Assembly (NCBI GenBank): GCA_963662335.2
Contig: CAXXVD010000003.1
Location: 448,001 to 512,000, forward strand
Length of the DNA stretch: 64,000 nt
Origin: Chloroflexota bacterium
Lineage (GTDB): Bacteria; Chloroflexota; UBA11872; VXOZ01
Direction of reading: 5' to 3'
Shown here: piece by piece, positions 1-64,000 of the stretch
How positions within the stretch are numbered: the first letter of the stretch is position 1
How the letters are laid out: the number at the start of each line of letters is the position of its first letter
Program-made: the position numbers and the translations under genes
The notes under the pieces: generated by a model
What the model saw: only the letters and a program-made list of their open reading frames with translations
What the model was told of the DNA's origin: nothing
The model's database searches: none

Positions 1-249
1 GCGTCCATCGAGAGACTCGACGGCTGGCCGGCGCGTGTATGCGGCGGTGGCCGGCGCGGCACGGCGTTGCGGCCGGAGCCAAGCGCCGGCCGGCTCCACA
101 GGCACCAACGCGCGCCGCCGAGACGCCTTGAGCGCCGTCCGCTATCATAGCGGTAACGTCAGAGGCCTAGACATTGCGGGCGCTGCTTTGGGCAAGACGA
201 ATGCTGCCCAGCGCACGGCTTCGCCATCGAGTGTACGTGCAAAAGACTC

Positions 250-1023
250 ATGCTCACCACACGCATCATCCCCTGTCTGGACGTGCATCGCGGCCGCGTG
301 GTGCGGGGCCAGCAGTTTTCGGCTGATAAGGACGCCGGCGATCCCATCGAGTTGGCCGTGCGCTACAACGAGCAGAGCGCCGACGAACTGGTCTACTACG
401 ACATTACGGCCTCGGCGGAGGAGCGCGGCATCTTCCAGGACCTGGTGGAGCGCACCGCCGACCAGCTTTTCATTCCGCTCACGGTCGGCGGCGGCATCCG
501 CACGCCCCAGGACATGCGCCGCATGTTGCACGCCGGCGCGGACAAGGTCTCGATCAACACGGCGGCGGTGGAGAATCCCGACCTGATCAACGCCGGGGCC
601 GAGGGCTTCGGCAGCCAGTGCACGGTGCTCTCCATGGACGTGAAGCGCGTGCCCCAGGCCGACGGCACCCGCAAGTGGCACGTCTTTACCCACGGCGGCC
701 GCCGCCAGACGGCCGGCGAGGCGGTGCCGTGGGCCGTCGAGGGCGTGGAACGCGGCGCCGGCGAGATCGTGGTCAACAGCATCGACGCCGACGGCACCCT
801 GGCCGGCTACGACCTGGAACTCCTGGCGGCGGTCTGCGCCGCGGTGGACGTGCCGGTGATCGCCAGCGGCGGCGGCGGCACGCTCGACCACCTCTTCGAC
901 GCGCTGGACAAAGGCCGCGCCCACGCGGTGCTCGCCGCCTCGATCTTCCACTACGAGCACTTCACCGTGCGGGAGGTGAAGGAATACCTGGCGGCGCGGG
1001 GCATCCCGATGCGGCTGAATTAG
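250..1023 (+). CDS. hisF: Imidazole glycerol phosphate synthase cyclase subunit
   Basis: [48 protein letters not shown] and LAASIFH motifs. Confidence 0.97.
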
Positions 1024-1052
1024 GCCGGCGTAGCGCGCGCGAGTGAGCGCGC

Positions 1053-2066
1053 TTGCCTTTTCAACGCAAGCCTGTGGAGAAGAGCATGGCGGCAAACATC
1101 CTCATTCGACCGTACAACCCCAATCTCGACACGCGGGCATTGCTGTCGCTCTGGCAAGCGGCGCTCGGCGCCACGTGGCCCATGCGAGACGACCTCTTGC
1201 GGCGGCTGCTTACCGACCACCGCTTCTATCGCGCGGACGATCATCTGGTGGCGGTGGCAGGCGAGCGGCTCGTGGGGTTCGTGGGCACGCAGGTGGACCG
1301 CGGCGGGGAAGAAACAGCGAAGGGAAGTGGAGGCATCTCGGTGGTGCTCGTGCATCCTAAGTGGCAAAGGCAGGGCATCGGCGCGCGGCTGCACAAGGCG
1401 GCGCTAAAGCACTTGCGAAACGAGGGCGTGAGCGGCTTGCGTCTCGGCGGCGGCGGCGCGTACCGCTTCTGGCCGGGGGTTCCGACCGATCTGCCGGGGG
1501 CGTACGCGTTCTTCAGCGCGTGCGGTTGGCCGCTGGAACCGGCGCAGCGTTCACGAGATCTGGTGCGCGACCTGCGCGGCTTCCGCGTGCCGACGGCCAT
1601 GCGCGCGCGGCTTTCGCAGGAAGGCGTAATTGTACGCCCGGCGCGGGAAGAAGAGGTTGACGACGTGCTTGCGTTCGAGTGGGAGCACTTTCCCGGCTGG
1701 GCCGCCGGCTTCGTCTACATGGCGGAACTGGGCGATTTCCAGAATATGCTCGTCGCTTTCGACGCGGACAAGGGCATCGTCGGCACGCTCATGCTGCACA
1801 CGCCGTCGTCGCGCTGGCTGGCGGCCAACATTACGTGGAAGACATTGCTGGGCGACAGCTTGGGCGGCATGAGCGCCGTGGGCGTGGCGGCCAGCGAGCG
1901 GGGGCGCGGCATCGGCATCGGCATGGTGGCGATTGGCTCAGAAGTCTTGCGGGAGCGCGGCGTCGGCAATTGCCACATCGATTGGACGAACATCGTCGAA
2001 TTCTACGGCAAGCTGGGCTACCGGGTCTGGCGCGAATACTGGATGAGCACGCGGACGCTGTCCTGA
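1053..2066 (+). CDS. Tandem-domain GNAT N-acetyltransferase
   Basis: Two acetyl-CoA-binding motifs (VHPKWQRQGIG; VAASERGRGIG) and C-terminal FYGKLGY; start may be the ATG at about 1087. Confidence 0.85.
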   Translation: MPFQRKPVEKSMAANILIRPYNPNLDTRALLSLWQAALGATWPMRDDLLRRLLTDHRFYRADDHLVAVAGERLVGFVGTQVDRGGEETAKGSGGISVVLVHPKWQRQGIGARLHKAALKHLRNEGVSGLRLGGGGAYRFWPGVPTDLPGAYAFFSACGWPLEPAQRSRDLVRDLRGFRVPTAMRARLSQEGVIVRPAREEEVDDVLAFEWEHFPGWAAGFVYMAELGDFQNMLVAFDADKGIVGTLMLHTPSSRWLAANITWKTLLGDSLGGMSAVGVAASERGRGIGIGMVAIGSEVLRERGVGNCHIDWTNIVEFYGKLGYRVWREYWMSTRTLS

Positions 2067-2232
2067 GCCGGGAGCGCACCGGCGCAGCGCGGCGGGGCCG
2101 GCGCATGACGCAAGAGAGCGGGAAGCGCGTGAGAGACGCTCCCCGCTCCGCCAAAAGGTAGGTAGGCGCTAGTAGACATTCGGCGTGCCGCCGCGAGCGC
2201 AACGTCTGGCCTAAATGAAATCCGTCATTGTC

Positions 2233-2331
2233 TGTCATTCTGAGGAGCCCTTCGGCAAGCTCAGGATAAACTGCGCGACGAAGAATCTCGCGCGCGGGCA
2301 TTGTAGATTCCTCGCTGCGCTCGGAATGACA
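2233..2331. repeat. Palindromic repeat family A (TGTCATTCCGAGCGCAGCGAGGAATCT paired with AGATTCCTCGCTGCGCTCGGAATGACA), here with an embedded family D fragment
   Basis: Same arms, single or paired, at about 19864-19957, 21135-21161, 35069-35094, 36645-36719, 38870-38963, 42070-42096, 47902-48005, 50128-50231, 53053-53169 and 57125-57149, all intergenic. Confidence 0.9.
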
Positions 2332-2488
2332 GATCGGCGTTTCCACCAAGCAATCGGATTTGGGTCTACTGGCAATCGGCGATGGGTCTACTGATAGCGT
2401 GTTCCAAATGGCGCGGCGCGCCGTGTATAATGTTTGTGGTCAAGGCGGAAGCGGCCGGCGGCGCGCCGCAGTGAAAGGGAAGCGCAGC

Positions 2489-3232
2489 ATGGCACAAGTA
2501 GCGACGGCGGAGACGCGCACGCACCCATTGCGCACACTGACGGCGGCGGAACTTGAGACGTACCATGAGCAGGGCTTCATTATCCTGGAAAGTGTCTTTC
2601 CGCCTGAAGACGTGACGGCGCTCGATGACGAGATCGAGCGCCTCCTGCCGGAGCACGGCGACACGGCGGCGCACCGGCCGGGCTGGATCATGCAGTTGGG
2701 ACTGCGCTCGGAGCTTGTCAGCGACTTTGCCCGCGACGAACGTATTCTTTCCCTCATCGAGGACATCGTGAAACCGGGGATTGCCGTTCACTCGGCGAAA
2801 CTCGTCTCCAAAGTGCCCCATTCCGACATCGTCTGCCACTGGCACCAGGACGAGGCGTTCTACACACGGCCCGATGATCCAAAATCCTTCAGCGAGACGC
2901 GCATGTCGATATGGGCGCCGCTGCAGGACGCCACCGAAGCCAATGGCTGCATGTGGATCGTGCCGGGCAGCCACCGCTGGGGCCTGCAGGACTACGTGGT
3001 CATGGACTACGGCGCGTGCGTCCGCAGGCTCTCGCCCGAGGACTACGCCAACGAACACGCCGTGCCCGTGCCGCTGCCGGCCGGCTCGCTGCTGCTCTTT
3101 CACGGCCTGCTCTGGCATACGTCCAAAGGCAACCGCACCGGCCGCGTGCGCCGTGCTTTCATCGTCTCGTATCAAGAGGCCACTTCAATGGCCGACGTGG
3201 GCCAGCGGAAAGTCATCCGCCCCGCTCCTTAA
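2489..3232 (+). CDS. Phytanoyl-CoA dioxygenase (PhyH) family Fe(II)/2-oxoglutarate oxygenase
   Basis: WHQD, PLQDATEANGCMWIVPGSH, distal H in LWHTS and N-x5-RR; ATG at 2489 after an AAAGGGA RBS. Confidence 0.92.
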   Translation: MAQVATAETRTHPLRTLTAAELETYHEQGFIILESVFPPEDVTALDDEIERLLPEHGDTAAHRPGWIMQLGLRSELVSDFARDERILSLIEDIVKPGIAVHSAKLVSKVPHSDIVCHWHQDEAFYTRPDDPKSFSETRMSIWAPLQDATEANGCMWIVPGSHRWGLQDYVVMDYGACVRRLSPEDYANEHAVPVPLPAGSLLLFHGLLWHTSKGNRTGRVRRAFIVSYQEATSMADVGQRKVIRPAP

Positions 3233-3254
3233 GCAGGCGTAAAAGAACCAGTAT

Positions 3255-3290
3255 CCGTTCGTCCTGAGCCTGTCGAAGGACGAACGGATA
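3255..3290. repeat. Palindromic repeat family D (CCGTTCGTCCTGAGCCTGTCGAAGG, reverse CTTCGACAGGCTCAGCACGAACGG)
   Basis: Related copies at about 10341-10445, 20910-21038, 32395-32420 and 56786-57090. Confidence 0.8.
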
Positions 3291-3472
3291 CTGGTTCTTT
3301 TTCCAGGAGACTTTCCCGCTTCACCAAACCGGACAACATCTAAGTGCCTTCGCGTTGAGATTCCGCATGGCGCCGTTATCCGTAAAGCGCGGCGCGGGCG
3401 CACGGCCCACTCGGCATCGGCTTAGGGACTCATATACGTGACTAGCCGCGCTTTCTAGCGCGACACGCTCAT

Positions 3473-3742
3473 TTGATACGTGTATGCCATAAATCTAGTA
3501 GATTCACGTGGGCGCTACTGAAACGCGGGCACAAGACCAGGTACCGCCTGATGAGAGCCAAGCACTTGCACCGCTACGTCGGCGAATTCGTTGAGCGCGC
3601 CAACGCAATCGGTCTGACGACTCTGGAGTGTCTTGGTCAGGCCGTGCGGCAATTAGACGGTCATGCTCTTTCGTATCGGGTTCTGGCGCAGCCCCAACCT
3701 CTGCCGGCTCGAGAGTCAGCATCGACTTCACCATCGCCTTGA
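3473..3742 (+). pseudogene. IS1595-family transposase C-terminal fragment
   Basis: WALLKRG...KHLHRYVGEF..R.N...LSYRVL matches the IS1595 C-terminal pattern; the N-terminal and DDE parts are missing. Confidence 0.82.
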
Positions 3743-3765
3743 ACGTTGCATGTACCCGGCTCTTG

Positions 3766-3942
3766 CTATTCTCCCCACAGCCGCAAGGCGGCAAGCAGTA
3801 TCATGATGGTTGCTATCTGCCCGGCGGCTACAGTAGCAATAAACCACACCTTCATGCGCTCAATGTCTGCCTTCGTAGCCAGGTGCTCGTAGCCGCCCTC
3901 GATACGAGATATGCGTTGGCCGATCTCCCGTTCTACCGCCAT
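3766..3942 (-). CDS. 58-aa DUF1640/CCDC90-like coiled-coil plus C-terminal transmembrane microprotein (not in the ORF track)
   Basis: AAGGAGG RBS; MAVEREIGQRISRIEGGYEHLATKADIERMKVWFIATVAAGQIATIMILLAALRLWGE; paralog at 39489-39704. Confidence 0.75.
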   Translation of the reverse strand: MAVEREIGQRISRIEGGYEHLATKADIERMKVWFIATVAAGQIATIMILLAALRLWGE

Positions 3943-4163
3943 TGTGCAGCCTCCTTGCAGTTGTCCGTGTCAAGTCTATGATACACCAATCGCGCCACAG
4001 TTAGTCAAGCCACGCGAGCAAGCGAACTTGTGGGGGAGCATCCGTGTCCCCTTGTCGCTCGCGTTGGCGCTAACTGTGGCTAGTTTCCACCCATACGCTT
4101 GGCAAGGGTGCTGTCGATGCGACCTCCGTATCAGAAGTTGGCATCGCTCTTGGCACTGTGGCC

Positions 4164-4334
4164 ATGATAGCGATTCCCAGCGCAGTTTTCGGCGGGATGG
4201 GACTTGCGTTTTTCAGGTTGGTATGGACAGGCGCGTTGCTGACCTGGCTGATCATTGGCGAAGTACCCTGGGTCTTCGTTTGTGCACAATTTGCCGTGTT
4301 CGGCAGCTTCGTTCTTTACAGCATTCTCTATTGA
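4164..4334 (+). CDS. Small hydrophobic ORF or membrane-protein fragment (IS passenger)
   Basis: Frame open from about 4074; strongly hydrophobic (MIAIPSAVFGGMGLAFFRLVWTGALLTWLIIG...); no clear RBS. Confidence 0.35.
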   Translation: MIAIPSAVFGGMGLAFFRLVWTGALLTWLIIGEVPWVFVCAQFAVFGSFVLYSILY

Positions 4335-4419
4335 AATAAGGATTGATGGGTTAGAGAAAGGATACCGGAGCGAAGCCAGCAGGCGATAGGCGGCTAGTCA
4401 CGTGTATGAGTCCCTCGGT

Positions 4420-5204
4420 TTAGTCCCACCGGAAGAAGCGCACGCTCGCGACGACGCAGACCGCGCCTATTGCTCCCAGGTAGGCAAAGGAGACCCAGAC
4501 GGGCACGCCGATCGTCGTTTCCGTCTCCCACGTCGCGCCCAGCCAGAGGAACGTGAGCAGGTCGTAGGCGTGCGTCAGCGGCAGCCAGTCGCCCACCAGT
4601 TGCAGCGCCTCGGGGAACGCCTGCCTGGGACCGAACGCCCCGCTCAGCACCAGCATGGGCGCGAACAGCACCAGCCCCAGTCCCAGGCCCGTGCGCGTAC
4701 TGCGGATGCGGGCAGTGACGGCCGTCCCGAAAGCGGCAAACGCCACGTACGACAAGACTATTGCCAGCGCCACCAGCGCCGCGTTGCCCCCGAAGCGAAT
4801 GTCGAATACCAACCAGCCCACGACAAGCATCAGCGCCAGAGAGGCCACGACGATCGCCGCGCCCACCGCCAACGGCGCGATGATGAGCATCAATGGCGGC
4901 ATGGGCGTCACCCGGTAGCGCCGGAAGATGCCGTGTTGGCGAAACTCCACCAGCGTCTGCGGCAGCGAGATAATGCCAAATGCCGCCGTCACCCAGGCGA
5001 TGTTGCCGGCGAGCAGGACGTCCCGCACGTGGAACAAATCGGCGCTGCCGTCGTCTCGTTCCACCGGAATCTCGATGACGCCGACCGAGAATCCCAGGGC
5101 GAGGAAGACCGCCAACGGCAGAATTATCGACATGAACATGGCGCCGGGTTCACGCAGCGCCAGCAGCAGTTCGGTACCAATCAGCCGGCGCAGGGCCGTG
5201 GGGT

Positions 5205-5208
<4 letters not shown>
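4420..5208 (-). CDS. ABC-2 type exporter permease
   Basis: About six hydrophobic segments, LSGAFGP and LPLTH motifs; overlaps the ATPase stop by 4 bp. Confidence 0.92.
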
Positions 5209-6152
<944 letters not shown>

Positions 6153-6177
6153 GGGTTCACCTCGATTCCCACTGTAG

Positions 6178-6285
6178 TTTGTAATACAAAGTACTTTGCT
6201 CAACAATCTTACCGGCCGGCCTCAGTGCGAGTCAAGCCCGATGGCGGCGGATGGTTAAATAATGTAAACTAGTTTGCAGAGCAAA
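6178..6285. promoter_or_regulatory. Three TTTG-N5-CAA(A/T) palindromes, putative operators of the nearby winged-helix regulator
   Basis: TTTGTAATACAAA (6178), TTTGCTCAACAAT (6195) and TTTGCAGAGCAAA (6273) lie between the divergent operons. Confidence 0.6.
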
Positions 6286-6327
6286 GCTCACGGCACGTTC
6301 CGGCTCAGGCAACGGCAGGAGGCTCAA

Positions 6328-6960
6328 ATGCGAGAAGCGGACGGCGGCGCCTCTGCGCTCACACCGCAAGAGAGTTGGCAGACGATCCACGCAACGGTTG
6401 ACAAGGCGCGCAGTTCACTGTACGTCGCGGGCACGGCGACGATACTGCTCCTCTGGGGCGTTATCTCCGCGCTGGGAATCGCTGCGCAGTTCGCCGTCGC
6501 GACCCTGGCGCCGGATTTCGCGCTGCGCAACGTGTGGTCCTACGCGGCGCTGTGGGGCGCGCTGGTTGTAGCGGGGATGGCAGGCAGCGCCATCATCGGA
6601 CACCGCGCGGGCAAGCGGGAAACGGCCGGGGCCGCCGCGCACAACGCCGGCATCCGGGTCTTCCTCTACTGGCTCGCGGTCGCCTTGGCGGCGTTCTTCG
6701 TGCCGGCGGCGGCCGGCATGTGGACGGCAGAGGCCGCGGCCAACATACCGCGCGTCACCATCGGTATCGTGGCGCTGGGATACGTCCTGTTCGGCATCAT
6801 GCACCGCCCGGCAATAGCGGTCGCGGGCGTGGGCATCGCGGCGGCGTTCTACGTTCCCAGCTACCTGGCGGGCGCGGCCGCGCCAATGGTGACGGCGGCC
6901 GCGATGCTGGTCGTGGCGGCGCTGGGCGCGGCGTGGATTCGCAAGAGCGGCGTCCTGTGA
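6328..6960 (+). CDS. Integral membrane protein
   Basis: AGGAGG RBS; about six transmembrane segments; coupled by GTGA to the regulator. Confidence 0.8.
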   Translation: MREADGGASALTPQESWQTIHATVDKARSSLYVAGTATILLLWGVISALGIAAQFAVATLAPDFALRNVWSYAALWGALVVAGMAGSAIIGHRAGKRETAGAAAHNAGIRVFLYWLAVALAAFFVPAAAGMWTAEAAANIPRVTIGIVALGYVLFGIMHRPAIAVAGVGIAAAFYVPSYLAGAAAPMVTAAAMLVVAALGAAWIRKSGVL

Positions 6961-7268
6961 CCGACGACCTCGTGCTCGACGAGACCATCCACCAGTCCAC
7001 CCGGCTGCGCATCATGACGATGCTGGTGGCTGTGCCCGCTACGGACCGCCTCGCCTACGGGTTCATCCAGCAAACGCTCGCCCTGACCGGCGGCAATCTG
7101 ACCTCCCACCTGCGCAAGCTCGAAAACGCCAATTATCTGATCATCACGAAAGAGTTTCACGAATCCAAGCCGCGCACGTGGGTACAGGCGACGCCGGCGG
7201 GACGCCGCGCGTTCGCCGAGTATCTTGCCAACCTGGAGAAGGCGCTGGACTGGCGGCCGGGCGCATAG
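6957..7268 (+). CDS. Winged-helix transcriptional regulator (MarR/ArsR-like, HTH_34 type)
   Basis: LDETIHQSTRLRIM, LTGGNLTSHLRKLE and KPRTW...TPAGR. Confidence 0.9.
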   Translation: MTDDLVLDETIHQSTRLRIMTMLVAVPATDRLAYGFIQQTLALTGGNLTSHLRKLENANYLIITKEFHESKPRTWVQATPAGRRAFAEYLANLEKALDWRPGA

Positions 7269-7284
7269 ACGCGCGGCCGCGCGC

Positions 7285-8442
7285 TTAGTCTTTCAGCCAG
7301 TGGTCGAGGAATTGCACCGAGCGCAACTGTGCGGTGTCCTCGCCCGGCTCGATCTCGTGGCCGCCTTCGTGGACGTGGATGGCGCATTTCTCGTCTATCC
7401 CTAGGCGTTCATAGATCGCCGCTACCTCGGCAAAGGCCTCTTCCGCCAGTTTCCAATACACCGCGCCGTCGTGCTTGCCCTCCTCCACCATGAACGCGCG
7501 CGGGCAGATCAAGGAGGCGATGTCGCTGTCGGCGAACTCGTGGAGATGAGCGTACAGCTTGTCCTCCTCCACCGTGAGGGCGAAGGGCCGGTAGTGTTCC
7601 GAGGGGATCACCTGCTTCTGGTAGCGTTCGTTGAACCAGGCCGTGCTCACCACCGCTTGCAGCCGGGTATCGAGCGCGCCCAGCCAGAGGCCGGCTTGTC
7701 CGCCCTGGGACTTGCCGTAGAAGCCGATGCGGCCGCGCGCCACCTGCGGCAGGCTTGCCAGCAGGTCCACGCCCCGCGAGAGGGCAAACATCTCGACGCC
7801 AAAGAGGTCCATGCCGATGGTACGGCAGAGGCGGTTGAGGTACATGCGGGCGTGGGGTTGGCCGCTCTTGAGTTCTTGCAGTTTGGGAGCAAAGCGTCCG
7901 GCCAGTTTGTCCGGCTCGAAGCCGGTCACCATGCGCGTGGCGAGCACGGTGTAGCCGTGCCGCGCCAGCCGCCCGCCGATGCGGTGGTAGGTGCTATCGA
8001 TGCCGGCGCGTTCCGATTCGGTGAAGCCGCAGGCGACTTCAGGGACGCCGTAGATGCCAATCTGCAGGATGAGACCCGGAAACGGCCCGCTGCCGTGGGG
8101 CGTGAGCAGCAGCGCGTCGGTCTCAATGGTGTCGAATACGCGGTAGTGCGCCCGCTCGACGCGGAAGTCGCGGGTCTCGGCCAGCGGCTCGAGGCGCAGG
8201 TGGAGGTCCTGCCGCTCCCACGGCCAGCCGCCCAGGCTCTCCAAGAAGTGCTGGCGGTTGGGTTCCACCGACCGCGCATAGGCGTCCAGGCCGGAGAAAT
8301 CGCGGTTCCAGTAGCGCCCGCGCGTCTCGTAGCGTTCCTTGACGTAGCGCAGCAGGTACTCCTCGTACTGCGCGAACAAGCGCTGCTGGCGGGGATTGAC
8401 GTCCGGGATGCCGAGAACGGGCCAATCGTCGTAGTAGGCCAT
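7285..8442 (-). CDS. Alpha/beta hydrolase (dienelactone hydrolase/esterase-like)
   Basis: Nucleophile elbow GKSQGG, SLICPR, GKHD and HEGGHE. Confidence 0.85.
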   Translation of the reverse strand: MAYYDDWPVLGIPDVNPRQQRLFAQYEEYLLRYVKERYETRGRYWNRDFSGLDAYARSVEPNRQHFLESLGGWPWERQDLHLRLEPLAETRDFRVERAHYRVFDTIETDALLLTPHGSGPFPGLILQIGIYGVPEVACGFTESERAGIDSTYHRIGGRLARHGYTVLATRMVTGFEPDKLAGRFAPKLQELKSGQPHARMYLNRLCRTIGMDLFGVEMFALSRGVDLLASLPQVARGRIGFYGKSQGGQAGLWLGALDTRLQAVVSTAWFNERYQKQVIPSEHYRPFALTVEEDKLYAHLHEFADSDIASLICPRAFMVEEGKHDGAVYWKLAEEAFAEVAAIYERLGIDEKCAIHVHEGGHEIEPGEDTAQLRSVQFLDHWLKD

Positions 8443-8559
8443 GGGGGGAGAATCTCCTGTTGCTATTGCTGGGGACTTGCGGCCTGCGGCGAATCAGCCG
8501 GCCGCTTCCGAGTCAGGACGCATTTGGCTCTTTGCGCGTCAGTCGAGGCGGCCGCCGGC

Positions 8560-8865
8560 TCAAGCGGGCTGATAGCGCTCGACTCTGATCTCGTCGGCCC
8601 GGGCGCGCATTTGCGCGGCATCATGCCAGGCTTGCATGCGCAGCAGCATATCTATGCTTACGCCGAACGCCTTCTCGAGCCGCAGCGCCATTTCGGGTGA
8701 CAGCGCCGCGTTGCCGTTCAGCAGGTCTGAGAGCGTGGCGCGCCGGACGCCCAGGATGCCGGCGGCCTTGGCCACGTTCAGCCCCAACACCTCGATGATC
8801 TCCGCGCGAATGAACTCCCCTGGATGCGAAGGGGTCATTTGTACCTTGATACTGCCGTCCTTCAT
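8560..8865 (-). CDS. higA: HigA-family antitoxin (no adjacent toxin gene)
   Basis: PSHPGEFI, helix-turn-helix, LSPEMALRLEKAFG and LRMQAWHD. Confidence 0.92.
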   Translation of the reverse strand: MKDGSIKVQMTPSHPGEFIRAEIIEVLGLNVAKAAGILGVRRATLSDLLNGNAALSPEMALRLEKAFGVSIDMLLRMQAWHDAAQMRARADEIRVERYQPA

Positions 8866-8870
8866 CAGTT

Positions 8871-10286
8871 CTATCCCCCCGCCGCGATGCCGCTCAATCC
8901 CGGCTGCACCATCTTGGCCGGGTCCAGGGCTTCATCCAACTGCTCGTCGGTAAGGCCGGTGAGTGCTTGCGCCACCTCGCGCACGGTCTTGTTTTCCGCA
9001 TACGCGGTCTTGGCGATCACGGCGGCTTGATCGTAGCCCACCAACGGGGCCAGGGCCGTGGCGGTCATGAGGCCGCGTTCCACCGTGGCGGGGCCGTGCG
9101 CCGTGGCCTGGATGCCGCTGACGCACTGGTCGGCAAAGTTCGCCGCCGCGTTGCTGAGCAGACCGATGGGCCGCAGCACGTTGTAGGCCGCCACCGGCAG
9201 CATGGTGTTCAGTTCGAAGAACCCCCACTGGCCGGCGACCGTCACCGCATGGTGGTTGCCCATGGCCTGGGCGCAGACCTGGATGACCGATTCGGGAATG
9301 ACCGGATTCACCTTGCCGGGCATGATGCTGCTGCCGGGCTGCACCTCCGGCAGCAGCAGTTCGCCAAGGCCGGCGCGGGGGCCGGAACCCAGCCAGCGAA
9401 TATCATTGGCAATCTTCAGCAGCGCCACGGCGACGGTGTTCAACATGCCGCTGGTCATCACCATGGTATCGATGGCGCTCTGGGCCTGGAAGTGGTTCTC
9501 GGTCTCGCGGACGCGGCAGCCGGTTGCCGCGCGCAGCCTGGCGCAAACCAGGCGCGCGAACTGGGGATGGGCGTTGATGCCGGTGCCGACGGCCGTGCCG
9601 CCCAGCGCCAGTTCACCCAGCCAGTCCTCGGCGTGGCGCAGGTGTTTTATAACGCGCTCGATCTGGCCGGCGTAGCCTTGGAACTCCTGTCCCAGGCGGA
9701 TGGGCGTGGCGTCCTGCAGGTGCGTGCGCCCGGTCTTGATGATGGGCATGAATTCTTCGGATTTGGCAACCAAGGCCCGCTGTAGGTGCGCCAAAGCCGG
9801 TATCAGGTCTTCCCGGATGCCCAGGAGCGCCGAGAGATGCATCGCCGCCGGAATCACGTCGTTGGACGACTGGCAGACGTTCACGTGGTCGTTGGGATGC
9901 ACCGTGCGCGACCCGCGCGCTTCGCCGAGAATCTCCGCCGCCCGGTTGGCGATGACCTCGTTGGCGTTCATGTTCGTGGAGGTGCCGGAGCCGGTCTGGA
10001 AGACGTCGAGCACGAATTCGCCGTCCAGCGCGCCGTCCGCCACTTCCCCGGCTGCCTGGATGATAGGGCCGGCCAGCGTCTCGTCGAGCAAGCCCAGTTC
10101 CCGGTTGGCCGCCGCCGCCTGCTGCTTGATGAGGCCGAGCGCCTGGATGAAGCGGCGCGGAAAGCGCAGGTCGCTGATAGGGAAATTCAGCACGGCCCGC
10201 TGGGTGGACGCGCCGTAGTAGGCGTCGGCGGGCACCTGCATGTCGCCCATCGAGTCGCGCTCGGTGCGGGTTTCCTCTTGTGCCAT
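8871..10286 (-). CDS. fumC: Class II fumarate hydratase
   Basis: ERDSMG, QTGSGTSTNMNANE, GRTHLQDATP and GSSIMPGKVNP; ATG at 10286 (the longer ORF start lies in a repeat). Confidence 0.95.
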   Translation of the reverse strand: MAQEETRTERDSMGDMQVPADAYYGASTQRAVLNFPISDLRFPRRFIQALGLIKQQAAAANRELGLLDETLAGPIIQAAGEVADGALDGEFVLDVFQTGSGTSTNMNANEVIANRAAEILGEARGSRTVHPNDHVNVCQSSNDVIPAAMHLSALLGIREDLIPALAHLQRALVAKSEEFMPIIKTGRTHLQDATPIRLGQEFQGYAGQIERVIKHLRHAEDWLGELALGGTAVGTGINAHPQFARLVCARLRAATGCRVRETENHFQAQSAIDTMVMTSGMLNTVAVALLKIANDIRWLGSGPRAGLGELLLPEVQPGSSIMPGKVNPVIPESVIQVCAQAMGNHHAVTVAGQWGFFELNTMLPVAAYNVLRPIGLLSNAAANFADQCVSGIQATAHGPATVERGLMTATALAPLVGYDQAAVIAKTAYAENKTVREVAQALTGLTDEQLDEALDPAKMVQPGLSGIAAGG

Positions 10287-10527
10287 GTACGATCCTTTCG
10301 TTAATCTCAATAGGCTTACTCTGAAAGTAGCCTGACCAAGCCGTTCGCCCTGAGCCGGGTCGAAGGGTGAACGGCGGAGGAAGCGGGTCAAGTTCTCCCA
10401 CACGCCTCTCTCCGTTCATACTTCGACACGCTCAGCACGTACGGAGAGTGGCGCGTTCGTTTTCATTCCCTTGTGCGGCCGGCGGGCGGCCATGGTGATT
10501 GCCATGGCAATAGCGCACCGGCCTCCG

Positions 10528-10597
10528 CCATTCCCGCGTACGCGGGAATCCATCTTCGTCTCGCACCCAGTGGATTCCCGCTTTCGCGGCAATGACG
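10528..10597. repeat. Palindromic repeat family B (GTCATTCCCGCGAAAGCGGGAATCC-like), paired
   Basis: Related copies at about 14749-14774, 17691-17716, 28357-28425, 36853-36879 and 53284-53309. Confidence 0.85.
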
Positions 10598-10648
10598 GGT
10601 AGAGACCTTCATGCCGTTCATCTCGATGCTAGCTTCTCCGCCGGCCGC

Positions 10649-11368
10649 TCATGTTTGCCCGAATACGCGCTCCAAGATGAACTTCCTGTTCGGCACCTCA
10701 AGCTGCTGGTACGACCGGAGAAAATGCTCCCAGTCATACGACACCTCGCGCCGCTCGACGCCAATGCCGTCTTCCCCGAGTGTCAGCACGGCGTACCGCG
10801 CCACCGGAGCGTGCCCGCAGCCCAACGCGCCGGGATTCACATAGACGCGGCCCGGCCTGGCAAAGAAATGGCCGTCATGGTGGTGGCCGGTGAGGACGGC
10901 GGCGGCCGGGTGGCCTGCGTAGTGGGAGTCCAGCTTTTCCAGGCTGGGTTCAGGGTCGATCGGCAACAGAGTCTGCGCCGCATCGAGATGATAGTGGGCG
11001 ATGAAGAGTTCCGCGTCGCCGTGCCGGGGCGCGAGCAAACGGGGCAGCGCCCGCAGTTGCGGCAGGAAGCGGCGGTCGAATTCGTCCGCAATCCACTCGT
11101 GGTGTGCTTCCATGTCCGGCGGGCTGTTGGGCGTTTCACCCGCCAGCAGCGCCAGGATGCAGTCTTCGTGATTCCCCGCCGCGCTCGCAAAGGACGGCAG
11201 GCTAAAGAGCAGTTCCAGCGTCTCGTTGGTGTCAGGCCCGATGCCGATCAGGTCGCCCGCGCCGTAGATGTATGCCAGGTCGTCCTCGCGCGCCAACTCC
11301 GCCAGCACGGCGCGCAGGGCCGGCGCGTTGCCGTGCACGTCGGTGATGAAGCCAATCTTGGTCGCCAT
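10649..11368 (-). CDS. Calcineurin-like metallophosphoesterase
   Basis: DVHGN, GDLIG, GNHE, GHHH and NPGALG. Confidence 0.93.
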   Translation of the reverse strand: MATKIGFITDVHGNAPALRAVLAELAREDDLAYIYGAGDLIGIGPDTNETLELLFSLPSFASAAGNHEDCILALLAGETPNSPPDMEAHHEWIADEFDRRFLPQLRALPRLLAPRHGDAELFIAHYHLDAAQTLLPIDPEPSLEKLDSHYAGHPAAAVLTGHHHDGHFFARPGRVYVNPGALGCGHAPVARYAVLTLGEDGIGVERREVSYDWEHFLRSYQQLEVPNRKFILERVFGQT

Positions 11369-11636
11369 AGTGCTTCTCTCAGCATTGAGAAATCGGTGAA
11401 CCGCAAACACGCCATCTCTTATCGTAGACCGGGGCGGCTTTGCGCTCAACTCTCATACCGGCCGGCGCGCCGTTTCGTACAGAGGCGGCGATTAGGCTAA
11501 GATAAGGTACCAAGAGGAAGCAAACGGGGGCATGGAGACGTCCGCTCCGGCGGCCTGGGCGGCGCGCCAGTGCCCAACACGCCGGCGAGACGGCGGCTCA
11601 CGCGCAGCGAACGTGAAAACGAGGAGCGATAGAGCA

Positions 11637-12869
11637 ATGGAGAAACTCGCGATCCGCGGCGGCACGCCGGCCTGTAATAGGAAGTTCTCTGGGTGGCCGC
11701 AGTCCGACGAGCGCGAACTGGAACTGCTGCGCCGGGTGTTGGAAAGCAGCACGTGGGGCGGCACCGGCCACGGGCCGATGGTGATGGAGTTGAATGAGCG
11801 CTTCTGCGTCTATCACGACGCCGCCTATGGCATCCCGCTCACGAGTTGCACCGCCGGCCTGGACATCGGCCTGCGCGCCTTCGACATCGGGCCCGGCGAC
11901 GAGGTGATCGTGCCGGCCTTCACCTTCATGGCCACGGCCTTTGCGCCCATGTACGTGGGCGCGGACGTGGTATTTGCCGACGTGGACGCCAACTCGCTCT
12001 GTCTCGATCCGGCGGCGGTGGCGGCGGCCATCACCCCGCGCACCCGCGCCATCGTGCCGGTGCACTTTGGCGGCTATCCGGCGCAGATCGACGAACTGGG
12101 CGCGCTCGCAAAGCAACACGATCTCGCCGTCATCGTCGATTGCGCCCACGCCCACGGTACCGAGTGGGCCGGCAAGAAAGTCGGCGGCTGGGGCGACCTG
12201 AACTCCTACAGCTTCAACCAGGCCAAGAACATGACCTGCGGCGAGGGCGGCCTGGCAACCACCGACAACGAGGCCCTCTGGGAACGCTGCTTCTACACGT
12301 TGGCCTGCTTTGGGCGCAAGCATGGCCGCCCCTGGTACGAGCACCACGAACTGGGCCAGGCCTACCCCATGAACGAATTCCAGGCCGCCGTCTGCCTGCC
12401 GCAACTGGAGCGGCTCGATGAGCACACGAAGCGCCGCAACGAGAACGCGGCGTACCTCTCCGGTATGCTTAGCGAAATCCCCGGCCTCACGGTGCAGGAA
12501 CTCGCGCCGGAGGTCACGCAGCACGGCTACCACATCTATCCCCTGCGCCTGGACGCGGCGGAATTCGGCGCCGACCGGGAGACTTTCCTGGAAGCCGTGC
12601 GCGCGGAGGGCGTGGGCATTTCCAGCGGCTATCCCTGGCCGCTCTACGACAATCCCATGTTCGACAAGGCCGACGGCTCGGTGAAAGGCGCGATCGGCGG
12701 TTTCCGCGCCGAGCCGTGTCCGGTGACCGAGCGGCTCTGCAGCGAGGAAGCGGTCTGGATCGGCCAGAATACGCTCCTCGCCGACCGGAGCGCCATGGAC
12801 GACATCGCGGCGGCCATCGCCAAGGTGCAACGGAACGTGGGCCAACTCCAGGCGGCGCACGCCACGTAG
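11637..12869 (+). CDS. DegT/DnrJ/EryC1/StrS PLP-dependent aminotransferase
   Basis: GPGDEVIVPAFTF, VPVHFGG, DCAHAHG and SFNQAKNMTCGEGG. Confidence 0.95.
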   Translation: MEKLAIRGGTPACNRKFSGWPQSDERELELLRRVLESSTWGGTGHGPMVMELNERFCVYHDAAYGIPLTSCTAGLDIGLRAFDIGPGDEVIVPAFTFMATAFAPMYVGADVVFADVDANSLCLDPAAVAAAITPRTRAIVPVHFGGYPAQIDELGALAKQHDLAVIVDCAHAHGTEWAGKKVGGWGDLNSYSFNQAKNMTCGEGGLATTDNEALWERCFYTLACFGRKHGRPWYEHHELGQAYPMNEFQAAVCLPQLERLDEHTKRRNENAAYLSGMLSEIPGLTVQELAPEVTQHGYHIYPLRLDAAEFGADRETFLEAVRAEGVGISSGYPWPLYDNPMFDKADGSVKGAIGGFRAEPCPVTERLCSEEAVWIGQNTLLADRSAMDDIAAAIAKVQRNVGQLQAAHAT

Positions 12870-12890
12870 CGCGGGGGCTTGCCCCCCGCC
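12866..12890. repeat. Palindromic repeat family E (GTAGCGCGGGGGCTTGTCCCCCGC)
   Basis: Copies at about 19763-19788, 32497-32521, 35001-35025, 35135-35159 and 43758-43856; this copy supplies the TAG stop of the aminotransferase. Confidence 0.85.
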
Positions 12891-12950
12891 TGGGACAGCA
12901 ATCGACCTTACGGTGACCTTACGAACGCCAAAAGAGAAAGGAACGACACC

Positions 12951-14015
12951 ATGAGCACCACCATCGCCACACAATTACCCACCGAAAAGCGCGTGTTGCA
13001 AGATGTCCAGACCGGCGCCACCATCTGGCAGTTGACCGACGCGCCCTGCGTCAATCACGCGCCGTACTTCCTCAATCCCGCCTGGGCCGGCGGGAACCAC
13101 GACGTGCTCATCATTACGTCATACCGGGACGGCGCGCCGAATCTCTACGGCATCCAATTGCCGGACGGCGGCTTGCGCCAACTCACGAGCGGTGGCGACG
13201 TGTCGCCCTGGTCGGCGTGCGTCGCGCCCGACGGCGGCCGCGTCTTCTACGCCGCCACCACCCAGTTGCGCGCCATTGACATCGACACGCTGCAAGAGAC
13301 CGTGCTCACCGACCTGCCGCCCTCGTCGTGGCTTGGCAATTGCTCGATCAGTCCCGACGGCGGCGAAATCCTGCTGGCGGCGCAGAAGGACGGCCAGAAC
13401 ATCATCCTGGCCGTGCGCACCGACGGCGGCGGCGAGCGGACGCTCTTCGGCACCGACCAACTGGTGGCCCACGCCCAGTGGAGTCCCGATGGGCGCACGG
13501 TGCTCTTCTCGTCCGACCTGCCGCGCATGTGGCTGGTGGAGGCCGACGGGACGAATCCGCGTCCGCTGCGCGCGCAGACCCGCGAAGAGTGGATTACACA
13601 CGAGGCGTGGCTCTCCAACGACGAGATAATCTTCACCTACTGGCCCCACGCGCTGAAGGCCATCCGGCGCGACGGCAGCGGCGAACGGGCGGTGGCGGCG
13701 TTCAACTGCTGGCATCCCGCGCCCCGCCGCGACGGCGCGCAGATCGTCTGCGACACCACCCTGCCCGACGTGGGACTGCAACTCATCGAACCCGCCACCG
13801 GCGCGCGGGAGACGCTCTGCCACCCGCAGGCGTCGTCACAGGGCTTCCAGTGGTCGCAGCCGGAACCTTACGCCGGCGAGACCGCGCCCGACGATGCCTA
13901 CGGCCCCCAGTGGACGCACCCGCACCCGTCGTTCACCCCCGACGGCCGCGGGGTGGTCTATACCTCCGACATATCGGGTCACCCGCAGGTGTACCTGGCG
14001 TTCGTGCCGGCGTAG
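12951..14015 (+). CDS. Beta-propeller protein, oligogalacturonate lyase/TolB-like
   Basis: DVQTGATIWQLT start, repeated SPDG turns and C-terminal HPHPSFTPDGR..YTSD.SG.PQVY. Confidence 0.8.
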   Translation: MSTTIATQLPTEKRVLQDVQTGATIWQLTDAPCVNHAPYFLNPAWAGGNHDVLIITSYRDGAPNLYGIQLPDGGLRQLTSGGDVSPWSACVAPDGGRVFYAATTQLRAIDIDTLQETVLTDLPPSSWLGNCSISPDGGEILLAAQKDGQNIILAVRTDGGGERTLFGTDQLVAHAQWSPDGRTVLFSSDLPRMWLVEADGTNPRPLRAQTREEWITHEAWLSNDEIIFTYWPHALKAIRRDGSGERAVAAFNCWHPAPRRDGAQIVCDTTLPDVGLQLIEPATGARETLCHPQASSQGFQWSQPEPYAGETAPDDAYGPQWTHPHPSFTPDGRGVVYTSDISGHPQVYLAFVPA

Positions 14016-14173
14016 AGCAGCGCCGCGACGCTTCCCATTAGCGGTAATGAGAATAGGCGGTTCTCTTATTAGCGTATGTGCGCCTTTGTGATAACAAGCC
14101 AATGCAACGGTAGTCGCCGGGAACACTCTTAACCGGTGGAAATCAGCCTCGGAACCGCGTGATGCCCGCAGGC

Positions 14174-14545
14174 TCACACGTGCTGGTCTACCAGGATGGG
14201 ATTGCCGTCCGGGTCCACCGCCACGAAGCTTGCCGGGCCGGTGGTGTCCTCGTCGGCCTCGTTCACCAGGGCCACGCCCTGCGCCTTGAGCCGCCGCTGC
14301 AATGCGCGCACGTCGGTGAAACTCGCCAGCGGCTGCGCCTGGGCGTCCCACCCCGGATTGAACGTCAGGATATTCTGCTCGAACATCCCCTGAAACAACC
14401 CAATGGTGCACGCGCCGTTCCTGAGTATCAACCAGTTCTCCGCCGCGTCTCCGCCCACCACTTCAAACCCAAACTTGGCATAGAAGTCCCGCGATGCCGC
14501 GATGTCCTTGACCGCCAAGCTCACCGAAAACGCGCCGAGTTCCAT
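14174..14545 (-). CDS. VOC/glyoxalase family protein
   Basis: [15 protein letters not shown]...[19 protein letters not shown]. Confidence 0.92.
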
Positions 14546-14606
14546 GAGATTGCTCCTATAGAAGCGTGCATTGAGAATTACGCGCACTTGGCTACCACAG
14601 TGCTCA

Positions 14607-14725
14607 AAGAGTCCGTGATAGCCACGAATCCGTCATCACCACGAGTCCTCCACAGCCACGAGTCACGCATGACCAAGAGTCCTTCATAGCCGCGAGTCAC
14701 CCATAGCCACGAGTCCGTCATTGCC
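14607..14725. repeat. Degenerate 17-bp tandem array, 7 units (consensus ACGAGTCCGTCATAGCC)
   Basis: Units start at 14607, 14624, 14641, 14658, 14675, 14692 and 14709; each has GA(G/A)TC at the same offset and ends in CC. Confidence 0.9.
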
Positions 14726-14821
14726 ACGAAGACAGCGCGCCCGCCTCCGTCATTCCCGCGAAAGCGGGAATCCATCTTCTCTTGTCACCACCAGACCCAC
14801 CCACACGCAACTTCACCACCC

Positions 14822-15046
14822 CTACCGCTCGTTCATCTCATCCCGCGTGAACTTCCGTCCGCTGCTGTCAATCGTCTCCTGCAACTCCCGGATAGTCGCC
14901 AGCGCCCTCTCCGCCTGCCACCTGCGCCCGGCATACTCCGCCAGCCACCCCTCAAAGAGCGCTTCCAAAGTCGTCCCCTCCGCCGCAGCCCGCCGCCGCG
15001 CGGCCTCGAGCAAGCCCGGGTCCGCGCTCAGGGTTATGTTCTTCAT
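14822..15046 (-). CDS. Ribbon-helix-helix antitoxin-like protein (DUF6364/VapB-like), no adjacent toxin gene
   Basis: MKNITLS.D..LLE.AR..A...GTTL and terminal FTRDEMNER; GAGG RBS. Confidence 0.75.
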   Translation of the reverse strand: MKNITLSADPGLLEAARRRAAAEGTTLEALFEGWLAEYAGRRWQAERALATIRELQETIDSSGRKFTRDEMNER

Positions 15047-15276
15047 GTCGTCAACCTCATTGGTATGGTTGTCGTCTACGGCCCGCTTCTTTGAAGTCAG
15101 TCCTGCGGCTATGTGACACCCTCAATCACGCGCCTCATGGCTTGGAATCGGGGCAATTGCGCAGGTTGCTTTGGCAGTAAGTGTTAAGTTTATCTGAGTG
15201 TGATGCGCTTGTATAATGGACAGTGTGAAGTAGGAGTGGCTGGCTACAAGACGGTCCGTGCGATTGGAGGTGCGCC

Positions 15277-15507
15277 ATGAGTACGAACGAGAAACCTACC
15301 GCGAAAACCAGCGCGCAGGATGAATCCGCTCTGGTACGGCACTTCGTCTTTATCGCTATAGTTCGCCATTTCCTGAAGTCGTCCCACCGGTACCTCACGC
15401 AGTCCTACGACGACTTTGGCAAGGGCTGGGAAGAGGATTCCTATGATTGGCCGGGAAGCGCCTGGAAACGAAACGGATCGGCCATTGGTGGAATCTTCCG
15501 CAGATGA
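15277..15507 (+). CDS. Small hypothetical protein
   Basis: GGAGG RBS and an upstream TATAAT; no recognisable family. Confidence 0.4.
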   Translation: MSTNEKPTAKTSAQDESALVRHFVFIAIVRHFLKSSHRYLTQSYDDFGKGWEEDSYDWPGSAWKRNGSAIGGIFRR

Positions 15508-15591
15508 AGCCTCCGATTCACGCTACAATAGAGTTGAATCATTGGATAGCTGCTAATTCGTGGCGGCAAAGTACGAAAGGATGGGGTTTGA

Positions 15592-16320
15592 ATGACTGTT
15601 TGTATAGCCGCGTTGTACGAGGATGGTGATGGTGTAGTGCTCGCTTCAGACCATATGGTTACGACTTCTTACCCTATGCCATATGAGTTTGAGAACGATG
15701 AGATGAGCAAAATTCATAGAATGAGCGAACACGCGCCAATATTTGCGCTCGCCGCTGGCGACTTGGTGAACGGCAACGAAATGCTAGACCATGCTCAGAT
15801 GGAAGTTGCCCGACAAGAAGTCGCAAGAGAAAATGGCATCACGGCCGATCAAGTGGCAGAGATAGTACGCATGTGCTACTCATCCCTGCGCCTCAAGCTT
15901 GCTGTAAGTCTACACTTGGAACCAAGAGGCATGGATCACCCGACTTTCATTAGTAACCAGAATAACCTGACCCCGCAACTCGCTCAGTACCTAGACCAAG
16001 CTATTGCCCAATTTGACATTGGAGTTGAGTTAATCGTTGCCGGGCCAACAAACGAGAAAGTTGGAATCTATCAGATCGTCCATCCCGGCGTGATCATTAA
16101 TGCCACTTCGATCGGCTATGCTGCAATTGGAAGTGGCGCCCCTCATGCTATCTATTCGTTCATCGAGCAACCATACAAGCAATCTTTCAATAGGCAAGAA
16201 GCAGAGGCCGGAGTGCAAGCCGCCAAGAGGCGAAGTGAAGTGGCTCCCGGCGTAGGTGAGAAGACCTCAACCGAAATCGTCTGCATCGCTGAGGAGGAGA
16301 CCGATGCTCGGTCAGGGTAG
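15592..16320 (+). CDS. Proteasome-beta/HslV-like Ntn-hydrolase (Thr1 protease)
   Basis: N-terminal M-T-VCIAA, VLASD, SKI, AAGD, ELIVAG, YAAIGSG and GVG match the Thr1/Asp17/Lys33/Gly47/Ser129 pattern. Confidence 0.82.
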   Translation: MTVCIAALYEDGDGVVLASDHMVTTSYPMPYEFENDEMSKIHRMSEHAPIFALAAGDLVNGNEMLDHAQMEVARQEVARENGITADQVAEIVRMCYSSLRLKLAVSLHLEPRGMDHPTFISNQNNLTPQLAQYLDQAIAQFDIGVELIVAGPTNEKVGIYQIVHPGVIINATSIGYAAIGSGAPHAIYSFIEQPYKQSFNRQEAEAGVQAAKRRSEVAPGVGEKTSTEIVCIAEEETDARSG

Positions 16321-16528
16321 CGACTCCATGCTGGACCGGCTGCAACCAGTCCCGATAGACTACCTTCCAGACAAGAAGGCTGCTGGCGGGTACAAGTATA
16401 CTCCCCCGCGGGCAAGATACGCGCCACCTCCAAGTGCAAAGTACACACCACCCAAGGTGGCGTACTCTCCTCCACCTTCCATTGGCAAGGGGCCTAAGCC
16501 GCCTGCATTTTCGCCGCCACACCCTTAG
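16304..16528 (+). CDS. 74-aa proline-rich peptide with repeated (Y/F)-x-P-P units
   Basis: GAGGAGGAG RBS inside the protease 3' end; the repeats are conserved in protein but synonymously diverged in DNA. Confidence 0.7.
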   Translation: MLGQGSDSMLDRLQPVPIDYLPDKKAAGGYKYTPPRARYAPPPSAKYTPPKVAYSPPPSIGKGPKPPAFSPPHP

Positions 16529-16681
16529 CTTACGGTTGGCAGCCATAGTACACAGCCCCTATTCCATTTTGTGCTCGTCCAAATTGCAGCGCCAACCAGT
16601 TGCTCGCTCCGCAGTCGCAAAGAGCCAGGGTTTAGCGTGCCTTTAGGTATTCTGCCTTGACGTGATTTGGTTGCAGGCAAC

Positions 16682-19575
16682 CTATAGACGCCGGTTGGAG
16701 ATGACGGGTTCGGAGGCTAGGAGGCGGCGGAGGGTGGTGAGGTCGGGGAGGTTGAGGACTTGGGTGAGGCCGGTGTCCAGGGCTTGGCGGGCGGGGCAGT
16801 GGGCCATGTTGGGGAGACGCTCGAATTCGGCGGTGGCGAGGGTGTCGAAGAGGCGGGAGAGGGAGCGGAGTTGGGAGGCGGTGAGGTGGCGTGGGTCGAG
16901 AACGGGAACGTCTTCAAGGTCGGCCTTTTTCAATTGTACCCAACTACCTTCAGTAGTGTTGCGATTCGCCAGCAATGTCAAGATGCCTAAGCTGCTATTC
17001 ATATAGATCGCCAAGGCCCTGTCCCAGGTTTGATCATTAGTCTTGACTGGCCACCAGACATTGGACAAAACCGGCTTGTCGGCGGACAAAGCTACGACTC
17101 GCGCCGTATTCAGCCTTAGCCGTTGAACGACCAGGAGCGAGGCTGCTTTCGGCCAAAGTTGGTCAATACGTTTGAGTCGTCGGCCCGGGCGTGGCTCCGC
17201 GAGCGGGGCCAAGTGCTTATCCGGCTGCACGGTCATGCGCTTCCTGTGTTCAGTCTTGTTGCCCTCCACCATTGGATAGGCGGTAATTGCGTCCGTCGGG
17301 TCGAATCCGTCGCGCACGTCTCTAACGTCGGGGCCGATTGCACCGATTTCTCCTAGCGGGCAGAGGGGTATGCTGGCGGTTGAAACTTCGCCCGGCACCC
17401 AGACTTCCCCGGCGTCCAACAGTCGCACGGCGCTGCGGATGACGTCGGCACGGGCAAACTGGACGCCGAACCACTGCTTGCCAGAGAGGTCCGCTTCCGG
17501 AATCGAAACAACCTCTCCCACATGGCGGCCGTCTACTCCCAGGAGCGCCGTGCCTGTCTCTTCCAAGTTCGCCGGAGCTGTGGCGGAGACGGCTTGGGCG
17601 ACGCGGTGCGCGGCTGTGGGGCCATTGGGATTCTGCCAGAGGTTGACGAAGGTGGTGCGGGGTTGGGGGGCGTGCTGCTCATCAGGAGACGGATTCCGGC
17701 TTTCGCCGGAATGACGAGTGGAAGGGGATTGACGGGGTGAGGCGGTGGAGCGGCGCGTGGCGATGAGCAGCGCTTCCGAGAGGTCGGTGCTGTCGGAGAA
17801 GTTCCAGCGCTGGGGGTCGTGGGACGTTATCACCACATCGAGGGTGAAGTCCTGCTCGATCAGGGCGCGGGTCTGCGCCCAGGAGGGGCCGGTGCAGACG
17901 GTGAGGGGCAAGACCAAGGCGAGCCGGCCCTCGCCGGGCAGCATCTTGTCTGAAACGGCCGCCACGAACGCGGCGCCAAGTTCGGCAGTAGCGGAGGCTT
18001 GCCGCGACTTGAGGCGGCGCGACAGTTCGTCTTGCAGTTTGCGCCGTTCCGCCGGGGGCAGGCTGCCGAACAGCAGATTGCCGCCAACCGAGCGCGTAAA
18101 CGGCGGGTTCATGATCGCCAGGTCAAGTTTCGGCAGCTTTGCGGTCTGGCGTTCCGCCGCGCCGCCGGGCCCGCCGCCGGTTATGCGGCGCGCGTCCCCG
18201 GCTCGTCCGGCGACAGAGCGTGTTGCACCAGCGCCTCGTCCGTGCCCAGGTAGTCCAGCGACCCCAGGTTGACGCGCTCGCCCTCCACGCCCAGGGGCAT
18301 GACGTGGAGGTTCATGCGGTCGAACTCGATGTGGGGATTGAGCATCGCCAGGCTGGTGGCGGCGAAGTGGATGGCGGAAAGCTGCACGTCGTAGCCGTGC
18401 AGGGCCTGTTCCACCATGGCTTTGTGGAGCGCGGCGGCGCGGGCGCCGCCCGCGGCCTTGTGGCGGCGTTCCGCCTCGGCGGCTACGGCCATGAGCAGCG
18501 TGCCGGTGCCGCAGGCCAGGTCGGCCACGTTGAGCGAGGCGGGAAACTCGTGGTCGCGCCAGTCCACGCCCGGCGGCCACTCGTGGAAGACCAGCCGCGC
18601 CAGCAGCGTGGCGGCCGGCACGGACGTATAGTACGCGCCGGTGAACTTGGCGTCGGTTAAGAGCGTGTGGAAGAGCCGGCCGGAGAGGTCGTGGCCTTCC
18701 ACCTTGCGCGTCTCGTCCACCGCCTTGACCAGCGGCGCGATGACGGGCGTGCGCACGTCGGCCGGCCCGTCCAGCAGCACGTCCAGGATGTCGGCGGCCA
18801 GTGCAAAGACCGGCACGTAGTCGATTTCCTTGCAGATGAAGCGCCAGGCGTCCCGCAGGCTGGGAAGGCCTCGGCTCGAGGCTTCGCGGACAGTTTTCAC
18901 GTCATCGTTCTCATCGGCCAGGCGGTCCTGGAAGGCAAGGGCGTTGAAGAGCGCCAAGCAGCCGATGCGCAAGGCGGCGGCGCGGTTCTTCTCCTGGTCG
19001 GTCTCGGCAATGAGGTCGGCGATGCGGCGGGCGCTGCGCTGGTGCTGGGCAAGCGGGTACACTGCCTGCTCCAAGGCGTATTCAATCGCGCCGGCGGCGG
19101 CCTGCACCTGGTCGATGCCTTGCAATTCCAAAGGCAGGGTGCGCAGGTGGTCGGCCAGGTCGTCAACGGAGCCGCCGCTCATGCGGCGCGGCGCGGGCGG
19201 CGCGTCCTCGGCCAGATCGAGCAGCGTGGGCCGCGCGGCCTGCCACCACTGGAGGTCAACCGCGGACTCCAGCGCGGCCTGGGTGTCGTCGTCATGCCTG
19301 ATGCGCTCGGGATAGAGCACGCCGAGCACGGCGAGGGCTTCCGGATAGGCGGCCAGGCGCGCTTGGAGTTGGGCTTCCAGTTGACTCTCCGCGCCCTGCC
19401 ACTTGCACTCCAGGAGGATCAGGCCGCTGCGCACGTTGACGCGCACGTCGGGCGCGCCCCGCCGGCTGCGGCGTTCGGCCCTGGCCCTCATGCCGCGGGC
19501 AGAGAGCATTTCCGCCAGCAGGACGTTGACGGCTTCTTCGCGGGTGGTTTCGGTTGGTTTGAGGCGAGATGCCAT
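16682..19575 (-). pseudogene. Type IIG-like restriction-modification fusion (PD-(D/E)xK nuclease, N6-adenine methyltransferase, specificity region), split by one frameshift near 18196
   Basis: PD...LECK and motif I DLACGTGTLL lie in ORF 18181-19575; motif IV IMNPPF and the C-terminus lie in another frame (16682 to about 18196). Confidence 0.85.
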
Positions 19576-19635
19576 GGTCTTTCGATGCCTTGTAGGGTTT
19601 GCCGCTGTGGGCACTTAGACTTTAGCACGCCGGCG

Positions 19636-19662
19636 TAGGGGCACGACATGTCGTGCCCCTAC
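19636..19662. repeat. Palindromic repeat family F (GTAGGGGCACGACATGTCGTGCCCCTAC)
   Basis: Perfect palindrome with GTAG ends; second copy at about 44817-44845. Confidence 0.85.
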
Positions 19663-20022
19663 GCCTGTTGGTTAATTGGGCAGAAGCGTTCTTGTGATGA
19701 TCTGCCGAATAGGTACGAAAGCATTGGAGGCAAGCCGCCGCGCAACGGCTGGGCTGCCAAGAGGCGGGGGACAAGCCCCCGCGCTACGTTGTTGTGATTG
19801 CGCGTGAGATTCCCCGCTCACCCCGGCCCTCTCCCGGCGGGAGAGCTGACTGGGGTATGTAAGTGTCATTCCGAGCGCAGCGAGGAATCTAAAGATGCCG
19901 GTTTTGTAAGGCTGCGCTCTAGATTCCTCTCTCCGCTACGCTCCGTTCGGAATGACACGTTTAGTCGGCTATTGTATACATACCCCTGTCAGCGGCGGGA
20001 GAGGGAGAAATCGGATCGCGCC

Positions 20023-20829
20023 TTAGCGCTTCGTTTTGAATAGCGCCGCCAGGTTTTCGCCGAGGATTCTGCGTTTTTCCGCATCTGTGATCGGGGCCAG
20101 GAGGACGCGGCCGAGTTGGTAGGTGGCGCAGGTCCAGGGCATATCGGAGCCGTAGAGGATCTTGTTTGCGCCGGCCAGGCGCACCATTTCGCGGAAGTCG
20201 TCGCGGTAGCCCACGGAGGCGGCCGTATCCAGGTAGACGTTCGGTTCCTCGGCGGCCACTTGCACCAGGTCGCGGCTGGCGCGGGGGTTGCCGCCGGCGG
20301 CGTGGGCCACGATGAAGTGGCAGCCGGGGAATTCGCGGGCGATGCGGCGCAGGGTGGCCGGCGTGCCGGTGCCGTGGCTGATGAGCGGCAGGCGGTGGCG
20401 GTCGGCCAACTCGAACGCGGGCCGATAGCCGGGGCCGTCGAAAGGGTATTGGGCCACACCCGCGTGCATCTTGATGCCCACCGCGCCGGCGTCTATGCAG
20501 CGCTGCAACTCGTCCCGCACTAACTCCGGCTCGTGAGGGTCCGGCACGCCGTAGGCCAGCAGGCGGCCGGGGAACTCCCGCGCGGCCGCCAGGCTCATGT
20601 CGTTGCCTTCGCGCATGTCGAACAGGATCGCCATGCTGGAAAAAACGCACGCCTGGTCCATGCCGACGCGGTCCATGGTGGCCACCATGCCGGCGGCGTC
20701 GTTATAGGTCTGGTAGAAGTGCGGCGCGGGGCCGAGATGGCAGTGGTTGTCGATTACGAGCGTGCCGTGGAGGGGCGCGCCGTCGAGGGCCTGCTCGTGG
20801 AGGGACTGGGTGGGTGCGGCTGTTGGCAT
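20023..20829 (-). CDS. Amidohydrolase family protein
   Basis: IDNHCH, GIKMH, ISH, VAH, NVYLD and ILYGSD...ILGEN. Confidence 0.92.
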   Translation of the reverse strand: MPTAAPTQSLHEQALDGAPLHGTLVIDNHCHLGPAPHFYQTYNDAAGMVATMDRVGMDQACVFSSMAILFDMREGNDMSLAAAREFPGRLLAYGVPDPHEPELVRDELQRCIDAGAVGIKMHAGVAQYPFDGPGYRPAFELADRHRLPLISHGTGTPATLRRIAREFPGCHFIVAHAAGGNPRASRDLVQVAAEEPNVYLDTAASVGYRDDFREMVRLAGANKILYGSDMPWTCATYQLGRVLLAPITDAEKRRILGENLAALFKTKR

Positions 20830-21259
20830 GGCGGATTACCTCGTCTCTTGATTGGTTCGTGCAGGTGCGCTGGGTATGATTATACCTTGCCGCGCCGGTA
20901 CGCCATATGCGCTTCGACAGGCTCAGCGCGAACGGCCAATTGCCGCGTCGCCGTTCATGCTTCGATAGGCTCAGCGCGAACGGCTGCGCTACTATGCTTC
21001 TACTCATCCTGGGGGCTTAGCAAGTTCAGCACGAACGGACTATTGGCCCGCCCTTGTCAGTCCTGGTCTGTGGTTGAATCTGAAAGCCAACTGCTTGCTC
21101 CTGCCTGCAGTCATGGTTTGCAAACGAATACCCTAGATTCCTCGCTGCGCTCGGAATGACAGACGAAGTAGCCGCTCGTGGTACGATAGACGAGTGTAAG
21201 GGGACATTGAGCCACGCGCGGGCGAGGCTGTGGCGGCGCCGAGAGCGGCGGGAGAACGC

Positions 21260-22276
21260 ATGAAGTCACCCTCGAAATCTAAGAAAGAGCCGGCGGTTGC
21301 CGGAGAGCCGGCGCTTGCCGAGAGCGTGCAGGAGCGGGCGCTCGACGCCGGCGAATACGTGGCCTCGCTGCCGGAGCGGCTGGTGCGCACGGCCGCGGCC
21401 GGCGCGGGCGGCCTGGTCTACGAGACCTCGGAGGTGATCCTGCCGCCGCCGATACGGCGTTCCCAACTCTATCAATCCACGCTGGGCCGCATGTTGCGCA
21501 TCGTGGTCGAGTTCGTCGGCGGCGTCGCCGGCGGGGAGTCTACGGACGCGCTGGAGGCGAAAGACCTGGCGGTGCGCAAACTAGCCGGCAACGCGGTGGA
21601 GTTTGCCAGCATCTTCGCGGTGGGCTGGTCGCCGCTCTGGCTGCTGGCGGCGGCCGCGGACGTCACCGGCGGCACGCGCGCCTATTTGGACACGTTCGTC
21701 GCGGAACTCAAGCAATCGGGCGTGCTGGCGGCGGACGCGGACGTATCCTCGGCGGACGACCTGCTGGCGGCGCTGGGCGGCGCGTCCGGCCAGATGGCCG
21801 ACACGATCGACATTCCGCCGCTGGCGCTGGACGAAATGCGCGCCAGCCTGAGCCAATTCCGGCAAAGCGCCGAGACCTTGCCCGACCCCCGCGACATGGG
21901 GCAGATCTTTGCCGAGATGAACGAGGCCGCGGCGGAGCAGAACCGCTCGCTCTTCACGGTCTCGTCGTTGGTGGCGGCCGGCGCGATCCAGGCCGGCATC
22001 CAACTGGGCAACGTCCACCTCTTCTCGTTCTACCGCGATTCGCTCACCACGATTCGCACGGAAGGCGCGCCGGCCTACGTGCAGCGCATCAGCCAGCCGT
22101 ACCTGGAAGCCGCCGGCCGCCACCTGCATCCCGGCAGCGGCACCTATACGCAGCGCCTGCTGCGGCGGGGCCTGGAGCACGTGCGGCGGCAGCGCGCGCA
22201 GGCCGCCAACGCGGGCAGGGATGACCCGCGGGACGAGCAAGCGGGCGTGGACGGCAAAGGGCGCGCGCCGCGGTAG
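21260..22276 (+). CDS. Hypothetical protein
   Basis: Long ORF with genome-typical codon usage; first gene before coaX. Confidence 0.75.
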   Translation: MKSPSKSKKEPAVAGEPALAESVQERALDAGEYVASLPERLVRTAAAGAGGLVYETSEVILPPPIRRSQLYQSTLGRMLRIVVEFVGGVAGGESTDALEAKDLAVRKLAGNAVEFASIFAVGWSPLWLLAAAADVTGGTRAYLDTFVAELKQSGVLAADADVSSADDLLAALGGASGQMADTIDIPPLALDEMRASLSQFRQSAETLPDPRDMGQIFAEMNEAAAEQNRSLFTVSSLVAAGAIQAGIQLGNVHLFSFYRDSLTTIRTEGAPAYVQRISQPYLEAAGRHLHPGSGTYTQRLLRRGLEHVRRQRAQAANAGRDDPRDEQAGVDGKGRAPR

Positions 22277-22296
22277 GTTGCAGGGATTGGGGCTTC

Positions 22297-23064
22297 ATGC
22301 TCGTCGTCGTTGACGTGGGAAACACGAACATCGCGGTAGGGGCTTTTGCCGGGGACGACCTGCAAGGCTCCTGGCGGCTCAATACGGAGATCGGCAAAAC
22401 CGGCGACGAATACGGCGTGCAAATTGCGGGTTTTTTGCAGCACGCCGGGTTGGACGCGGCCCGCTGCCAGGACGTGATCATCTCCAGCGTGGTGCCGCCG
22501 TTGGCGCGGGCGATCCACGACGTGGCGGCCAAGTACCTGGGGCAGACGCCGATTCTGGTCGATCCTCACCGGGTGCCCGGCGTGGCGGTGGAGATCGAGC
22601 GTCCCGAGGAGGTCGGCGCCGACCGGGTGGTGAATACGGCGGCGGCGTTCGTCCGGCACGGCGGACCCTGCATCGTGATCGACTTTGGCACGGCCACCAC
22701 GTTCGACGTGGTCTCGGCGGCGGGCAACTACGTGGGCGGCGCGATTGCGCCCGGCCTGGGCCTGGCCACGGAGGCGCTGGTGGCGCACGCTTCCCGGCTC
22801 TACCGCGTGGAGTTCGAGCCGCCGGCCACCGTGGTGGGCAAGAGCACCATTCACGCGATGCAGTCGGGCATCATGCTGGGCTATCTTTCACTGGTGGAAG
22901 GCATGGTGCGGCGCTTCCACGACGAGCTTGGCAAGAGCAAGGTGGTCGCCACCGGCGGCTTTGCCCCGCTCTTTGCGCGCCACACGGCGGTGATCGACGC
23001 AGTAGACCCGAACCTGACGCTGGAAGGGCTGCGCATCGTCTACGAACGGCTGAAGCAGGCGTGA
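22297..23064 (+). CDS. coaX: Type III pantothenate kinase
   Basis: VDVGNTN, SSVVP, VGADR, IDFGTATTFD, GGAIAPG and ATGG. Confidence 0.97.
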   Translation: MLVVVDVGNTNIAVGAFAGDDLQGSWRLNTEIGKTGDEYGVQIAGFLQHAGLDAARCQDVIISSVVPPLARAIHDVAAKYLGQTPILVDPHRVPGVAVEIERPEEVGADRVVNTAAAFVRHGGPCIVIDFGTATTFDVVSAAGNYVGGAIAPGLGLATEALVAHASRLYRVEFEPPATVVGKSTIHAMQSGIMLGYLSLVEGMVRRFHDELGKSKVVATGGFAPLFARHTAVIDAVDPNLTLEGLRIVYERLKQA

Positions 23065-23189
23065 GTTGCGCAGTTTGCGCCCACTTCAAAGCGCCTGTGC
23101 GCGGCGTTTCGTTCGCGAATTTATCCTGTCCCGATAGACTGGTGTAGAGTGGAAAGCAGAAACAGCGTCGTGGTAGGGGATGGCGCCGG

Positions 23190-24416
23190 ATGAGCGTTCT
23201 CAAGGGCAAGCGCATTCTGCTGGGCGTGTGCGGCAGCATCGCCGCGTTCAAGGCCGTGGCGTTGGCGAGCCAACTCACGCAGGCCGGGGCGGAAGTAGAC
23301 GCCATTCTCACCCCGGACGCCCAGCGGTTCGTGACGCCGCTCTCGTTCAGCAGTGTCACGCAGCGGCCGGCGTACGCGGAACTCTATACGCCCACGGCGG
23401 GCCGCATCTTGCACGTGGATCTGGCGGAAGAAGCCGACCTGCTGGCGGTAATTCCCGCCACCGCCCACACGTTGGCGCGCATGGCGTACGGGCTGGCCGA
23501 CGATCTCTTGACCTGCGTGCACCTCAGCACGCGGGCGCCGGTGCTGGTCGCGCCGGCCATGGACGGCGGCATGTACACCCATCCCGCCACGCAGGCCAAC
23601 GTCAGCACGCTGCGGGAGCGCGGCGTGCACGTCGTGGAACCGCTGGACGGCCGGCTGGCGTCGGGTCTGGTGGCGCAAGGACGGCTGCCGGAAGTGGACG
23701 CGCTGCTGGCGGAAATCCGCGCCGCGCTGGGACGGGACGGCCCGCTGGCGGGCAAGACCGTGGTCGTCACCGCGGGCGGCACGCAGGAGCCGCTGGACCC
23801 GGTGCGTTTCATTGGCAACCGCTCCAGCGGCAAGATGGGGTTTGCGCTGGCCGAAGCGGCGCGGGACTGCGGCGCGCGGGTGATCCTCATACAGGGCGCT
23901 ACTACCGCGCCGCCACCGGTGGGCATGGAAACGGCGCCGGTGACGACCGCCGCCGAGATGCGGGCCGCCGTAAACGAACACTGCGAACGGGCGGACGCGC
24001 TGATAATGGCGGGCGCGGTCGCCGACTACCGCCCGCAGACCGCCCACGGCCAGAAGGTGAAACGCGCCGGCGCGCCGCTCACGCTCACGTTGGTTGAGAA
24101 TGAAGACATCGTGGCGCAGGTACCGCCCACGCTCGTCAAGGTGGGTTTCGCGGCGGAGACCGAGAACCTGCTGGACAACGCGGCGGCAAAGATCGCAAAG
24201 AAGGGACTGGACCTGATCGTCGCCAACGACGTTTCCCAGCCCGGCAGCGGCTTTGGCGCGGACACGAACCAGGTGGTGTTCCTCAGCCGGGAGCAGCCGC
24301 CGGAACCGCTGCCGCTGCTGCCCAAGTCCGAGGTGGCCGCCGCGGTGCTGGAGCGGGTGGCGGCGCTGGTGCAACGGCGAGCCGGTGAATCCCCTCTCCC
24401 CGAGGGAGAGGGCTAG
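23190..24416 (+). CDS. coaBC: Phosphopantothenoylcysteine decarboxylase/ligase
   Basis: GSIAAFKA, APAM, TAGGTQEPLDPVRFIGNRSSGKMG, VGFAAET and IVANDV. Confidence 0.97.
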   Translation: MSVLKGKRILLGVCGSIAAFKAVALASQLTQAGAEVDAILTPDAQRFVTPLSFSSVTQRPAYAELYTPTAGRILHVDLAEEADLLAVIPATAHTLARMAYGLADDLLTCVHLSTRAPVLVAPAMDGGMYTHPATQANVSTLRERGVHVVEPLDGRLASGLVAQGRLPEVDALLAEIRAALGRDGPLAGKTVVVTAGGTQEPLDPVRFIGNRSSGKMGFALAEAARDCGARVILIQGATTAPPPVGMETAPVTTAAEMRAAVNEHCERADALIMAGAVADYRPQTAHGQKVKRAGAPLTLTLVENEDIVAQVPPTLVKVGFAAETENLLDNAAAKIAKKGLDLIVANDVSQPGSGFGADTNQVVFLSREQPPEPLPLLPKSEVAAAVLERVAALVQRRAGESPLPEGEG

Positions 24417-24425
24417 GGTGAGGGT
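24390..24425. repeat. Palindromic repeat family C (CCCTCACCCCGGCCCTCTCCC-N3-4-GGGAGAGGG)
   Basis: Copies at about 19813-19845, 25780-25810, 33428-33460, 34958-34990, 35177-35209, 44858-44890 and 52693-52724. Confidence 0.88.
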
Positions 24426-24589
24426 TCTCGGATTCCAAAGCCCCTGAACTGGTAGAAAGGGATTGAGAAGGGAATTGTATACGAGAGTAAACAGGGTATA
24501 GTAGAACCTCCGCCTACTGATAACCCTTGAAGCGTTTTCGGGAAACCCTTGACAGGCTGTGTCAGGGGTCGGTAGAATGCAAGGAGAGG

Positions 24590-24663
24590 TGCCCCTGGCG
24601 GGACTCGAACCCGCAGCCTCCCAGTTAGCAGCCGGGCGCTCAATCCAATTGAGCTACAGGGGC
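24590..24663 (-). tRNA. Class I tRNA with anticodon GCT (Ser by anticodon, Arg-like body)
   Basis: GCCCCTG-TA-GCTC-AATTGGATT-GAGC-G-CCCGG-CTGCTAA-CTGGG-AGGCT-GCGGG-TTCGAGT-CCCGC-CAGGGGC-A; all stems pair; CCA is not encoded. Confidence 0.9.
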
Positions 24664-24673
24664 ACCTTTTGCA

Positions 24674-24702
24674 ATTCTATATCACCGAGCAATGTTCGTC
24701 CA
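24674..24702 (-). promoter_or_regulatory. Sigma70-type promoter for the tRNA
   Basis: TGGACG-N17-TAGAAT ending 10 nt before the tRNA 5' end. Confidence 0.65.
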
Positions 24703-24721
24703 CCCTCTCGGCGGGCAAACG

Positions 24722-24746
24722 GAAACCCCCGGCGCTAGCCGGGGGT
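24722..24746 (-). terminator. Hairpin terminator after the 24823-25581 gene
   Basis: ACCCCCGGC/GCCGGGGGT stem followed by TTCCGTTT on the minus strand. Confidence 0.55.
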
Positions 24747-24822
24747 CATGGGGTTGAATCTAATCATCGCTGTCATCGCCTCTTTGCGGATCAGTCAATC
24801 TTATCTATTTTCCTCCAGTCGC

Positions 24823-25581
24823 TCATTCTTCAAAGAAGTATTCTTCCCCGCCATGCATCAGCATGTGATAGTCGCCAGGCGATTGCATCTCCGCTTTGCT
24901 TGGGTCTAGCTCATTGGCCGGCATTTCCCGGAGTAGAGCATGGGCGAACAGCGCATCCATCTTTCCAACCACGAAGAACTCCGGCTGTTGGCTGGCGCGG
25001 TCCCGCGTGATGCTCACTGTCTCGTCGTCCGCCAACTCAATGGCGACAATCTTGTTGAAGTTGACCCGGAAAGACCGCTCACCGCTGAAGTAGACGTGCT
25101 TGGTGGTAACGGCCATGATGCCTGTGCCACGGTCGAGGATCTCTTCGTACTCGACTGGCACGCCTTCCGACGCCCCGCCTCGCAGATAGACGCCTTTGGC
25201 TACCCGCACACTTGCCCCTCCTGAACGCCCGGATATTCTGCGGCTTGCGCGTTGCTCGAAGTAGCCTACGTTATCGAATACGTAGATGAGGTGCTCAGAC
25301 TTCAAGAACTTGAACGGCAGCGCCCCGTGGTTGCCCGACCAATCAATCTCAGGCAACTTGCCGTCATCGAGGATGTACAAGATGTTTTGCTGCATCTGCT
25401 GATGTTGCGCTATTGCCCGCTTCTCTCGTTCTTGCTTTCTAAAGAGTGCCTGTCTATCTTGCTCCTCCGCTTCCCGTTTGGCTTCCCGTTCTCGTTCTAT
25501 GGCTTCCAGTTCAGCCTGATGCCTGCGCCTGCTGGCTTCTTTGCTCTCGGCAATCTTGCGCTTCACGAAACTGAGCATCAT
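24823..25581 (-). CDS. Hypothetical protein (coiled-coil N-terminus, beta-rich C-domain), island gene
   Basis: AAAGGAGG RBS; GASVRVAKGVYLR...DRG...VTTKHVYF; atypical codon usage. Confidence 0.78.
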   Translation of the reverse strand: MMLSFVKRKIAESKEASRRRHQAELEAIEREREAKREAEEQDRQALFRKQEREKRAIAQHQQMQQNILYILDDGKLPEIDWSGNHGALPFKFLKSEHLIYVFDNVGYFEQRASRRISGRSGGASVRVAKGVYLRGGASEGVPVEYEEILDRGTGIMAVTTKHVYFSGERSFRVNFNKIVAIELADDETVSITRDRASQQPEFFVVGKMDALFAHALLREMPANELDPSKAEMQSPGDYHMLMHGGEEYFFEE

Positions 25582-25901
25582 GCGCCTCCTTTGCGGCACG
25601 AGCAGGGCAGCTACAGGCCATAGCTAACTCACCGACGCCGCACCCCAAGGAAGACGCATGACACTTTGACTAGGCTTCCGCCTCTCATTTGCGGAGAATG
25701 TGAGGCTAACTGTGGCGAAAGTATCATACCATACGTGCATCCCTGATAACCACCTATCGTGTATTGTCACGCAATTAGTCCCCTCACCCCGGCCCTCTCC
25801 CCAGAGAGAGAGTAATTTCGTTTCTCGGCTTGAGTTACGCAAAGGTTTCCATAGGGAGAGGCAGTGATTGCCTGCGGCGGAGCGAGCGCGGGCGCCGTTC
25901 C

Positions 25902-25930
25902 TTGACGCGGCGCGGCGCGCTCCGTATAAT
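25902..25930 (+). promoter_or_regulatory. Sigma70-type promoter upstream of groES
   Basis: TTGACG-N17-TATAAT. Confidence 0.75.
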
Positions 25931-26024
25931 GACGGTATATGTCACGTGAACCGGGCGGTGCGTGAGCACGCGCTCGGTAGTGTTGCGTAGTAGTATCTCC
26001 GATGAATCGGGAGGATTGGTACGG

Positions 26025-26330
26025 ATGGCGACTGCGATTAGTGTCAAGATTACCCCGCTGGGTGATCGTGTGGTTGTGAAGGCTCTTGAGCAAGAAGAGA
26101 AGACTCGTAGTGGAATCGTGCTGCCGGATACCGCCAAAGAAAAGCCCCAGGAGGGCGAGGTGGTGGCGGTGGGCGCCGGCCGCACCCTGGATAGCGGCGA
26201 GAAGGTCTCGGTTCAGGTAGAGCCGGGCCAGAAGATCCTCTTTGCCAAGTACGCCGGCACCGAGGTTAAGCTGGGCGACGACGAGTACCTGATCCTCAGC
26301 GAGAAGGACGTGCTGGCGATTCTGGACTAG
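26025..26330 (+). CDS. groES: Co-chaperonin GroES
   Basis: [30 protein letters not shown] and KYAGTEV. Confidence 0.98.
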
Positions 26331-26685
26331 CCGGCGCCTGCGATTGCCGCCGCGCGCGTGGGCAATTCGGCTTGACTGACGGCCCTCGCGCGGGAACTGA
26401 GCAATTGTAATGCGATGATCCGGAGGGCCGCGCCCGCGCGCGTTCCGGCTTTCCACACGACCGGGGATGAAGCGCTGCAACATTCGGTAACGCGCTCCCT
26501 CCCCGGTTTTGTTTTGTCTTGCCCTTGCGGTGTGCCGTCCCGGTTGTGTATCGTACACACAGGACGCCGCCCGAGGGGGCGCGCCGCAATGAGGATTGAA
26601 CCGCCGCCGCGCACGTTCGCAGCGCCGTGGCGATGCCGGACACAGACCAAGAAGCGCTAGGTGATTGGGAGAAACAGGAAGAAAA

Positions 26686-28299
26686 ATGCCGCAACAACGC
26701 CTGCTACTGGAACCGGAAGCAAAAGAAGCCTTCAAGCGCGGCTTCGACACCATGGCCGACGTGCTGAAGGTGACCCTGGGGCCCAAGGCGCGCACCGTCG
26801 CCCTGGAGAGCATGTCCCAGCGCACCGCCGCGCCGGAGATCATGAACGACGGCGCCACGATCGCGCGCCGCATCGTGGAATTGCCGGACCGCTTCGAGAA
26901 CATGGGCGCGATGCTCATCCGCCACCTGGCCTGGCACGTGGGCGAGCAGGCCGGCGACGGCACCACCACCACCGCCGTGATTGCCCAGTCGATCCTCGAC
27001 CAGGCGTACAAGGCGATGGCCGCGGGCTTCAATCCCATGGCCTTGCGCAGGGGCATCGAGCGCGCCGCCAAGGTCATGCTGGACGAAATCGAAACGCTCA
27101 CCAAGACCCTGGATACCCGCGAGGAAATCAAGCGGCTGGCGAGCGTGGTCTGCCTGGACGACTACATGGGCGCGCTCATCGGCGAAATCGTGGAGACGCT
27201 GGGCCGGGACGCCATCATCATGGTTGAAGAATCCCGCAGCATGAACCGCGTCGACCGCGAGTACGTGGAGGGCATGCAGTGGGACAAGGGCTACCTCTCG
27301 CCTTACTTCATCACCAACCCGGACCGCATGGACTGCACCATCGAATCGCCTTTCGTCTTGGTGACCGACCGCCAACTCAAGCGCGCCGAAGAGGTCATTC
27401 CCGCGCTGGAGGCCGTGAAGTCGGTGGGCGGCAAGAGCCTGGTCGTCTTTGCGAATCTGGTGGAAGCCGAAGCGCTCGCCACGCTGGTGGTCAATAAGCA
27501 AGAGGGCGAAATCCAGACCCTGGCGATCAAAGCGCCCGGCGCCGGCAACCGCATGGTGCACATCCTGGAAGATATTGCCATCATGACCGGCGGCACGTTC
27601 GTCTCCGACGACTCCGGCGACTTGACGGAAGACATCACCGCGGCCGACCTGGGCCGCGCGCGGCGCATCTGGTGCAACCGCGACTTCTTTACCATCGTTG
27701 GCGGCATGGGCAGCGAGGTCGCCATCCGCCGCCGCATCCAGGAGGTCAAGAAACTCATTCCGGACGAGAAGAACGACTTCGAGCGCAACAAGATGCGCGA
27801 GCGCATTGGCAAGCTCAGCGGCGGCATCGCCATCCTGAAAGTGGGCGGCTATACCGAGGCCGAGATGAAGGAGAAGAAACTGCGCGCCGACGACGCCATG
27901 CTGGCCGTGCGCGCGGCGCTGGAGGAGGGCGTGGTGCCCGGCGGCGGCATTGCCTACATCCACGCCGCCAAAGCCCTGCGCAAGCTGAAGGCCAGCGACG
28001 AGGAAGAGGCCTACGGCATCCGCATGATGGCGGAGGCGGCGGAGGCCCCCCTGCGCCAGATTCTCCTGAACGGCGGCTACGATCCGGAGGCGATCATCGC
28101 CGACATCTACCGGCGGCGCTATCCCACCGGCTTCGACGCCCACAACGGCAAGTTCGTCAACATGATTCGCGAGGGCATCGTGGACCCGATCAAGGTGGTG
28201 CGTGCGGCCCTGAGCAAAGGCGTCAGCGGCGGCGTGATGGGCATGACCACGGAAGCCCTGATCTCGCCGGGCAAGTACGACATGAACGTGAATCCGTAA
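26686..28299 (+). CDS. groEL: Divergent GroEL-family chaperonin
   Basis: VTLGPK, NDGATIA, GDGTTT, EGMQWDKGYLSPYF, EEGVVPGGG and GIVDP; no GGM tail. Confidence 0.92.
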   Translation: MPQQRLLLEPEAKEAFKRGFDTMADVLKVTLGPKARTVALESMSQRTAAPEIMNDGATIARRIVELPDRFENMGAMLIRHLAWHVGEQAGDGTTTTAVIAQSILDQAYKAMAAGFNPMALRRGIERAAKVMLDEIETLTKTLDTREEIKRLASVVCLDDYMGALIGEIVETLGRDAIIMVEESRSMNRVDREYVEGMQWDKGYLSPYFITNPDRMDCTIESPFVLVTDRQLKRAEEVIPALEAVKSVGGKSLVVFANLVEAEALATLVVNKQEGEIQTLAIKAPGAGNRMVHILEDIAIMTGGTFVSDDSGDLTEDITAADLGRARRIWCNRDFFTIVGGMGSEVAIRRRIQEVKKLIPDEKNDFERNKMRERIGKLSGGIAILKVGGYTEAEMKEKKLRADDAMLAVRAALEEGVVPGGGIAYIHAAKALRKLKASDEEEAYGIRMMAEAAEAPLRQILLNGGYDPEAIIADIYRRRYPTGFDAHNGKFVNMIREGIVDPIKVVRAALSKGVSGGVMGMTTEALISPGKYDMNVNP

Positions 28300-28527
28300 C
28301 GCGGCCGTTGGGCGCTAAGCACTCTGTCAATACTCCAAGATAACGCGGCGGACACTGTCATTCCTGCAAAAGTGGGAATCCATTGGGGTGCGCGGAAAGG
28401 TTAATTCCTGCGTCCGCAGGAATGACGGAGCCCGATGCGGAGTTCTTCGACTAATCGCGGTTAGGAATTTGGCCGTCTTGTTTACGGAGCGCCGCATGCG
28501 GATGGGTCCGCCCAGGAGCGAACCGAG

Positions 28528-28956
28528 ATGACGACGGAACCCACCGAGCGCATCGCCATCAGCCGCGTGTGGCTGGCCGGCGGCGGCGCGTTCGTGATTT
28601 CCGTGCTCGCCAACGTCATCGTGCGCACCGCCGTGATGGCGTTCTTTCCCATTTCGCCGCTCTTCCTCGCATTGGAGACGTGGCAGCCGATCGTCGTGTT
28701 TACGCTCATCGGCGTCTTTGGCGCCACCGTGGTCTTTGCCATCCTCGCCCGGCTGACCGCCCGCGCCATCATCATCTACCGCTGGCTGGCGGGCGTTCTG
28801 CTCCTCGTCTCCTTCATCCCAAACATCCTCATGCTCGTCGTCGACGCCCCCGGCGCCACCGTCCCTGCCGTCATCAGCCTCATGGTCATGCATGTCCTCA
28901 CCGCCGGCATCACGGTGGCCCTACTCACCACCTGGCCGCGGACGAGTCTCCGCTAG
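28528..28956 (+). CDS. Small four-TM membrane protein (DUF6069-like)
   Basis: Four hydrophobic segments, VLLLVSFIP and LMVMHV. Confidence 0.7.
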   Translation: MTTEPTERIAISRVWLAGGGAFVISVLANVIVRTAVMAFFPISPLFLALETWQPIVVFTLIGVFGATVVFAILARLTARAIIIYRWLAGVLLLVSFIPNILMLVVDAPGATVPAVISLMVMHVLTAGITVALLTTWPRTSLR

Positions 28957-29267
28957 AGAGGTCCAAGTGCCCTCGAAGTTACCTCATTTGACTTTAGCGT
29001 TTGTGGAGAATAGCCTAAGTGTCATTGCGCCATCGAAAGTCACCTTCCCTGTGCTTTGACTGTCTTGGCTCAGTTATGTGCGCCAAGCCCCTAAACTTTA
29101 GAACTGTGTGGTCACTTGAGTGCTGCAAGTCTCATTAGAATTGTATAATGAGAATATCGTTTTGCTTCACCCGTTGTAGGCAGTTTACTCTACACACAAT
29201 AGTCGAATACTCTGCCCATCCATATTGTGCTCGTTACCGTCAGGTTCCTTACAGGAGGATGTGAACA

Positions 29268-30656
29268 TTGAGTGACACTGAAAGTTTTGCATGTGAACAA
29301 GGGGAGTTTACGGATGTCGAGGGTGCACCCTTTGCTTATGATGCAGGGTTGATTGATCAAATTGAGGAACTAGATTGTCGCGTTCGAGCAATGCGCGAGG
29401 TAGGCAAGTTGGCGCCAGAAGTTCTGGGACGAATTCGTCAGTACTTCCGCATAAAGAGCATTTATCACTCAAACGCAATAGAGGGCAACCTGCTTGACAT
29501 CGGCGAGACGCGCCAGGTTGTTGAGGCAGGCTTGACGATTGCAGGAAAACCTCTCAAGGATCAAGCTGAAGCGAAGAACCTAAACCAAGCTCTAGATTTC
29601 TTGGAACAGTTGGCATCTAGCACAGAGGAACAAATATCGATTAGCGACATAAGGCAAATCCACAAGCTAATCCTTCAAGGAATTGACGATGACAATGCTG
29701 GGGCGTACCGAAGTGTAGATGTGGCAATTTCGGGGTCGGACTTTTCTCCTCCCGAACCGATTGATGTCGAACCCCAAATGCGGGATTTCATTGAGTGGTT
29801 GGGCCCTGCTTCGCTCAAGTTCGGTGAAGATATCATTGAGACTGCTGCCGCCTGTCATGCCTGGTTCGCTCAAGTTCACCCGTTTGCAGATGGCAACGGA
29901 CGAACTGCTCGTATCCTGATGAACCTCGTCTTGATGAGAGCCGGGTACCCCATCGCAGTGATTACACGTGACGATCGAGCGCGTTACTACGATGCTCTAG
30001 AGGAATCCCAGGCATCGGACTTAACTCCATTCATCGCACTAATACTTGAGTGTGTTTCTGAAACTCTCGAAGAGTACGAACAGGCAGCAGAGGAACAAAG
30101 GGAGCAAACCGAGTGGGCTGAATCGTTAGCCAGCCAATTCACTCAATCTGAGCAAATCCGCGCAAGAAACGAGTACGAACTTTGGAAAAGCGCTATGGAA
30201 CTCTTGGTCAACCACTATCAACAGCTTGTGCATCGGCTGGATGAGAGCGCCCAGCTTGGTAGAGTATACATAACCGTTTTTGGCGTCCTTGGATATGAGA
30301 AATACCTCGCGCTTAGTCAGAGGCAGTCAGCCAAGAAGACATGGTTCTTCCGAGTCGATTTTCGAAGTGGAGAAAAGTCAGCTAGGTATCTTCACTTCTT
30401 CGGTTACTCAAGCCCCCCTATGTCAGATCACGCAAGGGTCTCACTCTATTTGTCGAGAGAGGAGTCTCCGTTCTACTTTGAGAAGCTTGACAACTTGAGC
30501 ACGCCAAATGTACCGCCTTTGCGCGAAATTGGGTATGCGACAAGGGATGAGTTGTTTGTCGCGCGTTACGGCTATGCCCAGTGTGAAAAATCCAAAATAG
30601 AGAAAATCGCCACTGGCTTCTTTGAGGATGTAATCAGGTTTCACTTTAAACAATAG
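29268..30656 (+). CDS. Fic-domain protein with an uncharacterised C-terminal extension (lower-GC island)
   Basis: Catalytic HPFADGNGRTAR; autoinhibitory SNAIEGN; AGGAGG RBS. Confidence 0.93.
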   Translation: MSDTESFACEQGEFTDVEGAPFAYDAGLIDQIEELDCRVRAMREVGKLAPEVLGRIRQYFRIKSIYHSNAIEGNLLDIGETRQVVEAGLTIAGKPLKDQAEAKNLNQALDFLEQLASSTEEQISISDIRQIHKLILQGIDDDNAGAYRSVDVAISGSDFSPPEPIDVEPQMRDFIEWLGPASLKFGEDIIETAAACHAWFAQVHPFADGNGRTARILMNLVLMRAGYPIAVITRDDRARYYDALEESQASDLTPFIALILECVSETLEEYEQAAEEQREQTEWAESLASQFTQSEQIRARNEYELWKSAMELLVNHYQQLVHRLDESAQLGRVYITVFGVLGYEKYLALSQRQSAKKTWFFRVDFRSGEKSARYLHFFGYSSPPMSDHARVSLYLSREESPFYFEKLDNLSTPNVPPLREIGYATRDELFVARYGYAQCEKSKIEKIATGFFEDVIRFHFKQ

Positions 30657-30849
30657 AGCGGACACATAGCACCATCTAGACAACTTAGAAGCGATGCACG
30701 TATAGGAACCAATTGCGTGTTAGTCGCAAGTTCAACTGGCACTTGCGATTGATTAGTATACACACTGTTCTACAGGACTAATGCTAATGGAGGAGCGGCC
30801 TAGTCTTGTGACAGGTACAGTGTCCTGAAGCTTGCGGAAGTTTTGCAGA

Positions 30850-32358
30850 ATGAGCAAACAACCGAACATTCTCTTCATCATGTCCGACCAGCAGCAGTAT
30901 GGCACGGCTGGGCCGGCGGCGGATGGGTGGTCGCCGCATTTGGAGCGGTTGGCGCGGGAGGGGATTTGGTTCCGGCGGGGCTATACGGTGACCACGCCGT
31001 GCGCGCCAGCGCGGGCGTCCATTGCCACGGCGGTCTATCCCCACGCGCACCACGTGCTGAACAACTGCCACGTGCCCTACGCCGTCAGCCGCGAAATTCG
31101 CGACGGCGTGCCCACCTGGGGGCCGAACCTGAGCGCGGCCGGGTACCGCATGAGGTACGCCGGCAAGGCGCACATCGGCTGGGAACGCGGGCCGGTGGAA
31201 TATGGTTTCGATACGGAAGAACGCGCGTTCGACAGGGCCGCGTACCTGCGGGACCACCGCATTCGCACCGAGCAGCAGGGCGGCGCGCCCAAGCCGAGCG
31301 CCGGCAGCGGGCCGCGGCCGGGCACGTGGGGCTTCCACGACGCGGCCGGCGTCTACTGGCTCCATTACGGCGTGGAAGACGGGCCGCCGGAAGCCACGAC
31401 CACGGCGATGCAAGCGGAAGCGGGTTTGCAGCAACTACGGGCGCTAGCCGACGAAAACAACGACAATCCGTGGTGCCTCTGGATGAACTTCACCGGCCCG
31501 CACAACCCGTACGTTGTGCCCAAGGAATACGCCGACCGGTTCGACTGGCGCGACGTGCCGGTTCCGCCGAGTTTCTATACGGACGGCGCGGCCAAGCCCG
31601 CCTACGTGCGCCGGGCGCGGGAGACGTGGTTCCGCGAGATCAATGAGGAGCACACCCGCAAATCCATTGCCCACTACCGGGCCTACTGCGCGCTGATCGA
31701 CCATTACGTGGGGGCGGTGCTGGACTTCCTGGACGAATCCGGCCAGGCCGAGAACACGCTGGTGGTCTACACCTCCGACCACGGCGACATGATGGGCGCG
31801 CACGGCCTGTGGTTCAAGGACATCTGGCCCTACGAAGAAACCCACCGCATGCCGTACATCGCGCGCTGGCCGGCGGGATTCGCGGCGGGCCAGGTCTGCG
31901 ACGCCTACGCGCGCACCCTGGACCTGGGGCCGACTTTCTTGGACGTGGCCGGCGCGGAGCCAATGCAAAATGTCCACGGCGTCTCGCTCGCGCCGCTGCT
32001 CACGGGCCAGGACGGCGCCGCCGACCGCCTGGAGCACCGCGAACTCTTCTTGCAGGACCACGGCAACATCTTCTACTTCATGAACCGCACCATCTGCGAC
32101 GGCCGCTATAAGTTCGTCTTCAACGGCTTCGACTACGACGAACTCTACGACCTGCAAGAAGACCCCCACGAGACCTACAACCTGGCGGAAAATCCGCACT
32201 GCGCCGACGTGCGCGAGCGGCTGACCGACCGCCTCTGGGACTGGATGCTGCGGCTGGAAGACCCCTACGCCGGCCGCCAGTACGCGGCGAACGTCATCCT
32301 GGGCCGCAGCGAACCGCCGCCCAATCGCAGAGATCCCTCGCCGCGTAAGCTACTGTGA
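30850..32358 (+). CDS. Cys-type sulfatase
   Basis: PNILFIMSDQ, CAPARAS, GKAH, YTSDHGD and ELYDL..DP.E. Confidence 0.95.
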   Translation: MSKQPNILFIMSDQQQYGTAGPAADGWSPHLERLAREGIWFRRGYTVTTPCAPARASIATAVYPHAHHVLNNCHVPYAVSREIRDGVPTWGPNLSAAGYRMRYAGKAHIGWERGPVEYGFDTEERAFDRAAYLRDHRIRTEQQGGAPKPSAGSGPRPGTWGFHDAAGVYWLHYGVEDGPPEATTTAMQAEAGLQQLRALADENNDNPWCLWMNFTGPHNPYVVPKEYADRFDWRDVPVPPSFYTDGAAKPAYVRRARETWFREINEEHTRKSIAHYRAYCALIDHYVGAVLDFLDESGQAENTLVVYTSDHGDMMGAHGLWFKDIWPYEETHRMPYIARWPAGFAAGQVCDAYARTLDLGPTFLDVAGAEPMQNVHGVSLAPLLTGQDGAADRLEHRELFLQDHGNIFYFMNRTICDGRYKFVFNGFDYDELYDLQEDPHETYNLAENPHCADVRERLTDRLWDWMLRLEDPYAGRQYAANVILGRSEPPPNRRDPSPRKLL

Positions 32359-32587
32359 GCGGGCGCGTTCTTTCGTCTTCTCTGCACGCGCATCGTTCGC
32401 TCTGAGCCTGTCGCAGGGTGAACGTGGTCTGGGACTGCAAGCTTCGGCTAGACTGGGCCAGCAGGCGGAAAGACGCCCCAACGTTGTCGCATAAACGTAG
32501 CGCGGGGGCTTGTCCCCCGCCGGGAGCGCTGGGAACTGCGGTCAAGTCAGCAGATACAGGCGCACGAAGCGTCGCCCCTGCCGCGCC

Positions 32588-32607
32588 GCAGGTTGCAAAC
32601 CTGCGCT
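32588..32607. repeat. Palindromic repeat family G (GCAGGTTGCAAACCTGCGCT)
   Basis: Second copy at about 52253-52272. Confidence 0.7.
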
Positions 32608-32659
32608 ACCGGCCCAGACGTTAGGCGAATTGTGGAAAGGGCTCGTTCCGGGACAAGCC

Positions 32660-33415
32660 ATGAAGCGCGCACTCATCATCCGCCACGCAGAGCCGGAAAC
32701 CCTCGCCGCCAACTTCAGCGGCGTGTTGGCGCGGCACGGCTTTCACCTGGAACCACTCAACGTCTTCGAGGCGGCGCCCGCCTTCGACCGCTTTGCGCCG
32801 CCGCCTTTGCAGCGGGTGGACCTCATCGTGGCGTTGGGCGGCCCGCAGTCGGCCAACGACGACTATCCGGCCATTCACCACGAGCGCGCTTATCTGCGCC
32901 GGGCGCTGGACGCGGGCACGCCGGTGCTGGGCGTCTGCCTGGGAGCGCAAATCATGGCCACGGCCCTGGGCGGCACGGTGGAACCGACCGGCGGCTACCA
33001 GTTCGGGCTGCGCCGGCTCTCGGTGACCGCCGCCGGGGACGCCGACCCGGTCTTTGGCAAACTGGCCATTCCGCTCGTGCCCACCCTGCACGGGGAGTGT
33101 TTCTCCATCCCCCAGGGGGCTATCCGGCTGGCGGAAGGGTACATGCTCCGGCGCGACGGCAGCTACCGCAGAATCAACATGGCCTTTCGCTACGGCAATT
33201 CCTACGGCTTCCAGTTCGAGCCGCAACTGACGCTGGAAGAACTGCGGGTGTGGAACCGGGAACTCGCCGGCGACTACGCATTGATGGGCGACCGCTTCGA
33301 CCCCCACGAGGAAGCGTCCCGACACCTGCGCGAGTTCGCCCGCTACGAACCCCACTACCGGGAGCAGATGGCCAACCTGCTAACGGCCTTCCTCCACAAC
33401 GCGGGCCTGGCGTAA
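32660..33415 (+). CDS. Class I glutamine amidotransferase-like protein with an altered catalytic motif
   Basis: LGGPQS and VLGVCLGAQ present, but QFEPQ replaces QFHPE. Confidence 0.88.
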   Translation: MKRALIIRHAEPETLAANFSGVLARHGFHLEPLNVFEAAPAFDRFAPPPLQRVDLIVALGGPQSANDDYPAIHHERAYLRRALDAGTPVLGVCLGAQIMATALGGTVEPTGGYQFGLRRLSVTAAGDADPVFGKLAIPLVPTLHGECFSIPQGAIRLAEGYMLRRDGSYRRINMAFRYGNSYGFQFEPQLTLEELRVWNRELAGDYALMGDRFDPHEEASRHLREFARYEPHYREQMANLLTAFLHNAGLA

Positions 33416-33490
33416 GGCCGAACTTTCCCCTCACCCCGGCCCTCTCCCGGCGGGAGAGGGAGATTTGAAGCGGCCGGCCCTGTGCATCGG

Positions 33491-33520
33491 TAGACAACGC
33501 GCTCGCCCGTGGTGTATGAT
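33491..33520 (+). promoter_or_regulatory. Sigma70-type promoter of a small transcript
   Basis: TAGACA-N18-TATGAT. Confidence 0.65.
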
Positions 33521-33525
33521 GGGTG

Positions 33526-33670
33526 GCAAGAGAAAGGAGGTGATGCCCATGGATGTAAGTTGTAGATCCAGGGCCGCCTCCGCTAAGTCTCGGTAACGAG
33601 ACCGCGGAGCGGCCGTTGGACAATGAAGGAGCGCTCACGGCGCACGTGCGCCGGGCGCTCCTTTTGTTTT
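33526..33670 (+). ncRNA. Putative structured small RNA or micro-ORF transcript with an extended Shine-Dalgarno
   Basis: AGAAAGGAGGTGAT, a 15-aa ORF (33549-33596), a long GTAA-capped hairpin and an intrinsic terminator with U-tract. Confidence 0.6.
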
Positions 33671-33700
33671 GCTCACGTGAAACGTTTGAGGGCGCGCGCG

Positions 33701-33928
33701 TCACTCGGCGAGCAACTTCATGAGTTCGCGGTTTTTCTCTAGGCTATCCCGGAAGTGCGCCATGACTTCGGGACGGGGTGTGCCGTGTCCGCGCGCAGCG
33801 ATGTAGGAGCGTAGGGCAACTTCCAGTACATCCTCGAATCGCCGACCGTCCTGTCTGGCAAGCGTGTGCAAAGCGGCAAGCAACTCAGGGTCAACCTCGC
33901 TGGTGAACTGCTGGCGTTTCTTGGACAC
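33701..33928 (-). CDS. Ribbon-helix-helix antitoxin-like protein (Doc-partner-like), no adjacent toxin gene
   Basis: GGAGG RBS and GTG start; FTSEVDPELLAAL..LA and terminal NRELMKLLAE. Confidence 0.65.
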   Translation of the reverse strand: MSKKRQQFTSEVDPELLAALHTLARQDGRRFEDVLEVALRSYIAARGHGTPRPEVMAHFRDSLEKNRELMKLLAE

Positions 33929-34036
33929 GTCTGCCTCCGCAAGATTGCAATTGGGGCGGTTAGCGAACCATCGCTGTGCCTGCCCGCGCACTTAGAACAA
34001 TTGAATCAGCCGGTTAGGCTACCTTTCCAGTGTAGA

Positions 34037-34951
34037 CTATCTGGCCGGCGGCGGATAGGTCGGTTTGCTCTCGTACGGCTCCCCGCCGGTGCGGGTGAAG
34101 AAGCCGGTGGTCTGGCTAAAGCCGGCGTCTTTGGCGTAGATTTCCAGTTCCGGCGCGCGCAGGTTGCCGAGGTTGTCGCGCACGGCGGCGATGTTCGGAT
34201 ACGTGGCGGCGACCGTGTGCTCGTCGATGCGAAAGGCGTTGGCCACCGCGCTCATGGCGTCGGTGGCGCGCTCGGCAAAGGTGTACTTGACCTTGAGCGT
34301 CACCGGGCCTGCCAGCTTCAGGGGTTGCACCACGCCGATCTTGCCCAGCGCCCGCACCGCGCCCTCTGCCGCCGCCTCAGCCGCGGCCTGGGGCGTCATC
34401 GAGATGGCGCTGAAGTGGCTGGTGCCCTTCTTCACCGCCACCGTCTCAATGCCGGGTACCAGGTCCGCCGCTTCCAGGCAGGCCCAGTAGTCGCCGGTGT
34501 TGAGCACCGCCGGCACGTCGTGAATGCCCGCGAACGCCACGAAAATGCCGATTTCGCCCACCAGCAGGTCATTCAGCCAGATGCCCTCCACCGCGCTGTA
34601 GGCGCGAGTAATTGGATGGGGAAGAATTGAATGCCGCCAGCAGCCTTTCTCGCGGTTGCCGGCCATCTCGTGGAAACCAACGAGCATGCCGGCGTCGAAA
34701 GTCTCATCGAGCAGTTCCGTGAAGATGTCGTGGCGGGGCAGGCCGTGGATGATCTGCACCGGCTTGGGCAGCTTGTGGTACTCCATAGTGTGGATGGTGT
34801 TGAGGACGATCTCGCTGACGCCGTTGTCCAGCAGCGCCTCGCAGATCGCCGCTAACTCCATGGTGGCGTATTCGCTGGCGTTCAGGTAGCCCTCGCGCCG
34901 GTTGAAGACGCCGGCCACGCCCTCCTGGTCGGCAAAGATGTAGATCTTCAT
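34037..34951 (-). CDS. M55 (DppA-like) D-aminopeptidase
   Basis: MKIYIFADQEGVAGV, VGFH, GEIG, TGD and VAVKKG. Confidence 0.9.
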   Translation of the reverse strand: MKIYIFADQEGVAGVFNRREGYLNASEYATMELAAICEALLDNGVSEIVLNTIHTMEYHKLPKPVQIIHGLPRHDIFTELLDETFDAGMLVGFHEMAGNREKGCWRHSILPHPITRAYSAVEGIWLNDLLVGEIGIFVAFAGIHDVPAVLNTGDYWACLEAADLVPGIETVAVKKGTSHFSAISMTPQAAAEAAAEGAVRALGKIGVVQPLKLAGPVTLKVKYTFAERATDAMSAVANAFRIDEHTVAATYPNIAAVRDNLGNLRAPELEIYAKDAGFSQTTGFFTRTGGEPYESKPTYPPPAR

Positions 34952-35227
34952 CTGTTTCCCCTCACCCTGGCCCTCTCCCACGGGGAGAGGGAACGTCTGT
35001 GTAGCGCGGGGGCTTGTCCCCCGCCTCTTGTGCGCTGCCGATACGGGCCTGCCTAGGCAAGTCCCCTAGATTCCTCGCTGCGCTCGGAATGACATTTACC
35101 GACCCCTGTCAGCACGAGGAAAAGGGACATCCCCGTAGCGCGGGGGCTTGTCCCCCGCCTCGGCGAACACAACAACCCTCACCCTAACCCTCACCCGCGG
35201 GGAGAGGGGATCCTGCGCGGTCCGGCC

Positions 35228-36490
35228 TTACTTTGCGTAGTGCGTGAACACCTTGCGCACCGCGCGGGCCATGTCGTGGATCATCTCTTCCGTGCACTTC
35301 TCGTTGACGTGCCGCACGAGCATGCGTTTCAGGATGCCCTCGGCGTTGGGGCACATGCCGGTGTAGTAGCGCACGTCGCGGCCGCTGGCGGGATCCAGCA
35401 GCGGGTAGGCCGACTCGCCAAAGAAGCGGCGGTTCTTCAGCACGTCGTACTCGTAGATGGGTGTGCGCGTATAGCCCGCGCCGAAGCCGACGCCCTCGTG
35501 GGCAAACGCCTGCGACAAGTCGTCCAGTCCCACGGAGAGTTCCTCCAGCTTGGCCAGCGGGCACCAATTCCAAAAGACGTGGGTGCTCTCCGGCGTGGGC
35601 GCGCGCGGCGGGATGACGCCGGGCACGTCCTCCACCAGGTCGCTGAGCAGATTGCCCCACTTGGTGCGCAGGCCCGTAATCGTCGGCAGCTTGCGCAACT
35701 GGGCCAGGCCCACCGCGCCTTGCAGTTCCGTCATGCGGTAGTTTGGCGCCAGGAAGGGCGGCTGGTTCTCGCGGCCGCTGCGGCCGCGGCCCTTGTTGTG
35801 GGCCAGCATGATGCGTTCGCCCAGGTAGTCGTTGTTCGTGACCGTCATGCCGCCGTCGCCGGTGGTCATGTGCTTGCTCTGCTGGAAGGAGTAGCAGCCG
35901 ATGTCGCCGATGGTGCCGGCGTAGCGGCCGTTGTAGGCCGCCATGTGGGACTGGGAACAGTCCTCGATGACGAGCAGGTTGTGCTTGCGCGCCAGTTCCA
36001 CAATCGGGTCCATGACCGCCGGATTGCCCTGCAAGTGCACCACCATGATGGCCACGGTGCGTTCGGTGATGCAGGCCGCGATCGTCTCGGCGGTGATATT
36101 GCCGGAAATCGGGTCTACGTCGGCAAAGACCGGCACGGCAAGCTGGTAGAGGATGGCAATCAGGCTGCCGATGTCCGTAATCGGCGCGACGATGATCTCG
36201 TCGCCGGGGTTCGGTCCCACTGCCAGCACGCCCACGTGCAGCGCGGCGGTGCCGGAAGTGCTGGTGACCGCGTGCTTGACCCCAAAGGTCTTCTTCCACT
36301 CTTCTTCGAATTGCGTGACCTTGGGGCCGCCGAGCACGTTGAGGTTGCCGGAACGGATTACGTCGGTCAGTTCCGCAATCTCTTCATCGCCGAACATGCG
36401 GCCGCTGATGTCGCTGTTGGTGGGGAACTTATAATCGACGGTCCTCGGGCCGCCCTCAATGGCAAGCTGCTCTTGCTCTACGGTCTGCAT
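35228..36490 (-). CDS. DegT/DnrJ/EryC1/StrS PLP-dependent aminotransferase
   Basis: SGTAALH, PGDEII, IEDCSQ, SFQQSKHMTTGDGG and NYRMTELQ. Confidence 0.95.
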   Translation of the reverse strand: MQTVEQEQLAIEGGPRTVDYKFPTNSDISGRMFGDEEIAELTDVIRSGNLNVLGGPKVTQFEEEWKKTFGVKHAVTSTSGTAALHVGVLAVGPNPGDEIIVAPITDIGSLIAILYQLAVPVFADVDPISGNITAETIAACITERTVAIMVVHLQGNPAVMDPIVELARKHNLLVIEDCSQSHMAAYNGRYAGTIGDIGCYSFQQSKHMTTGDGGMTVTNNDYLGERIMLAHNKGRGRSGRENQPPFLAPNYRMTELQGAVGLAQLRKLPTITGLRTKWGNLLSDLVEDVPGVIPPRAPTPESTHVFWNWCPLAKLEELSVGLDDLSQAFAHEGVGFGAGYTRTPIYEYDVLKNRRFFGESAYPLLDPASGRDVRYYTGMCPNAEGILKRMLVRHVNEKCTEEMIHDMARAVRKVFTHYAK

Positions 36491-36904
36491 GGGGTGTTTC
36501 TCCTTGGGTCGCTGCGGGTCTTACCGGGCACGGAATAGGCGAATCGTTGTCCTCATTGTGGACAAACACCAAGGCGAGCGCAAGTGTGCGCCGCGCCCGG
36601 AGATAGAACGCTCAGGTTGGTAGCCTTTGTAGGAAGCGGTTCGTGTCATTCCGAGCGCAGCGAGGAATCTAGGATGTTCTCGCTCTAGACTCTTCGTCGC
36701 TGCGCTCCTCAGAATGACAGTTGAGAGTTGGCAAAGATATTGAGACGTTATCGTGTTTTGCCTTTGACCAACCCAAGACCATATCGACTAGTCGCGGGCA
36801 GGGGGTGCTTGGGTGTGAGAGGAACGTCGAGAACGAAGGCTCAGTGCCGGCCGTCATTCCGGCGAAAGCCGGAATCCATCTTGCCGCGGCCGCGCTTTTC
36901 AACA

Positions 36905-36943
36905 TAAAAAAGAAAGGACGCACGCTCGTTCGTGCGTCCTTTC
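36905..36943 (-). terminator. Intrinsic terminator after the sulfurtransferase
   Basis: GAAAGGACGCACG/CGTGCGTCCTTTC stem with a T6 tract. Confidence 0.8.
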
Positions 36944-36974
36944 AAGATAAACCAATTTCGCGCGGCGGCAACGC

Positions 36975-37946
36975 CTACGGATTCGAGCCGGTATTGACCG
37001 GCACGTCCGGGTTGTTGCCCCACTCGGCCCACGCGCCGTCGTAGTTCTGGACGTTGTTGTAGCCCAGCAGCCGCGCGACGAAGTAGGCCACCGCCGAACG
37101 CACCGCGGTCTGGCAATGGGCATAGACCACCGTGTCCTCCGAAATGCCGGCGGCGTTGAAGAGTTCCGTGAGTTCCGCGGCCGACTTGAGGGTGCGCACA
37201 TCCGTGCCGTTGAGGTACACCACCCAATCCTGGTTGATGGCGCCCGGAATGTGGCCGCCGCGCTCGGAGCGCGCGTCCCGCCCGGAATACTCGCCGGCGG
37301 AACGGTTATCCAGGATTACGGCATTGCTGTTTTCGTCCGCGATTGCGGCCTGCACCTCATCGATCGTGCCTACCAGCAGCGGATCGAACTCCACCGTGAA
37401 CGTGGTCGCGGCGAACGACGGCACGTCGCTAGTGGCTTCGCGGTCTTCTTCGGCCCACTTGGCGAAGCCGCCGTTCAGCACTTTGGCGTTCTTGTGGCCG
37501 TAAAGCTCGAACGCCCAGAAGACGCGGGTGGCCCACAGGATGTTGCCGCTGCCGTAGACCACAACTTCCTGGTCGTTGCCGATGCCCAGGGCGCCCACCA
37601 GTTCCGCGAACTTGTCCGGCGGCAGCACCATGCCGCTCACCTCGTGATCGGGATCGATGAAGTTGCGCGTGTGGATGTTGATGGCGTTCTTGACGTGGCC
37701 GGCGGCGTATTCGTCGGGGGAGCGCACGTCGATGATGCGCAGATTGGGGTTGTCGAGGTTGGCTGCCAGCCAATCGGTTTCCACCAGCAGGCCGGGGTTG
37801 GCGTAGTCCTGCGGTGGGGCCGGCGCGTCCGCTTCCTGGTCCGCTGCCGGCGCGGCGGCCCCACCGCAGGCGGCGGCGAGCAACGCGCCTCCGGCCGTGA
37901 GACCGGTGAGTTGTAGAAACGTCCGACGGGAAAACCCGCTTAACAT
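36975..37946 (-). CDS. Tandem-rhodanese sulfurtransferase, Tat-exported lipoprotein
   Basis: SRRTFL with LAAAC lipobox; IIDVRS, GHIPGA, active loop CQTAVRS and YDGAWAEW. Confidence 0.93.
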   Translation of the reverse strand: MLSGFSRRTFLQLTGLTAGGALLAAACGGAAAPAADQEADAPAPPQDYANPGLLVETDWLAANLDNPNLRIIDVRSPDEYAAGHVKNAINIHTRNFIDPDHEVSGMVLPPDKFAELVGALGIGNDQEVVVYGSGNILWATRVFWAFELYGHKNAKVLNGGFAKWAEEDREATSDVPSFAATTFTVEFDPLLVGTIDEVQAAIADENSNAVILDNRSAGEYSGRDARSERGGHIPGAINQDWVVYLNGTDVRTLKSAAELTELFNAAGISEDTVVYAHCQTAVRSAVAYFVARLLGYNNVQNYDGAWAEWGNNPDVPVNTGSNP

Positions 37947-38011
37947 TGTCCAATGCCTCCCTATAGTGGTTAGGTCAATCGACTTGAGCACGGTCTGGTG
38001 TACTCCTACCT

Positions 38012-38037
38012 CTATCCTAACTAAACTGATCAAGTAA
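38012..38037 (-). promoter_or_regulatory. Possible Rrf2-family (IscR/CymR-like) binding site
   Basis: AT-rich imperfect palindrome TACTTGATCAGTTTAGTTAGGATA upstream of a sulfur-metabolism gene. Confidence 0.4.
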
Positions 38038-38079
38038 GTCAACAACATGTACGGGTGTTGGACTGCCTGGGTGAGACGG

Positions 38080-38790
38080 TCAGCGCGGCCGCCCGGCGCG
38101 GATGGTGGCGGCGTTCTTCAGGGCTTCGCGCTTGGAGAGGGCGCTGAGGCGGTCGGCGTTGCGGGCGACGTAGTCCGCGACCGTGGGCAGGTCGGTCCAG
38201 GCCAGGTCACGCAGCGCCCAGCCGATGGCCTTGCGGATGAAGAAATCCGGGTCGTCCAGGTTGGGCTCGATGCAGTCGTAGAGCAAGTCCAGGTCGGTGG
38301 CCTCCTTGCGCTTTACTTGGCAGATGATGGACGAGCGGCGCTTCCAGATATTTTCGTCGCGGCTCCAGGCGCGCATGTGGGCGGCCATCGGCCGGGTGTA
38401 GTTGTCCACCAGTTCGCGCAGCTTGTGAGTAGCCACGTCGTCCACCAGGTCCCACCACGCGCCGCTGACCACCATCTCCTCATAGAGCGGCAGGGTCTCC
38501 AGGGTGCGATAGGCGCGGAACGCCGGCGCGCCGGTCACGTCCAGCGCGGCATAACGCTCCTCGCGGTAGGCGGCATTGCGCCAGAGTTCCAGGACGGCCG
38601 CGAGCCACTCTTCCCTGTTGGCAAGGGGGTAGGCACGCAACGCGGCGCGCACGAGTTTGCGGCGCACGGGAGTCTGCACGCCCCGATACGGCATGGCCGA
38701 CTTCATGTAGGCCTGCATGCCCGGCGCTTTCTCCGGGTTGGCGTGGTCGGCCAGCGCCTGGCGGATAGCGGAAACGAGTTCGTGGGCCAT
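38080..38790 (-). CDS. DNA alkylation repair protein (AlkD-like HEAT-repeat glycosylase)
   Basis: MQAYMKS, WWDLVD, NIWKRR, FFIRKAIGWALR and LSKREALK. Confidence 0.92.
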   Translation of the reverse strand: MAHELVSAIRQALADHANPEKAPGMQAYMKSAMPYRGVQTPVRRKLVRAALRAYPLANREEWLAAVLELWRNAAYREERYAALDVTGAPAFRAYRTLETLPLYEEMVVSGAWWDLVDDVATHKLRELVDNYTRPMAAHMRAWSRDENIWKRRSSIICQVKRKEATDLDLLYDCIEPNLDDPDFFIRKAIGWALRDLAWTDLPTVADYVARNADRLSALSKREALKNAATIRAGRPR

Positions 38791-39085
38791 GGCGCACTTC
38801 CGAATCCCTCTCCCCGGGAGATCTCTGCTGAACCCCTTCCACCTCGAGGGGCTGGCAGGAATAGGTGTATGTCATTCCGAGCGCAGCGAGGAATCTAGAG
38901 GTGCTGATTCTGCTGGGCAACGCCTTAGATTCCTCACTCCGCTGCGCTCCGTTCGGAATGACAGGTGAAGTTGCTTGTAGAGTATCAGCCCCTGTCAGCC
39001 GGTGAGAGGAGTAGAGTGAGGGGACTCCTAGACGTGGGCATACTCAACCGCTACCGCACGCCCAAGAAAGGCGGAAGCCAAGCCT

Positions 39086-39379
39086 TCAACCCGCCTCCGC
39101 CAGCGGTATGGGGGATGCGCCGCTGTAGTGGACGCCGATGTCGCTGGCCAGGGTCTCCTGGTACTGCCAGTCGGGCACCAGGCAGCGGTAGGGCTTGCGC
39201 AGGAGCACGCGCGGCTCGCCCTGCCACTGGGTGGCGGCCAGGGAGCGCGTCAGATTGACCTGCTGGTACGCCTGCGCGTCGTCCAGCGACGTGTGCAGCG
39301 AGTAGCCGTCCGGATAGTAGCGCCCCTCAGTGGCGCGCCGGCCCCACTCCACGCACCACAAGGCTTGTTCATCCCGCAT
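39086..39379 (-). CDS. Hypothetical protein
   Basis: ORF with GC3-biased codons; no recognisable family. Confidence 0.55.
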   Translation of the reverse strand: MRDEQALWCVEWGRRATEGRYYPDGYSLHTSLDDAQAYQQVNLTRSLAATQWQGEPRVLLRKPYRCLVPDWQYQETLASDIGVHYSGASPIPLAEAG

Positions 39380-39488
39380 TGGTATTCCCATTCTTGACAA
39401 TCGATTGCTCAGTCTGCAACTTTGACGCGTTCATCGGGTTGCGGACGACTTGGAGACGACCCAATTGCGTATCTAGTGCAGAAGGATG

Positions 39489-39704
39489 TCAACCACCGAA
39501 TATGCGAATTGCGCCAACAAGAACTGCTGCCCACACGGCCATCCCGCCAATCATCCAGCGGGTCAGGCGGATCTCCATCTCGCGGAAGTCAGTCCTCAGT
39601 TTGGCCATTTCGGTCTTTAGGTTAGCAATGTCGGCCTTCGTTGCCAGATGTTCGTAGACGCCTTCAAGGCGACTGAGCCGTTCTTCTACCGTGAGCGCGG
39701 CTAT
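39489..39704 (-). CDS. 71-aa DUF1640/CCDC90-like microprotein with a non-canonical (ATA/CTG) or mutated start (not in the ORF track)
   Basis: AAGGAG RBS; IAALTVEERLSRLEGVYEHLATKADIANLKTEMAKLRTDFREMEIRLTRWMIGGMAVWAAVLVGAIRIFGG. Confidence 0.7.
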   Translation of the reverse strand: MAALTVEERLSRLEGVYEHLATKADIANLKTEMAKLRTDFREMEIRLTRWMIGGMAVWAAVLVGAIRIFGG

Positions 39705-39852
39705 GACCAGATTCTCCTTGTGTACTGCGCTGCCCTCTCATTCTATCACGCGGATTGGAAAAGTACTCCTAAGTAATCCTGTGGCTTTCACACTTGAAAC
39801 TTGCCACACAGCGGATGCGGCCCTCGTGCATCCCTTGGGCTCTCGCTTCGTA

Positions 39853-41010
39853 CTAAAACACGACTGGCGAGAACGTCTCTCTCAGCCAAGCGATTAGCCA
39901 CTCTAGCGCGGCGCCGGCGTCCACACTTATTCTGCCTGCTCCAACCTGTATGAAACCCCATGTACCTTGCAACCACTGGGAAACATCGTCCGCTTCCCGC
40001 AGGACCCATTCAGAGGCATCTCCCAATTGCTGCTGAAATCTCGCGAAAACACTCGAAGCTTCCTCCCACACCTGCATTGGGACAGCCTTTGACTCGTCCC
40101 AAGCTTCCTGTAATTGTGCGATTCCGACGCGCTGCTTCCACTCTGTGCCTAGAGTGTAGAACCGGTGCCCTACCAGAGCAAAACTCACAAATGCCATCGG
40201 CAGGGTCATGTGGCTCAGAACCGGCAATAGTGGGGGAAAGACGATTGTCAGGCCTACCACGAGTCCTGTAACTACAATGGCAAGAGCGGCGTTCTGTAGC
40301 AAGTGCTGCGCGATCTTGGAGTGCATCTCGGCCTGGCTCAACTTGCCCTCTTGGTACAATAGCCCGTATTCCATTACGGCGAACGTGCCTTCAGTCACGG
40401 CAACGACCAGGCCCCCACCTACCATGGAACTGGCCGTAAGCCTTACGGAGCTTCTCACTGCTTCCGTGTTCAAGGCGGCTCGCGCCTGCGCAATCTCCTC
40501 CGCAGTCATCGGCGCTGCGCCTCTAATCCGATTCAGCATTTTATCTTCAAAGATGCCGGCGGTGGCGCTATCACTTCCACCCAGACTTTGCGGAATGAAG
40601 TGACTCCAGTCGCGTGATGAGTGAAAGTTCCGTACCGCATCGGGGCCGCCCATGCGCACCTCCTTCGGAATGGTCTCCCAGATTGACTGTGCACCCACGA
40701 GATTCCGATACGTGCTGCCTGCGTTCCGATAATACCTGGTCAGGTCTGGCGGCAGAGTATTGAAGTTGAGATTGTCCAGCCAACTCTTGGCGAACATGCC
40801 AGAGACCCAGAACGGCAGAGCACCGGTGCGAACGTACTGAAGCAGCAATGACTCCAGGCTGATGCTCTCACGCTTTTCTTCCGCGACTATTGTCGATATG
40901 TCCTCTTTTGTAGAGTCATCCGAGCCTCCACAGCCATGGGCCAAGAGGCTAGTACCAATCAATAGGACAATTTCCCTGCGGAACATCCCCGCCTGTGGCC
41001 GTGACACCAC
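39853..41010 (-). CDS. Hypothetical membrane protein with an HNH-like segment
   Basis: Signal/lipobox-like N-terminus; DWSHFIPQSLGG...EDKMLNRIRG; C-terminal transmembrane helices. Confidence 0.7.
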   Translation of the reverse strand: MVSRPQAGMFRREIVLLIGTSLLAHGCGGSDDSTKEDISTIVAEEKRESISLESLLLQYVRTGALPFWVSGMFAKSWLDNLNFNTLPPDLTRYYRNAGSTYRNLVGAQSIWETIPKEVRMGGPDAVRNFHSSRDWSHFIPQSLGGSDSATAGIFEDKMLNRIRGAAPMTAEEIAQARAALNTEAVRSSVRLTASSMVGGGLVVAVTEGTFAVMEYGLLYQEGKLSQAEMHSKIAQHLLQNAALAIVVTGLVVGLTIVFPPLLPVLSHMTLPMAFVSFALVGHRFYTLGTEWKQRVGIAQLQEAWDESKAVPMQVWEEASSVFARFQQQLGDASEWVLREADDVSQWLQGTWGFIQVGAGRISVDAGAALEWLIAWLRETFSPVVF

Positions 41011-41296
41011 GCATATCCCCCCTTCATTTCTGAACTCATGTTGACAGCCGACCCAACTGCCTCAGCACTAGAATTTGTCGAAAGAAGCTCTTATCGCGAC
41101 ATTAGAACCACCGCATACTCCAGTCAACGACTTTGTACGAACCACTGCTCGGCAGTCTTATTATGGGGGGGGGGAGGGGACGCGTCAATTGTCAAGTTAG
41201 AAAGAGGGGCTTCTGGTCTGTCAACCCCTTGCCATCACTTTGAGGGTATAGTATGCTTGCTAATGGAAGGAAGCTAAGGATTGAGAGGACTTGACA

Positions 41297-41569
41297 ATGC
41301 CTACCGCTGCGCGTCCTGCTTCTTTGGAGGAGAACATAGCCGCATACGATGACATGCGCGAGGAGCTAGAGAGTACCAGCTTTGGCAAGTGGGTTGTATT
41401 CCATAACTGCCAGTTGATAGGCTCTTATCGCTCTTTCTCCGAAGCCGCCGACCAGGCGCTTGAATCCTTTGCAGATGAAGACCCCTACCTGATTCGGCAA
41501 GTCAGAAACTACCCGGACCATCTTCCAGTCTCCGCCCTCATAGAGGGAGGCAGAATTGCCAATCGCTAA
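41297..41569 (+). CDS. Small DUF5678-like protein
   Basis: ENIAAYDDMREELE...GKWVVFH...F..PYLIRQV; overlaps the protease start. Confidence 0.75.
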   Translation: MPTAARPASLEENIAAYDDMREELESTSFGKWVVFHNCQLIGSYRSFSEAADQALESFADEDPYLIRQVRNYPDHLPVSALIEGGRIANR

Positions 41570-41981
41570 CATTGGGCCTTTGGACAGAAATCTCTTAATC
41601 CAAGATGGCCCACGGATAGACGTAAAGATTGGCTTCAACACACCGCTCAAAGATAAGCCTGCAATGTCTGCACTTCTGGATACTGGCGCAACTTACTGCT
41701 GCATCGACGTAGAGCTTGCGGGTACGTTGGGCCTTAAACAGATTGACGCTCGAAAGGTTGTCGGTGCACATGAAACGAAATGTATACCTTTCTTTATGAC
41801 AGACATTTTCATACCTGAGTTGAACAAGGCTTGGCGAGAAGAATTCGGCGGATTACCCCTACAAGAAAACGGGTTCGACCTCAAGGTAATCATTGGAAGA
41901 TTCCTGTTAGGCGACATGAACCTGCATTACGAGGGGAGCACTGGAAAAGTGCAATTGGAATTGCAACTCAGCGAGACCTAA
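41556..41981 (+). CDS. Retropepsin-like aspartyl protease
   Basis: ALLDTGAT and IIGRFLL; GGAGG RBS with TTG start. Confidence 0.88.
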   Translation: MPIANIGPLDRNLLIQDGPRIDVKIGFNTPLKDKPAMSALLDTGATYCCIDVELAGTLGLKQIDARKVVGAHETKCIPFFMTDIFIPELNKAWREEFGGLPLQENGFDLKVIIGRFLLGDMNLHYEGSTGKVQLELQLSET

Positions 41982-41998
41982 GAGCATTGAAAACCACC

Positions 41999-42028
41999 AA
42001 GAAACCTCCGCAATTGCGGGGGTTTCTT
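41999..42028. terminator. Bidirectional hairpin terminator
   Basis: AAGAAACCTCCGCA/TGCGGGGGTTTCTT between convergent genes. Confidence 0.7.
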
Positions 42029-42135
42029 GTTATTGGTCACTAGGTTATATAATTGGGTCCGCCTGCTGTAGATTCCTCGCTGCGCTCGGAATGACATTAC
42101 CTCAGGGAACGACATCAGAGGCACACGCAATAGCA

Positions 42136-43632
42136 TTAGAACCACCGCGTAATCACCACTTTCCGTTCGGTGAAGAAATCGATCGCGTCCCTCCCCTGGC
42201 CGTGGAGGGTGCCGAAGAAGGACTCTTTCGCGCCGCTGAAGGGGAAGTAGGCCATGGGCGCGGCCACGCCGACGTTGATGCCGATGTTGCCGGTGGGGGC
42301 GCGGTAGCGGAACTCGCGGGCGGCGGCGCCGTCCTGGGTGAAGATGGAGGCGGCGTTGCCGTAGCGCTGGTTCTCGATGAGGGTGATGGCGCCGTCGAGG
42401 GTCTCCACGTGGGTCATGCTGAGCACCGGGCCGAAGATTTCGTCGGTAAAGAGCGCCATGTCGGGCTGGACCCGGTCGAAGATGGTCGCGCCGACGAACG
42501 CGCCGTTGGGGTCCTGGGCCGCGGCGGTTTCGCGCCCATCCAGGAGCAAGGCCGCGCCTTCGTCCACGCCGCGTTCGATGTAGCCGAGGATGCGCTCCTT
42601 GGCGGTCTGCGAGATTACCGGGCCGAGTTCCACGCCCTCGTCCGCGCCGTTGCCGACTGCCAGGGAACCGGCGGCCGCAACGATAGCGTCCCGCACGCGG
42701 TCGTGGCCGTCGCCCACGGTCACCACCACCGAACCGGCCAGGCAGCGCTGGCCGGCGGAGCCAAACGCCGAGTTGATCACGTTGCTCACGGTCTCGTCGA
42801 GCGCGGCGTCGGGCATGACCACCAGCACGTTCTTCGCGCCGCCCTGGGCCTGGACGCGCTTGCCCTGCTCGCCGGCGCGGGCGTAGAGATAGCGGGCGGT
42901 GGGCGTGGAGCCGACGAACGAAAGGCCGCGCACCAGCGGATTGTCCAGCAGGGCGTCCACGGCCTCTTTCGCGCCGTTCACCACGTTGATGACGCCGGGC
43001 GGAAAGCCGCATCGGTCGAGTTCTTCGAACACCAACTGCATGCTGGTGGGCACCTGCTCGGAGGGCTTGATGATGTACGTGTTGCCGCAGGCGACGGCAT
43101 ACGGCCAGAACCAGAACGGCACCATCAGCGGAAAGTTGAAGGGACACACCGCCGCGAACACCCCCAGCGGCTGGCGCACCACGTCCTCGTCGATGCCCTT
43201 GGCCGCGCCGTCCTCCAGGCCGTAGCCCATGAGCAGCGAGGGAATGCCGCACGCCACTTCCACGTTCTCGATGGCGCGGCGCACGGAGCCGCGGGCGTCC
43301 TCCAGGGTCTTGCCGTGCTCGCGGGTGACGGCGCGGGCAAAGTCCTCGAACCGCGCTTCCATGCGCGCTTTGACCGCAAAGAGCAGGCGCGAGCGCTCCA
43401 ACGGCGGCGTGGCGCGCCACTCCGGAAAAGCCGCCTGCGCCGCCGCCACCGCCGCGTCGGTGTCCGCTTTGGTGGATAGCGGCACGTGCGCGATGGTCTC
43501 GCCGTTTGCCGGGTTCGTAACGTCCAGGTAGTTCTCGGTCTGCGGGGTTACCCACGCGCCGCCGACGTAGTTGCGGAGCTTGGGGGCGTTGGTGTCCGCG
43601 CCGGTTGTAGTTTGCTTGAGTTGGGTTTGCAT
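42136..43632 (-). CDS. mmsA: CoA-acylating methylmalonate-semialdehyde dehydrogenase
   Basis: PFNFPLM, KPSEQVP, SFVGST, GGAKN, AFGSAGQRCLA and EIFGPVL. Confidence 0.93.
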   Translation of the reverse strand: MQTQLKQTTTGADTNAPKLRNYVGGAWVTPQTENYLDVTNPANGETIAHVPLSTKADTDAAVAAAQAAFPEWRATPPLERSRLLFAVKARMEARFEDFARAVTREHGKTLEDARGSVRRAIENVEVACGIPSLLMGYGLEDGAAKGIDEDVVRQPLGVFAAVCPFNFPLMVPFWFWPYAVACGNTYIIKPSEQVPTSMQLVFEELDRCGFPPGVINVVNGAKEAVDALLDNPLVRGLSFVGSTPTARYLYARAGEQGKRVQAQGGAKNVLVVMPDAALDETVSNVINSAFGSAGQRCLAGSVVVTVGDGHDRVRDAIVAAAGSLAVGNGADEGVELGPVISQTAKERILGYIERGVDEGAALLLDGRETAAAQDPNGAFVGATIFDRVQPDMALFTDEIFGPVLSMTHVETLDGAITLIENQRYGNAASIFTQDGAAAREFRYRAPTGNIGINVGVAAPMAYFPFSGAKESFFGTLHGQGRDAIDFFTERKVVITRWF

Positions 43633-43757
43633 GGGTCAATCCTTAGTGATCTACGGGCAGCGCATACGCTACTCATCAAATTCAAAGACTAGACGGTAGT
43701 CATTATAGTGTATGTGCTAGGCAATGGCTGTGTGGACTTTTCAGTCAACGCCAAGAG

Positions 43758-43856
43758 GCGGGGGACAAGCCCCCGCGCTACGTTAATGCGACACTATCGG
43801 GGACTAGCCCCGCGCTACGTTAATGTGACACTATCGGGGACTAGCCCCCGCGGTAC
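43758..43856. repeat. Tandem amplification of a family E hairpin plus linker (about 37-bp unit, 2.5 copies)
   Basis: GGGGAC(A/T)AGCCCC(C)GCGCTACGTTAATG(C/T)GACACTATC repeated. Confidence 0.85.
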
Positions 43857-43897
43857 GGCTTACAAGATAGACCCGCGAAAGTGATGCTCTCTGCCAC

Positions 43898-43927
43898 TTG
43901 ACGCGCCGTGGCCGGGCATTGGATAAT
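43898..43927 (+). promoter_or_regulatory. Sigma70-type promoter of the erm-like gene
   Basis: TTGACG-N18-GATAAT. Confidence 0.6.
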
Positions 43928-43965
43928 GGATATGAAGGAGCCTTGTATGCCTGTGGTAATCATCC

Positions 43966-44748
43966 GTGTCCGGGGAACGCTCCCGGGCCCCTCGGCGACC
44001 CGAACTCTCGCAGCACTTCCTGCGGAGCGGCGCGCTCGCCGCTAGCCTCGTCGCGCACTCGTCGGTCTCACGTGATGACCTCGTCGTAGAGATTGGCCCG
44101 GGCCGGGGCTTGTTGACACACGCCTTGGCGCGCCGGGCCGGTCACGTTGTAGCGGTAGAGATTGACGCCCGCCTTGCGGATCACCTCCGATCCAGTGCGC
44201 AGTCCAACGTGGACGTGGTTACGGGTGACTTCTTCAGGTTTTGCGCACCATCCCGTCCGCATAAGGTCTTTGCCAACTTGCCTTTCGCGCGCACAGCCGA
44301 CATTATGCGTCACCTGACTGAAACGCCGACGCTCACCGAAGCCTACCTTGTGGTACAGCGAGAGGCCGCTGAGAGGTTCGCCGGCTATCCCTACGAAGAC
44401 GAGACGATTCGTTCGCTCTCGCTGAAGCCCTGGTGGCATGTGGAAATCCTGCGGCGACTCCGCAGAACCGACTTCGCGCCTGTGCCCAATGTCGATGCGG
44501 CCCTCCTCTGGCTGATGCGCCGCGATAGGCCGCTAGTCCAGGGGGCAGAAGGAGACACATACCTGCGCTTCATTGAAAGTCAACTGGGTACAACACGCAC
44601 GGTCCGGGCAGCATTGCGGAGACTTTTGACACACAAGCAGATGCGTCGGCTTGCCCGCGATCTTCGATTCTCGCTGGATGCGCGCCCCAGCGAACTGAGC
44701 TTTGAGCAATGGCTGGGGGTTTTCCGATTTCACTCGATCCACCGCTAG
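43966..44748 (+). CDS. Erm/KsgA-family rRNA adenine N6-methyltransferase, Erm-like
   Basis: SQHFL, VEIGPGRG, VEID, GDF, ANLPF, FAPVPNVD and LSFEQWLGVF. Confidence 0.88.
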   Translation: MSGERSRAPRRPELSQHFLRSGALAASLVAHSSVSRDDLVVEIGPGRGLLTHALARRAGHVVAVEIDARLADHLRSSAQSNVDVVTGDFFRFCAPSRPHKVFANLPFARTADIMRHLTETPTLTEAYLVVQREAAERFAGYPYEDETIRSLSLKPWWHVEILRRLRRTDFAPVPNVDAALLWLMRRDRPLVQGAEGDTYLRFIESQLGTTRTVRAALRRLLTHKQMRRLARDLRFSLDARPSELSFEQWLGVFRFHSIHR

Positions 44749-44967
44749 CGGTGTGTCAACCGGCAAGCCGCTTCAGAATCAAGAATCTTGGTGCTCGGAT
44801 GGCGGACTAGAAACGGGGTAGGGGCACGGCATGCCGTGCCCCTACCCCTCTCTTCGCCCTCACCCTAGCCCTCTCCCAGCGGGAGAGGGAACCGGAGAGC
44901 AACGGGAAGCGTCACGCCTCGCCAGGCTTGGCTTCCCTGGTTTCTTACCTGTCCGCTTGCCTCCGGG

Positions 44968-46338
44968 CTATGACGCATTCTCCTTTTCCCACGTGTCCAG
45001 TTCCACCTGCATGCCCTCCATGCCCATGTCGATGGCTTCCTCGGCGGTGATGTTGCCTTCATCCACGAACTGGATGATGCCCGCCGTGGCGGCCTGGTAG
45101 AGCGGGCTGGACGCCGGGTGCGGGAAGAAGCTGGTGGCGTAGCCGATAGCCTTCACGAAGGCGCTCATGTCCGCCGGCCGGGGGTCGTCCGCCGGCGGCA
45201 CAAAGGTATCGCCGGCCGAGAGCATCGCCGGCGCGGCCCAGCCTTCGCCGCCCATCCAGCGCTGGTGCTTCTCGCCCATGGTCCAGAGCGCGAACGTCTG
45301 GGCGTCCGGGTTTTCGGCGCCGCCGGCCAGCACGCTCATTTGCTCGTGGCCGTTAAATGCGCCGCGCACCTTGGTGCCGGTGATGGCGGTATAGGGCACT
45401 TCCACCGTGGAAAACGCGAACGGGTCCGCTTCCCGGAAGGGCTTCATGATGAAGGTGCCGCCGGGCACCATGGCAAACTTGCCGTTGGGGAAGTTGGGAT
45501 TGCCGTAGTAGTCCTCGGCCTCTTTCAGCGTGGCCCGGTCGGGAGCGGCGCGGAACTTCTCGATCGAGTCCTTCAGGATCAACTGGGTGAGGTGAATGGC
45601 GATGTCGCGATTCACGTTCATGTTGCCGTCGGAATCCAACATGCCCGCGTAGAGGTACGGGAAGTAACTCCAGGCGTAGCTCATGGTGGAGATGCCCCAG
45701 CGGGTGCGCTCCTCGCCCTGGTTCAGGCGGCCGGCGATGTCGGCGGAAATCGCGATGGTCTCTTCCCACGACATGTCGTTCGTGGGCGGATTCTGGCCGG
45801 CTTCATCGAACATGTCGCCCCGATAGAAGAAGGCGGTGGTGTTGGAGCCGGTCGGGAAGCCCATGGTCTTGCCGCGCCAGGTGACGGCGTCGAAGAGCCG
45901 CCCGGCGTACTCGGCCTGATTGATGCCGCCCGCGGCCATGATCGGCCCGGCGTCCAGCCACTGCTCCGCCAGAATGTGCGGCGCGGACGAGGTGTTCGCG
46001 ATGTCCGGAATCTCGCCGGCGGCCAGCAACGGCGGTAGGCTGCGCTTCCAGTGTTCCCACGTGATCTTCCACGTGACCTCGGGATGCTCTTCGCCAAAGA
46101 GCGCCATGGCGGTGTTCCAACGCAGTTGGCTGGTCTCGTCGCCCATCCAGACGGCCCAGACCGGCTTGTGCTCCACTGCGGGCGCTTCCGCGGCCGCTTC
46201 CTTGGGCGCGGCTTCCGCTTGCTCGGCAGCCGGCGCGGCCGCGGTCTGCACCTGGCCGCACGCGGCGAGCAGCGCGGCGCCGGAAACGCCGAGCGCGCCG
46301 CCAAGCATCGTTCTGCGGGATAGTTTCGTTGTTGACAT
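44968..46338 (-). CDS. Carbohydrate ABC solute-binding lipoprotein (Tat), no adjacent permease
   Basis: SRRTML with LAAC lipobox, LAAGEIPDI, FYRGDMFDEAG and GKFAM. Confidence 0.88.
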   Translation of the reverse strand: MSTTKLSRRTMLGGALGVSGAALLAACGQVQTAAAPAAEQAEAAPKEAAAEAPAVEHKPVWAVWMGDETSQLRWNTAMALFGEEHPEVTWKITWEHWKRSLPPLLAAGEIPDIANTSSAPHILAEQWLDAGPIMAAGGINQAEYAGRLFDAVTWRGKTMGFPTGSNTTAFFYRGDMFDEAGQNPPTNDMSWEETIAISADIAGRLNQGEERTRWGISTMSYAWSYFPYLYAGMLDSDGNMNVNRDIAIHLTQLILKDSIEKFRAAPDRATLKEAEDYYGNPNFPNGKFAMVPGGTFIMKPFREADPFAFSTVEVPYTAITGTKVRGAFNGHEQMSVLAGGAENPDAQTFALWTMGEKHQRWMGGEGWAAPAMLSAGDTFVPPADDPRPADMSAFVKAIGYATSFFPHPASSPLYQAATAGIIQFVDEGNITAEEAIDMGMEGMQVELDTWEKENAS

Positions 46339-46638
46339 CGAATGTATCTCCTATCGCTGTACCACCGGAAACTTCCGACTGTCACAGGCCAACGCTTTGC
46401 TCTTGGCTACCCGCGCGCCGCGTACAAGTGACCGGCGCGCGCATGGCGGAGGGAGCATGGACCTGTGCCTGCGCTACAACCTCCTTTGCTCTGCGTTGCA
46501 CGTGGGTATACGATATTCTGACAGAGAGTGCTTGTCAAGGATATCATTGCCACCGGCGCGTGCCGGGCGGCTCGTTCGGCGGCTGGCGCTGCGCTGATGT
46601 CGCGGAGAATTGGGATTCAATCCCGCCGGCCGGCAGGT

Positions 46639-46971
46639 CTAGTCGCCGGCGGCGCCTGCCTGTTCCTGCTGGGCGTTGTAGCGGGCTATGGCGTCTTCCA
46701 ACCGGGACGAATTCGCTTTGGCCAACAGCCGGATGTCGGCCAAGAGTATGGGTGCGGACTCCGTGACCTTGCTCTCGGCCCGCCGTTTCAGCCTCTTTTG
46801 CCAGAAGAGCGACAACACCAGCGCCACGATTGCTACCGCCGCCAGGCCATAGGCCAGCCGGGCCGCGAGTTCGCTATCGGTGAGCGCGGCATCCGTGACC
46901 GAGGCCACGAAAACCAATGCGCACAGCCAGCTAAGGTTGACTACGCCGTCCCAAGAGCGCCAAAACCTCAT
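46639..46971 (-). CDS. Small two-TM hypothetical protein
   Basis: AAGGAGG RBS and two hydrophobic segments. Confidence 0.65.
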   Translation of the reverse strand: MRFWRSWDGVVNLSWLCALVFVASVTDAALTDSELAARLAYGLAAVAIVALVLSLFWQKRLKRRAESKVTESAPILLADIRLLAKANSSRLEDAIARYNAQQEQAGAAGD

Positions 46972-47007
46972 TTTCAATCCTCCTTGGTGACAGTATCCAA
47001 TGCACAC

Positions 47008-47841
47008 TCAAACGCCAAACAGCCGCTCGGCATTGCCCCGGCAGAGCGCCTGCTTCACGTCGTCCGGGGCCTCGGCGTGCTCGATGCTCAGCTTGGCCGA
47101 CTCGGCGTAGTTGATGGGCAGGTTGGAGCCAAAGAGCAGATGCTCTGGCCCCATGAGCGCGCAGAGGTCGTCCACGTCGCCGATCGGCCCCTGCACGCGG
47201 GAGTTCTCGAAATAGAGGTTGTCCTGGTGGTAGGCGTACGACCAGAGGCTCTGCACCTCGGAGAACGTGGCCCCGCAGATGAGGTAGCGGACGCCCGGAA
47301 AGCCGTTGACCGCCTCCGCCGCGTCGACCATGGTCACGGCGGGCACTTTCATCAGCCAGTGGGCAAAGCGGGGGTCTTCCACGCCAATGGAGATGAGCAC
47401 CACCAGGCCGTGCTCCTCGGCCTTGCCCAGCAGCGCCTGCGCCTGGTCGTCCAGGAAGTGGTACTGCTGGTAATTGGGATAGCCCCGCGCCTCGTTCATG
47501 CGCGGCACGTTGCCCTGTAGGCGGCTGTACTGATGGTAGTTCGGGTGCAGGCGCAGGTTCTTCATGCCGAAGTCGTTGAGGCAGATCTCCAGGTCGCGCT
47601 CCCAGCCGGGGAAGCCGGGATTGATGGTGTAGGCGGGTATGAAGCGGTCGGGATGCGCTTGCACAATGGCGTGTAGCTCTTGGTTGCCCACCAGCAGGTC
47701 TTTGTAGAAGACGTTTTCCAGGCGGGAGACCACGGCCTTTTCGATGCCGAGCGCGTCCATCTTGCGCAGGCGGTCGGCCGGCTGGGCGTACGGCAGGCGG
47801 CGAAACGGCCACTCGCCGAGAAAGGCGTTTGCGTCGATCAT
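47008..47841 (-). CDS. Amidohydrolase family protein
   Basis: MIDANAFLGEWPF, RLHPNYH, NLYFE, LLFGS and GNAERL. Confidence 0.85.
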   Translation of the reverse strand: MIDANAFLGEWPFRRLPYAQPADRLRKMDALGIEKAVVSRLENVFYKDLLVGNQELHAIVQAHPDRFIPAYTINPGFPGWERDLEICLNDFGMKNLRLHPNYHQYSRLQGNVPRMNEARGYPNYQQYHFLDDQAQALLGKAEEHGLVVLISIGVEDPRFAHWLMKVPAVTMVDAAEAVNGFPGVRYLICGATFSEVQSLWSYAYHQDNLYFENSRVQGPIGDVDDLCALMGPEHLLFGSNLPINYAESAKLSIEHAEAPDDVKQALCRGNAERLFGV

Positions 47842-48059
47842 CCGGGGGCTTTCCTATTGGCTAGTATTGACTCCGGCGCAATTCCGGTGCAGGCTCTTTC
47901 ATGTCATTCCGAGCGCAGCGAGGAATCTGGAGTCCACGCCGCGCGTAGTCCGACAGCCTATGGGCACTAGATTCCTCACTGCGCTGCGCTCCGTTCGGAA
48001 TGACATGCATGCACACAAGGCCGGTAAGGCGGCGCTTGTGCGAATGGCCGATTGGCAAC

Positions 48060-48836
48060 TCAGATGCTAGCACTGTCCAGCTCCTGCTGCCGGTCGAAGA
48101 CGCGCTGCGCGTTCGTAAAGAGTATCTGCTCCTTCTCCGCCGGCGTGAGGTCCGCGCCGAGAATCTTGGCCAGTTGCGAGGCAAACGACCGGCCGGAAGC
48201 GTCGCTGCCGTAGACCACGCGCTCCGCGCCGAGGTATTTCACCAGGATTTCGGTGTAGCCGTTGGTGGCCTCGTTGCCGCCCACGTCCATCAGGACGTTG
48301 TTCAGGCCCAGCGCGCACTTGGCGCCGACCTCGATGTCGCCGGTGGCGTGGCCGAAGAAGAACGTGACGTCCGGGTGCCGCAGCGCCATCTCGCGCATGT
48401 CCGGGCCGCTGGTCTCGGTGGGCAGGTTGCCGGTGCCTTCGGCGAACGTGTGCTGCAAGACCGGCAGCCGATGTTCGGCGCAGATATGCATTAGCCCGTC
48501 CACCTGCGGGTCGTTGCCGCGCACCGCTTCCCAGAGCTTGACCCCCTGGCGGCCGCGGTAGCCTTTCACCCGGCGTTCCAGTTCGTCGCAGGCGTACTGC
48601 CCGTGCACGGGATTGAGGTACCAGAAGGGAATCACCCGCCGGGGGTGCTGGCGCGCCAGTTCCAGGGTGCGGTCGTTGCAGGCCGTGACGAATTCACGAG
48701 ATGGAAAGTTGGGCGAGGCGCTGCCTTCCAGGTTGATGCTGTTGGTGCAGAGCGTCATGTCCAGGCGCTCGGCCTGGGCCAGCGCCCGCGCCATCATCCC
48801 CACGCTGCGGTAGTGCACGTGCACGTCGTAGATCAT
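48060..48836 (-). CDS. Amidohydrolase family protein
   Basis: DVHVH, GVKL, LQH, FGH and VYGSD. Confidence 0.9.
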   Translation of the reverse strand: MIYDVHVHYRSVGMMARALAQAERLDMTLCTNSINLEGSASPNFPSREFVTACNDRTLELARQHPRRVIPFWYLNPVHGQYACDELERRVKGYRGRQGVKLWEAVRGNDPQVDGLMHICAEHRLPVLQHTFAEGTGNLPTETSGPDMREMALRHPDVTFFFGHATGDIEVGAKCALGLNNVLMDVGGNEATNGYTEILVKYLGAERVVYGSDASGRSFASQLAKILGADLTPAEKEQILFTNAQRVFDRQQELDSASI

Positions 48837-48881
48837 CGCTTCCCCCTCGCCAACAGTGTACACCACGCCACGCGCCGGCGG

Positions 48882-50045
48882 TTATGCCGGATGCGGGCGG
48901 CTGAACGCGGCGTCGGGCGCGAGCGCAACGCCCCAGCCGGGCGCGTCGCTCAACTGCGCCTCGCCGTCTTGGGGCAGGGGTTCGCCTTTCAGAAAAGGAT
49001 GAATGGGCGCGATTGCCGTGCCGTCGCCGCTGCCAAAGATGAATTCGGCCATAGGACAGACCCCGTGCGCCGCCACGAAGTGGTAGGCCATCGCGCCGCC
49101 AATGTGGGGAATGACCTGCAGGCCGTGGGTTTCGGCCATGGCCGCCACGCGGCGCGCCACGGTGACGCCGCCGCACCAGGCGAGATCGGGTTGCAACACG
49201 TCGGCGCAGCCCTGCTTGATGAGTTCGTGAAAGCCGTAGTGGGTGTATTCGTGCTCGCCGCAGGCGATGTTGAGCCAGGGCAGACGTTTGCGCAAGGCGG
49301 CGTAACCGTCGTAATCGTCCGGCAGCAGCGGCTCTTCCAGCCAGTAGACGTCGTACTGCCGCAGGCGTTCCGCCATGGCGAGCGCGTACGGCACGTCCCA
49401 GCCCATCCAGGCGTCCACCATCAGCAGCATGTCCGGGCCGAGCGCATCGCGGGCAGCGGCGACTTGCGCCTCGTTGCGTCTCATGCCGTCGCGCCCATCG
49501 TGCGGGCCGTAGCGCATGAAGACCTTGTTGCGCGTAAAGCCCAGCGGCGGGTAGGCCTCGCTGCGGTTGCCGCTGGCGTAGAGGGGCACGCGCGGCGGCG
49601 CACCCTTGCCCGACCCGCGCGCGGCGCCGCCGAGCAGCGCGTAGACCGGTGCGCCGGCCGCCTGGCCTGCGATGTCCCAGAGCGCGTTGTCGATGGCGCT
49701 GAGCGCCATGATGGGCAGTCCCTTGCGCCCGTAGGGGAGCGTGGCGCGGAACATGAGGTCCCACAGCAGTTCCGTATCGCGCGGGTCCCGGCCGCGCAGC
49801 AGCGGTTTGAGGTGGCGTTCGATGATGTGGCAACTGGGCGCGCCGCCGCCGCCAATGCCGATTCCGCTAATGCCCTCGTCGGTAGTGACCCTGGCGATAG
49901 CGCGCGGTACCATGCCCTGCCACGAACTGCGGGTCTCGGCGTACTCCGGGTAGGCCGACATGGGGCTGGCCATGCGCTCCGCCACAAGCCAGCTAGGGCG
50001 CGTGGGCGCTTCCGGTATGAGGGCTTCGATTTCAACGATTTTCAT
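48882..50045 (-). CDS. Enolase-superfamily acid-sugar dehydratase (L-rhamnonate dehydratase-like)
   Basis: PYGRKGL, LMVDAWM, WLEEPL, GEHEYT, QPD and IPH. Confidence 0.9.
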   Translation of the reverse strand: MKIVEIEALIPEAPTRPSWLVAERMASPMSAYPEYAETRSSWQGMVPRAIARVTTDEGISGIGIGGGGAPSCHIIERHLKPLLRGRDPRDTELLWDLMFRATLPYGRKGLPIMALSAIDNALWDIAGQAAGAPVYALLGGAARGSGKGAPPRVPLYASGNRSEAYPPLGFTRNKVFMRYGPHDGRDGMRRNEAQVAAARDALGPDMLLMVDAWMGWDVPYALAMAERLRQYDVYWLEEPLLPDDYDGYAALRKRLPWLNIACGEHEYTHYGFHELIKQGCADVLQPDLAWCGGVTVARRVAAMAETHGLQVIPHIGGAMAYHFVAAHGVCPMAEFIFGSGDGTAIAPIHPFLKGEPLPQDGEAQLSDAPGWGVALAPDAAFSRPHPA

Positions 50046-50319
50046 GGATACCACCAGTACTCGTGCAGGCCGCGCAAGGGGGCAAGAAGAAGAGCGCGGC
50101 TCGTTGACCGCCACTGGGACTAATTGCTGTCATTCCGAGCGCAGCGAGGAATCTAGGGTCCATACGGCACGTAGATCTCCGCCAACGGCGCTGTAGATTC
50201 CTCACTGCGCTGCGCTCCGTTCGGAATGACATGACTACAGAGTCGATAGAGTCAATTGCGGGCAATATAGTCAAGCTCGGCCGACGGGCGGATAGTCCGG
50301 CATCGCCAAGAGCATTTGC

Positions 50320-51519
50320 CTACTCCCCCGTTCCCAGTCCCGCCGAGCCGGGCGCGGCGTCTTCCTTGCTTTCGTTTGTTGGATGCGGACGTTCCAGTTC
50401 GACCTCAGGCGCAAGGTCGTACCCCCAGCCGGGCGTTTCCGGCGGGCGCACCTGGCCGTTTTGCGGCAGCGGTTCGCCGCTGAAGAACGGCTGCACCGGC
50501 GCCAGTTCGCTGCCGTCGCCGGCGCGGAAGATGAACTCCACCAGCGGCGCGTTGCCGTGCGCGAGGCAAAAGTGGTAACTGGCGGTAGCGCCCACGTGGG
50601 GAATGACGTCGATGCCGTGGGGCTCGGCCATCTGCGCCGCGCGGTGGGCCTCGGTGATGCCGCCACACCAGGCGAGGTCGGGCTGCAAGATGTCGGCGCA
50701 GCCCCGTTGGATGAGCTCGTGGAACCCAAAGCGCGTGTACTCGTGCTCGCCGGTGGTGATGCGCGTCCAGGAGATGCGGCGGCGCAGTTCCGCGTAACCC
50801 TCGTAGTCGTCGGGCGGCAGCGCTTCCTCGATCCAGTAGACGTCGTAGGGGCGCAGGCGCTCGGCCATGCGCAGGGTGTAGGGCACGTCCCAGGCCATGT
50901 AGCAATCGAGCATCAGCAGCATGTCGGGACCCAGCGCCTCCCGCGCGCCGGCCACGTGCTCTTCGTTCAGCTTCATGCCCTCCACGCCGTCCCACGGGCC
51001 GTAGGGCATGGCGACCTTGTTGCCCACGAAACCCAGCGCCTCGTAGACCGCGGATTGGTTGCCGGTGGCGTAGACCGGGATTGCGGGCTTGGTGGCGCCG
51101 CCCAGCAGTTTGTAGACGGGCTGGCCGGCGGCCTTGCCCTTGATGTCCCACAGGGCGTTGTCCACGCCGCTGATCGCCATGAGCGGCAGCCCCTTGCGCC
51201 CGTAGGGCAGCGAGGCGCGGAACATCTGGTCCCAGAGGCGCTCCGTATCGCGGGGGTCCTGGCCGAGCAGCAGGCGCTTGAGGTGCTGCTCCACGATGAA
51301 GCAGGCCGGGTTGCCGCCGCCGCCCAGGCCGAGACCCTGCAGCCCGTCGTCGGTGGTGACGCGCACGATGATTGGCCCCAACGGCCCTTGCCACAACGCC
51401 CGCCGCGCGCCGTACTCGGCATAGCGCGACATGGGATTGGCCACCCGCACGTGGGAGAGCCAACTGGGCGGCTCTGGCGGCATGCGGGGAATGAAGGCTT
51501 GAACGTCGGTGATCTTCAC
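50320..51519 (-). CDS. Enolase-superfamily acid-sugar dehydratase, tandem paralog
   Basis: VANPMSRY, LMLDCYM, WIEEAL, TGEHEYTRFGF and QPD. Confidence 0.92.
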   Translation of the reverse strand: MKITDVQAFIPRMPPEPPSWLSHVRVANPMSRYAEYGARRALWQGPLGPIIVRVTTDDGLQGLGLGGGGNPACFIVEQHLKRLLLGQDPRDTERLWDQMFRASLPYGRKGLPLMAISGVDNALWDIKGKAAGQPVYKLLGGATKPAIPVYATGNQSAVYEALGFVGNKVAMPYGPWDGVEGMKLNEEHVAGAREALGPDMLLMLDCYMAWDVPYTLRMAERLRPYDVYWIEEALPPDDYEGYAELRRRISWTRITTGEHEYTRFGFHELIQRGCADILQPDLAWCGGITEAHRAAQMAEPHGIDVIPHVGATASYHFCLAHGNAPLVEFIFRAGDGSELAPVQPFFSGEPLPQNGQVRPPETPGWGYDLAPEVELERPHPTNESKEDAAPGSAGLGTGE

Positions 51520-51707
51520 GAGTTTGCCCCCTACTTTCGTCTCGTGCGCACGGCTTGGCGGTTCTACGTGTCCCCGGTAGTACCGTCTATGATAACCGGC
51601 AGGACGAGCGCGTGCCCACAGGGGGGCGCAAACGTGCTCTTTGGGTTAGGATTTGTACCAATTACCACGTTAGTTTCCGCAAATGTGTACAGGAGAGCAG
51701 GGAGAAC

Positions 51708-52247
51708 ATGCTCCTCTTGAAGCGCGCGCTTGTGCGTACGGCGCTCTTGATCCTCGGGTTGCATGCGCTTGGCTGCGGCGACCCCACCGCCGAATTGCTG
51801 GAAGGCATGGCGACGCGCGTCGCAGGTGAAGAAACGCCGCTGGCCTATGAAGCGGAGCTATGCGTCAACGATGCGCGCATTCGCGTGCTGGTGGCGGATA
51901 CGCCGGCGGAGCGGGCCGCGGGGCTGAGCGGCTACGCCGGTTTGCCGGCGGACGCGGGGATGCTGTTCGTCTTAGCCGAACCGGCGCGGCCGTCGTTCTG
52001 GATGAAGGGCATGGCGTTTGCCATTGACATAATTTGGATACGCGACGGGACGGTAACGCAAATTCATGGCGCGATTCCGCCTCCCGAAAGCGGCACGGCG
52101 GACGCCGACTTGCCCCGCTACGTGCCGGATGAACCGATCACCCATGTGCTGGAACTGCCGGCCGGCGCGGCGGCGCGCTACGGCATCACCGTCGGCGACC
52201 GCATTGCGCCGTGCGCAGGCGCAACGCCGGCGCCGGAAAGCAACTGA
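51708..52247 (+). CDS. DUF192-domain lipoprotein
   Basis: LGC lipobox; VADTPAERAAGL, GMLF, FWMK..AIDIIWI and VLELPAG. Confidence 0.9.
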   Translation: MLLLKRALVRTALLILGLHALGCGDPTAELLEGMATRVAGEETPLAYEAELCVNDARIRVLVADTPAERAAGLSGYAGLPADAGMLFVLAEPARPSFWMKGMAFAIDIIWIRDGTVTQIHGAIPPPESGTADADLPRYVPDEPITHVLELPAGAAARYGITVGDRIAPCAGATPAPESN

Positions 52248-52294
52248 ACGGGCGCAGGTTGCAAACCTGCGCTTCCGGAGAGGGGATGGCCGGG

Positions 52295-52927
52295 CTAATC
52301 CTGGTCGGCAAGGGCGTCTTTGGCGAGCACGTCCTTAGCGCCCGCTTGGTGGTTGGCGAGGCGGGCGAGGGTGAAGAGCAGGTCGGAGAGGCGGTTGAGG
52401 TAGACCAGGATGGGTTTGGCGATTTCCTCTTCTTGCGCGAGGGCCACGGCAATCCGTTCCGCGCGGCGGCAGACGGCGCGGGCGAGGTGGAGCGCGGCGG
52501 CGGCGGGCGTGCCGCCGGGGAGGACGAAGTCCGTGAGCGGCGGGAGCTCCGCATCCGCTTTGTCGATGGCGCTTTCCAGATCCGCCGCGTGCTCCGGCGT
52601 GATGCGGGGCACGGTATATGCGCGCGGCTCCTGGGGTGTGGCGACGTCCGCGCCCATGATGAAGAGTTCGCCCTGGATGCGCTGGAGTAGCGCCCTCACC
52701 CTAGCCCTCTCCCCCAGGTGAGGAGGCAAGAGCTCGCCCGCCGTGGACTCAAGCTGCGTGCTGGGGTCGGTTTCCGTGTCAGGCAGGCGCACAAGTGCCA
52801 AGCCCAACGCGGCGCTCAATTCATCGATTGTGCCGATGAGTTCCATGCGCAGCGCGTGTTTGGGGACGCGCGCGCCGCCAAAGAGGGAGGTCTCGCCGTC
52901 GTCACCGCCGCCGGTGTAGATGGGCAT
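52295..52927 (-). CDS. PduO-type cob(I)alamin adenosyltransferase
   Basis: IYTGGGDDGETSL, GTIDEL, FVLPGG, RAVCRRAER and YLNRLSDLLF. Confidence 0.95.
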   Translation of the reverse strand: MPIYTGGGDDGETSLFGGARVPKHALRMELIGTIDELSAALGLALVRLPDTETDPSTQLESTAGELLPPHLGERARVRALLQRIQGELFIMGADVATPQEPRAYTVPRITPEHAADLESAIDKADAELPPLTDFVLPGGTPAAAALHLARAVCRRAERIAVALAQEEEIAKPILVYLNRLSDLLFTLARLANHQAGAKDVLAKDALADQD

Positions 52928-53402
52928 GTAAAGCCTCTATCTGGTATGGGTTGCCTTTGGGTCTAAATGCGGAATTGCAGATGTCTACAAAATCGTTGAC
53001 ATACTTAGCGCTTAGAGCAGGAGGGTCGTTTACCGCGCGCGCCTGATGCACATGTCATTCCGAACGAAGCGTAGCGGAGTGAGGAATCTAGAGTGCCGAG
53101 CCTACTGATCTGCCTGTAGCATGGCCCTAGATTCCGCGAACACTGTTCGACGCTGCGCTCGGAATGACAGAGAATGGTGACACCCTCTCTAATAGGAAGC
53201 GGATTCTGTCAACGAATTGCCTGGCGCGCCCAATTCCACTCGCTCTTTGGAACCGTGCAAGCAGCCATGCCAGTCAGGCCACTGGATTCCGGCTTTCGCC
53301 GGAATGACGGTCTGTTCTTGCCGGCCGGAACCACCTTGCCGAAGCAAACTTTCAAAGAGTGGCGAGTGTAGCGCAGTCGGATGCTAAACGCATGGGAAAG
53401 CG

Positions 53403-54338
53403 CTACCCGTTGGAAGCGGCGCGGAGCATGTCGCGCATGGCCTGCACCAGGGCCAGGCCCTCGTCCCAGGGCCGTTGGAAGCAATTGCGGCCAAAGATGA
53501 AGCCGGTAGCGCCGGACTGCACCGCGATGCGCGCCTTTTCCAGGGCCTCTTCGTCGCTGGCGCGGGAACTGCCCGAAATCAGCACCAGCGTCTTCCCCGC
53601 CGACTGCACCGCCTTGGCCAGCGCCTCTTCCGCCGTGACCTGCATCGTGTCATACGGCGCGGGCGAGAGCTTGTCCTTCTCCGGGTCGATCTTGGGGATG
53701 TTTATCTTCACCACGTCCGCGCCGAGTTCTGAAGCCACGCGCGCGGCGTAGTCGATGGCGTAGAAGCTGTCGCGGCCGCCTTTGGCCTCCATGTGCTGGC
53801 CGCGCGGATAGGCCCACATGATCGTGGGCATGCCGAAGCGGTCGGCGTCCTGGCGCACCTGCCGCCACTGGGCGAAGTCCTCGTCCTGGCGCGACGAACC
53901 CATGTAGAGCGTGTAGCCGACGGCGTCGGCCCCCAAGCGCACGGCGTCTTCCACCGTGGCCTGGATGGGATTGAGCGGATCGTCGTCGGGCGGGATGTTC
54001 GTCTTGCCGTTCAGCTTCAGCACCAGCGGCATGCGGCCGGCGTAGGGGCGCATGTACTTCAGGGCCGTGCCGTACTGCAAGGCTACGCCCGAAAACCCGC
54101 CCTCCAGCGCCAGCCGCCAGATGTAGTCCGGGTCCAGCGCAGCGGGATTGTCGAAGAAGTCCACCGGCCCGTGCTCCATGCCGTGGTCCACCGGCAAGAG
54201 CATCATGGCGCCGTTGCCGGGGCCGTAGCCGTAGAGCAGCCGCTGCAAACGCGCGTGCTTGCCCGGGCTTAGTTCAAGATCGTCCAGCGTGACTCGTCTC
54301 ACCGCGGTCGAGTTTGCGTTGGCGACAGAGTCGGCCAT
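53403..54338 (-). CDS. DhnA/FbaB-type class I fructose-bisphosphate aldolase
   Basis: LPVDHGMEHGP, LKLNGKT, AVGYT, WAYPRG, GADVVK and FIFGRN. Confidence 0.92.
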   Translation of the reverse strand: MADSVANANSTAVRRVTLDDLELSPGKHARLQRLLYGYGPGNGAMMLLPVDHGMEHGPVDFFDNPAALDPDYIWRLALEGGFSGVALQYGTALKYMRPYAGRMPLVLKLNGKTNIPPDDDPLNPIQATVEDAVRLGADAVGYTLYMGSSRQDEDFAQWRQVRQDADRFGMPTIMWAYPRGQHMEAKGGRDSFYAIDYAARVASELGADVVKINIPKIDPEKDKLSPAPYDTMQVTAEEALAKAVQSAGKTLVLISGSSRASDEEALEKARIAVQSGATGFIFGRNCFQRPWDEGLALVQAMRDMLRAASNG

Positions 54339-54632
54339 GGTTGACCTCCTTATTGCACTACCGTGAAGGATGTCTTGGAGCGCACGCCCACCCTGCGCTC
54401 CCGGCTTCAGCGTCCACCGTTCCGCTTTCCCCTTTACTCTAGCATCTACACCGCTGCGGGAACGAGTCAGGCGGCGCGCTTGCGTCGCTTGGTCCGCCTC
54501 TTGGTAGCGCAGGATTGCAGCGTACGCCCGCATCGCGCCAAGCCGGACGATGGCAAATGGAAACGCGCCCATCGCTGCCGGTATTATTGATGTCTGGCAC
54601 GATAACATGCGCTACGGCAAGGAAGGGGCGCA

Positions 54633-55010
54633 ATGCAAAGCAACGAGAAGAATCAGCGGGCGGACGAATACTTGCAGACCAGCCATGTCTCTCTCCGGCA
54701 CGCGCAGCGCAGACTCGAGGCAGGCGACTTGCGCCAAGCCTCTGAAAGAGCCTGGGGCGCGGCGGCGCAGGCCGTGAAAGCGCTCGCCGAACAGAGAGGC
54801 TGGAAGCACTACACTCACGCGCACCTGTTCCAGCACGTAGACCGGTTTTCCGCTGAACTGGATAGCGCCGAACTCGGTAGGCTCTTCAGGAGCGCGAACT
54901 CCTTGCACGTCAACTTCTACGAGGGCGATCAGACGGACGTAGCCGTGCGCGGCGGCATCGAGGACGTGCGGCAGTTCGTGGGTAAGCTCGACGCCATCTT
55001 TGCGCGCTAG
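54633..55010 (+). CDS. PaREP1/HEPN-like protein
   Basis: GDLRQASERAWGAAA and ANSLHVNFYE. Confidence 0.85.
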   Translation: MQSNEKNQRADEYLQTSHVSLRHAQRRLEAGDLRQASERAWGAAAQAVKALAEQRGWKHYTHAHLFQHVDRFSAELDSAELGRLFRSANSLHVNFYEGDQTDVAVRGGIEDVRQFVGKLDAIFAR

Positions 55011-55274
55011 GGAAGGTCGCCTTCTCGTAGCCTGACCTTGGGCGAAAAACCTCGCAGAGGGTGGGCGATTGGCTCCCTGCCGCTCCCTTTCAATCGGGCG
55101 CTGCGCCTTTCGCGCCTGCGGCAATGTGCGCTGCTCTGTATCTTGGCAATAGTCTTAGCCCGTGCTATACTACCTGCGCCTAAGTAGGTATGACGCGGGA
55201 TTGTGTGTGTGATACACTGCTTGGCAGTTGAGTTGATGGACTCTATAAGCACGGTTTCATACAGGAGGAGACCG

Positions 55275-56663
55275 ATGGAGACCAAGTTTACCCGCAGGAT
55301 GCTCATCGGCACGGCGGGCGCGCTGGGCGGCGGCGCATTGTTTGCCGCTTGCGCCACGGGCGGCGCAATGGCCCCGGCGGATGATGCGCCGGCCGAGGAA
55401 GAGGGCGAGGCCGCGGCCGAACAGGACATGGGCCCCATGGAAGTCAAGTTCTGGACGTACCAGGACTTCCTGCTGGAAGGCCACATCGGCAACGTGCTGC
55501 TCAACGAGTTCCAGGAAGCCAATCCCAACGTCGAACTGTCGCTCACGCCGACCCACATCGGCAGCGGCAGCAAAGAGAAGCTGATCACCGCGGCCGCGGC
55601 CGGCGCGCCGCCGGACGTCTTCTACATGGACCGCTATCTGGCCGGCCAGCTTTCCGCGCCGGGCTTCCTCCTGAACCTGAACGACCACATCAAGGCGACG
55701 GCGGCGTTTAGCTGGGACGACATCTGGCCCAAGCTGCGGGACGACTGCACGTGGAAGGGCAACATCTACGGCGTGGGCCTGCACACCGACGCCCGCACGT
55801 ACATGTTCAACGCGGACCACTTCATCGAAGTGGGCCTGGATCCGGAAAGCCCGCCCACCACGTGGGATGAACTGGAATCGGCCACGCTCCTGCTCCACAA
55901 GGCGGGTCAGGACGGCGTGATCGAGCGGCTTGGCTACTCCACCGGCCCGCCAGGCAATCCGCCGGTCGGCTTGCAGTGGTACATCCACTTCTGGCAGCAG
56001 GGCGGCGAATACCTCACGCCCGACAATAAGAACGTCAACTTCGACAATGAGTTGGGCGTGAACGCGCTCAAGTTCATGATCAACATGGTCGACCTTTGCG
56101 GCGGCAACGTGCGCATCGACGAGTTCCTGGGCCAGCAGCGGCCCGATCGCAACGATGCCTTCACCACCGGCGGCGTTTCGCAGATGATCGGCGGCCACTG
56201 GTATGCCGCCACGTACCGCAAGGCGTGGGAATCGGCAATCAACTTCAAGTCGGCGCCGATGCCGCTGCCGCCGGACGGCGTGGCCACCAACTACCAGGGC
56301 GGCTGGGCGCTGGCGCAGCCCCAGGGCGCGGCCAATGCCGACGGGGGCTTCTCCCTCATCGAGTTCTTCTTGGACGGGGACGTCAACCTGCGCTGGTCGG
56401 TCGGCGCCGGCGACTACATTCCCGCGCTCCAGTCGGCGTCATTCGGCGGCTACCTGGAGCAGGTGCCTGAGGCTTCGGCCTACCTGGCGGAACTGGAACT
56501 GGCCAAGTGGGTGCCGGTTATCCCCGGCAACGATGAGATCATCGGCATCAACATCGACATCTGGTTCCGGGCCTACGCCAAGGAGATCACGCCCGAAGAG
56601 GCCAACAAGGAGCACGCCGACCGCGTGCAAGAGGTCCTCAACAAGTGGGCAGATCAACTGTAG
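55275..56663 (+). CDS. Carbohydrate ABC solute-binding lipoprotein (Tat), no adjacent permease
   Basis: TRRML with FAAC lipobox, AAGAPPDV and GLDPESPPTTWDEL. Confidence 0.9.
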   Translation: METKFTRRMLIGTAGALGGGALFAACATGGAMAPADDAPAEEEGEAAAEQDMGPMEVKFWTYQDFLLEGHIGNVLLNEFQEANPNVELSLTPTHIGSGSKEKLITAAAAGAPPDVFYMDRYLAGQLSAPGFLLNLNDHIKATAAFSWDDIWPKLRDDCTWKGNIYGVGLHTDARTYMFNADHFIEVGLDPESPPTTWDELESATLLLHKAGQDGVIERLGYSTGPPGNPPVGLQWYIHFWQQGGEYLTPDNKNVNFDNELGVNALKFMINMVDLCGGNVRIDEFLGQQRPDRNDAFTTGGVSQMIGGHWYAATYRKAWESAINFKSAPMPLPPDGVATNYQGGWALAQPQGAANADGGFSLIEFFLDGDVNLRWSVGAGDYIPALQSASFGGYLEQVPEASAYLAELELAKWVPVIPGNDEIIGINIDIWFRAYAKEITPEEANKEHADRVQEVLNKWADQL

Positions 56664-57336
56664 ACGGCGTACTTCGCTAGGCAGCGCCGCCGGCTCCCGG
56701 TTCCGTACGCGCGTACGGGACAGGCTGGGAGCGTGCCTGCCCTGAGTTTGTTGTAAGGATCGAGAAAGGTAGAACGCCACTCCCGCCGTTCGTGCTGAGC
56801 TTGTTGAAGCGCGAACGGCGGGAGTGGCGTTCTATTTTCACAAGCAAGTCACGTCTCATGGTCGTCACGCGCGTCGCAAGCCCAATGTTGTCGTGTTAAT
56901 CCGGTGCTTATGCCGTTCACCCTTCGACTTGGCGCAGGGCGAACGGCAAGAGCATGGGATCGTTGGCCTTGGGCGCTCTACCCCCCGTTCATACTTCGAC
57001 AGGCTCAGCACGAACGGGGGGGGGTAGAGCGCCACAACCGCTACTTCGTTTTCTTCCCCGTTCACCCTTCGGCAAACTCAGGATGAACGCCGCGACGAAG
57101 AATTTCGATTCGGGAGCATGTTGGATTTCTCGCTGCGCTCGGAATGACAGAAGCTGTTAATGCTGTCTCGCGGACAGGAATGTTCTCGACAAAGTGAGTC
57201 AACATTTATGGGAATAACATGAACCGCTACCTTGTAAAGACTGCAAGCCAAGATCTACTTATTCCCGCTTGCTCGTCGTTTGACTAGATAGTCTAATTTT
57301 CCTATAATAGTTTTCAATAATGAAAGGAGCGCAGGT

Positions 57337-58248
57337 ATGGATGACCCGCTGCCGGCAACGCCTGACTATACGATGGGCTTTAGCGAGGAATTCATCCATG
57401 CGCTGCGGCGGTTTACGGCGGATACGAGCGCCGCGCACCTCTTGCCCTGCCTCAGGCCCGGGCAGCGCTTGCTGGACTTTGGCTGCGGGCCGGGCACCAT
57501 CTCGTCGGGATTGGCCGGGGCGGTGGCTCCCGGCGAAATGCACGGCGTCGACATGGAAGAGTCCCAGGTGGAGTTGGCGCGTTCCGTCGCCCGGGCGCAT
57601 GGCCGCGACAACGCCCAGTTCCACGTTGGCGACGTGACGGACCTGCCGTTCGATGACGGCTACTTCGACGTTGCCCACTGCTCGAACGTGCTCATGCACG
57701 TGCCCGACACCGCCGCCGTGCTGGACGAGATAATGCGGGTCTTGAAGCCCGGCGGCATCCTGGCGTGCCGGGAGATGATCGTCGACGCCAGCTTCTCCCA
57801 TCCCACCCTTGGCGTTCTGGACAGAGCATGGGACATGTTCGCGGATCTCCTGATCGCCGACGACGGCCACCCGAATATGGGCAAGCGGTTGAAGAATCAC
57901 GTCGTGGCGGCCGGGTTTGCCAACGTGCGGATACAGTTGACGTTCGATTCATTCAGCGCGCCCGCGGACGTCATGTTCATCTACGGCGTGGCCCAGCAGT
58001 GGTTCTTGTCCCCGGAAATCACGGAAGCGGCCATCAAGTACGGCGCCTCCACGCGGGAACTCTGCGACAGCATCGGCGCCGCCTATGAGGATTGGCTCGC
58101 CCACCCCGGCGCTTTCGCCGCCGTTGCCTACGGCGAAGCCCTGGCCACCCGGCCGTCGTTTGACGGGGGGGGGGGGGGTACCTCCAAGCCCTCGAGGCGT
58201 GAGCGCCTCCCGGCTTCCCTGACACCGCCGACACTACCGCTATCGTAG
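57337..58248 (+). CDS. Class I SAM-dependent methyltransferase
   Basis: LLDFGCGPG, GDVTDLPF, FDVAH and RVLKPGG; tail runs through a G14 tract. Confidence 0.92.
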   Translation: MDDPLPATPDYTMGFSEEFIHALRRFTADTSAAHLLPCLRPGQRLLDFGCGPGTISSGLAGAVAPGEMHGVDMEESQVELARSVARAHGRDNAQFHVGDVTDLPFDDGYFDVAHCSNVLMHVPDTAAVLDEIMRVLKPGGILACREMIVDASFSHPTLGVLDRAWDMFADLLIADDGHPNMGKRLKNHVVAAGFANVRIQLTFDSFSAPADVMFIYGVAQQWFLSPEITEAAIKYGASTRELCDSIGAAYEDWLAHPGAFAAVAYGEALATRPSFDGGGGGTSKPSRRERLPASLTPPTLPLS

Positions 58249-58273
58249 CGCACCGCAAAGGAGCGTGCCACGT

Positions 58274-59101
58274 ATGGACGAACGACCGCCGGGAGCGCCC
58301 CCAAAAGCGGCGTATACGCGCGAGGAACTCTACAGTTTCGCACAGAAGTACAGCGCGGCATCCAGCGCCCGGCATCTGTTGCCGTTGCTCGGGCCGGGCC
58401 TGCGGCTGTTGGACTTTGGCTGCGGCCTGGGCACCATATCCACCGGCTTGGCCGACGCAATCGCGCCCGGCGAGTTGCACGGCGTCGACGTGGACGGCTG
58501 GCAGATTGAAATTGCGCGGTTCGTCGCGCGGGAGCGCGGCTGCCAGAACGCGCACTTCCAGGTGGGCGACGTGACCGACCTGCCGTTCGAGGACGACTTC
58601 TTCGATGTTGCCCACGGCCACAACGTGCTCATGCACGTGCCGGATACCGCCGCCGCCCTGGCCGAGTTGAAACGGGTCTTGAAACCCGGCGGCGTGCTGG
58701 CCTGCCGCGAGATGATCGTCGGCTCATGCTTTGGACATCCCGACTTTGGCGTCACGGCAAGTTCCTGGGAGATGTTCGCGGACATGATCGGGTCTGAAGA
58801 CGGCCATCCGCAGATGGGCAAGGACATGAAGGAACACATCGTTGCGGCCGGCTTCGAGAACCTCCGGGTTACGGCGTCGTTCGACACGTACAGCGCGCCG
58901 GCAGACGTAGCCTTCGCGTACGCCTTTGCCCTCAAGTGGTTCTTGTCGCGCGACTTTACGGACGCGGCGATCAAGTACGGGGCGACCACGGAGGAACTCG
59001 CCGCGAAGGTCCGCACCGCCCACGATAAGTGGAAAGACCATCACGGGGCGATTGCGGCCGTGGCGCATGGCGAGGCCATCTCCAATAAGCCCGCGGCCTA
59101 G
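58274..59101 (+). CDS. Class I SAM-dependent methyltransferase, tandem paralog
   Basis: Same motifs and extensive identity to the upstream gene. Confidence 0.92.
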   Translation: MDERPPGAPPKAAYTREELYSFAQKYSAASSARHLLPLLGPGLRLLDFGCGLGTISTGLADAIAPGELHGVDVDGWQIEIARFVARERGCQNAHFQVGDVTDLPFEDDFFDVAHGHNVLMHVPDTAAALAELKRVLKPGGVLACREMIVGSCFGHPDFGVTASSWEMFADMIGSEDGHPQMGKDMKEHIVAAGFENLRVTASFDTYSAPADVAFAYAFALKWFLSRDFTDAAIKYGATTEELAAKVRTAHDKWKDHHGAIAAVAHGEAISNKPAA

Positions 59102-59982
59102 CGGTCGGGCGCTTGCCCGCCGGGTGTTTCCGCGCCGGCCGGCGTCCCGCCGCCGCTTTCCACGCCCCCATCGAGCGGGGCAAGCACGGTCACCCGCGGC
59201 GCGCCGAGCGCCGGGTCGTGCGCCACCGTCGCCTCCACGTTGAAGACGTGCGCCAGGTTCTCCGGCGTAAGCACGTCGGCCACCGTTCCCCGCGCGTGCG
59301 CCTTGCCCCGATGCAGCAGCGCCAGCCGGTCGCAGTAGCGCGCCGCCAGGTTGAGGTCGTGCACCACGGCAATGGCGGCAAGCCCCTGGCGCACCAGGCC
59401 GCGAATCAGTCCAAACACCTGGAGTTGGTGCTGCACGTCCAGCCCGGCGGTCGGCTCGTCCAGCAAAAGCAGGCGCGGCTGCTGCGTGAGCGCCCGCGCC
59501 AGGAGCACCCGCTGCCGCTCACCGGCGGAAAGTTCGGTGATCACGCGCGCGGCGAACTCCTCGGTACCGGTCTCCGCCAGGCTCTGCCGCGCAATGGCGC
59601 GGTCCCGCGCGCCCTCGGCCTGAAACCGCCCCAAATGGGGATTGCGCCCCATCAAGACCACCTCCAGGCACGTAAACGCGAAATCGAGCGTGGCGCTCTG
59701 GGGCAGGAGCGCGATCCGGCGCGCGATCTCCTGGGGCGATTGGCGCGACAGGTCTCTGCCGTCCAGTCGCACCTGGCCGGCGTCGGGCGCGAGCAACCGG
59801 CTGAGGCACTTGAGCAGAGTCGTCTTGCCCGCGCCATTGGGCCCAATGAGACCCAGCAGACTCCCGCCGCGCACCTCCAGCGAAACGTCCTCCAATAACC
59901 GCGCCAGGCCTACGGCATAGGAAACGTCTTCGGCGCTGAGCGCGGCGCCGGCGCTGCGCCTGGTATCAGGCGGGGCGCTCAT
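59098..59982 (-). CDS. Cobalamin/iron-chelate ABC transporter ATPase (BtuD/FepC-like)
   Basis: GPNGAGKTT, LSAGERQR, LLLDEPT and HDLNLA. Confidence 0.95.
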   Translation of the reverse strand: MSAPPDTRRSAGAALSAEDVSYAVGLARLLEDVSLEVRGGSLLGLIGPNGAGKTTLLKCLSRLLAPDAGQVRLDGRDLSRQSPQEIARRIALLPQSATLDFAFTCLEVVLMGRNPHLGRFQAEGARDRAIARQSLAETGTEEFAARVITELSAGERQRVLLARALTQQPRLLLLDEPTAGLDVQHQLQVFGLIRGLVRQGLAAIAVVHDLNLAARYCDRLALLHRGKAHARGTVADVLTPENLAHVFNVEATVAHDPALGAPRVTVLAPLDGGVESGGGTPAGAETPGGQAPDR

Positions 59983-61049
59983 AGAATCGTGCCCGCGCGC
60001 CGCTGGCGGTAGAGCAGGTAGAGGAAGAAGGGCGCGCCAAAGAAAGCGGTGATCAGCCCCACCCGCAACTCCTGCGGCCGCAAGAGCAGTCGCGAGCCGA
60101 AGTCCGCCCACGTGAGCAGTACCGCGCCGGTGAGTAGACTGGTGGGCAGCACGAGGCGGTGATCCGGCCCCACCACCAGGCGCACCATGTGCGGCACCAC
60201 CAGGCCGACGAAGCCGATGATGCCGCTCACCGCTACGGCCACCGCCGTTATCAGCGCCGCCAGCGTCAGCATGATCAGGCGCACGCGGCGCACGTCCACG
60301 CCCATGCTGCGGGCGGTGTCCTCGCCCAAGGCCATCAGATTGAGGTCGCGCCCGAAGCAGAGCAGGAGCAGACTGCCGATGACGATGAACGGCAGGATGA
60401 GTTGCACGTGGGTCCAACTGCGCGCGCCCAGACTGCCCGTGAGCCAGAAGACGATCTCGCGCATGGCGTTGACGTCCGCCGTGAGCGTGAGCGCCGCCGA
60501 GATGACGGCGCCGATGAAGGCTTGCACCGCCACGCCGGCCAGGATCATCGTCATGAGCGGGTCTACGCCCCGCGCGGCCGCCAGCAGGTAGACCAGCATC
60601 ACCGCGCCCAGCGCGCCCAAGAAGGCCAGCGCCGGGGTCGCTAGATAGTGCAGGCTGCGCAGGCCGAAGTGAATGGCAATCACCGCGCCCAGCGCGCCGC
60701 CCGCGGAGACGCCGATGATGCCGGGGTCGGCGAGCGGATTGCGGAAGACGCCCTGCATGGTGGCGCCGGCCAGCGCCAGCGCCGCGCCCACCAGCGCCGC
60801 CGTCAGCGCGCGCGGCAAGCGCACGTGGCTGATGACGCTCCAGTGCACGTCGCTCGCCGCCGCGCCGATGGGCAGTCCCAGCCGCTGCGCGACGATGGAC
60901 GCCGTAACGCCCAGGGGCACGTCCACGGCGCCAAACGCCATGGTGACCACGAACGAGAGCACGAGCAGCAGCGTGAGCAGGCCCAAAGCCAACGCCAATC
61001 TGAGTGCCAGCGGCGCTTGGACGTCCAGTGTCCGCCGCAGCACGCTCAC
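59979..61049 (-). CDS. BtuC/FecCD-family permease
   Basis: RLPRAL, FRNPLADPGIIG, LGEDTARSMG and IGFVGLVVPH. Confidence 0.95.
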   Translation of the reverse strand: MSVLRRTLDVQAPLALRLALALGLLTLLLVLSFVVTMAFGAVDVPLGVTASIVAQRLGLPIGAAASDVHWSVISHVRLPRALTAALVGAALALAGATMQGVFRNPLADPGIIGVSAGGALGAVIAIHFGLRSLHYLATPALAFLGALGAVMLVYLLAAARGVDPLMTMILAGVAVQAFIGAVISAALTLTADVNAMREIVFWLTGSLGARSWTHVQLILPFIVIGSLLLLCFGRDLNLMALGEDTARSMGVDVRRVRLIMLTLAALITAVAVAVSGIIGFVGLVVPHMVRLVVGPDHRLVLPTSLLTGAVLLTWADFGSRLLLRPQELRVGLITAFFGAPFFLYLLYRQRRAGTIL

Positions 61050-62041
61050 GGCACGAGCTCGGGGTGGAGCAGCCGTGCCACGTCGTAGACGCCTGCCACG
61101 ATATAGTGCGAGAGCGTGGAGAGATGGCGCGCGGGCACGGTGTGGATGCGGCCGTTGCGCTTGGCGTTCACGTTTGCCAGGGCGGGATGATTGGCGAATG
61201 TTTCCCGCCACTCGGCATTGTCTTCAGGCGCGAACTCGTCGGTAATGATTACGTCCGGATTGAGTTCCACGATCTTCTCCAGCGAAATCTCGCCAAAGGG
61301 GCCGTCCAGCGCCTCGTCCCCGAGGTTTACGCCGCCGGCGCGCCGCACGATGTCGCTGAACGTCGAACCCGGCCCGGCGGAACTGCCAAAGGCGGTGTAG
61401 AAGAGCACGCGGGGTTTCACCTCAGCCTTAGCTACTTGCGCTTCGATCCGCGCGAGCCGCTTCGCCATGGCGGCGATGAGTTCCTCGGCCCGCGCCTCGT
61501 CGCCGGTGAGCCGCGCGACGAAACGGATGTTATCCGCTACCTGCGCCACCGAATCGAAGAGCGACACCACCACGACCGGTACGCCGGCGTCTCTGAGCAA
61601 CTTCAGGTGAGCGGGATCGTTATAGGTGGCGGCCAAGACGAGGTCCGGCTCCAGGGCGATTATCTGCTCCGGGTCGGACTGCACGGTATGCGCGACCTGC
61701 TTGGCTTGCTCGCTTACGTTCGTCCACAGCGAGTCTGCGGCCAGGTACGTGACGGCGCGCACGCGGGTTGTGTCTACCAACGAGAGCAGGATTTCGTCCG
61801 TCGCCAGGGTGAGCGAGACGATGCGCTGCGGCTTGTGCGCAATCGTGACCGCGTGTCCCGACCCATCCGTGATGGTGCGGGGAAAGCCCTGGCTGTCCGC
61901 CGGCGCTGCTGCCGTGGCGGCAGGCGCGGCTTCTTTGGTCTCCGGCGCGGCCGCCGGCTGCACGGCGCAACCGGCCAGCAACGCCGCCAGGCCGAGCAAT
62001 AGACTAATGAGCGAACGTCGCGTGCGCCTAGACGAATACAT
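61046..62041 (-). CDS. BtuF/FecB-family substrate-binding lipoprotein
   Basis: LAGC lipobox, PQRIVSL, EQIIALEPDLVL and ISLEKIVELNPDVII. Confidence 0.92.
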   Translation of the reverse strand: MYSSRRTRRSLISLLLGLAALLAGCAVQPAAAPETKEAAPAATAAAPADSQGFPRTITDGSGHAVTIAHKPQRIVSLTLATDEILLSLVDTTRVRAVTYLAADSLWTNVSEQAKQVAHTVQSDPEQIIALEPDLVLAATYNDPAHLKLLRDAGVPVVVVSLFDSVAQVADNIRFVARLTGDEARAEELIAAMAKRLARIEAQVAKAEVKPRVLFYTAFGSSAGPGSTFSDIVRRAGGVNLGDEALDGPFGEISLEKIVELNPDVIITDEFAPEDNAEWRETFANHPALANVNAKRNGRIHTVPARHLSTLSHYIVAGVYDVARLLHPELVP

Positions 62042-62190
62042 AGAGTCCCTTCCTTTGGGGTGGGTGATGCAGCGAAGCGGCATCGCCAAGATGCCGGCAA
62101 GAGCGCACGCTCTGGAGGAGCGCAGGTCGGCGCGACCGCATGGTTGGCGCGAGCGTACGAGCCACTGCGCTGCGCCGGTTCCGGCGCGGT

Positions 62191-62267
62191 TGGCCTCCCT
62201 GGGGCGACTCGAACGCCCGACACGCAGTTTAGGAAACTGCTGCTCTATCCAACTGAGCTACAGGGAG
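62191..62267 (-). tRNA. tRNA-Arg(CCT)
   Basis: Complete cloverleaf, anticodon loop TTCCTAA, A20 in the D-loop and encoded CCA. Confidence 0.96.
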
Positions 62268-62692
62268 TTGCCGAGACGCATACGCGGGTGCTTAATCCCA
62301 TTATGCCGTAGCTGCACGATCCCTGCATGGCGATTACCGCTTGCTATATATTGTGTGGCGGCAAGTCTAAAACACAATATATTGGCTTGTCAAGGAAAAA
62401 CGCGCGCTTGCGAGAAGAGTTCCTCGAAACACGTGTGCCGGTGAAACCTATTTTCGTTTCCGCCAGCGAGATTGAGTCAGCGCGGCATCTAAGCGGGGAA
62501 ACTGCCCGTCACAATTAAATTGGCTAGAGAAAGAGGCTTCATGGGGCTAGACGAGGCTACGCCCAACGGGATGCCGACAGCATAGTCAGCATGGCAAAGC
62601 CGCTGCGCTAAGCATTCCCTTGCGTGGGCGGCTAGTCAGATGAATGGTTCCCCCAGCTAACTACCCTCTTTCATGCTCGACTCTTTCCGAGC

Positions 62693-62722
62693 AAAACCCC
62701 CCGCCACTCGGCGGGGGGTTTT
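62693..62722. terminator. Hairpin terminator after the protease gene
   Basis: AAAACCCCCCGCC/GGCGGGGGGTTTT. Confidence 0.8.
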
Positions 62723-62733
62723 GACTTCCGAGA

Positions 62734-63189
62734 CTAGCCGGTGGGAGGAACACCGTTTTGAATAGTCTCAGCGCCTGATCTCCCGTCATAATTCATGACG
62801 AAGTCTCGCAGGAACGATCTGCCAAGAATCGCTAGATGCTGTTGGCCTCCCGCGTGAAGGTACACCCCAGAAAATCTCCCGTAGAGGAAACTATCTAGAG
62901 CCGGAATGGAAACTTGGGCTAAGTACTCTGGCACAAACCCTGTCCCGTGAGCGCCTGCGACCTTCCCTTCCCCAACAAGCGGCAGTTTCAAGTACTTGGC
63001 GAGCGCTACATCGATTGCACTGAGGGTTGCGCCCGTATCAACCAACGCGGAGAATTTCTCAGGCGGAAGTGTGGGGGCTCTAGCCTTTCCGGTGAAATAG
63101 TCAAAGTCGAATCCTACTTTAACTTCAAGGCTAGGGCCGTCCGTGAATAGTTGCAATGGGTCATTGGGTTGACAAACAGCAAAGCTCAT
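62734..63189 (-). CDS. Retropepsin-like aspartyl protease
   Basis: ALVDTGAT and AILGRSFL; ATGA overlap with the upstream gene. Confidence 0.9.
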   Translation of the reverse strand: MSFAVCQPNDPLQLFTDGPSLEVKVGFDFDYFTGKARAPTLPPEKFSALVDTGATLSAIDVALAKYLKLPLVGEGKVAGAHGTGFVPEYLAQVSIPALDSFLYGRFSGVYLHAGGQQHLAILGRSFLRDFVMNYDGRSGAETIQNGVPPTG

Positions 63190-63422
63190 CGCCCAACACC
63201 GTAGACCATAGACGGCAAAACGACCTCCGGTTCTCCGATCTCCTTGATCAGATAAGGGCCGCGCCCAAAACGCTGCACCGCTGCGCGCGCAGCATCTTCC
63301 AGGTTGCCGTACGTGCCAACAACCTTTTCGCCCTTGATTACGATGATCTTGCCCATGTGTTTTGACTCAAGCTCTGTACGCATCTCCTCAAAGACAGCGT
63401 ACTCTTGCGCTAGCTCTTGCAT
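63186..63422 (-). CDS. Small DUF5678-like protein
   Basis: EYAVFEEMRTELESKHMGKIIVIKG...FGRGPYLIKEI. Confidence 0.78.
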   Translation of the reverse strand: MQELAQEYAVFEEMRTELESKHMGKIIVIKGEKVVGTYGNLEDAARAAVQRFGRGPYLIKEIGEPEVVLPSMVYGVGR

Positions 63423-63494
63423 GGGACGGCGTCCTTTGGTCTTTTGACCTAAACCCAACTCAAGCCACCTACATTCAGTATACGTTTGTCAGTT

Positions 63495-63720
63495 TCAAAC
63501 GTACACCCCGCAAACCCATCGCATGAACCCATCCCACGGCATTTTCAACGCGCGCGAATGGCGCTCATGCGCCGCCGCGCCAATGTAGCGGTTGGTACGT
63601 TGTACTGTCAAGCAGTAGCGCTGAACGGCAAGCGCGCGCTTCACCAGTAACCGGAAAGCCTCGATGGTGTTCGTGTGCCTAGCACCGTCCACATATTGCT
63701 TGCTGTGGCTGATGCGTAGA
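63495..63720 (-). pseudogene. Degenerate IS1595-family transposase fragment
   Basis: ISHSKQYVDGARHTNTIEAF.LLVKR resembles the IS1595 motif VNH...YV.G..HTNTIE.FW.LLKR. Confidence 0.75.
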
Positions 63721-63762
63721 CGCCGCGTCTAGCCGGGGAGTCTTTCATAAGTGCGGTGGTGA

Positions 63763-64000
63763 TTACCAATACCGCATCGCGTCCGCGAACATGCGCGCCA
63801 GGTCGTCCGCCGTGGCCTGGCGTGGCGAGAGTTTCGTGACGCGGTGCTGCGGCAGCGTGCCTTCCACCAGCGCCGGTATGTCCGCGCTCGTGTAGCCCAC
63901 GGCGCTCAGGCCGTTCGGAATCTGCAACTCTTGCATTATGGAAATCAGGCGGTCGGCCAGCACCTTGCCGGCGTCTCGCGGTTTCGTCCGGCTCACGTCC
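63763..64000 (-). CDS. Iron-containing alcohol dehydrogenase/hydroxyacid-oxoacid transhydrogenase, C-terminal part (truncated by the window edge)
   Basis: IPNGLSAVGY...DIPALVEGTLPQHRVTKLSPR. Confidence 0.8.
   Translation of the reverse strand, partial: DVSRTKPRDAGKVLADRLISIMQELQIPNGLSAVGYTSADIPALVEGTLPQHRVTKLSPRQATADDLARMFADAMRYW

Follow-up and report, generated by a model that had tools for sequence, protein, structure and literature searches.

A cassette of 1164 bp in a Chloroflexota bacterium has an even chance of being one copy, gained by horizontal transfer and lacking a transposase, of a mobile module with two genes, a conflict cargo in which a protease of the proteasome fold is served by a dedicated partner. 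The cassette occupies positions 15517-16680 of the window, which is the whole stretch of 64,000 nucleotides analysed here (GCA_963662335.2 CAXXVD010000003.1:448001-512000). The module is mobile between phyla, and in some relatives it is integral cargo of IS1-type elements.

The enzyme is already known as a member of the proteasome-like superfamily, and its family was probably catalogued in 2021 as an uncharacterised proteasome-like subfamily. Three things appear to be new: the conserved micro-protein partner, the carriage by IS1 elements and the placement in a defence-type slot. The pairing of protease and micro-protein seems to be absent from the literature that was searched, in which no paper linking proteasome homologues to insertion sequences was found either.

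A stand-alone protease of the proteasome fold

The first gene of the cassette (15592-16320, + strand) encodes a stand-alone Thr1 hydrolase of 242 residues. The ORF begins MTVCIAAL, with no in-frame start further 5′. Its product matches the Pfam family PF00227 (Proteasome) at E=3e-11 and 43.8 bits, above the gathering cut-off of 22.4, and scores 41.8 bits against the archaeal beta-subunit model of NCBIfam (TIGR03634), below the cut-off of 224. No other NCBIfam model, that of HslV included, matches the protease at E<=1; PADLOC gives no match for it. Residues T2, D20, K40, G56 and G180-S181-G182 (protease numbering) are invariant or nearly so among 28 family members; the first four are equated with Thr1, Asp17, Lys33 and Gly47 by their position and by the description in PMC8665760.

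The AlphaFold2 model computed on the 28-member alignment (pLDDT 86.1, pTM 0.85) retrieves 20S proteasome alpha and beta entries for all of its top 50 Foldseek matches in the PDB, with a best E of 7.9e-12 and a TMq of 0.59-0.65 over the 50; HslV, Anbu and BPH are absent from these. At the sequence level, a profile of the 28 members finds archaeal alpha subunits best among PDB sequences (E ~3e-5), followed by beta subunits from 0.011, and among the best 60 of its 67 matches there is no HslV, Anbu, BPH or connectase. In the model, H1 and H2 are long helices (residues 58-78 and 85-108), two extra helices (116-121 and 128-140) make up a helical insertion that spans roughly residues 109-140, after H2 and ahead of the following strand, and the early strands are separated by just one helix of four residues (31-34). 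As modelled, the protein is an Ntn hydrolase of the proteasome fold with its Thr1 catalytic set intact and no propeptide, which is how the first-pass annotation had described it. It is the sole PF00227 gene found in the source genome; this, with a TIGR03634 score of 41.8 against the 224 required, tells against a canonical 20S beta subunit.

In a comparison by eye, 40 positions do not vary among the other 24 family members, and the window protease differs from them at 5 of these. Such departures could reflect relaxed selection on the window protease.

The cassette and its insertion slot

The borders of the cassette come from an alignment with five congeners. Homology to them stops at window position 15516, the left border seen in genome G003, and resumes at 16681-16689, so the unique segment is 15517-16680. 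Inside it there are just two ORFs, preceded by 75 nt (15517..15591, + strand) that carry an AAGGA-type ribosome-binding site for the protease gene, and followed by a unique 3′ tail (16529..16680, + strand) that is non-coding as far as seen. The GC content is 0.485-0.53 over 15200-16400 against 0.62-0.73 in the surroundings, and GC3 is 0.52 for the protease and 0.57 for the peptide gene against 0.87-0.88 in two host genes. A homologue of the protease is found in 0 of 16 same-genus genomes and in 3 of 61 relatives, a count that includes the source genome itself, the other two homologues being 32-35% identical. The cassette is foreign DNA and a recent import. Composition and congener alignment together bear out the earlier view of a lower-GC island lying next to a DNA-modification gene.

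On the left, the cassette truncates a host gene, of which the first 34 codons remain (15416..15516, + strand); 27 of these 34 residues match the start of a 183-aa ORF in G003. In G003 and G004 the gene cut by this junction is complete and encodes a protein of 148-183 aa that contains a hydrophobic stretch. On the right, outside the cassette, lies a DNA methyltransferase-like gene on the opposite strand (16682..19614, − strand; overlapping ORFs 18181-19614 and 16682-18580), with weak methyltransferase matches (PADLOC MTase_II, E=1.1e-7) and 76-78% conservation in G003-G005. The cargo between these flanks is exchanged from genome to genome: G003 and G005 have a protein of 362-373 aa whose TIR domain is of the CAP12/Pycsar type (PF10137, E=7e-18 and 9e-20; PADLOC PDC-S35), and in G004 the place is taken by a protein of 371 aa that has the domain of a pPIWI-associated nuclease (PF18165, E=6e-41). 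At the same locus in G001 and G016, neither the slot cargo nor the adjoining methyltransferase gene was found. Since TIR protein, nuclease and protease module alternate among congeners, the site behaves as a cargo-swapping hot spot of the defence type. The slot that the cassette occupies suggests a role in defence, and is the sole pointer to defence specifically.

Searches for regulatory and mobility signals around the cassette return little. A sigma-70-like promoter scan of 14900-16800 and an Rfam search of 14400-16900 give no match, the cassette has no terminator-like site (a single one lies upstream and outside it, at 15067), and the window copy has no convincing flanking inverted or direct repeats and no transposase ORF.

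The overlapping small ORF

The second gene is a small ORF of 74 aa (16304-16528, + strand; ATG at 16304, stop at 16526-16528) that overlaps the protease gene by 17 nt. A strong Shine-Dalgarno sequence, GAGGAGGAG at 16291-16299, lies 4 nt 5′ of the ATG; an alternative GTG at 16256 would lengthen the product to 90 aa. The peptide has a 29-aa head ending in AAGG, followed by KYTPPRARYAPPPSA, KYTPPKVAYSPPPSI and a third, looser unit, which gives three Y/K/P-rich units of ~15 aa each. Re-reading of the sequence returned the same ORF coordinates, head and units as the first-pass annotation.

Between the two 15-aa units, 10 of 15 residues agree, 8 of them being written with different codons. Counted by codon position, the identities are 10/10/3 of 15, and 12 of the 22 mismatches fall on third positions (hypergeometric p=0.0037 for 12 or more). 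The synonymous-site divergence first taken as a mark of selection on the protein is upheld by these counts, to which one antisense frame is equally open: it has the same wobble positions, with 8/14 identities between the units, so that the wobble pattern by itself leaves the strand unfixed. TRF finds no DNA-level tandem repeat in the small ORF. Proline codons in the peptide (CCA 7, CCT 6, CCG 4, CCC 2) are used much as in the protease and unlike in three host genes (CCC 29, CCG 37, CCT 4, CCA 0). When 16256-16528 is shuffled, the frame stays open in 5.2% of cases; the length of the ORF by itself is weak evidence for a peptide gene. No homologue of the peptide is found in an index of 5.8 billion proteins, and the ESM Atlas holds no usable match for it or for the family partner encoded at locus L012. 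The case for a real peptide comes from one genome, a second genome in which to read its conservation being absent. The stretch is contained in four sequencing runs of one study, probably its source, and no RNA run is listed as containing it. The Y/P-rich repeat tail may be reminiscent, in composition, of proline-rich antimicrobial peptides; the resemblance to extensins and WW/SH3 ligands that was pointed out earlier is likewise compositional only.

Pup-like tags have a C-terminal GGQ or GGE and a ligase, and double-glycine leader peptides go with a C39 peptidase-transporter. Both identities were considered for the window peptide and rejected: its GG is internal, its C-terminus is SPPHP and the cassette holds two ORFs only. 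A looser form of the same idea, put forward in the first-pass annotation, is that the GG-(YxPP)n peptide is a substrate or tag used in defence, cut after its AAGG head or ligated in the way of connectase. It draws on the coupling of the peptide gene to the protease gene and the protein-level constraint on the peptide, on the defence-type slot, and on connectase itself, a relative with the same fold that is described as a ligase (PMC7980362). It is very unlikely all the same, and cleavage at GG, tagging and ligation find no support here; the 24 aligned partners of the family show no conserved GG. A ligase, a transporter and a modifying enzyme are all absent from the 1164-bp cassette, and the peptide is unique to one genome. 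According to PMC8665760, connectase is missing H1/H2, and two helices are inserted between its strands S3 and S4; the window model lacks this signature, as it keeps H1/H2, has no helical insertion between S3 and S4, and carries its insertion elsewhere.

A micro-protein partner across the family

A word-indexed search finds 358 homologues of the protease, the best of them (other than itself) 50% identical, and a survey in which each prokaryotic species is represented by one genome finds 42 family loci. These are distributed over Dehalococcoidia and other Chloroflexota, Alpha- and Gammaproteobacteria, Acidobacteriota, Actinomycetota, Latescibacterota, Thermodesulfobacteriota, Saccharibacteria and one Promethearchaeota MAG. 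In nearly all close relatives, the DNA 3′ of the protease gene contains a small ORF. A partner profile made from 24 of these downstream ORFs (A4) matches 33 of the 42 loci, in every case directly 3′ of the protease gene. The 24 aligned partners share a head of the form K-W-x-E-A-E-R(-x-L), in which W14, A17 and R19 are invariant and E18 is nearly so; outside the head they are variable and often proline-rich, with a total length of 55-75 aa. In 24/24 pairs the partner starts between −23 and +24 nt from the end of the protease stop codon, a range that accommodates the 17-nt overlap in the window.

These regularities support a translationally coupled micro-protein gene directly 3′ of the protease as a family-wide feature, and with it a two-gene system at the level of the family. 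Of the earlier proposal that homologues would show a proline-rich companion, the downstream small ORF stands, being present at 33 of the 42 loci rather than missing; the GG-(YxPP)n character does not, since the family partner is recognised by its K-W-x-E-A-E-R head. Against 1.84 billion proteins, A4 retrieves 110 representatives, all but two of 40-96 aa, hence no informative fusions. One longer form of the protease, a 446-aa protein with 40% of the query covered, was set aside as a gene-call oddity, and fusion to the partner is rejected for the longer proteases of a distant subgroup, which A4 does not match. Five small ORFs were searched against Pfam and gave no match.

A4 misses nine of the 42 loci (L026, L032, L034, L036, L037 and L039-L042), and in all of these except L026 the protease is at most 37% identical to that of the window. 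It has no match at the additional loci L043-L057, nor at the window itself. An earlier version of the profile, run with hmmsearch on six frames of 14900-17000, reaches a best E of 0.76, and hhalign gives A4 and the window peptide a probability of 0.06%. A likeness by eye between 'IDY..DKK' in the window peptide and 'QDYKKKW' in the partner head is not significant. As judged from these comparisons, the window peptide is the positional equivalent of the family partner, with no detectable homology to it.

The position of the window protease in the family was read from a maximum-likelihood tree. Its 34 proteases are the 24 of alignment A3, that of the window and nine distant ones, with degraded, duplicate or fragmentary copies left out (L008, L010, L015, L029-L031, L033, L035, L038, L041, L045-L047). 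The window protease falls inside the partner-bearing clade (support 97/95), and its terminal branch is long, at 0.97 where the median is 0.4. Most simply, the partner gene of the window lineage has diverged beyond recognition or has been replaced.

The same long branch, together with the changes at otherwise invariant positions, would also suit a decaying relic: the true K-W-E-A-E-R partner would have been lost, the 74-aa ORF would be accidental or non-functional, and the protease would be an orphan heading for loss. A peptide with no similarity to the partner profile, a frame that survives one shuffle in about twenty (5.2%, as above), a cassette left with neither transposase nor inverted repeats, and degraded copies elsewhere (L010, L029, L035, L038) are all compatible with this. 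Decay is nevertheless unlikely in view of the state of both genes. The protease ORF is intact and keeps every catalytic landmark; the small ORF begins with an ATG behind a strong Shine-Dalgarno sequence, just where such a gene usually starts in this family; its repeats are conserved as amino acids with third positions randomised, and its codon usage matches that of the protease. In the five degraded copies (those just named and L031), the broken gene is the protease, which is a target ~4 times larger, so that which gene decays first is not inferable from them. For the protease and partner of L012, a co-fold based on alignments A3 and A4 scores 0.00 and bears on no reading either way.

Carriage by IS1-type elements

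When every ORF that reaches 80 aa in the surroundings of 43 loci (the 42 and the window) is clustered, a single large neighbour recurs. It is found at 11 of the 43 loci, downstream of the module and on the same strand, and in 4/4 of those scanned it is an IS1 transposase (PF03400, E 4e-8 to 8e-6), which at these loci is a single ORF. The arrangement is best seen in one Acidobacteriota MAG, where a unit of 2304-2305 bp is present at three loci with 99.96-100% identity; a fourth copy in the same MAG is interrupted by ~1.5 kb, and the copy in a second MAG is incomplete, being cut at the contig end. The unit is bounded by 20-nt terminal inverted repeats that are 95% complementary, and its genes run in the order 73-aa ORF, protease, partner, transposase, the 73-aa product ending with an R-R-S-E-I-A-R-x-A-A-x-A-R-W motif. 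Similar inverted repeats enclose the whole unit at L007 (Alphaproteobacteria) and L040 (Xanthobacteraceae). The protease of L040 belongs to the distant branch that the partner profile does not match, and the protease tree has IS1 linkage in each of its two deep branches (L040 as against L012, L007 and L024). A simple search found no inverted-repeat pair at L024, L035, L029 or L010. The combination of PF03400 and inverted repeats is present at L012, L007 and L040 and absent in the window.

Insertion sequences and transposons may carry passenger modules, such as toxin-antitoxin pairs. The relatives of the window cassette resemble these in having a compact, overlapping gene pair inside inverted repeats and multiple identical copies. 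They differ from toxin-antitoxin passengers in having a Thr1 protease as the larger product, and known toxin and antitoxin families are unmatched by either component of the module.

A further possibility is that the module serves the IS1 element itself, for instance by limiting the lifetime of the transposase or tuning transposition, and that stand-alone copies are leftovers. Three phylogenetically distant cases in which the module lies inside IS1-family inverted repeats, with an extra small ORF upstream, lend it some weight, as do the linkage in both deep branches and the single-ORF nature of this type of transposase. Such an accessory role is rather unlikely, given that 32 of the 43 loci have no adjacent IS1 transposase, most of them with both genes intact, and that the window cassette lacks transposase and inverted repeats alike.

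Beyond the transposase, the neighbourhoods share little. The set consists of 137 flanking ORFs from 36 loci (L008, L020 and the duplicates L015, L030, L031 and L033 left out), and these match 141 Pfam families; those hit by at least three flanking ORFs are IS1 transposase (4), N6_N4 methylase (3) and DDE_Tnp_1 (3). With PADLOC, DNA methyltransferase models recur in three of the 137 ORFs, and the 25 PADLOC families listed for the set include no defence family beyond the methyltransferase and mad models. The suggestion of defence made in the first-pass annotation therefore fares unevenly: it gains from the TIR and nuclease genes found in the same slot in congeners, but family neighbourhoods at large are not rich in defence genes. 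Neither the window nor the 36 related loci show an alpha subunit, an HslU-type protein or another recurring large partner. In plasmid and phage collections, tblastn with the protease gives no match, and IMG/VR has two loci in 2.9 million viral contigs.

Relation to other proteasome-like proteins

Proteasome beta subunits of the 20S type, HslV, Anbu and BPH have the fold and the catalytic landmarks of the window protease. The gene for HslV has that of its AAA+ partner HslU adjacent, and Anbu is encoded in an operon with transglutaminase-like, ATP-grasp and alpha-E genes. Neither identity holds for the window protease. The cassette has a gene remnant on one side and a methyltransferase gene on the other, and no match to the HslV model was obtained; the operon genes of Anbu are absent beside the cassette and from the 25 Pfam families listed for the 137 neighbours. 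The earlier statement that alpha-subunit, HslU and Anbu partner genes are missing is in line with this and with the lone PF00227 gene.

Connectase is similar in one respect: it too is an enzyme of the proteasome fold that acts on a specific protein partner and has no unfoldase, the corresponding partnership in the window being a supposition. It is restricted to methanogens in Table 1 of PMC8665760, and as an identity for the window protease it is discarded on the predicted architecture described above.

The group that fits best is PHI, which Fuchs, Alva and Lupas (2021) describe as having a long helical insertion after H1/H2 (PMC8665760). The window protease model shares this insertion, as well as the Thr1/Asp/Lys/Gly set, the lack of a propeptide, a likeness to both alpha and beta subunits, the lack of an AAA+ partner and a patchy bacterial and archaeal distribution. 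The PMI groups have a further insertion between H3 and H4 (PMC8665760), which the window model does not have, and this makes PHI the best fit in a comparison by description alone. The difference lies in the genomic context: Fuchs et al. report finding none that is informative or suggestive of function (PMC8665760), whereas in the present family a micro-protein gene is conserved and some copies are carried by IS1 elements.

One more option is ordinary proteostasis. The protease would be an ATP-independent, self-compartmentalising peptidase that clears unfolded proteins, a role that Fuchs et al. raise for homologues lacking a partner (PMC8665760), and the small ORF product would be an assembly factor or cap. 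The proteasome fold, the intact active site and the absence of an AAA+ partner, no AAA+ family being among the recurrent neighbours of the 36 loci, would agree with it. It is highly improbable. The gene is patchy and strain-specific (no copy in the 16 congeners, and 3/61 relatives with the source genome included), its composition is foreign and its relatives ride on IS elements, all of which is a misfit with a housekeeping role.

A model for the module

The dedicated-partner model favoured here runs as follows. The active site of the protease would be exposed by removal of the initiator Met, and the second gene would give rise, by translational coupling, to a micro-protein. Across the family, this micro-protein combines a short, conserved, helix-like head with a fast-evolving, often proline-rich and probably disordered tail. 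In the long-branch lineage of the window it would have diverged, or been replaced, to yield the repeat-bearing Y/P-rich peptide. We infer that the two products bind: the micro-protein would be the dedicated partner of the protease, as an inhibitor, gate or adaptor, and would bind and control it, or be controlled by it, through the conserved head. The effect on the cell may be that of a self-contained conflict cargo, which would benefit its carrier DNA by addiction, stabilisation or defence. A conflict role of this kind would explain the carriage by IS1 elements, the spread across phyla and a slot shared with TIR and nuclease genes.

A bolder version gives the tail the active part. Here the module would be the integral cargo of an IS1 lineage, carried by it across phyla, and an undescribed addiction or defence module, in which the head docks on the protease and the proline-rich tail is a regulated or released effector; stand-alone copies would then be domesticated or stranded, having dropped into defence hot spots. 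This version is a speculative one and rather improbable.

Significance

There are many proteasome homologues that have no unfoldase, and roles are known for hardly any of them. For these, a cassette of ~1 kb with two genes, which can be expressed and whose Thr1 can be mutated, is a concrete and testable handle. If the dedicated-partner module does act in addiction or defence, it would add a class of threonine proteases to the repertoire of conflict systems, and would illustrate that an insertion sequence can carry a protease as cargo.

Repeats bracketing the variable region

The variable region is bracketed by two repeats, at window positions 14714-14784 and 19859-19964. The first adjoins a tandem array detected by TRF (14609-14730), in which a 17-nt (34-nt) unit is present in about 6.6 copies. 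A core of 33-70 nt from this stretch is found at many further sites in each of five congeners (genomes of the same genus) at 85-100% identity, and because of this recurrence the stretch looks, from sequence comparison, like a genus-wide dispersed repeat. The second is about 100 nt long and likewise dispersed; it was identified by congener comparison (search query positions 8859-8966) and has dozens of matching loci in every congener searched, with identities of 75-98%.

Genes beside the cassette and in the slot

To the left of the cassette, the foreign segment carrying the Thr1 protease gene, lies a 74-aa gene (14822-15046, minus strand) conserved in all five congeners. The one match of its product is weak and CcdA-antitoxin-like (E=0.061), and none of the neighbouring genes was recognised as a toxin. 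A 76-aa ORF follows (15277-15507, plus strand), which has no family match and is 82% identical to an ORF of congener G003. This ORF and the start of the truncated gene, the host gene cut at the left junction of the cassette, overlap in different frames, and either may be the real gene.

On the other side, the methyltransferase-like gene (16682-19614, minus strand) reads as two ORFs with a 400-nt overlap; an assembly error or a frameshift is the probable cause. Visual inspection shows a motif-I-like DLACGTGTLL in the upstream ORF and NPPF in the downstream one. A weak Vsr-like match (E=5e-4) falls in the N-terminal part.

The slot that the cassette occupies holds in G003, between the hydrophobic-stretch gene and the TIR gene, a gene (L053:1726-2022, minus strand) whose 98-aa product matches the beta-flower family (PF21784, E=1e-12) and has a collagen-like Gly-x-y tail.

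A probable foreign gene and related modules elsewhere

A second low-GC ORF in the window (29268-30656, plus strand; 462 aa, GC 0.49) is probably another foreign gene, its GC3 being 0.50 vs about 0.87 for the genes of the genome. Among the relatives of the protease, the IS1-borne modules have a further companion, an ORF of 73-80 aa without a Pfam match, which ends in an R-R-S-E-I-A-R-x-A-A-x-A-R-W-like motif. It lies upstream of the protease module in L012 (3706-3927, plus strand), L007, L010 and L040, and downstream in L042. A distant homolog is found in G053, a genome of the same class, where two 154-aa fragments of it with equal scores (L046 and L047) occupy two places in the genome, in addition to a full 278-aa copy with a helical extension at its C-terminus (L044); this set may be another repeated element.

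Follow-up and report, generated by a model that had tools for sequence, protein, structure and literature searches.

The 64,000-nucleotide stretch of DNA analyzed here (the window) contains a tRNA gene that, by its nucleotide features, has an arginine-type body combined with the serine anticodon GCU; the gene sits on low-GC DNA inserted between coaBC and groES. We give about even chances to the reading that it is an intact, horizontally acquired accessory tRNA of arginine identity, that is, a natural missense tRNA and not a change of the genetic code. The features of the window on which the argument draws are the following:

24588 to 24663, minus strand: GCU tRNA of class-I shape with an arginine-type body (A20, C35, U36, A73), from ARAGORN, Rfam RF00005 and the minimum-free-energy fold; unchanged in the contigs of four runs.
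24627 to 24629, minus strand: anticodon GCU (reads AGC on the plus strand), gene position 35 according to ARAGORN, in the loop CU-GCU-AA; no other letter in four runs.
24674 to 24702, minus strand: putative sigma-70-like promoter TGGACG-17-TAGAAT (9/12 in a consensus scan), ending 10 nt 5' of the tRNA.
24544 to 24570, minus strand: hairpin 18-44 nt 3' of the tRNA (fold -14.1 kcal/mol, z -2.6), with UUUCCC after it.
24724 to 24747, minus strand: GC-rich 10-bp hairpin followed by UUUCCGUUUG (fold -21.6 kcal/mol), terminator-like, closing the upstream ORF and parting it from the tRNA promoter.
24823 to 25599, minus strand: P0001, a 258-aa ORF upstream of the tRNA and on the same strand, with a predicted long N-terminal helix and PH-like beta-sandwich domain.
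24380 to 25888, no strand assigned: low-GC insertion of ~1.5 kb between coaBC and groES that holds the tRNA and P0001, delimited by GC content and by synteny with the closest same-genus genome (G011).
24389 to 24426, no strand assigned: short dispersed repeat at the insertion's coaBC end, with many 89-100% copies (most at least 95%) across genomes of the genus.
25779 to 25861, no strand assigned: second dispersed repeat, at the insertion's groES end, with many 74-97% copies in the genus and in the source genome (G000).

ARAGORN calls two tRNAs in the window, one of which is the 76-nt gene with anticodon GCU at 24588-24663. It matches the Rfam tRNA model RF00005 with 69.6 bits (gathering score 29, E 1.5e-14) over model positions 1-71 of 71, that is, above threshold and as a full cloverleaf; the cloverleaf is also its minimum-free-energy fold (-37.3 kcal/mol). 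The minus-strand sequence of the gene is GCCCCUG UA GCUC AAUUGGAUU GAGC G CCCGG CUGCUAA CUGGG AGGCU GCGGG UUCGAGU CCCGC CAGGGGC A CC, in which every stem is paired (acceptor 7/7, D 4/4, anticodon 5/5 including one G-U, T 5/5) and the variable loop has 5 nt (AGGCU). A20, A15/U48 and A73 are all there, the invariant bases (U8, A14, G18, G19, U33, G53, U54, U55, C56, A58, C61) are kept, and the positions engaged in tertiary interactions carry canonical nucleotides with the sole exception of U21. The CCA end is partly encoded (ACC, then T). A preliminary description of this DNA had reported a paired cloverleaf, the CU-GCU-AA loop, a 5-nt variable loop, A20, an A15:U48 pair and A73, and each of these is confirmed by ARAGORN, Rfam, the fold and the sequence.

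The same description gave the gene its own -35/-10 promoter and a span of 24590-24702. The promoter claim agrees with the site that we found, TGGACG-17-TAGAAT, at 9 of 12 consensus positions; because this site occupies 24702-24674 and ends 10 nt before the tRNA, the span is that of the tRNA plus its promoter, whereas the tRNA itself is 24588-24663 on the minus strand. The hairpin at 24544-24570 may serve as a weak terminator of the tRNA; on the plus strand, a site TTGACA-18-TAGAAT at 24549-24578 (11/12 of the consensus) overlaps this hairpin and points antisense into the tRNA.

In bacteria, the identity set of tRNA-Arg consists of A20, C35, U/G36 and A/G73 with the acceptor pairs G2-C71 and C3-G70, and that of tRNA-Ser of G73 plus a large variable region (PMC9976931, in Table 1 and the section on arginine). 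The GCU tRNA has the arginine marks A20 (directly after G18 G19), C35, U36, A73 and C3-G70, and it lacks both serine marks, with no long variable arm and A73 instead of G73. Its 2:71 pair is C-G, as against the listed G2-C71; C2 is also present in four of the five Arg tRNAs of its own genome. The anticodon, GCU, falls outside the NCG and YCU anticodons that define a decoder of arginine codons. Overall likeness is divided between isotypes: within the taxonomic class, the best BLAST matches are tRNA-Asn (80% over 71 nt) followed by tRNA-Arg(CCU) (77%), and within its own genome the maximum identity is 72%, reached by tRNA-Asn and tRNA-Arg(CCU) alike (66-72% for the Arg tRNAs). The resemblance to the tRNA-Arg(CCU) at 62191 that had been pointed out earlier needs correction: it reaches no more than 76% over 69 nt, or 72% globally, equal to that of the genome's own tRNA-Asn.

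The D arm is what decides between the isotypes. Its exact 20 nt occur at 19 places in GTDB species genomes, 14 of which are tRNAs called by ARAGORN; 12 of these have Arg anticodons (CCU 6, ACG 4, UCU 1, UCG 1), none has an Asn anticodon, and the other two are odd, one of them having an ACU anticodon and the same acceptor stem as the GCU tRNA. Two more, partial copies of the D arm have, as judged by eye, CCG and CCU loops. Taken with the identity nucleotides, these matches mark the body as arginine-type and not serine-type, as the preliminary description had proposed.

The genome has its own decoding set (51 ARAGORN calls on five contigs). This includes a canonical tRNA-Ser(GCU) at C3:167554-167647 (94 nt, long variable arm, G73), whose anticodon loop, CUGCUAA, is the same as that of the GCU tRNA, three further Ser tRNAs, and five Arg tRNA genes (UCU, CCU, UCG, CCG and GCG); the normal Ser(GCU) and Arg(UCU) tRNAs, whose presence had been suggested as a check, are therefore both found. 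Decaying tRNA copies also occur: the anticodon loop is spoiled in an Ala(UGC)-like copy at C4:154842, and a Val(GAC) copy at C5:555746 has a broken acceptor stem. Arg_tRNA_synt_N (PF03485), the N-terminal domain that binds the D loop, and PF00750 each match once, and both matches fall in one 569-aa ORF (C1:248.9-250.6 kb) that is remote from the GCU tRNA; this profile search of the whole genome found no second ArgRS that could be a dedicated partner synthetase beside the tRNA. A single SerRS is present; it is of the standard kind and has the arm for binding the long variable arm.

When the source genome is aligned with G011 over 20 non-overlapping orthologue pairs, Ser stands opposite 92 of 120 AGY codons and Arg opposite 4 of 120, and Ser stands opposite 158 of 196 UCN codons; an earlier unfiltered count that included overlapping frames had the same direction. 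At conserved Ser positions, the two genomes differ by seven AGY-to-UCN and three UCN-to-AGY changes. These counts, together with the normal Ser(GCU) and Arg(UCU) tRNAs, indicate that AGY is not reassigned genome-wide, as had been stated before, and that there is no flight from AGY. Because AGC is a common serine codon (120 AGY vs 196 UCN in the 20 orthologues), a tRNA that inserted arginine there efficiently would be costly.

The GCU anticodon is present in a natural population. Logan contigs from four runs in two studies cover the tRNA and have no other letter at 24588-24663; the anticodon is GCT and never TCT, the triplet that would point to an assembly error or a private mutation at the wobble base. 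The strain in run X5, from the second study, differs from the window by 20 substitutions plus indels over 561 nt of non-coding flank (~3.6%), and the tRNA has 0/76 differences; the nine differences in the piece 24397-24772, all of them listed, lie outside the tRNA. As ~2.7 substitutions would be expected in 76 nt (Poisson P ~0.07), conservation of the tRNA between the strains is a weak signal, suggestive and not significant. The same strain has a 26-nt insertion at the 24544-24570 hairpin that duplicates the palindrome. The GCU tRNA is neither an assembly error nor a private mutation, and it is stable in the population sampled.

The insertion that holds the tRNA is absent from all 16 same-genus genomes searched. 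In G011, the coaBC match ends at window position 24379 and the groES-side match starts at 25889, with 123 nt between them; in the same-genus genomes with both flanks matched the gap is 123 to about 445 nt, compared with 1.5 kb here. The GC content is 0.54-0.58 within the insertion and 0.62-0.74 outside. The tRNA gene is found in 0 of 16 same-genus genomes, and an Arg-like GCU/ACU tRNA is found in 1 of the 98 genomes of the class, the source genome itself; the check for the gene in relatives that had been proposed thus finds it, unchanged, in the ~3.6%-diverged strain and in none of the 16 same-genus genomes. The contig depth is very high, with contig breaks, at the 24389-24426 repeat, and is raised around the repeat at 25779-25861. 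Most likely, to judge from synteny, composition and distribution, the GCU tRNA was acquired horizontally with the 1.5-kb insertion.

Its source was sought with patterns that left the anticodon or the anticodon arm free. With all positions fixed except the anticodon, there are no matches in JGI metagenome contigs; with the same acceptor, D and T arms and the anticodon arm free, there are none in GTDB genome contigs or IMG/VR viral contigs. The derivation from tRNA-Arg(UCU) by U34G that had been suggested finds no counterpart: none of these three collections yielded a tRNA of this backbone with a different anticodon. A search with the anticodon-stem pattern returned only three unrelated tRNAs (Lys, Arg ACG and Asn) and is uninformative on origin. 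A phage origin was considered and set aside: the best phage matches (78-80%) include Arg tRNAs and, in T4-like phages, Met/Ile tRNAs, a mixture of isotypes that is likewise uninformative.

P0001, the other gene of the insertion, has no match in Pfam, PADLOC or NCBIfam and two weak matches in PHROGs (E 0.0014 and 0.075), both to families of unknown function; its 34 homologues are all unnamed. The AlphaFold model, a coiled coil with a PH-like domain, has a pLDDT of 89.6, and the top Foldseek rows are all PH/PTB/Ran-binding domains (E 2.7e-3 or weaker). In X5, 14 of 16 differences fall at third codon positions, so P0001 is a real gene under purifying selection. In two same-genus genomes, G003 and G011, the homologues sit elsewhere and have no tRNA within ~3.5 kb, so there is no conserved module that would argue for a function of the two genes together. 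We rejected a functional pair of P0001 and the tRNA (a toxin or defense gene with its tRNA) on these grounds, that is, no family match, homologues without the tRNA, and no P0001-like flanking ORF beside other Arg-type GCU/ACU tRNAs. Private recoding of P0001 was rejected as well: its six alignable AGY codons face S, S, S, K, N and G in the homologues, with no sign that AGY means Arg.

tRNAs of this kind recur elsewhere. We defined a class of Arg-type GCU/ACU tRNAs by an Arg-like D arm with GGA following the start of its loop, a variable loop of 5 nt, a C-Y-R-C-U-A-A anticodon loop, and a GCU or ACU anticodon. In GTDB species genomes the class has at least 117 loci in at least 117 species (81 GCT and 36 ACT among the matches listed), and 47 loci on viral contigs are among the matches listed from IMG/VR, many of these being recurrent broken copies or lying near prophage contig ends. 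The acceptor stem has 7/7 pairs in 58 of the 117 listed GTDB members, and all 58 sequences are distinct, so that the GCU/ACU state recurs with compensatory changes in the stems; 50 of these 58 intact members have A or G at position 73, and 21 have C33. In the remaining 59 the acceptor stem is imperfect, and these resemble fragments or pseudogenes. Some members of the class sit in tRNA arrays.

Among the matches listed, the closest relative of the GCU tRNA is locus L160 (87% identity), and locus L221 is the only metagenome tRNA that shares its D arm and has a GCU/ACU anticodon; each has an IS1-like transposase downstream of it. On this evidence the GCU tRNA is one of a sparse, widely scattered class of Arg-type GCU/ACU tRNAs carried on variable or mobile DNA, in many cases immediately upstream of an IS1-like transposase. 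Neither this mobile-linked, recurrent class nor the species-specific insertion figured in the preliminary description.

The association with transposases was surveyed in the flanking ORFs of 80 loci with 1.5-kb flanks. Two families recur, IS1595-type transposases and an IS1-like DDE transposase; when short flanks are included, the IS1-like enzyme is found at 11 loci and the IS1595 enzyme at 9. Of the long-flank loci, 15 of the 39 with an intact tRNA have a neighboring transposase, as against 1 of the 41 with a non-intact one (Fisher P 4e-5). A second sample, meant to remove the bias of searching for GCU/ACU, took the transposase as its starting point: in the best 80 among at least 582 relatives, a tRNA is present at 10 loci, at 7 of them directly upstream. 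These seven upstream tRNAs are four Arg-like GCU/ACU tRNAs (one at a locus already in the pattern scan), one Thr tRNA (CGU) with the GGAUU D-loop motif, one tRNA with an 8-nt anticodon loop, and one Leu tRNA; an Arg anticodon occurs in 0/7 (in the best 80 of at least 582). In another Bradyrhizobium genome, an ACU tRNA lies 123 nt upstream of a further copy of the transposase, and two other copies fetched from the genus have none.

In 12 units of tRNA and transposase, the divergence of the tRNA is unrelated to that of the transposase (Spearman -0.04, Mantel P 0.39); inverted repeats are visible in two of nine units and start 30-42 nt beyond the tRNA; and the units are single-copy in the six genomes searched. 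Thus, transposons that landed beside such tRNAs would fit these results at least as well as transposons that carry them, and landed transposons would survive there because the tRNAs are dispensable. Recoding of the transposases themselves was tested and rejected: in 12 tRNA-linked and 74 unlinked copies, conserved Arg columns are never AGY, so the tRNA does not recode its transposase neighbor, and conserved Ser columns are AGY in both sets. Near the GCU tRNA (C3:472588), where an enzyme within about 0.1-0.3 kb would mark a transposon-associated mismatched tRNA, tblastn with six transposases found none, the weak remnants of IS1595 at C3:46.3 kb and at window 3509-3691 being the only traces; there is no recognizable IS end either, and inspection by eye showed no more than 11 nt shared with the L160 spacer and the palindrome TGTCAAG.

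The preferred reading, an accessory missense tRNA of arginine identity, implies a chain of steps. The tRNA would be transcribed from its own predicted promoter and then processed; the single ArgRS would charge it, reading A20, C35, U36 and A73 and ignoring position 34, and SerRS could not, because the long variable arm is missing. As the anticodon loop CUGCUAA is the same as that of the genuine tRNA-Ser(GCU), the Arg-charged tRNA would then compete with the latter at AGC and AGU codons, with insertion of Arg in place of Ser at a low rate; if ArgRS can charge it, the tRNA is a possible low-level Ser-to-Arg mistranslator. We regard this whole chain, from promoter to low-level substitution, as about evenly balanced between right and wrong. 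Counting against it are the promoter (a 9/12 match to the consensus), the C-G at 2:71, the cost at a common codon with no codon shift away from AGY to offset it, the conservation at P ~0.07, the published irregular tRNAs that failed to decode in E. coli although charged (PMC5389517), and the P0001 homologues that lack a neighboring tRNA.

A competing explanation that we consider possible, with the balance against it, is that the tRNA does not decode at all and is a passenger or an RNA or DNA tied to a mobile element (e.g., an IS1-type landing site or a processing signal), in this genome the leftover of such an element. This would account for the enrichment of intact members beside IS1-like and IS1595 transposases, for the preponderance of Arg-like GCU/ACU tRNAs (four of seven, and no Arg anticodon) directly upstream of the best 80 of at least 582 transposase relatives, and for C33 in place of U33 in 21 of the 58 intact members; a base other than U at position 33 is a feature of natural mistranslating tRNAs according to PMC11415595, and some irregular tRNAs are, according to Mukai et al. 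(PMC5389517), made and yet kept out of translation. However, the GCU tRNA itself has U33, a canonical anticodon loop and canonical tertiary positions except U21, so nothing visible would bar it from the ribosome; no transposase or recognizable IS end lies beside it, tRNA and transposase show no co-divergence in the 12 units (Mantel P 0.39), and in the two units with visible repeats the IS end is 30-42 nt beyond the tRNA. A bolder proposal, which we think doubtful, makes the gene an orphan copy of a mobile class of Arg-charged, AGY-reading tRNAs that crosses phyla on elements tied to IS1-like and IS1595 transposases and is kept by selection, either as a deliberate Ser-to-Arg device or as a tRNA-shaped signal that transposons use or target.

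That the gene is a decaying pseudogene, a redundant copy of tRNA-Arg(UCU or CCU) with a chance mutation at the wobble base, is unlikely, even though this genome holds other decaying tRNA copies (C4:154842 and C5:555746) and complete Ser and Arg tRNA sets, and 59 of the 117 listed GTDB members have imperfect acceptor stems. All stems of the GCU tRNA are intact and its tertiary positions canonical bar U21; it has 0/76 differences in X5, where the flanks are ~3.6% apart; its identity to any tRNA of its own genome is at most 72%, as would not be seen for a recent copy; searches of GTDB, IMG/VR and the JGI metagenomes found this backbone nowhere with an Arg anticodon; and 58 intact sequences, all distinct, share the GCU/ACU state and show compensatory changes in their stems. 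A derivation from tRNA-Asn(GUU) by U35C is more remote still and in our judgment very improbable: the step from GUU to GCU is a single one, the best BLAST matches in the class are tRNA-Asn (80% over 71 nt, vs 77% for tRNA-Arg(CCU)), and the AAUUGG D-loop start and the AGGNU variable loop look Asn-like, but the identity set of tRNA-Asn is G34 U35 U36 with G73, and the GCU tRNA has C35 and A73 where that set has U35 and G73. In addition, its 1:72 pair is G-C, whereas nearly all of the tRNA-Asn genes retrieved begin with U; it has the A20 and GGAU motif of Arg tRNAs; and its exact D arm leads to 12 Arg and 0 Asn among 14 called tRNAs. For an assembly or sequencing error at the wobble base we found no point in favor, and the chance of one is negligible given four runs from two studies with no other letter at 24588-24663; as differences elsewhere in the stretch were reported, the comparison of contigs could have shown one in the tRNA.

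Natural tRNAs in which body and anticodon are mismatched are rare tests of the error tolerance of the code and of programmed mistranslation, and the known bacterial cases are of the proline type (tRNAProX) or are oddly shaped tRNAs of the serine or histidine type (allo-tRNAs). Arginine at a common serine codon would be a harsh substitution (neutral to charged); because the tRNA nonetheless persists in two diverged strains, the question is whether it is silenced, excluded from the ribosome, or tolerated. The recurrence of the class across phyla, with intact members beside IS1-like and IS1595 transposases, suggests that mobile elements spread or use mismatched tRNAs, which, if true, bears on tools that predict genetic codes, on horizontal gene transfer, and on genome annotation, because naming by anticodon calls such tRNAs tRNA-Ser. 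We found no description of Arg-type tRNAs with GCU/ACU anticodons in the main texts of the open full-text literature searched, and the main text of PMC5389517 mentions neither tRNAArg nor A20 nor ACU.

Among familiar tRNAs, the closest in build are the bacterial tRNA-Arg(UCU/CCU) of the argU/argW type, with which the GCU tRNA shares the class-I shape, A20 in a GGAU(A/U) D loop, C35, U36, A37, A/G73 and the 5-nt variable loop; its exact D arm is also found in Arg(ACG/CCU/UCU/UCG) tRNAs from several phyla. What sets it apart from tRNA-Arg(UCU/CCU) is G34, with which it reads the serine codons AGC/AGU and not AGA/AGG. With the canonical bacterial tRNA-Ser(GCU) it has the loop CUGCUAA and the codons in common, but the latter has a long variable arm and G73.

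By analogy, the GCU tRNA may work like the known tRNAs of hybrid identity. As in the tRNAProX family of Streptomyces, body and anticodon disagree and the tRNA is accessory to a full normal set; tRNAProX, however, has A33/A34 and is encoded together with a ProRS isoform of its own (review PMC11415595), whereas the GCU tRNA has no second ArgRS and keeps U33. In the allo-tRNAs and irregular tRNAs of soil bacteria the cloverleaf is 8/4 or 9/3, the variable arm is long, and the identity is Ser or His; some of the irregular ones, although charged, failed to decode in E. coli (Mukai et al. 2017, PMC5389517). The GCU tRNA, by contrast, has the standard 7/5 class-I form, is of the Arg type by its features, and has no private synthetase.

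Genes of defence or mobile type flank several of the scattered Arg-like tRNAs that carry a GCU or ACU anticodon (loci L059, L073, L077, L101, L104 and L084). The flanking genes encode SAVED-domain, DUF4238, DUF6602 and FRG-domain proteins as well as a type I restriction-modification specificity subunit and a cytosine methylase; such neighbors are consistent with a position in variable regions of the genome.

The Arg-like GCU tRNA is itself adjoined by a second tRNA in five loci (L060, L099, L106, L114 and L148), the hosts of which are several Alphaproteobacteria and one Ignavibacteriota MAG. Between the two tRNAs lie ~480 nt in L060, L099 and L106; in L114 and L148 the gap is at most about 10 nt. 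Except in L114, where it is short (76 nt) with anticodon UGA, the second tRNA has a long arm and an AGA, UGA or UUA anticodon; the UUA form (L106 and L148) would read the stop codon UAA.

A conserved tRNA-like sequence recurs in planctomycete genomes (loci L086, L121, L124, L128, L133, L149 and L156). Its anticodon arm, with GCU or ACU, is perfect, but its acceptor stem has just 3–5 pairs; it adjoins tRNA arrays at several of these loci, and in most cases it is not called by ARAGORN. In a subgroup of ACU tRNAs (L139, L184, L204, L214, L310 and others), the common anticodon stem, GGUCC/GUUCC, contains two conserved mismatches, and this suggests that the anticodon arm is unusually shaped. A tRNA in a Vicinamibacteria MAG (L040) combines the Arg-type D arm of the studied tRNA with a CUUGCUA loop. 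Although called as Ala(UGC), it has no G3:U70 pair, and its position 37 is U.

The following features are located at or near the studied locus:

24389–24426 and 25779–25861, short dispersed repeats of two families, at the borders of the insertion
24549–24578, + strand, near-perfect promoter-like TTGACA-18-TAGAAT (11 of 12 consensus positions)
29268–30656, + strand, Fic/DOC family ORF
18181–19614, − strand, 477-aa ORF with a weak Vsr-like match, under the curated cut-off

The repeat at 24389–24426 occurs in many copies across the genus (89–100% identity, most at least 95%), and its depth in metagenome contigs is very high. The promoter-like site is directed antisense, into the studied tRNA, and overlaps the palindrome downstream of that tRNA; in X5, a diverged strain that also carries the tRNA, a 26-nt insertion duplicates this palindrome.

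ARAGORN made 51 tRNA calls over the whole source genome (rated 96% complete), with no tRNA-His among them; for CGY codons the genome uses tRNA-Arg(GCG) in place of the more usual ACG form. The genome also contains two decaying tRNA copies, the first of which is downstream of an Ile-Ala tRNA pair:

contig C4, 154842–154917, near-identical copy of tRNA-Ala(UGC) with a spoiled anticodon loop, and hence called Tyr(GUA)
contig C5, 555746–555820, copy of tRNA-Val(GAC) with a broken acceptor stem

Follow-up and report, generated by a model that had tools for sequence, protein, structure and literature searches.

Why should a sequence of 14 nucleotides complementary to the 3' end of 16S rRNA be placed in front of an open reading frame of only 15 codons, and is such a locus kept for its peptide, for its RNA or for the engagement of the ribosome as such? 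The locus lies in a stretch of 64,000 nucleotides of DNA from a Chloroflexota bacterium (hereafter the window, in whose numbering all coordinates are given), and a sequence-only reading had offered two answers, namely a ribosome-binding small RNA and the mRNA of a micropeptide. The evidence gathered here falls in between, since the conservation of frame and stop speaks for translation but the lack of conservation of the peptide speaks against it as the product.

Anatomy of the window locus

The element comprises the following parts.

33491-33496, plus strand: -35 box TAGACA (promoter scan and genus alignment)
33515-33520, plus strand: -10 box TATGAT (promoter scan and genus alignment)
about 33526-33528, plus strand: predicted transcription start, placed from the spacing
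33531-33544, plus strand: S1, the extended Shine-Dalgarno (SD) sequence AGAAAGGAGGTGAT, 14 nt that are complementary to the 16S 3' tail
33545-33574, plus strand: hairpin 1, GCCC-A-TGGAT / ATCCA-GGGC, around the start codon (from the fold)
33549-33596, plus strand: mini-ORF of 15 codons, MDVSCRSRAASAKSR, with ATG at 33549-33551 and stop TAA at 33594-33596
33571-33581, plus strand: S2, the internal anti-SD strand GGGCCGCCTCC, which pairs with S1 or S3
33572-33614, plus strand: H2, a long hairpin with a GTAA loop and S2 as its 5' arm (fold and covariation)
33604-33614, plus strand: S3, the anti-anti-SD strand GCGGAGCGGCC, which resembles an SD and forms the 3' arm of H2 (fold and family alignment)
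33626-33671, plus strand: intrinsic terminator, a hairpin at 33626-33665 followed by the tract TTTTGTTTT (fold and conservation)

The locus is predicted to be a self-contained small RNA gene of about 145 nt with its own promoter and terminator. The promoter has a spacer of 18 nt between its boxes, agrees with the consensus at 10 of 12 positions and is the sole promoter-like site in 2.4 kb, a length in which 0.2 such sites are expected from shuffled sequences; in the genus alignment of 17 sequences T-GACA of the -35 box is invariant, with A as the second base in 15 and G in two (L021 and L025). The terminator is called from its fold and from its conservation with paired changes in the genus alignment, a simple terminator scan having left the hairpin unlisted. 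No co-oriented gene is found 3' of the element, where the adjacent genes lie on the opposite (minus) strand and are convergent, and together with the conservation of promoter and terminator this upholds the earlier view that the unit is not a leader. The leader 5' of S1 amounts to just a few nucleotides in the window, and in some lineages a further hairpin of about 35 nt is present on the 5' side. An ORF of 176 aa on the minus strand overlies the element (33174-33704) but was dismissed as a shadow ORF; it is without a Pfam match and does not resemble the minus-strand ORF at the equivalent location in L010.

The sequence AGAAAGGAGGTGAT turned out to be the exact complement of the 3' end of this genome's own 16S rRNA (...GGATCACCTCCTTTCT), and it occurs in a real ribosome-binding context, with the ATG 8 nt past GGAGG and a conserved ORF behind it. 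The 11-mer AAGGAGGTGAT is present in three copies in the 3.23-Mb genome, namely the site in the window, the opposite strand of the 16S end, and a copy on contig C5 that is devoid of both a start codon and the architecture of the element and was therefore ruled out as a second element. The strongest SD of the genome belongs to a 15-codon ORF that is expected to escape gene callers.

The window RNA of 145 nt has a folding energy of -74.5 kcal/mol (z = -6.0), and none of 200 shuffles is as stable. Hairpin 1, which within the genus varies in its loop only, can according to the fold be extended by pairing of GGAGGTG (33536-33542) with CGCCTCC (33575-33581), and this would give a conformer A in which the SD is closed. 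In the predicted conformer B the SD is open and the stop codon of the mini-ORF is placed in the apical loop of H2. The promoter, the 14-nt SD, the 15-aa ORF, the two hairpins and the terminator are thus all found where the sequence-only reading had located them, and the GNRA loop that it ascribed to the long hairpin is indeed GTAA in the window; this loop is however not kept within the genus, being CTAA in L020 and GTTAC in L025. S2 as a strand that could close the ribosome binding site (RBS), the competition of H2 for this strand, and the existence of a family in two phyla had all been missed.

A single-copy family in two phyla

The conservation of the element in relatives extends to 16 of 16 same-genus genomes, at 82-89% identity and between flanks that cannot be aligned. 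With the covariance model R1, which was built from Chloroflexota sequences only, hits of at least 28 bits were obtained in 35 of 151 sampled Chloroflexota genomes and in 61 of 101 genomes of one cyanobacterial order, the corresponding counts at E<=0.01 being 63/151 and 82/101. The Bacillota control had no genome out of 101 at 28 bits or more (best 27.3 bits), but 23 of the 101 pass at E<=0.01, for which reason this threshold is considered too lax and the counts at 28 bits are given as well. Two of the Bacillota matches (L209 and L210) have a short ORF along the 5' arm of a hairpin. Positive genomes of Chloroflexota and cyanobacteria almost always have one hit, and the genome of the window carries one copy. 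The element accordingly appears to be a single-copy family that spans the two phyla Chloroflexota and Cyanobacteria. It was not found in several families of the same class (f4, 0/4; f6, 0/7) and is therefore dispensable. No neighbouring gene is constant across 65 loci; the largest downstream cluster comprises 4 loci, and the commonest neighbour is an upstream LysM lipoprotein gene found at 11 of the 65 Chloroflexota loci.

An Rfam search had been proposed along with the sequence-only reading, and no family was matched. With Rfam 15 the whole window yielded just two tRNAs, both away from the element, and the element region yielded five chance-level matches at E<=10, all far under the gathering score. 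Likewise no match over the element was found at 4 long-form loci, 18 family loci and 11 cyanobacterial loci, and no Rfam aptamer is present in the window or in the element region. The housekeeping RNAs tmRNA and SRP RNA are located elsewhere in the genome, which rules them out as the identity of the element, and 6S RNA, for which RF00013 has no match in the genome, was rejected as well, since the element does not have 6S architecture. A description of the element was not found in the literature on Chloroflexi, anti-SD sequences, small RNA, RNA motifs, short ORFs and terminators; the literature on anti-anti-SD sequences returned riboswitch papers only, and the element's peptide and nucleotide strings returned unrelated primer matches only. 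In the accessible text of a 50-genome ncRNA paper (PMC11109978) no Chloroflexota entry was found, and in that of a cyanobacterial small-protein paper (PMC5126843) no ORF of this kind.

Compared to the window form of about 145 nt with its 15-codon ORF, the cyanobacterial form is of about 220 nt and has a longer, rod-like helix. The cyanobacterial R1 sites share S1, the AUG, GAUAGUAGUAA and S2, and the 3' strand of H2 contains a conserved CU-rich stretch, GUUCCUCCCGGCAG. The ORF encodes 23-24 aa in 13 of 14 newly fetched loci and 34 aa in the remaining one, L203, where the RNA sequence is kept and the frame is shifted. The cyanobacterial peptides are fairly well conserved, of the form M.DSSK.MG....RLCAGAVL, and a function of the peptide may exist in this form of the element. 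As far as the accessible text of PMC4734099 goes, the small RNA ncl0160, which was first found in Synechocystis (Mitschke 2011, as cited there), is widely conserved in cyanobacteria, with a start codon ATG, rarely GTG, always after an RBS, an ORF of 23-25 aa, and stops that are TAA in 47, TAG in 34 and TGA in 2 of 83 homologs. An RBS before the start, a tiny ORF, a preponderance of TAA and TAG stops and wide conservation are likewise features of the present family, and the cyanobacterial form fits ncl0160, the match being one of published description in a partly accessible source. The two differ in that ncl0160 has a conserved peptide of 23-25 aa, whereas the peptide is of 15 aa in the window and of 12-23 aa with unrelated sequences in Chloroflexota, and in that the accessible text of PMC4734099 proposes a peptide and describes no switch. 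If the match is correct, ncl0160 is an independent hint that the cyanobacterial form is expressed. This orphan cyanobacterial RNA is thereby linked, by description, to hundreds of uncultured Chloroflexota, so that one RNA gene would be common to two large phyla, one of which, the Cyanobacteria, has excellent genetics; a covariance model for annotating genes of the element is now available.

Three strands and two folds

Across the family the anatomy is that of an invariant S1, GGAGGUGAUG, followed by a start codon 8 nt past GGAGG, an S2 that mimics the 16S tail, and an S3 that is a copy of S1 and likewise pairs with S2; GGAGGTGATG is present in 68 of the 68 family hits examined. In an alignment fitted to the model's own structure, 91.2% of the cells of H2 are paired and 12 of 12 pairs have changed on both sides, and none of 500 shuffles reaches as high a pairing, while slid controls are paired to 35-42%. 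Paired changes in H2 are also seen within the genus (C-G to U-A). At least 8 contiguous bases of S2 are complementary to S1 in 49 of 65 members, compared with 13.7% of shuffles, the best contiguous match being only 6-7 nt in the other 16; since S1 is invariant, this pairing cannot show covariation.

According to modelling, the RNA of the element can take two mutually exclusive and nearly isoenergetic folds. The energies calculated for the window RNA are -74.1 kcal/mol for fold A and -74.5 kcal/mol for fold B, and across members the median difference (A minus B) is -2.1 kcal/mol (interquartile range -5.2 to +2.7), with 19 of 49 members within 3 kcal/mol. Fold B is strongly favored in the long forms and in a few further members, fold A falling short of it by 11 to 26 kcal/mol in L026, L028, L098, L126 and L184. 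It is the competition of the long hairpin H2 for the anti-SD strand S2 that would make the arrangement a switch.

A conserved reading frame without a conserved peptide

Of 65 members, 64 have a mini-ORF of 12-23 codons and 59 have the start codon 8 nt past GGAGG, GTG being the start in L173 and L179. The distances from the AUG to S2 fall into the three frames as 45:6:14 (65 members), the main class being made up of 21, 24, 27 and 30 only, although relatives are not phylogenetically independent and the Fisher and mod-3 figures consequently overstate significance. H2 contains the stop in 62 of 65 members, its fractional position having a median of 0.55, which corresponds to the apex; in the remaining three the stop was not assigned to a hairpin of at least 8 pairs. 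In 37 of 49 members the stop occurs 8-13 nt past the CCUCC-equivalent of S2. It has been lost in L025 and L134, where a frame of 43 codons runs through the terminator. The family stops are TAG in 39, TAA in 21 and TGA in 5 cases (n=65), and TGA ends 98 of 199 flanking long ORFs.

The encoded peptides differ widely, S2 itself being read in three frames across the family, as GIT, ASP and HL. Where the stems change in pairs the residues are altered as well, from A-K to V-R within the genus and from RLCAG to ELSSG in one cyanobacterium, and third codon positions are as invariant within the genus as the other positions. The family peptides are rich in serine (18.9%) and unconserved, and that of the window, MDVSCRSRAASAKSR, is hydrophilic. 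Over 65 unique relatives the ORF, its frame and the position of its stop are conserved and the peptide is not. Translation thus looks real, but it is unlikely that the peptide is what selection has maintained.

A proposed switch driven by the ribosome

The notion that we favor, and to which we give about an even chance of being correct, is that the element is a translation-coupled RNA switch or riboregulator, i.e. an autonomous and translated RNA whose RBS would be governed by three strands, and not a micropeptide gene. Anatomy, covariation and the constraints on frame and stop are observations, and from sequence we infer that the element is transcribed and translated and that it runs through a cycle with an output. 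S1, here including the stretch up to the start codon, would have the 16S 3' tail as its partner in trans and S2 as its alternative partner in cis, and S2 would pair either with S1 or with S3, giving a fold A with the SD closed and S3 free and a fold B with the SD open in a long unstructured leader. In such a cycle S1 of fold B would be captured by a 30S subunit, and translation of the 12-23 codon ORF along the 5' arm of H2 would then unzip this hairpin. Upon termination at the stop in the apical loop, S2 would emerge some 9-12 nt behind the stop while S3 would still be covered by the ribosome, and S2 could then pair again with S1 and close the RBS. Once the ribosome has gone, S3 would retake S2 and the RNA would be reset. 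The selected features would in this case be ribosome engagement and driven refolding, not the peptide. Most likely, the fold, the exposure of the 3' strand and the stability of the RNA would then report or buffer translational capacity, and if this is true the element could shed light on the sensing or buffering of that capacity in slow-growing Chloroflexota and cyanobacteria.

Alternative functions

The conserved RBS, start, frame and stop would equally be expected of a gene whose product is the peptide itself, of 15 aa in the window and 23-25 aa in cyanobacteria, with RNA structures that only tune its translation. This idea gains from an N-terminus M-D/S-x-S-S/K that recurs with synonymous variation (GAT/GAC, AGT/AGC/TCG, AAA/AAG), from the likeness of the cyanobacterial peptides, and from the accessible text of Brenes-Álvarez et al. 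2016 (PMC4734099), whose authors regard ncl0160 as likely to be translated into a small peptide. Past the first 4-5 residues the Chloroflexota peptides have however no sequence, charge or length pattern in common; furthermore, the use of three frames at S2, the residues that change with the stems, the uniform invariance of codon positions within the genus and the frame shift at L203 are all in poor agreement with a selected peptide, and we consider a micropeptide gene unlikely, if deserving of attention. Rather less probable is that the element serves as a decoy for 30S or 70S ribosomes, an idealised initiation region that would hold the 16S 3' tail in a helix of 11-14 bp and release the particles only upon translation of its mini-ORF. 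A decoy of this kind would shield the 16S tail and withdraw ribosomes when elongation substrates are scarce; translation would unzip H2, whereupon S2 would pull the SD away from the ribosome and leave the decoy locked, and the peptide, which is not conserved, would arise as a side product, as pRNA does on 6S RNA. We likewise find it distinctly doubtful that translation unmasks a base-pairing small RNA, whose functional part would be the 3' strand of H2, from S3 onward. This strand would pair with other RNAs, and it would be single-stranded solely when H2 is kept open by a ribosome or S2 is paired with S1. Such a role would suit a stand-alone gene with a terminator and no constant neighbour, S3 is free in fold A, and the conserved CU-rich GUUCCUCCCGGCAG of the cyanobacterial 3' strand resembles the anti-SD seeds of known small RNAs; in Chloroflexota, however, S3 and the linker vary freely while the pairing with S2 is kept, and a conserved single-stranded seed besides S1 was not seen in the members of this phylum.

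A short ORF combined with alternative hairpins and with a terminator also brings to mind a cis-acting leader peptide or attenuator that acts on a downstream gene via the terminator, and dxs is indeed found 3' and on the same strand at all three loci of a Thermomicrobiales subgroup (L043, L060 and L122). For the window this is contradicted by the convergent orientation of the next genes, and in general it is made very improbable by the lack of a downstream gene common to the 65 loci and by the fact that pairing of S3 with the terminator, as in an antiterminator, was not found by eye in the members inspected. For type I toxin mRNAs, over-long SDs and their masking by successive internal anti-SD strands are known, but the peptides that these mRNAs encode are hydrophobic. 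The peptide of the element is hydrophilic and unconserved, the element is single-copy and vertically inherited across phyla, and a scan of 32400-34800 revealed no minus-strand promoter, all of which makes a toxin mRNA with a sequestered SD scarcely credible.

Comparison with known systems

The element is reminiscent of several known RNAs. STAB-SD sequences, perfect 5'-proximal SDs that stabilise Bacillus mRNAs (known from cryIIIA), likewise place a long and nearly perfect match to the 16S 3' tail near the start of the transcript, where a bound 30S subunit could protect the RNA; these are however part of a long 5' UTR and not followed by a start codon, whereas the element has an AUG at the optimal 8 nt and a conserved ORF. 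In leader-peptide attenuators and in translational attenuation of the erm type, translation of a short ORF remodels overlapping hairpins, but the element has nothing downstream to regulate and no common regulatory codon run, and its terminator competes with no strand. By analogy only, the element may be likened to 6S RNA, a housekeeping single-copy RNA which mimics the natural substrate of a core machine, in this case by binding RNA polymerase, and which is released by being used as a template; sequence and structure do not match RF00013 and the partner of the element would be the ribosome, not RNA polymerase. The expression platforms of translational riboswitches such as the thiM TPP riboswitch likewise consist of SD, anti-SD and anti-anti-SD strands, and here as there mutually exclusive pairings of three strands would set the accessibility of the SD. 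The element differs in having no Rfam aptamer, no known ligand and no downstream gene, and since the regulated ORF is itself the 5' arm of the competing hairpin, it is the ribosome that would flip the switch. If this is true, translation of a throw-away ORF would flip an RNA switch, and a ribosome-driven class would take its place beside the switches driven by ligands, temperature, proteins and tRNA.

The element and its conservation

The element is a small RNA gene (33491-33671 with its promoter, plus strand; predicted RNA of about 145 nt), for which the sequence-only reading had described a promoter, a 14-nt Shine-Dalgarno (SD) complement of the 16S rRNA 3' end, a 15-aa ORF, a stem around the start codon and a long hairpin with a GTAA loop, all of which inspection of the sequence found in place. 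The strong terminator of that reading is retained on the strength of its fold and conservation, but the hairpin is not listed by a simple terminator scan.

Features of the element and its surroundings
33491-33496, plus: -35 box TAGACA, from the promoter scan
33515-33520, plus: -10 box TATGAT, 18 nt downstream of the -35 box
33531-33544, plus: extended SD AGAAAGGAGGTGAT (strand S1), 14-nt complement of the 16S 3' end
33549, plus: start codon ATG, 8 nt after GGAGG
33549 to 33594-33596, plus: mini-ORF of 15 codons from ATG to TAA, peptide MDVSCRSRAASAKSR
33545-33574, plus: hairpin 1, enclosing the start codon
33572-33614, plus: long hairpin H2, with the TAA within its GTAA loop
33626-33665, plus: GC-rich terminator hairpin, then TTTTGTTTT
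33701-33991, minus: 96-aa ORF, ending 30 nt from the element's terminator
24590-24663 and 62194-62267, both minus: tRNA genes

The promoter is the sole promoter-like site in 32400-34800 and matches at 10 of 12 positions, with 0.2 sites expected from shuffles. The RNA, the ends of which are predicted, folds at -74.5 kcal/mol (z = -6.0), and none of 200 shuffles folds as well. An in-frame ATG at 33543 was rejected as start for being too near the SD, and a 176-aa minus-strand frame over the element was judged a shadow ORF. The 96-aa ORF is without a Pfam family and may share the element's terminator as a bidirectional one.

The single 16S gene detected in the source genome ends in ...GGATCACCTCCTTTCT, and the 14-nt complement, first drawn from the typical 16S tail, is therefore exact. 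Furthermore, the 11-mer AAGGAGGTGAT occurs only three times in the 3.23 Mb genome, namely in the element, antisense to the 16S end and at a third place with no start codon behind it, and the 15-codon ORF thus has the longest SD of the genome.

The element is single-copy in this genome, and one full-length copy is likewise found in each of the 16 other genomes of the genus (82-89% identity, E 2e-46 to 3e-63), so that the conservation in relatives on which the sequence-only reading had staked its case is indeed present. In the 17-sequence genus alignment the flanks are unalignable, the -35 box is near-invariant almost throughout, as are most of the -10 box and the first ~70 transcribed bases, the 5' part has just two variable sites, both in the loop of hairpin 1, and H2 and the terminator vary by paired substitutions such as C-G to U-A. 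The sequences thus indicate that the element is under selection. Gene order at the locus is roughly preserved in the genus: a GATase-like gene precedes the element, and a Peptidase_M55 gene follows it on the opposite strand.

Nor does the element match a known Rfam family, the other outcome that had been named as fatal to the earlier reading: at gathering score the whole window gives nothing except the two tRNA genes, the element region gives, at E<=10, no more than chance-level matches, and the element is without a match in 4 long-form, 18 family and 11 cyanobacterial loci. The tmRNA and SRP RNA of the genome lie away from the element, and the Rfam 6S model has no match in the whole genome, the same model being positive in just 5 of 14 control genomes.

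Three strands and two folds

The shared anatomy was drawn from 65 unique members of the family. S1 contains GGAGGTGATG in all 68 matches examined, including those outside the pattern selection, the start codon (ATG, with GTG in two) follows GGAGG by 8 nt in 59 of 65 members, and the codons after it are usually A/U-rich, (GAU)AGUAGUAA. Inside the ORF lies an S1-complementary strand, S2, of the form GGGCAUCACC(GG/UCC), which in one relative (L072), as CGUCACCUCCUUUCU, copies the 16S tail almost perfectly. Of the 65 members, 49 have a contiguous S1:S2 complement of at least 8 nt, as against 13.7% of shuffles; this pairing cannot covary, since S1 is invariant. S2 also pairs with S3, a downstream copy of S1, to form H2, in which 91.2% of cells are paired and 12 of 12 pairs vary on both sides in an alignment that was fitted to the model itself; none of 500 shuffles reaches these values and slid controls give 35-42% pairing. 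An intrinsic terminator follows H2 in the folds inspected.

S1:S2 (fold A, SD closed) and S2:S3 (fold B, SD open) are mutually exclusive and are predicted to be nearly balanced, the energy of A minus B having a median of -2.1 kcal/mol (IQR -5.2 to +2.7) with 19 of 49 members within 3 kcal/mol. For the RNA of the window, fold A consists of GGAGGUG-AU-GCCC-A-UGGAU paired to AUCCA-GGGC-CGCCUCC, and which fold has the lowest energy depends on the ends chosen (-74.1 for A versus -74.5 for B). In the long forms, ~210-nt versions with the same 5' end from a neighbouring family of the window's class, the A pairing is much weaker. Some lineages have a ~35-nt 5' extension before S1. Some lineages (L065, L054, L071) carry a small hairpin with ACCUCC ~15-45 nt before S1, which offers one more anti-SD-like strand for possible pairing with S1.

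Constraint on the ORF

All but one of the 65 members have an ORF of 12-23 codons. Distances from AUG to S2 fall 45:6:14 over the three frames, and in the main class are 21, 24, 27 and 30 only, which implies whole-codon insertions and deletions. H2 contains the stop in 62 of 65 members, at a median fractional position of 0.55 (IQR 0.52-0.64), that is in the apical loop, and in 37 of 49 the stop follows the CCUCC-equivalent of S2 by 8-13 nt; S2 would accordingly lie relative to the last sense codon about as an SD does relative to a start codon. Family stops are TAG 39, TAA 21 and TGA 5, whereas TGA is the stop in 98 of 199 long ORFs of the flanks (p = 2e-10, inflated because the relatives, as in all counts made across them, are not phylogenetically independent). 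In two members from the genus (L025, L134) the stop is lost and 43 codons read through the terminator.

The peptides, on the other hand, vary freely (MDVSCKSRAASVRSR, MDSSSSLVGVTGKSVR, MDASSSRYGPWASPEGTS, MDECRSSSTLAHLRGES, MSSKRMGVTAGEAR), S2 encodes G-I-T, A-S-P or H-L depending on lineage, and paired changes in the stem alter residues. The comparison of structure with peptide proposed in the sequence-only reading therefore points to a constrained ORF with an unconstrained product: what appears to be conserved is the ribosome-binding site, the frame, the ribosome's stopping place and the three strands, the peptide not being among them. Of the ribosome-binding or 30S-sequestering sRNA and the micropeptide mRNA that had been suggested, these constraints speak for a probable engagement of ribosomes, and selection seems unlikely to act on the micropeptide.

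Distribution

A pattern scan with AAGGAGGTGATGCCNATGGA over 185,579 species genomes gave at least 119 stretches. Among the matches listed, the majority are from Chloroflexota (Thermomicrobiales, Chloroflexia, Ardenticatenia, Anaerolineae, Caldilineae, some Dehalococcoidia and Thermobaculum), further ones are from cyanobacteria, among them Moorena, and the rest are chance-like, before ordinary or hydrophobic ORFs. The covariance model that the sequence-only reading had called for (R1, from 24 Chloroflexota sequences) recovers the family across Chloroflexota and cyanobacteria.

Genomes with R1 matches
Chloroflexota: 63/151 (43/97 genera) at E<=0.01; 35/151 at >=28 bits
Cyanobacterial order of Moorena: 82/101 at E<=0.01; 61/101 at >=28 bits
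Bacillota control: 23/101 at E<=0.01; 0/101 at >=28 bits (best 27.3 bits)

Given the 23 control genomes at E<=0.01, 28 bits is the safer threshold. Positive genomes have nearly always exactly one match. Some Chloroflexota families are positive in all sampled genomes (9/9, 9/9, 6/6, 5/5, 4/4) and R1 finds none in others, including two of the window's own class (0/4, 0/7), which makes the element widespread yet dispensable.

Two sub-threshold Bacillota matches, L209 (1501-1595, minus; 27.3 bits) and L210 (1501-1600, plus; 25.8 bits), have a strong SD and a long hairpin whose 5' arm carries an ORF of 6-10 codons with the stop near the apex, and may be analogues in another phylum. A full-scoring member (L095/L207, 40.1 bits, ORF MDSSYYYQRKTWVEVSTK) in a MAG labelled Bdellovibrionaceae was either transferred or lies on a mis-binned contig. 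The element adjoins a cluster of seven tRNA genes and the RNase P RNA gene, on the opposite strand, in a Caldilineaceae contig (L059, 3844-5009) and an Anaerolineae contig (L075, 6486-7576). At 11 of 65 Chloroflexota loci from diverse lineages (L054, L086, L087, L096, L146, L163, L164, L167, L168, L169, L180) the element is preceded on its own strand by a small gene that encodes a C-terminal LysM domain and ends 60-290 nt before it. In one Thermomicrobiales/Chloroflexia subgroup (L043, L060, L122) the gene beyond the terminator, in the same orientation, is dxs (DXP synthase), and the promoter stands ~40 nt before S1, so that the RNA has an additional 5' hairpin.

Possible mechanism

The simplest mechanism that uses the ribosome-binding site, frame, stop place and three strands together would be as follows. 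Fold B would offer an idealised initiation region, and a ribosome translating along the 5' arm of H2 would unzip it and halt at the apex, with S3 still covered and S2 emerging at the platform beside the 16S tail. S2 could then capture S1 and close the ribosome-binding site (fold A), and after release of the ribosome S3 would regain S2. If so, translation of the element would be self-limited, one ribosome at a time, and the fold of its RNA would depend on translation; the output could be RNA stability, exposure of a 3' strand or titration of ribosomes.

We consider the chances of translation-driven refolding, taken as a family of mechanisms, to be about even. A functional peptide would account for a maintained frame and start, but is unlikely in view of the freely varying residues. 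A base-pairing sRNA unmasked by translation, which would employ an exposed strand, seems rather improbable. A leader or a toxin receives little weight. The boldest reading that fits the data, a 6S-like decoy for ribosomes, would draw on the exceptional SD, and we hold it to be as improbable as the base-pairing sRNA.

The cyanobacterial form and ncl0160

The cyanobacterial form, of ~220 nt, has in common with the family S1, the AUG at 8 nt, GAUAGUAGUAAA and an S2 pairing with GAUGCCCAUG. It has, in addition, a long rod, the 5' strand of which is the ORF (23-24 codons, M.DSSK.MG....RLCAGAVL), with the stop at the end of that strand. In one genome (G246, locus L203) a one-base difference shifts the frame and keeps the RNA sequence, giving 34 codons to a later TAG; the difference may be genuine or stem from the assembly. 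The cyanobacterial form is often flanked by a psbA-like gene on one side and one for pterin-4a-carbinolamine dehydratase on the other, and many matches are only a few hundred bases away from the end of their contig, we think because the adjacent psbA is multi-copy.

In the literature searched, nothing resembling the element is described other than ncl0160, a Synechocystis sRNA with homologs widely distributed in cyanobacteria (Brenes-Alvarez et al. 2016, PMC4734099), a name found there in this one paper alone. According to its authors, the homologs have an ORF of 23-25 aa that starts with ATG, rarely GTG, and always has a ribosome-binding site, the stops of 83 homologs are 47 TAA, 34 TAG and 2 TGA, and the RNA is likely translated (PMC4734099). 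This description closely fits the cyanobacterial matches found here (PMC4734099), and we infer from the likeness of the descriptions that these matches are ncl0160.
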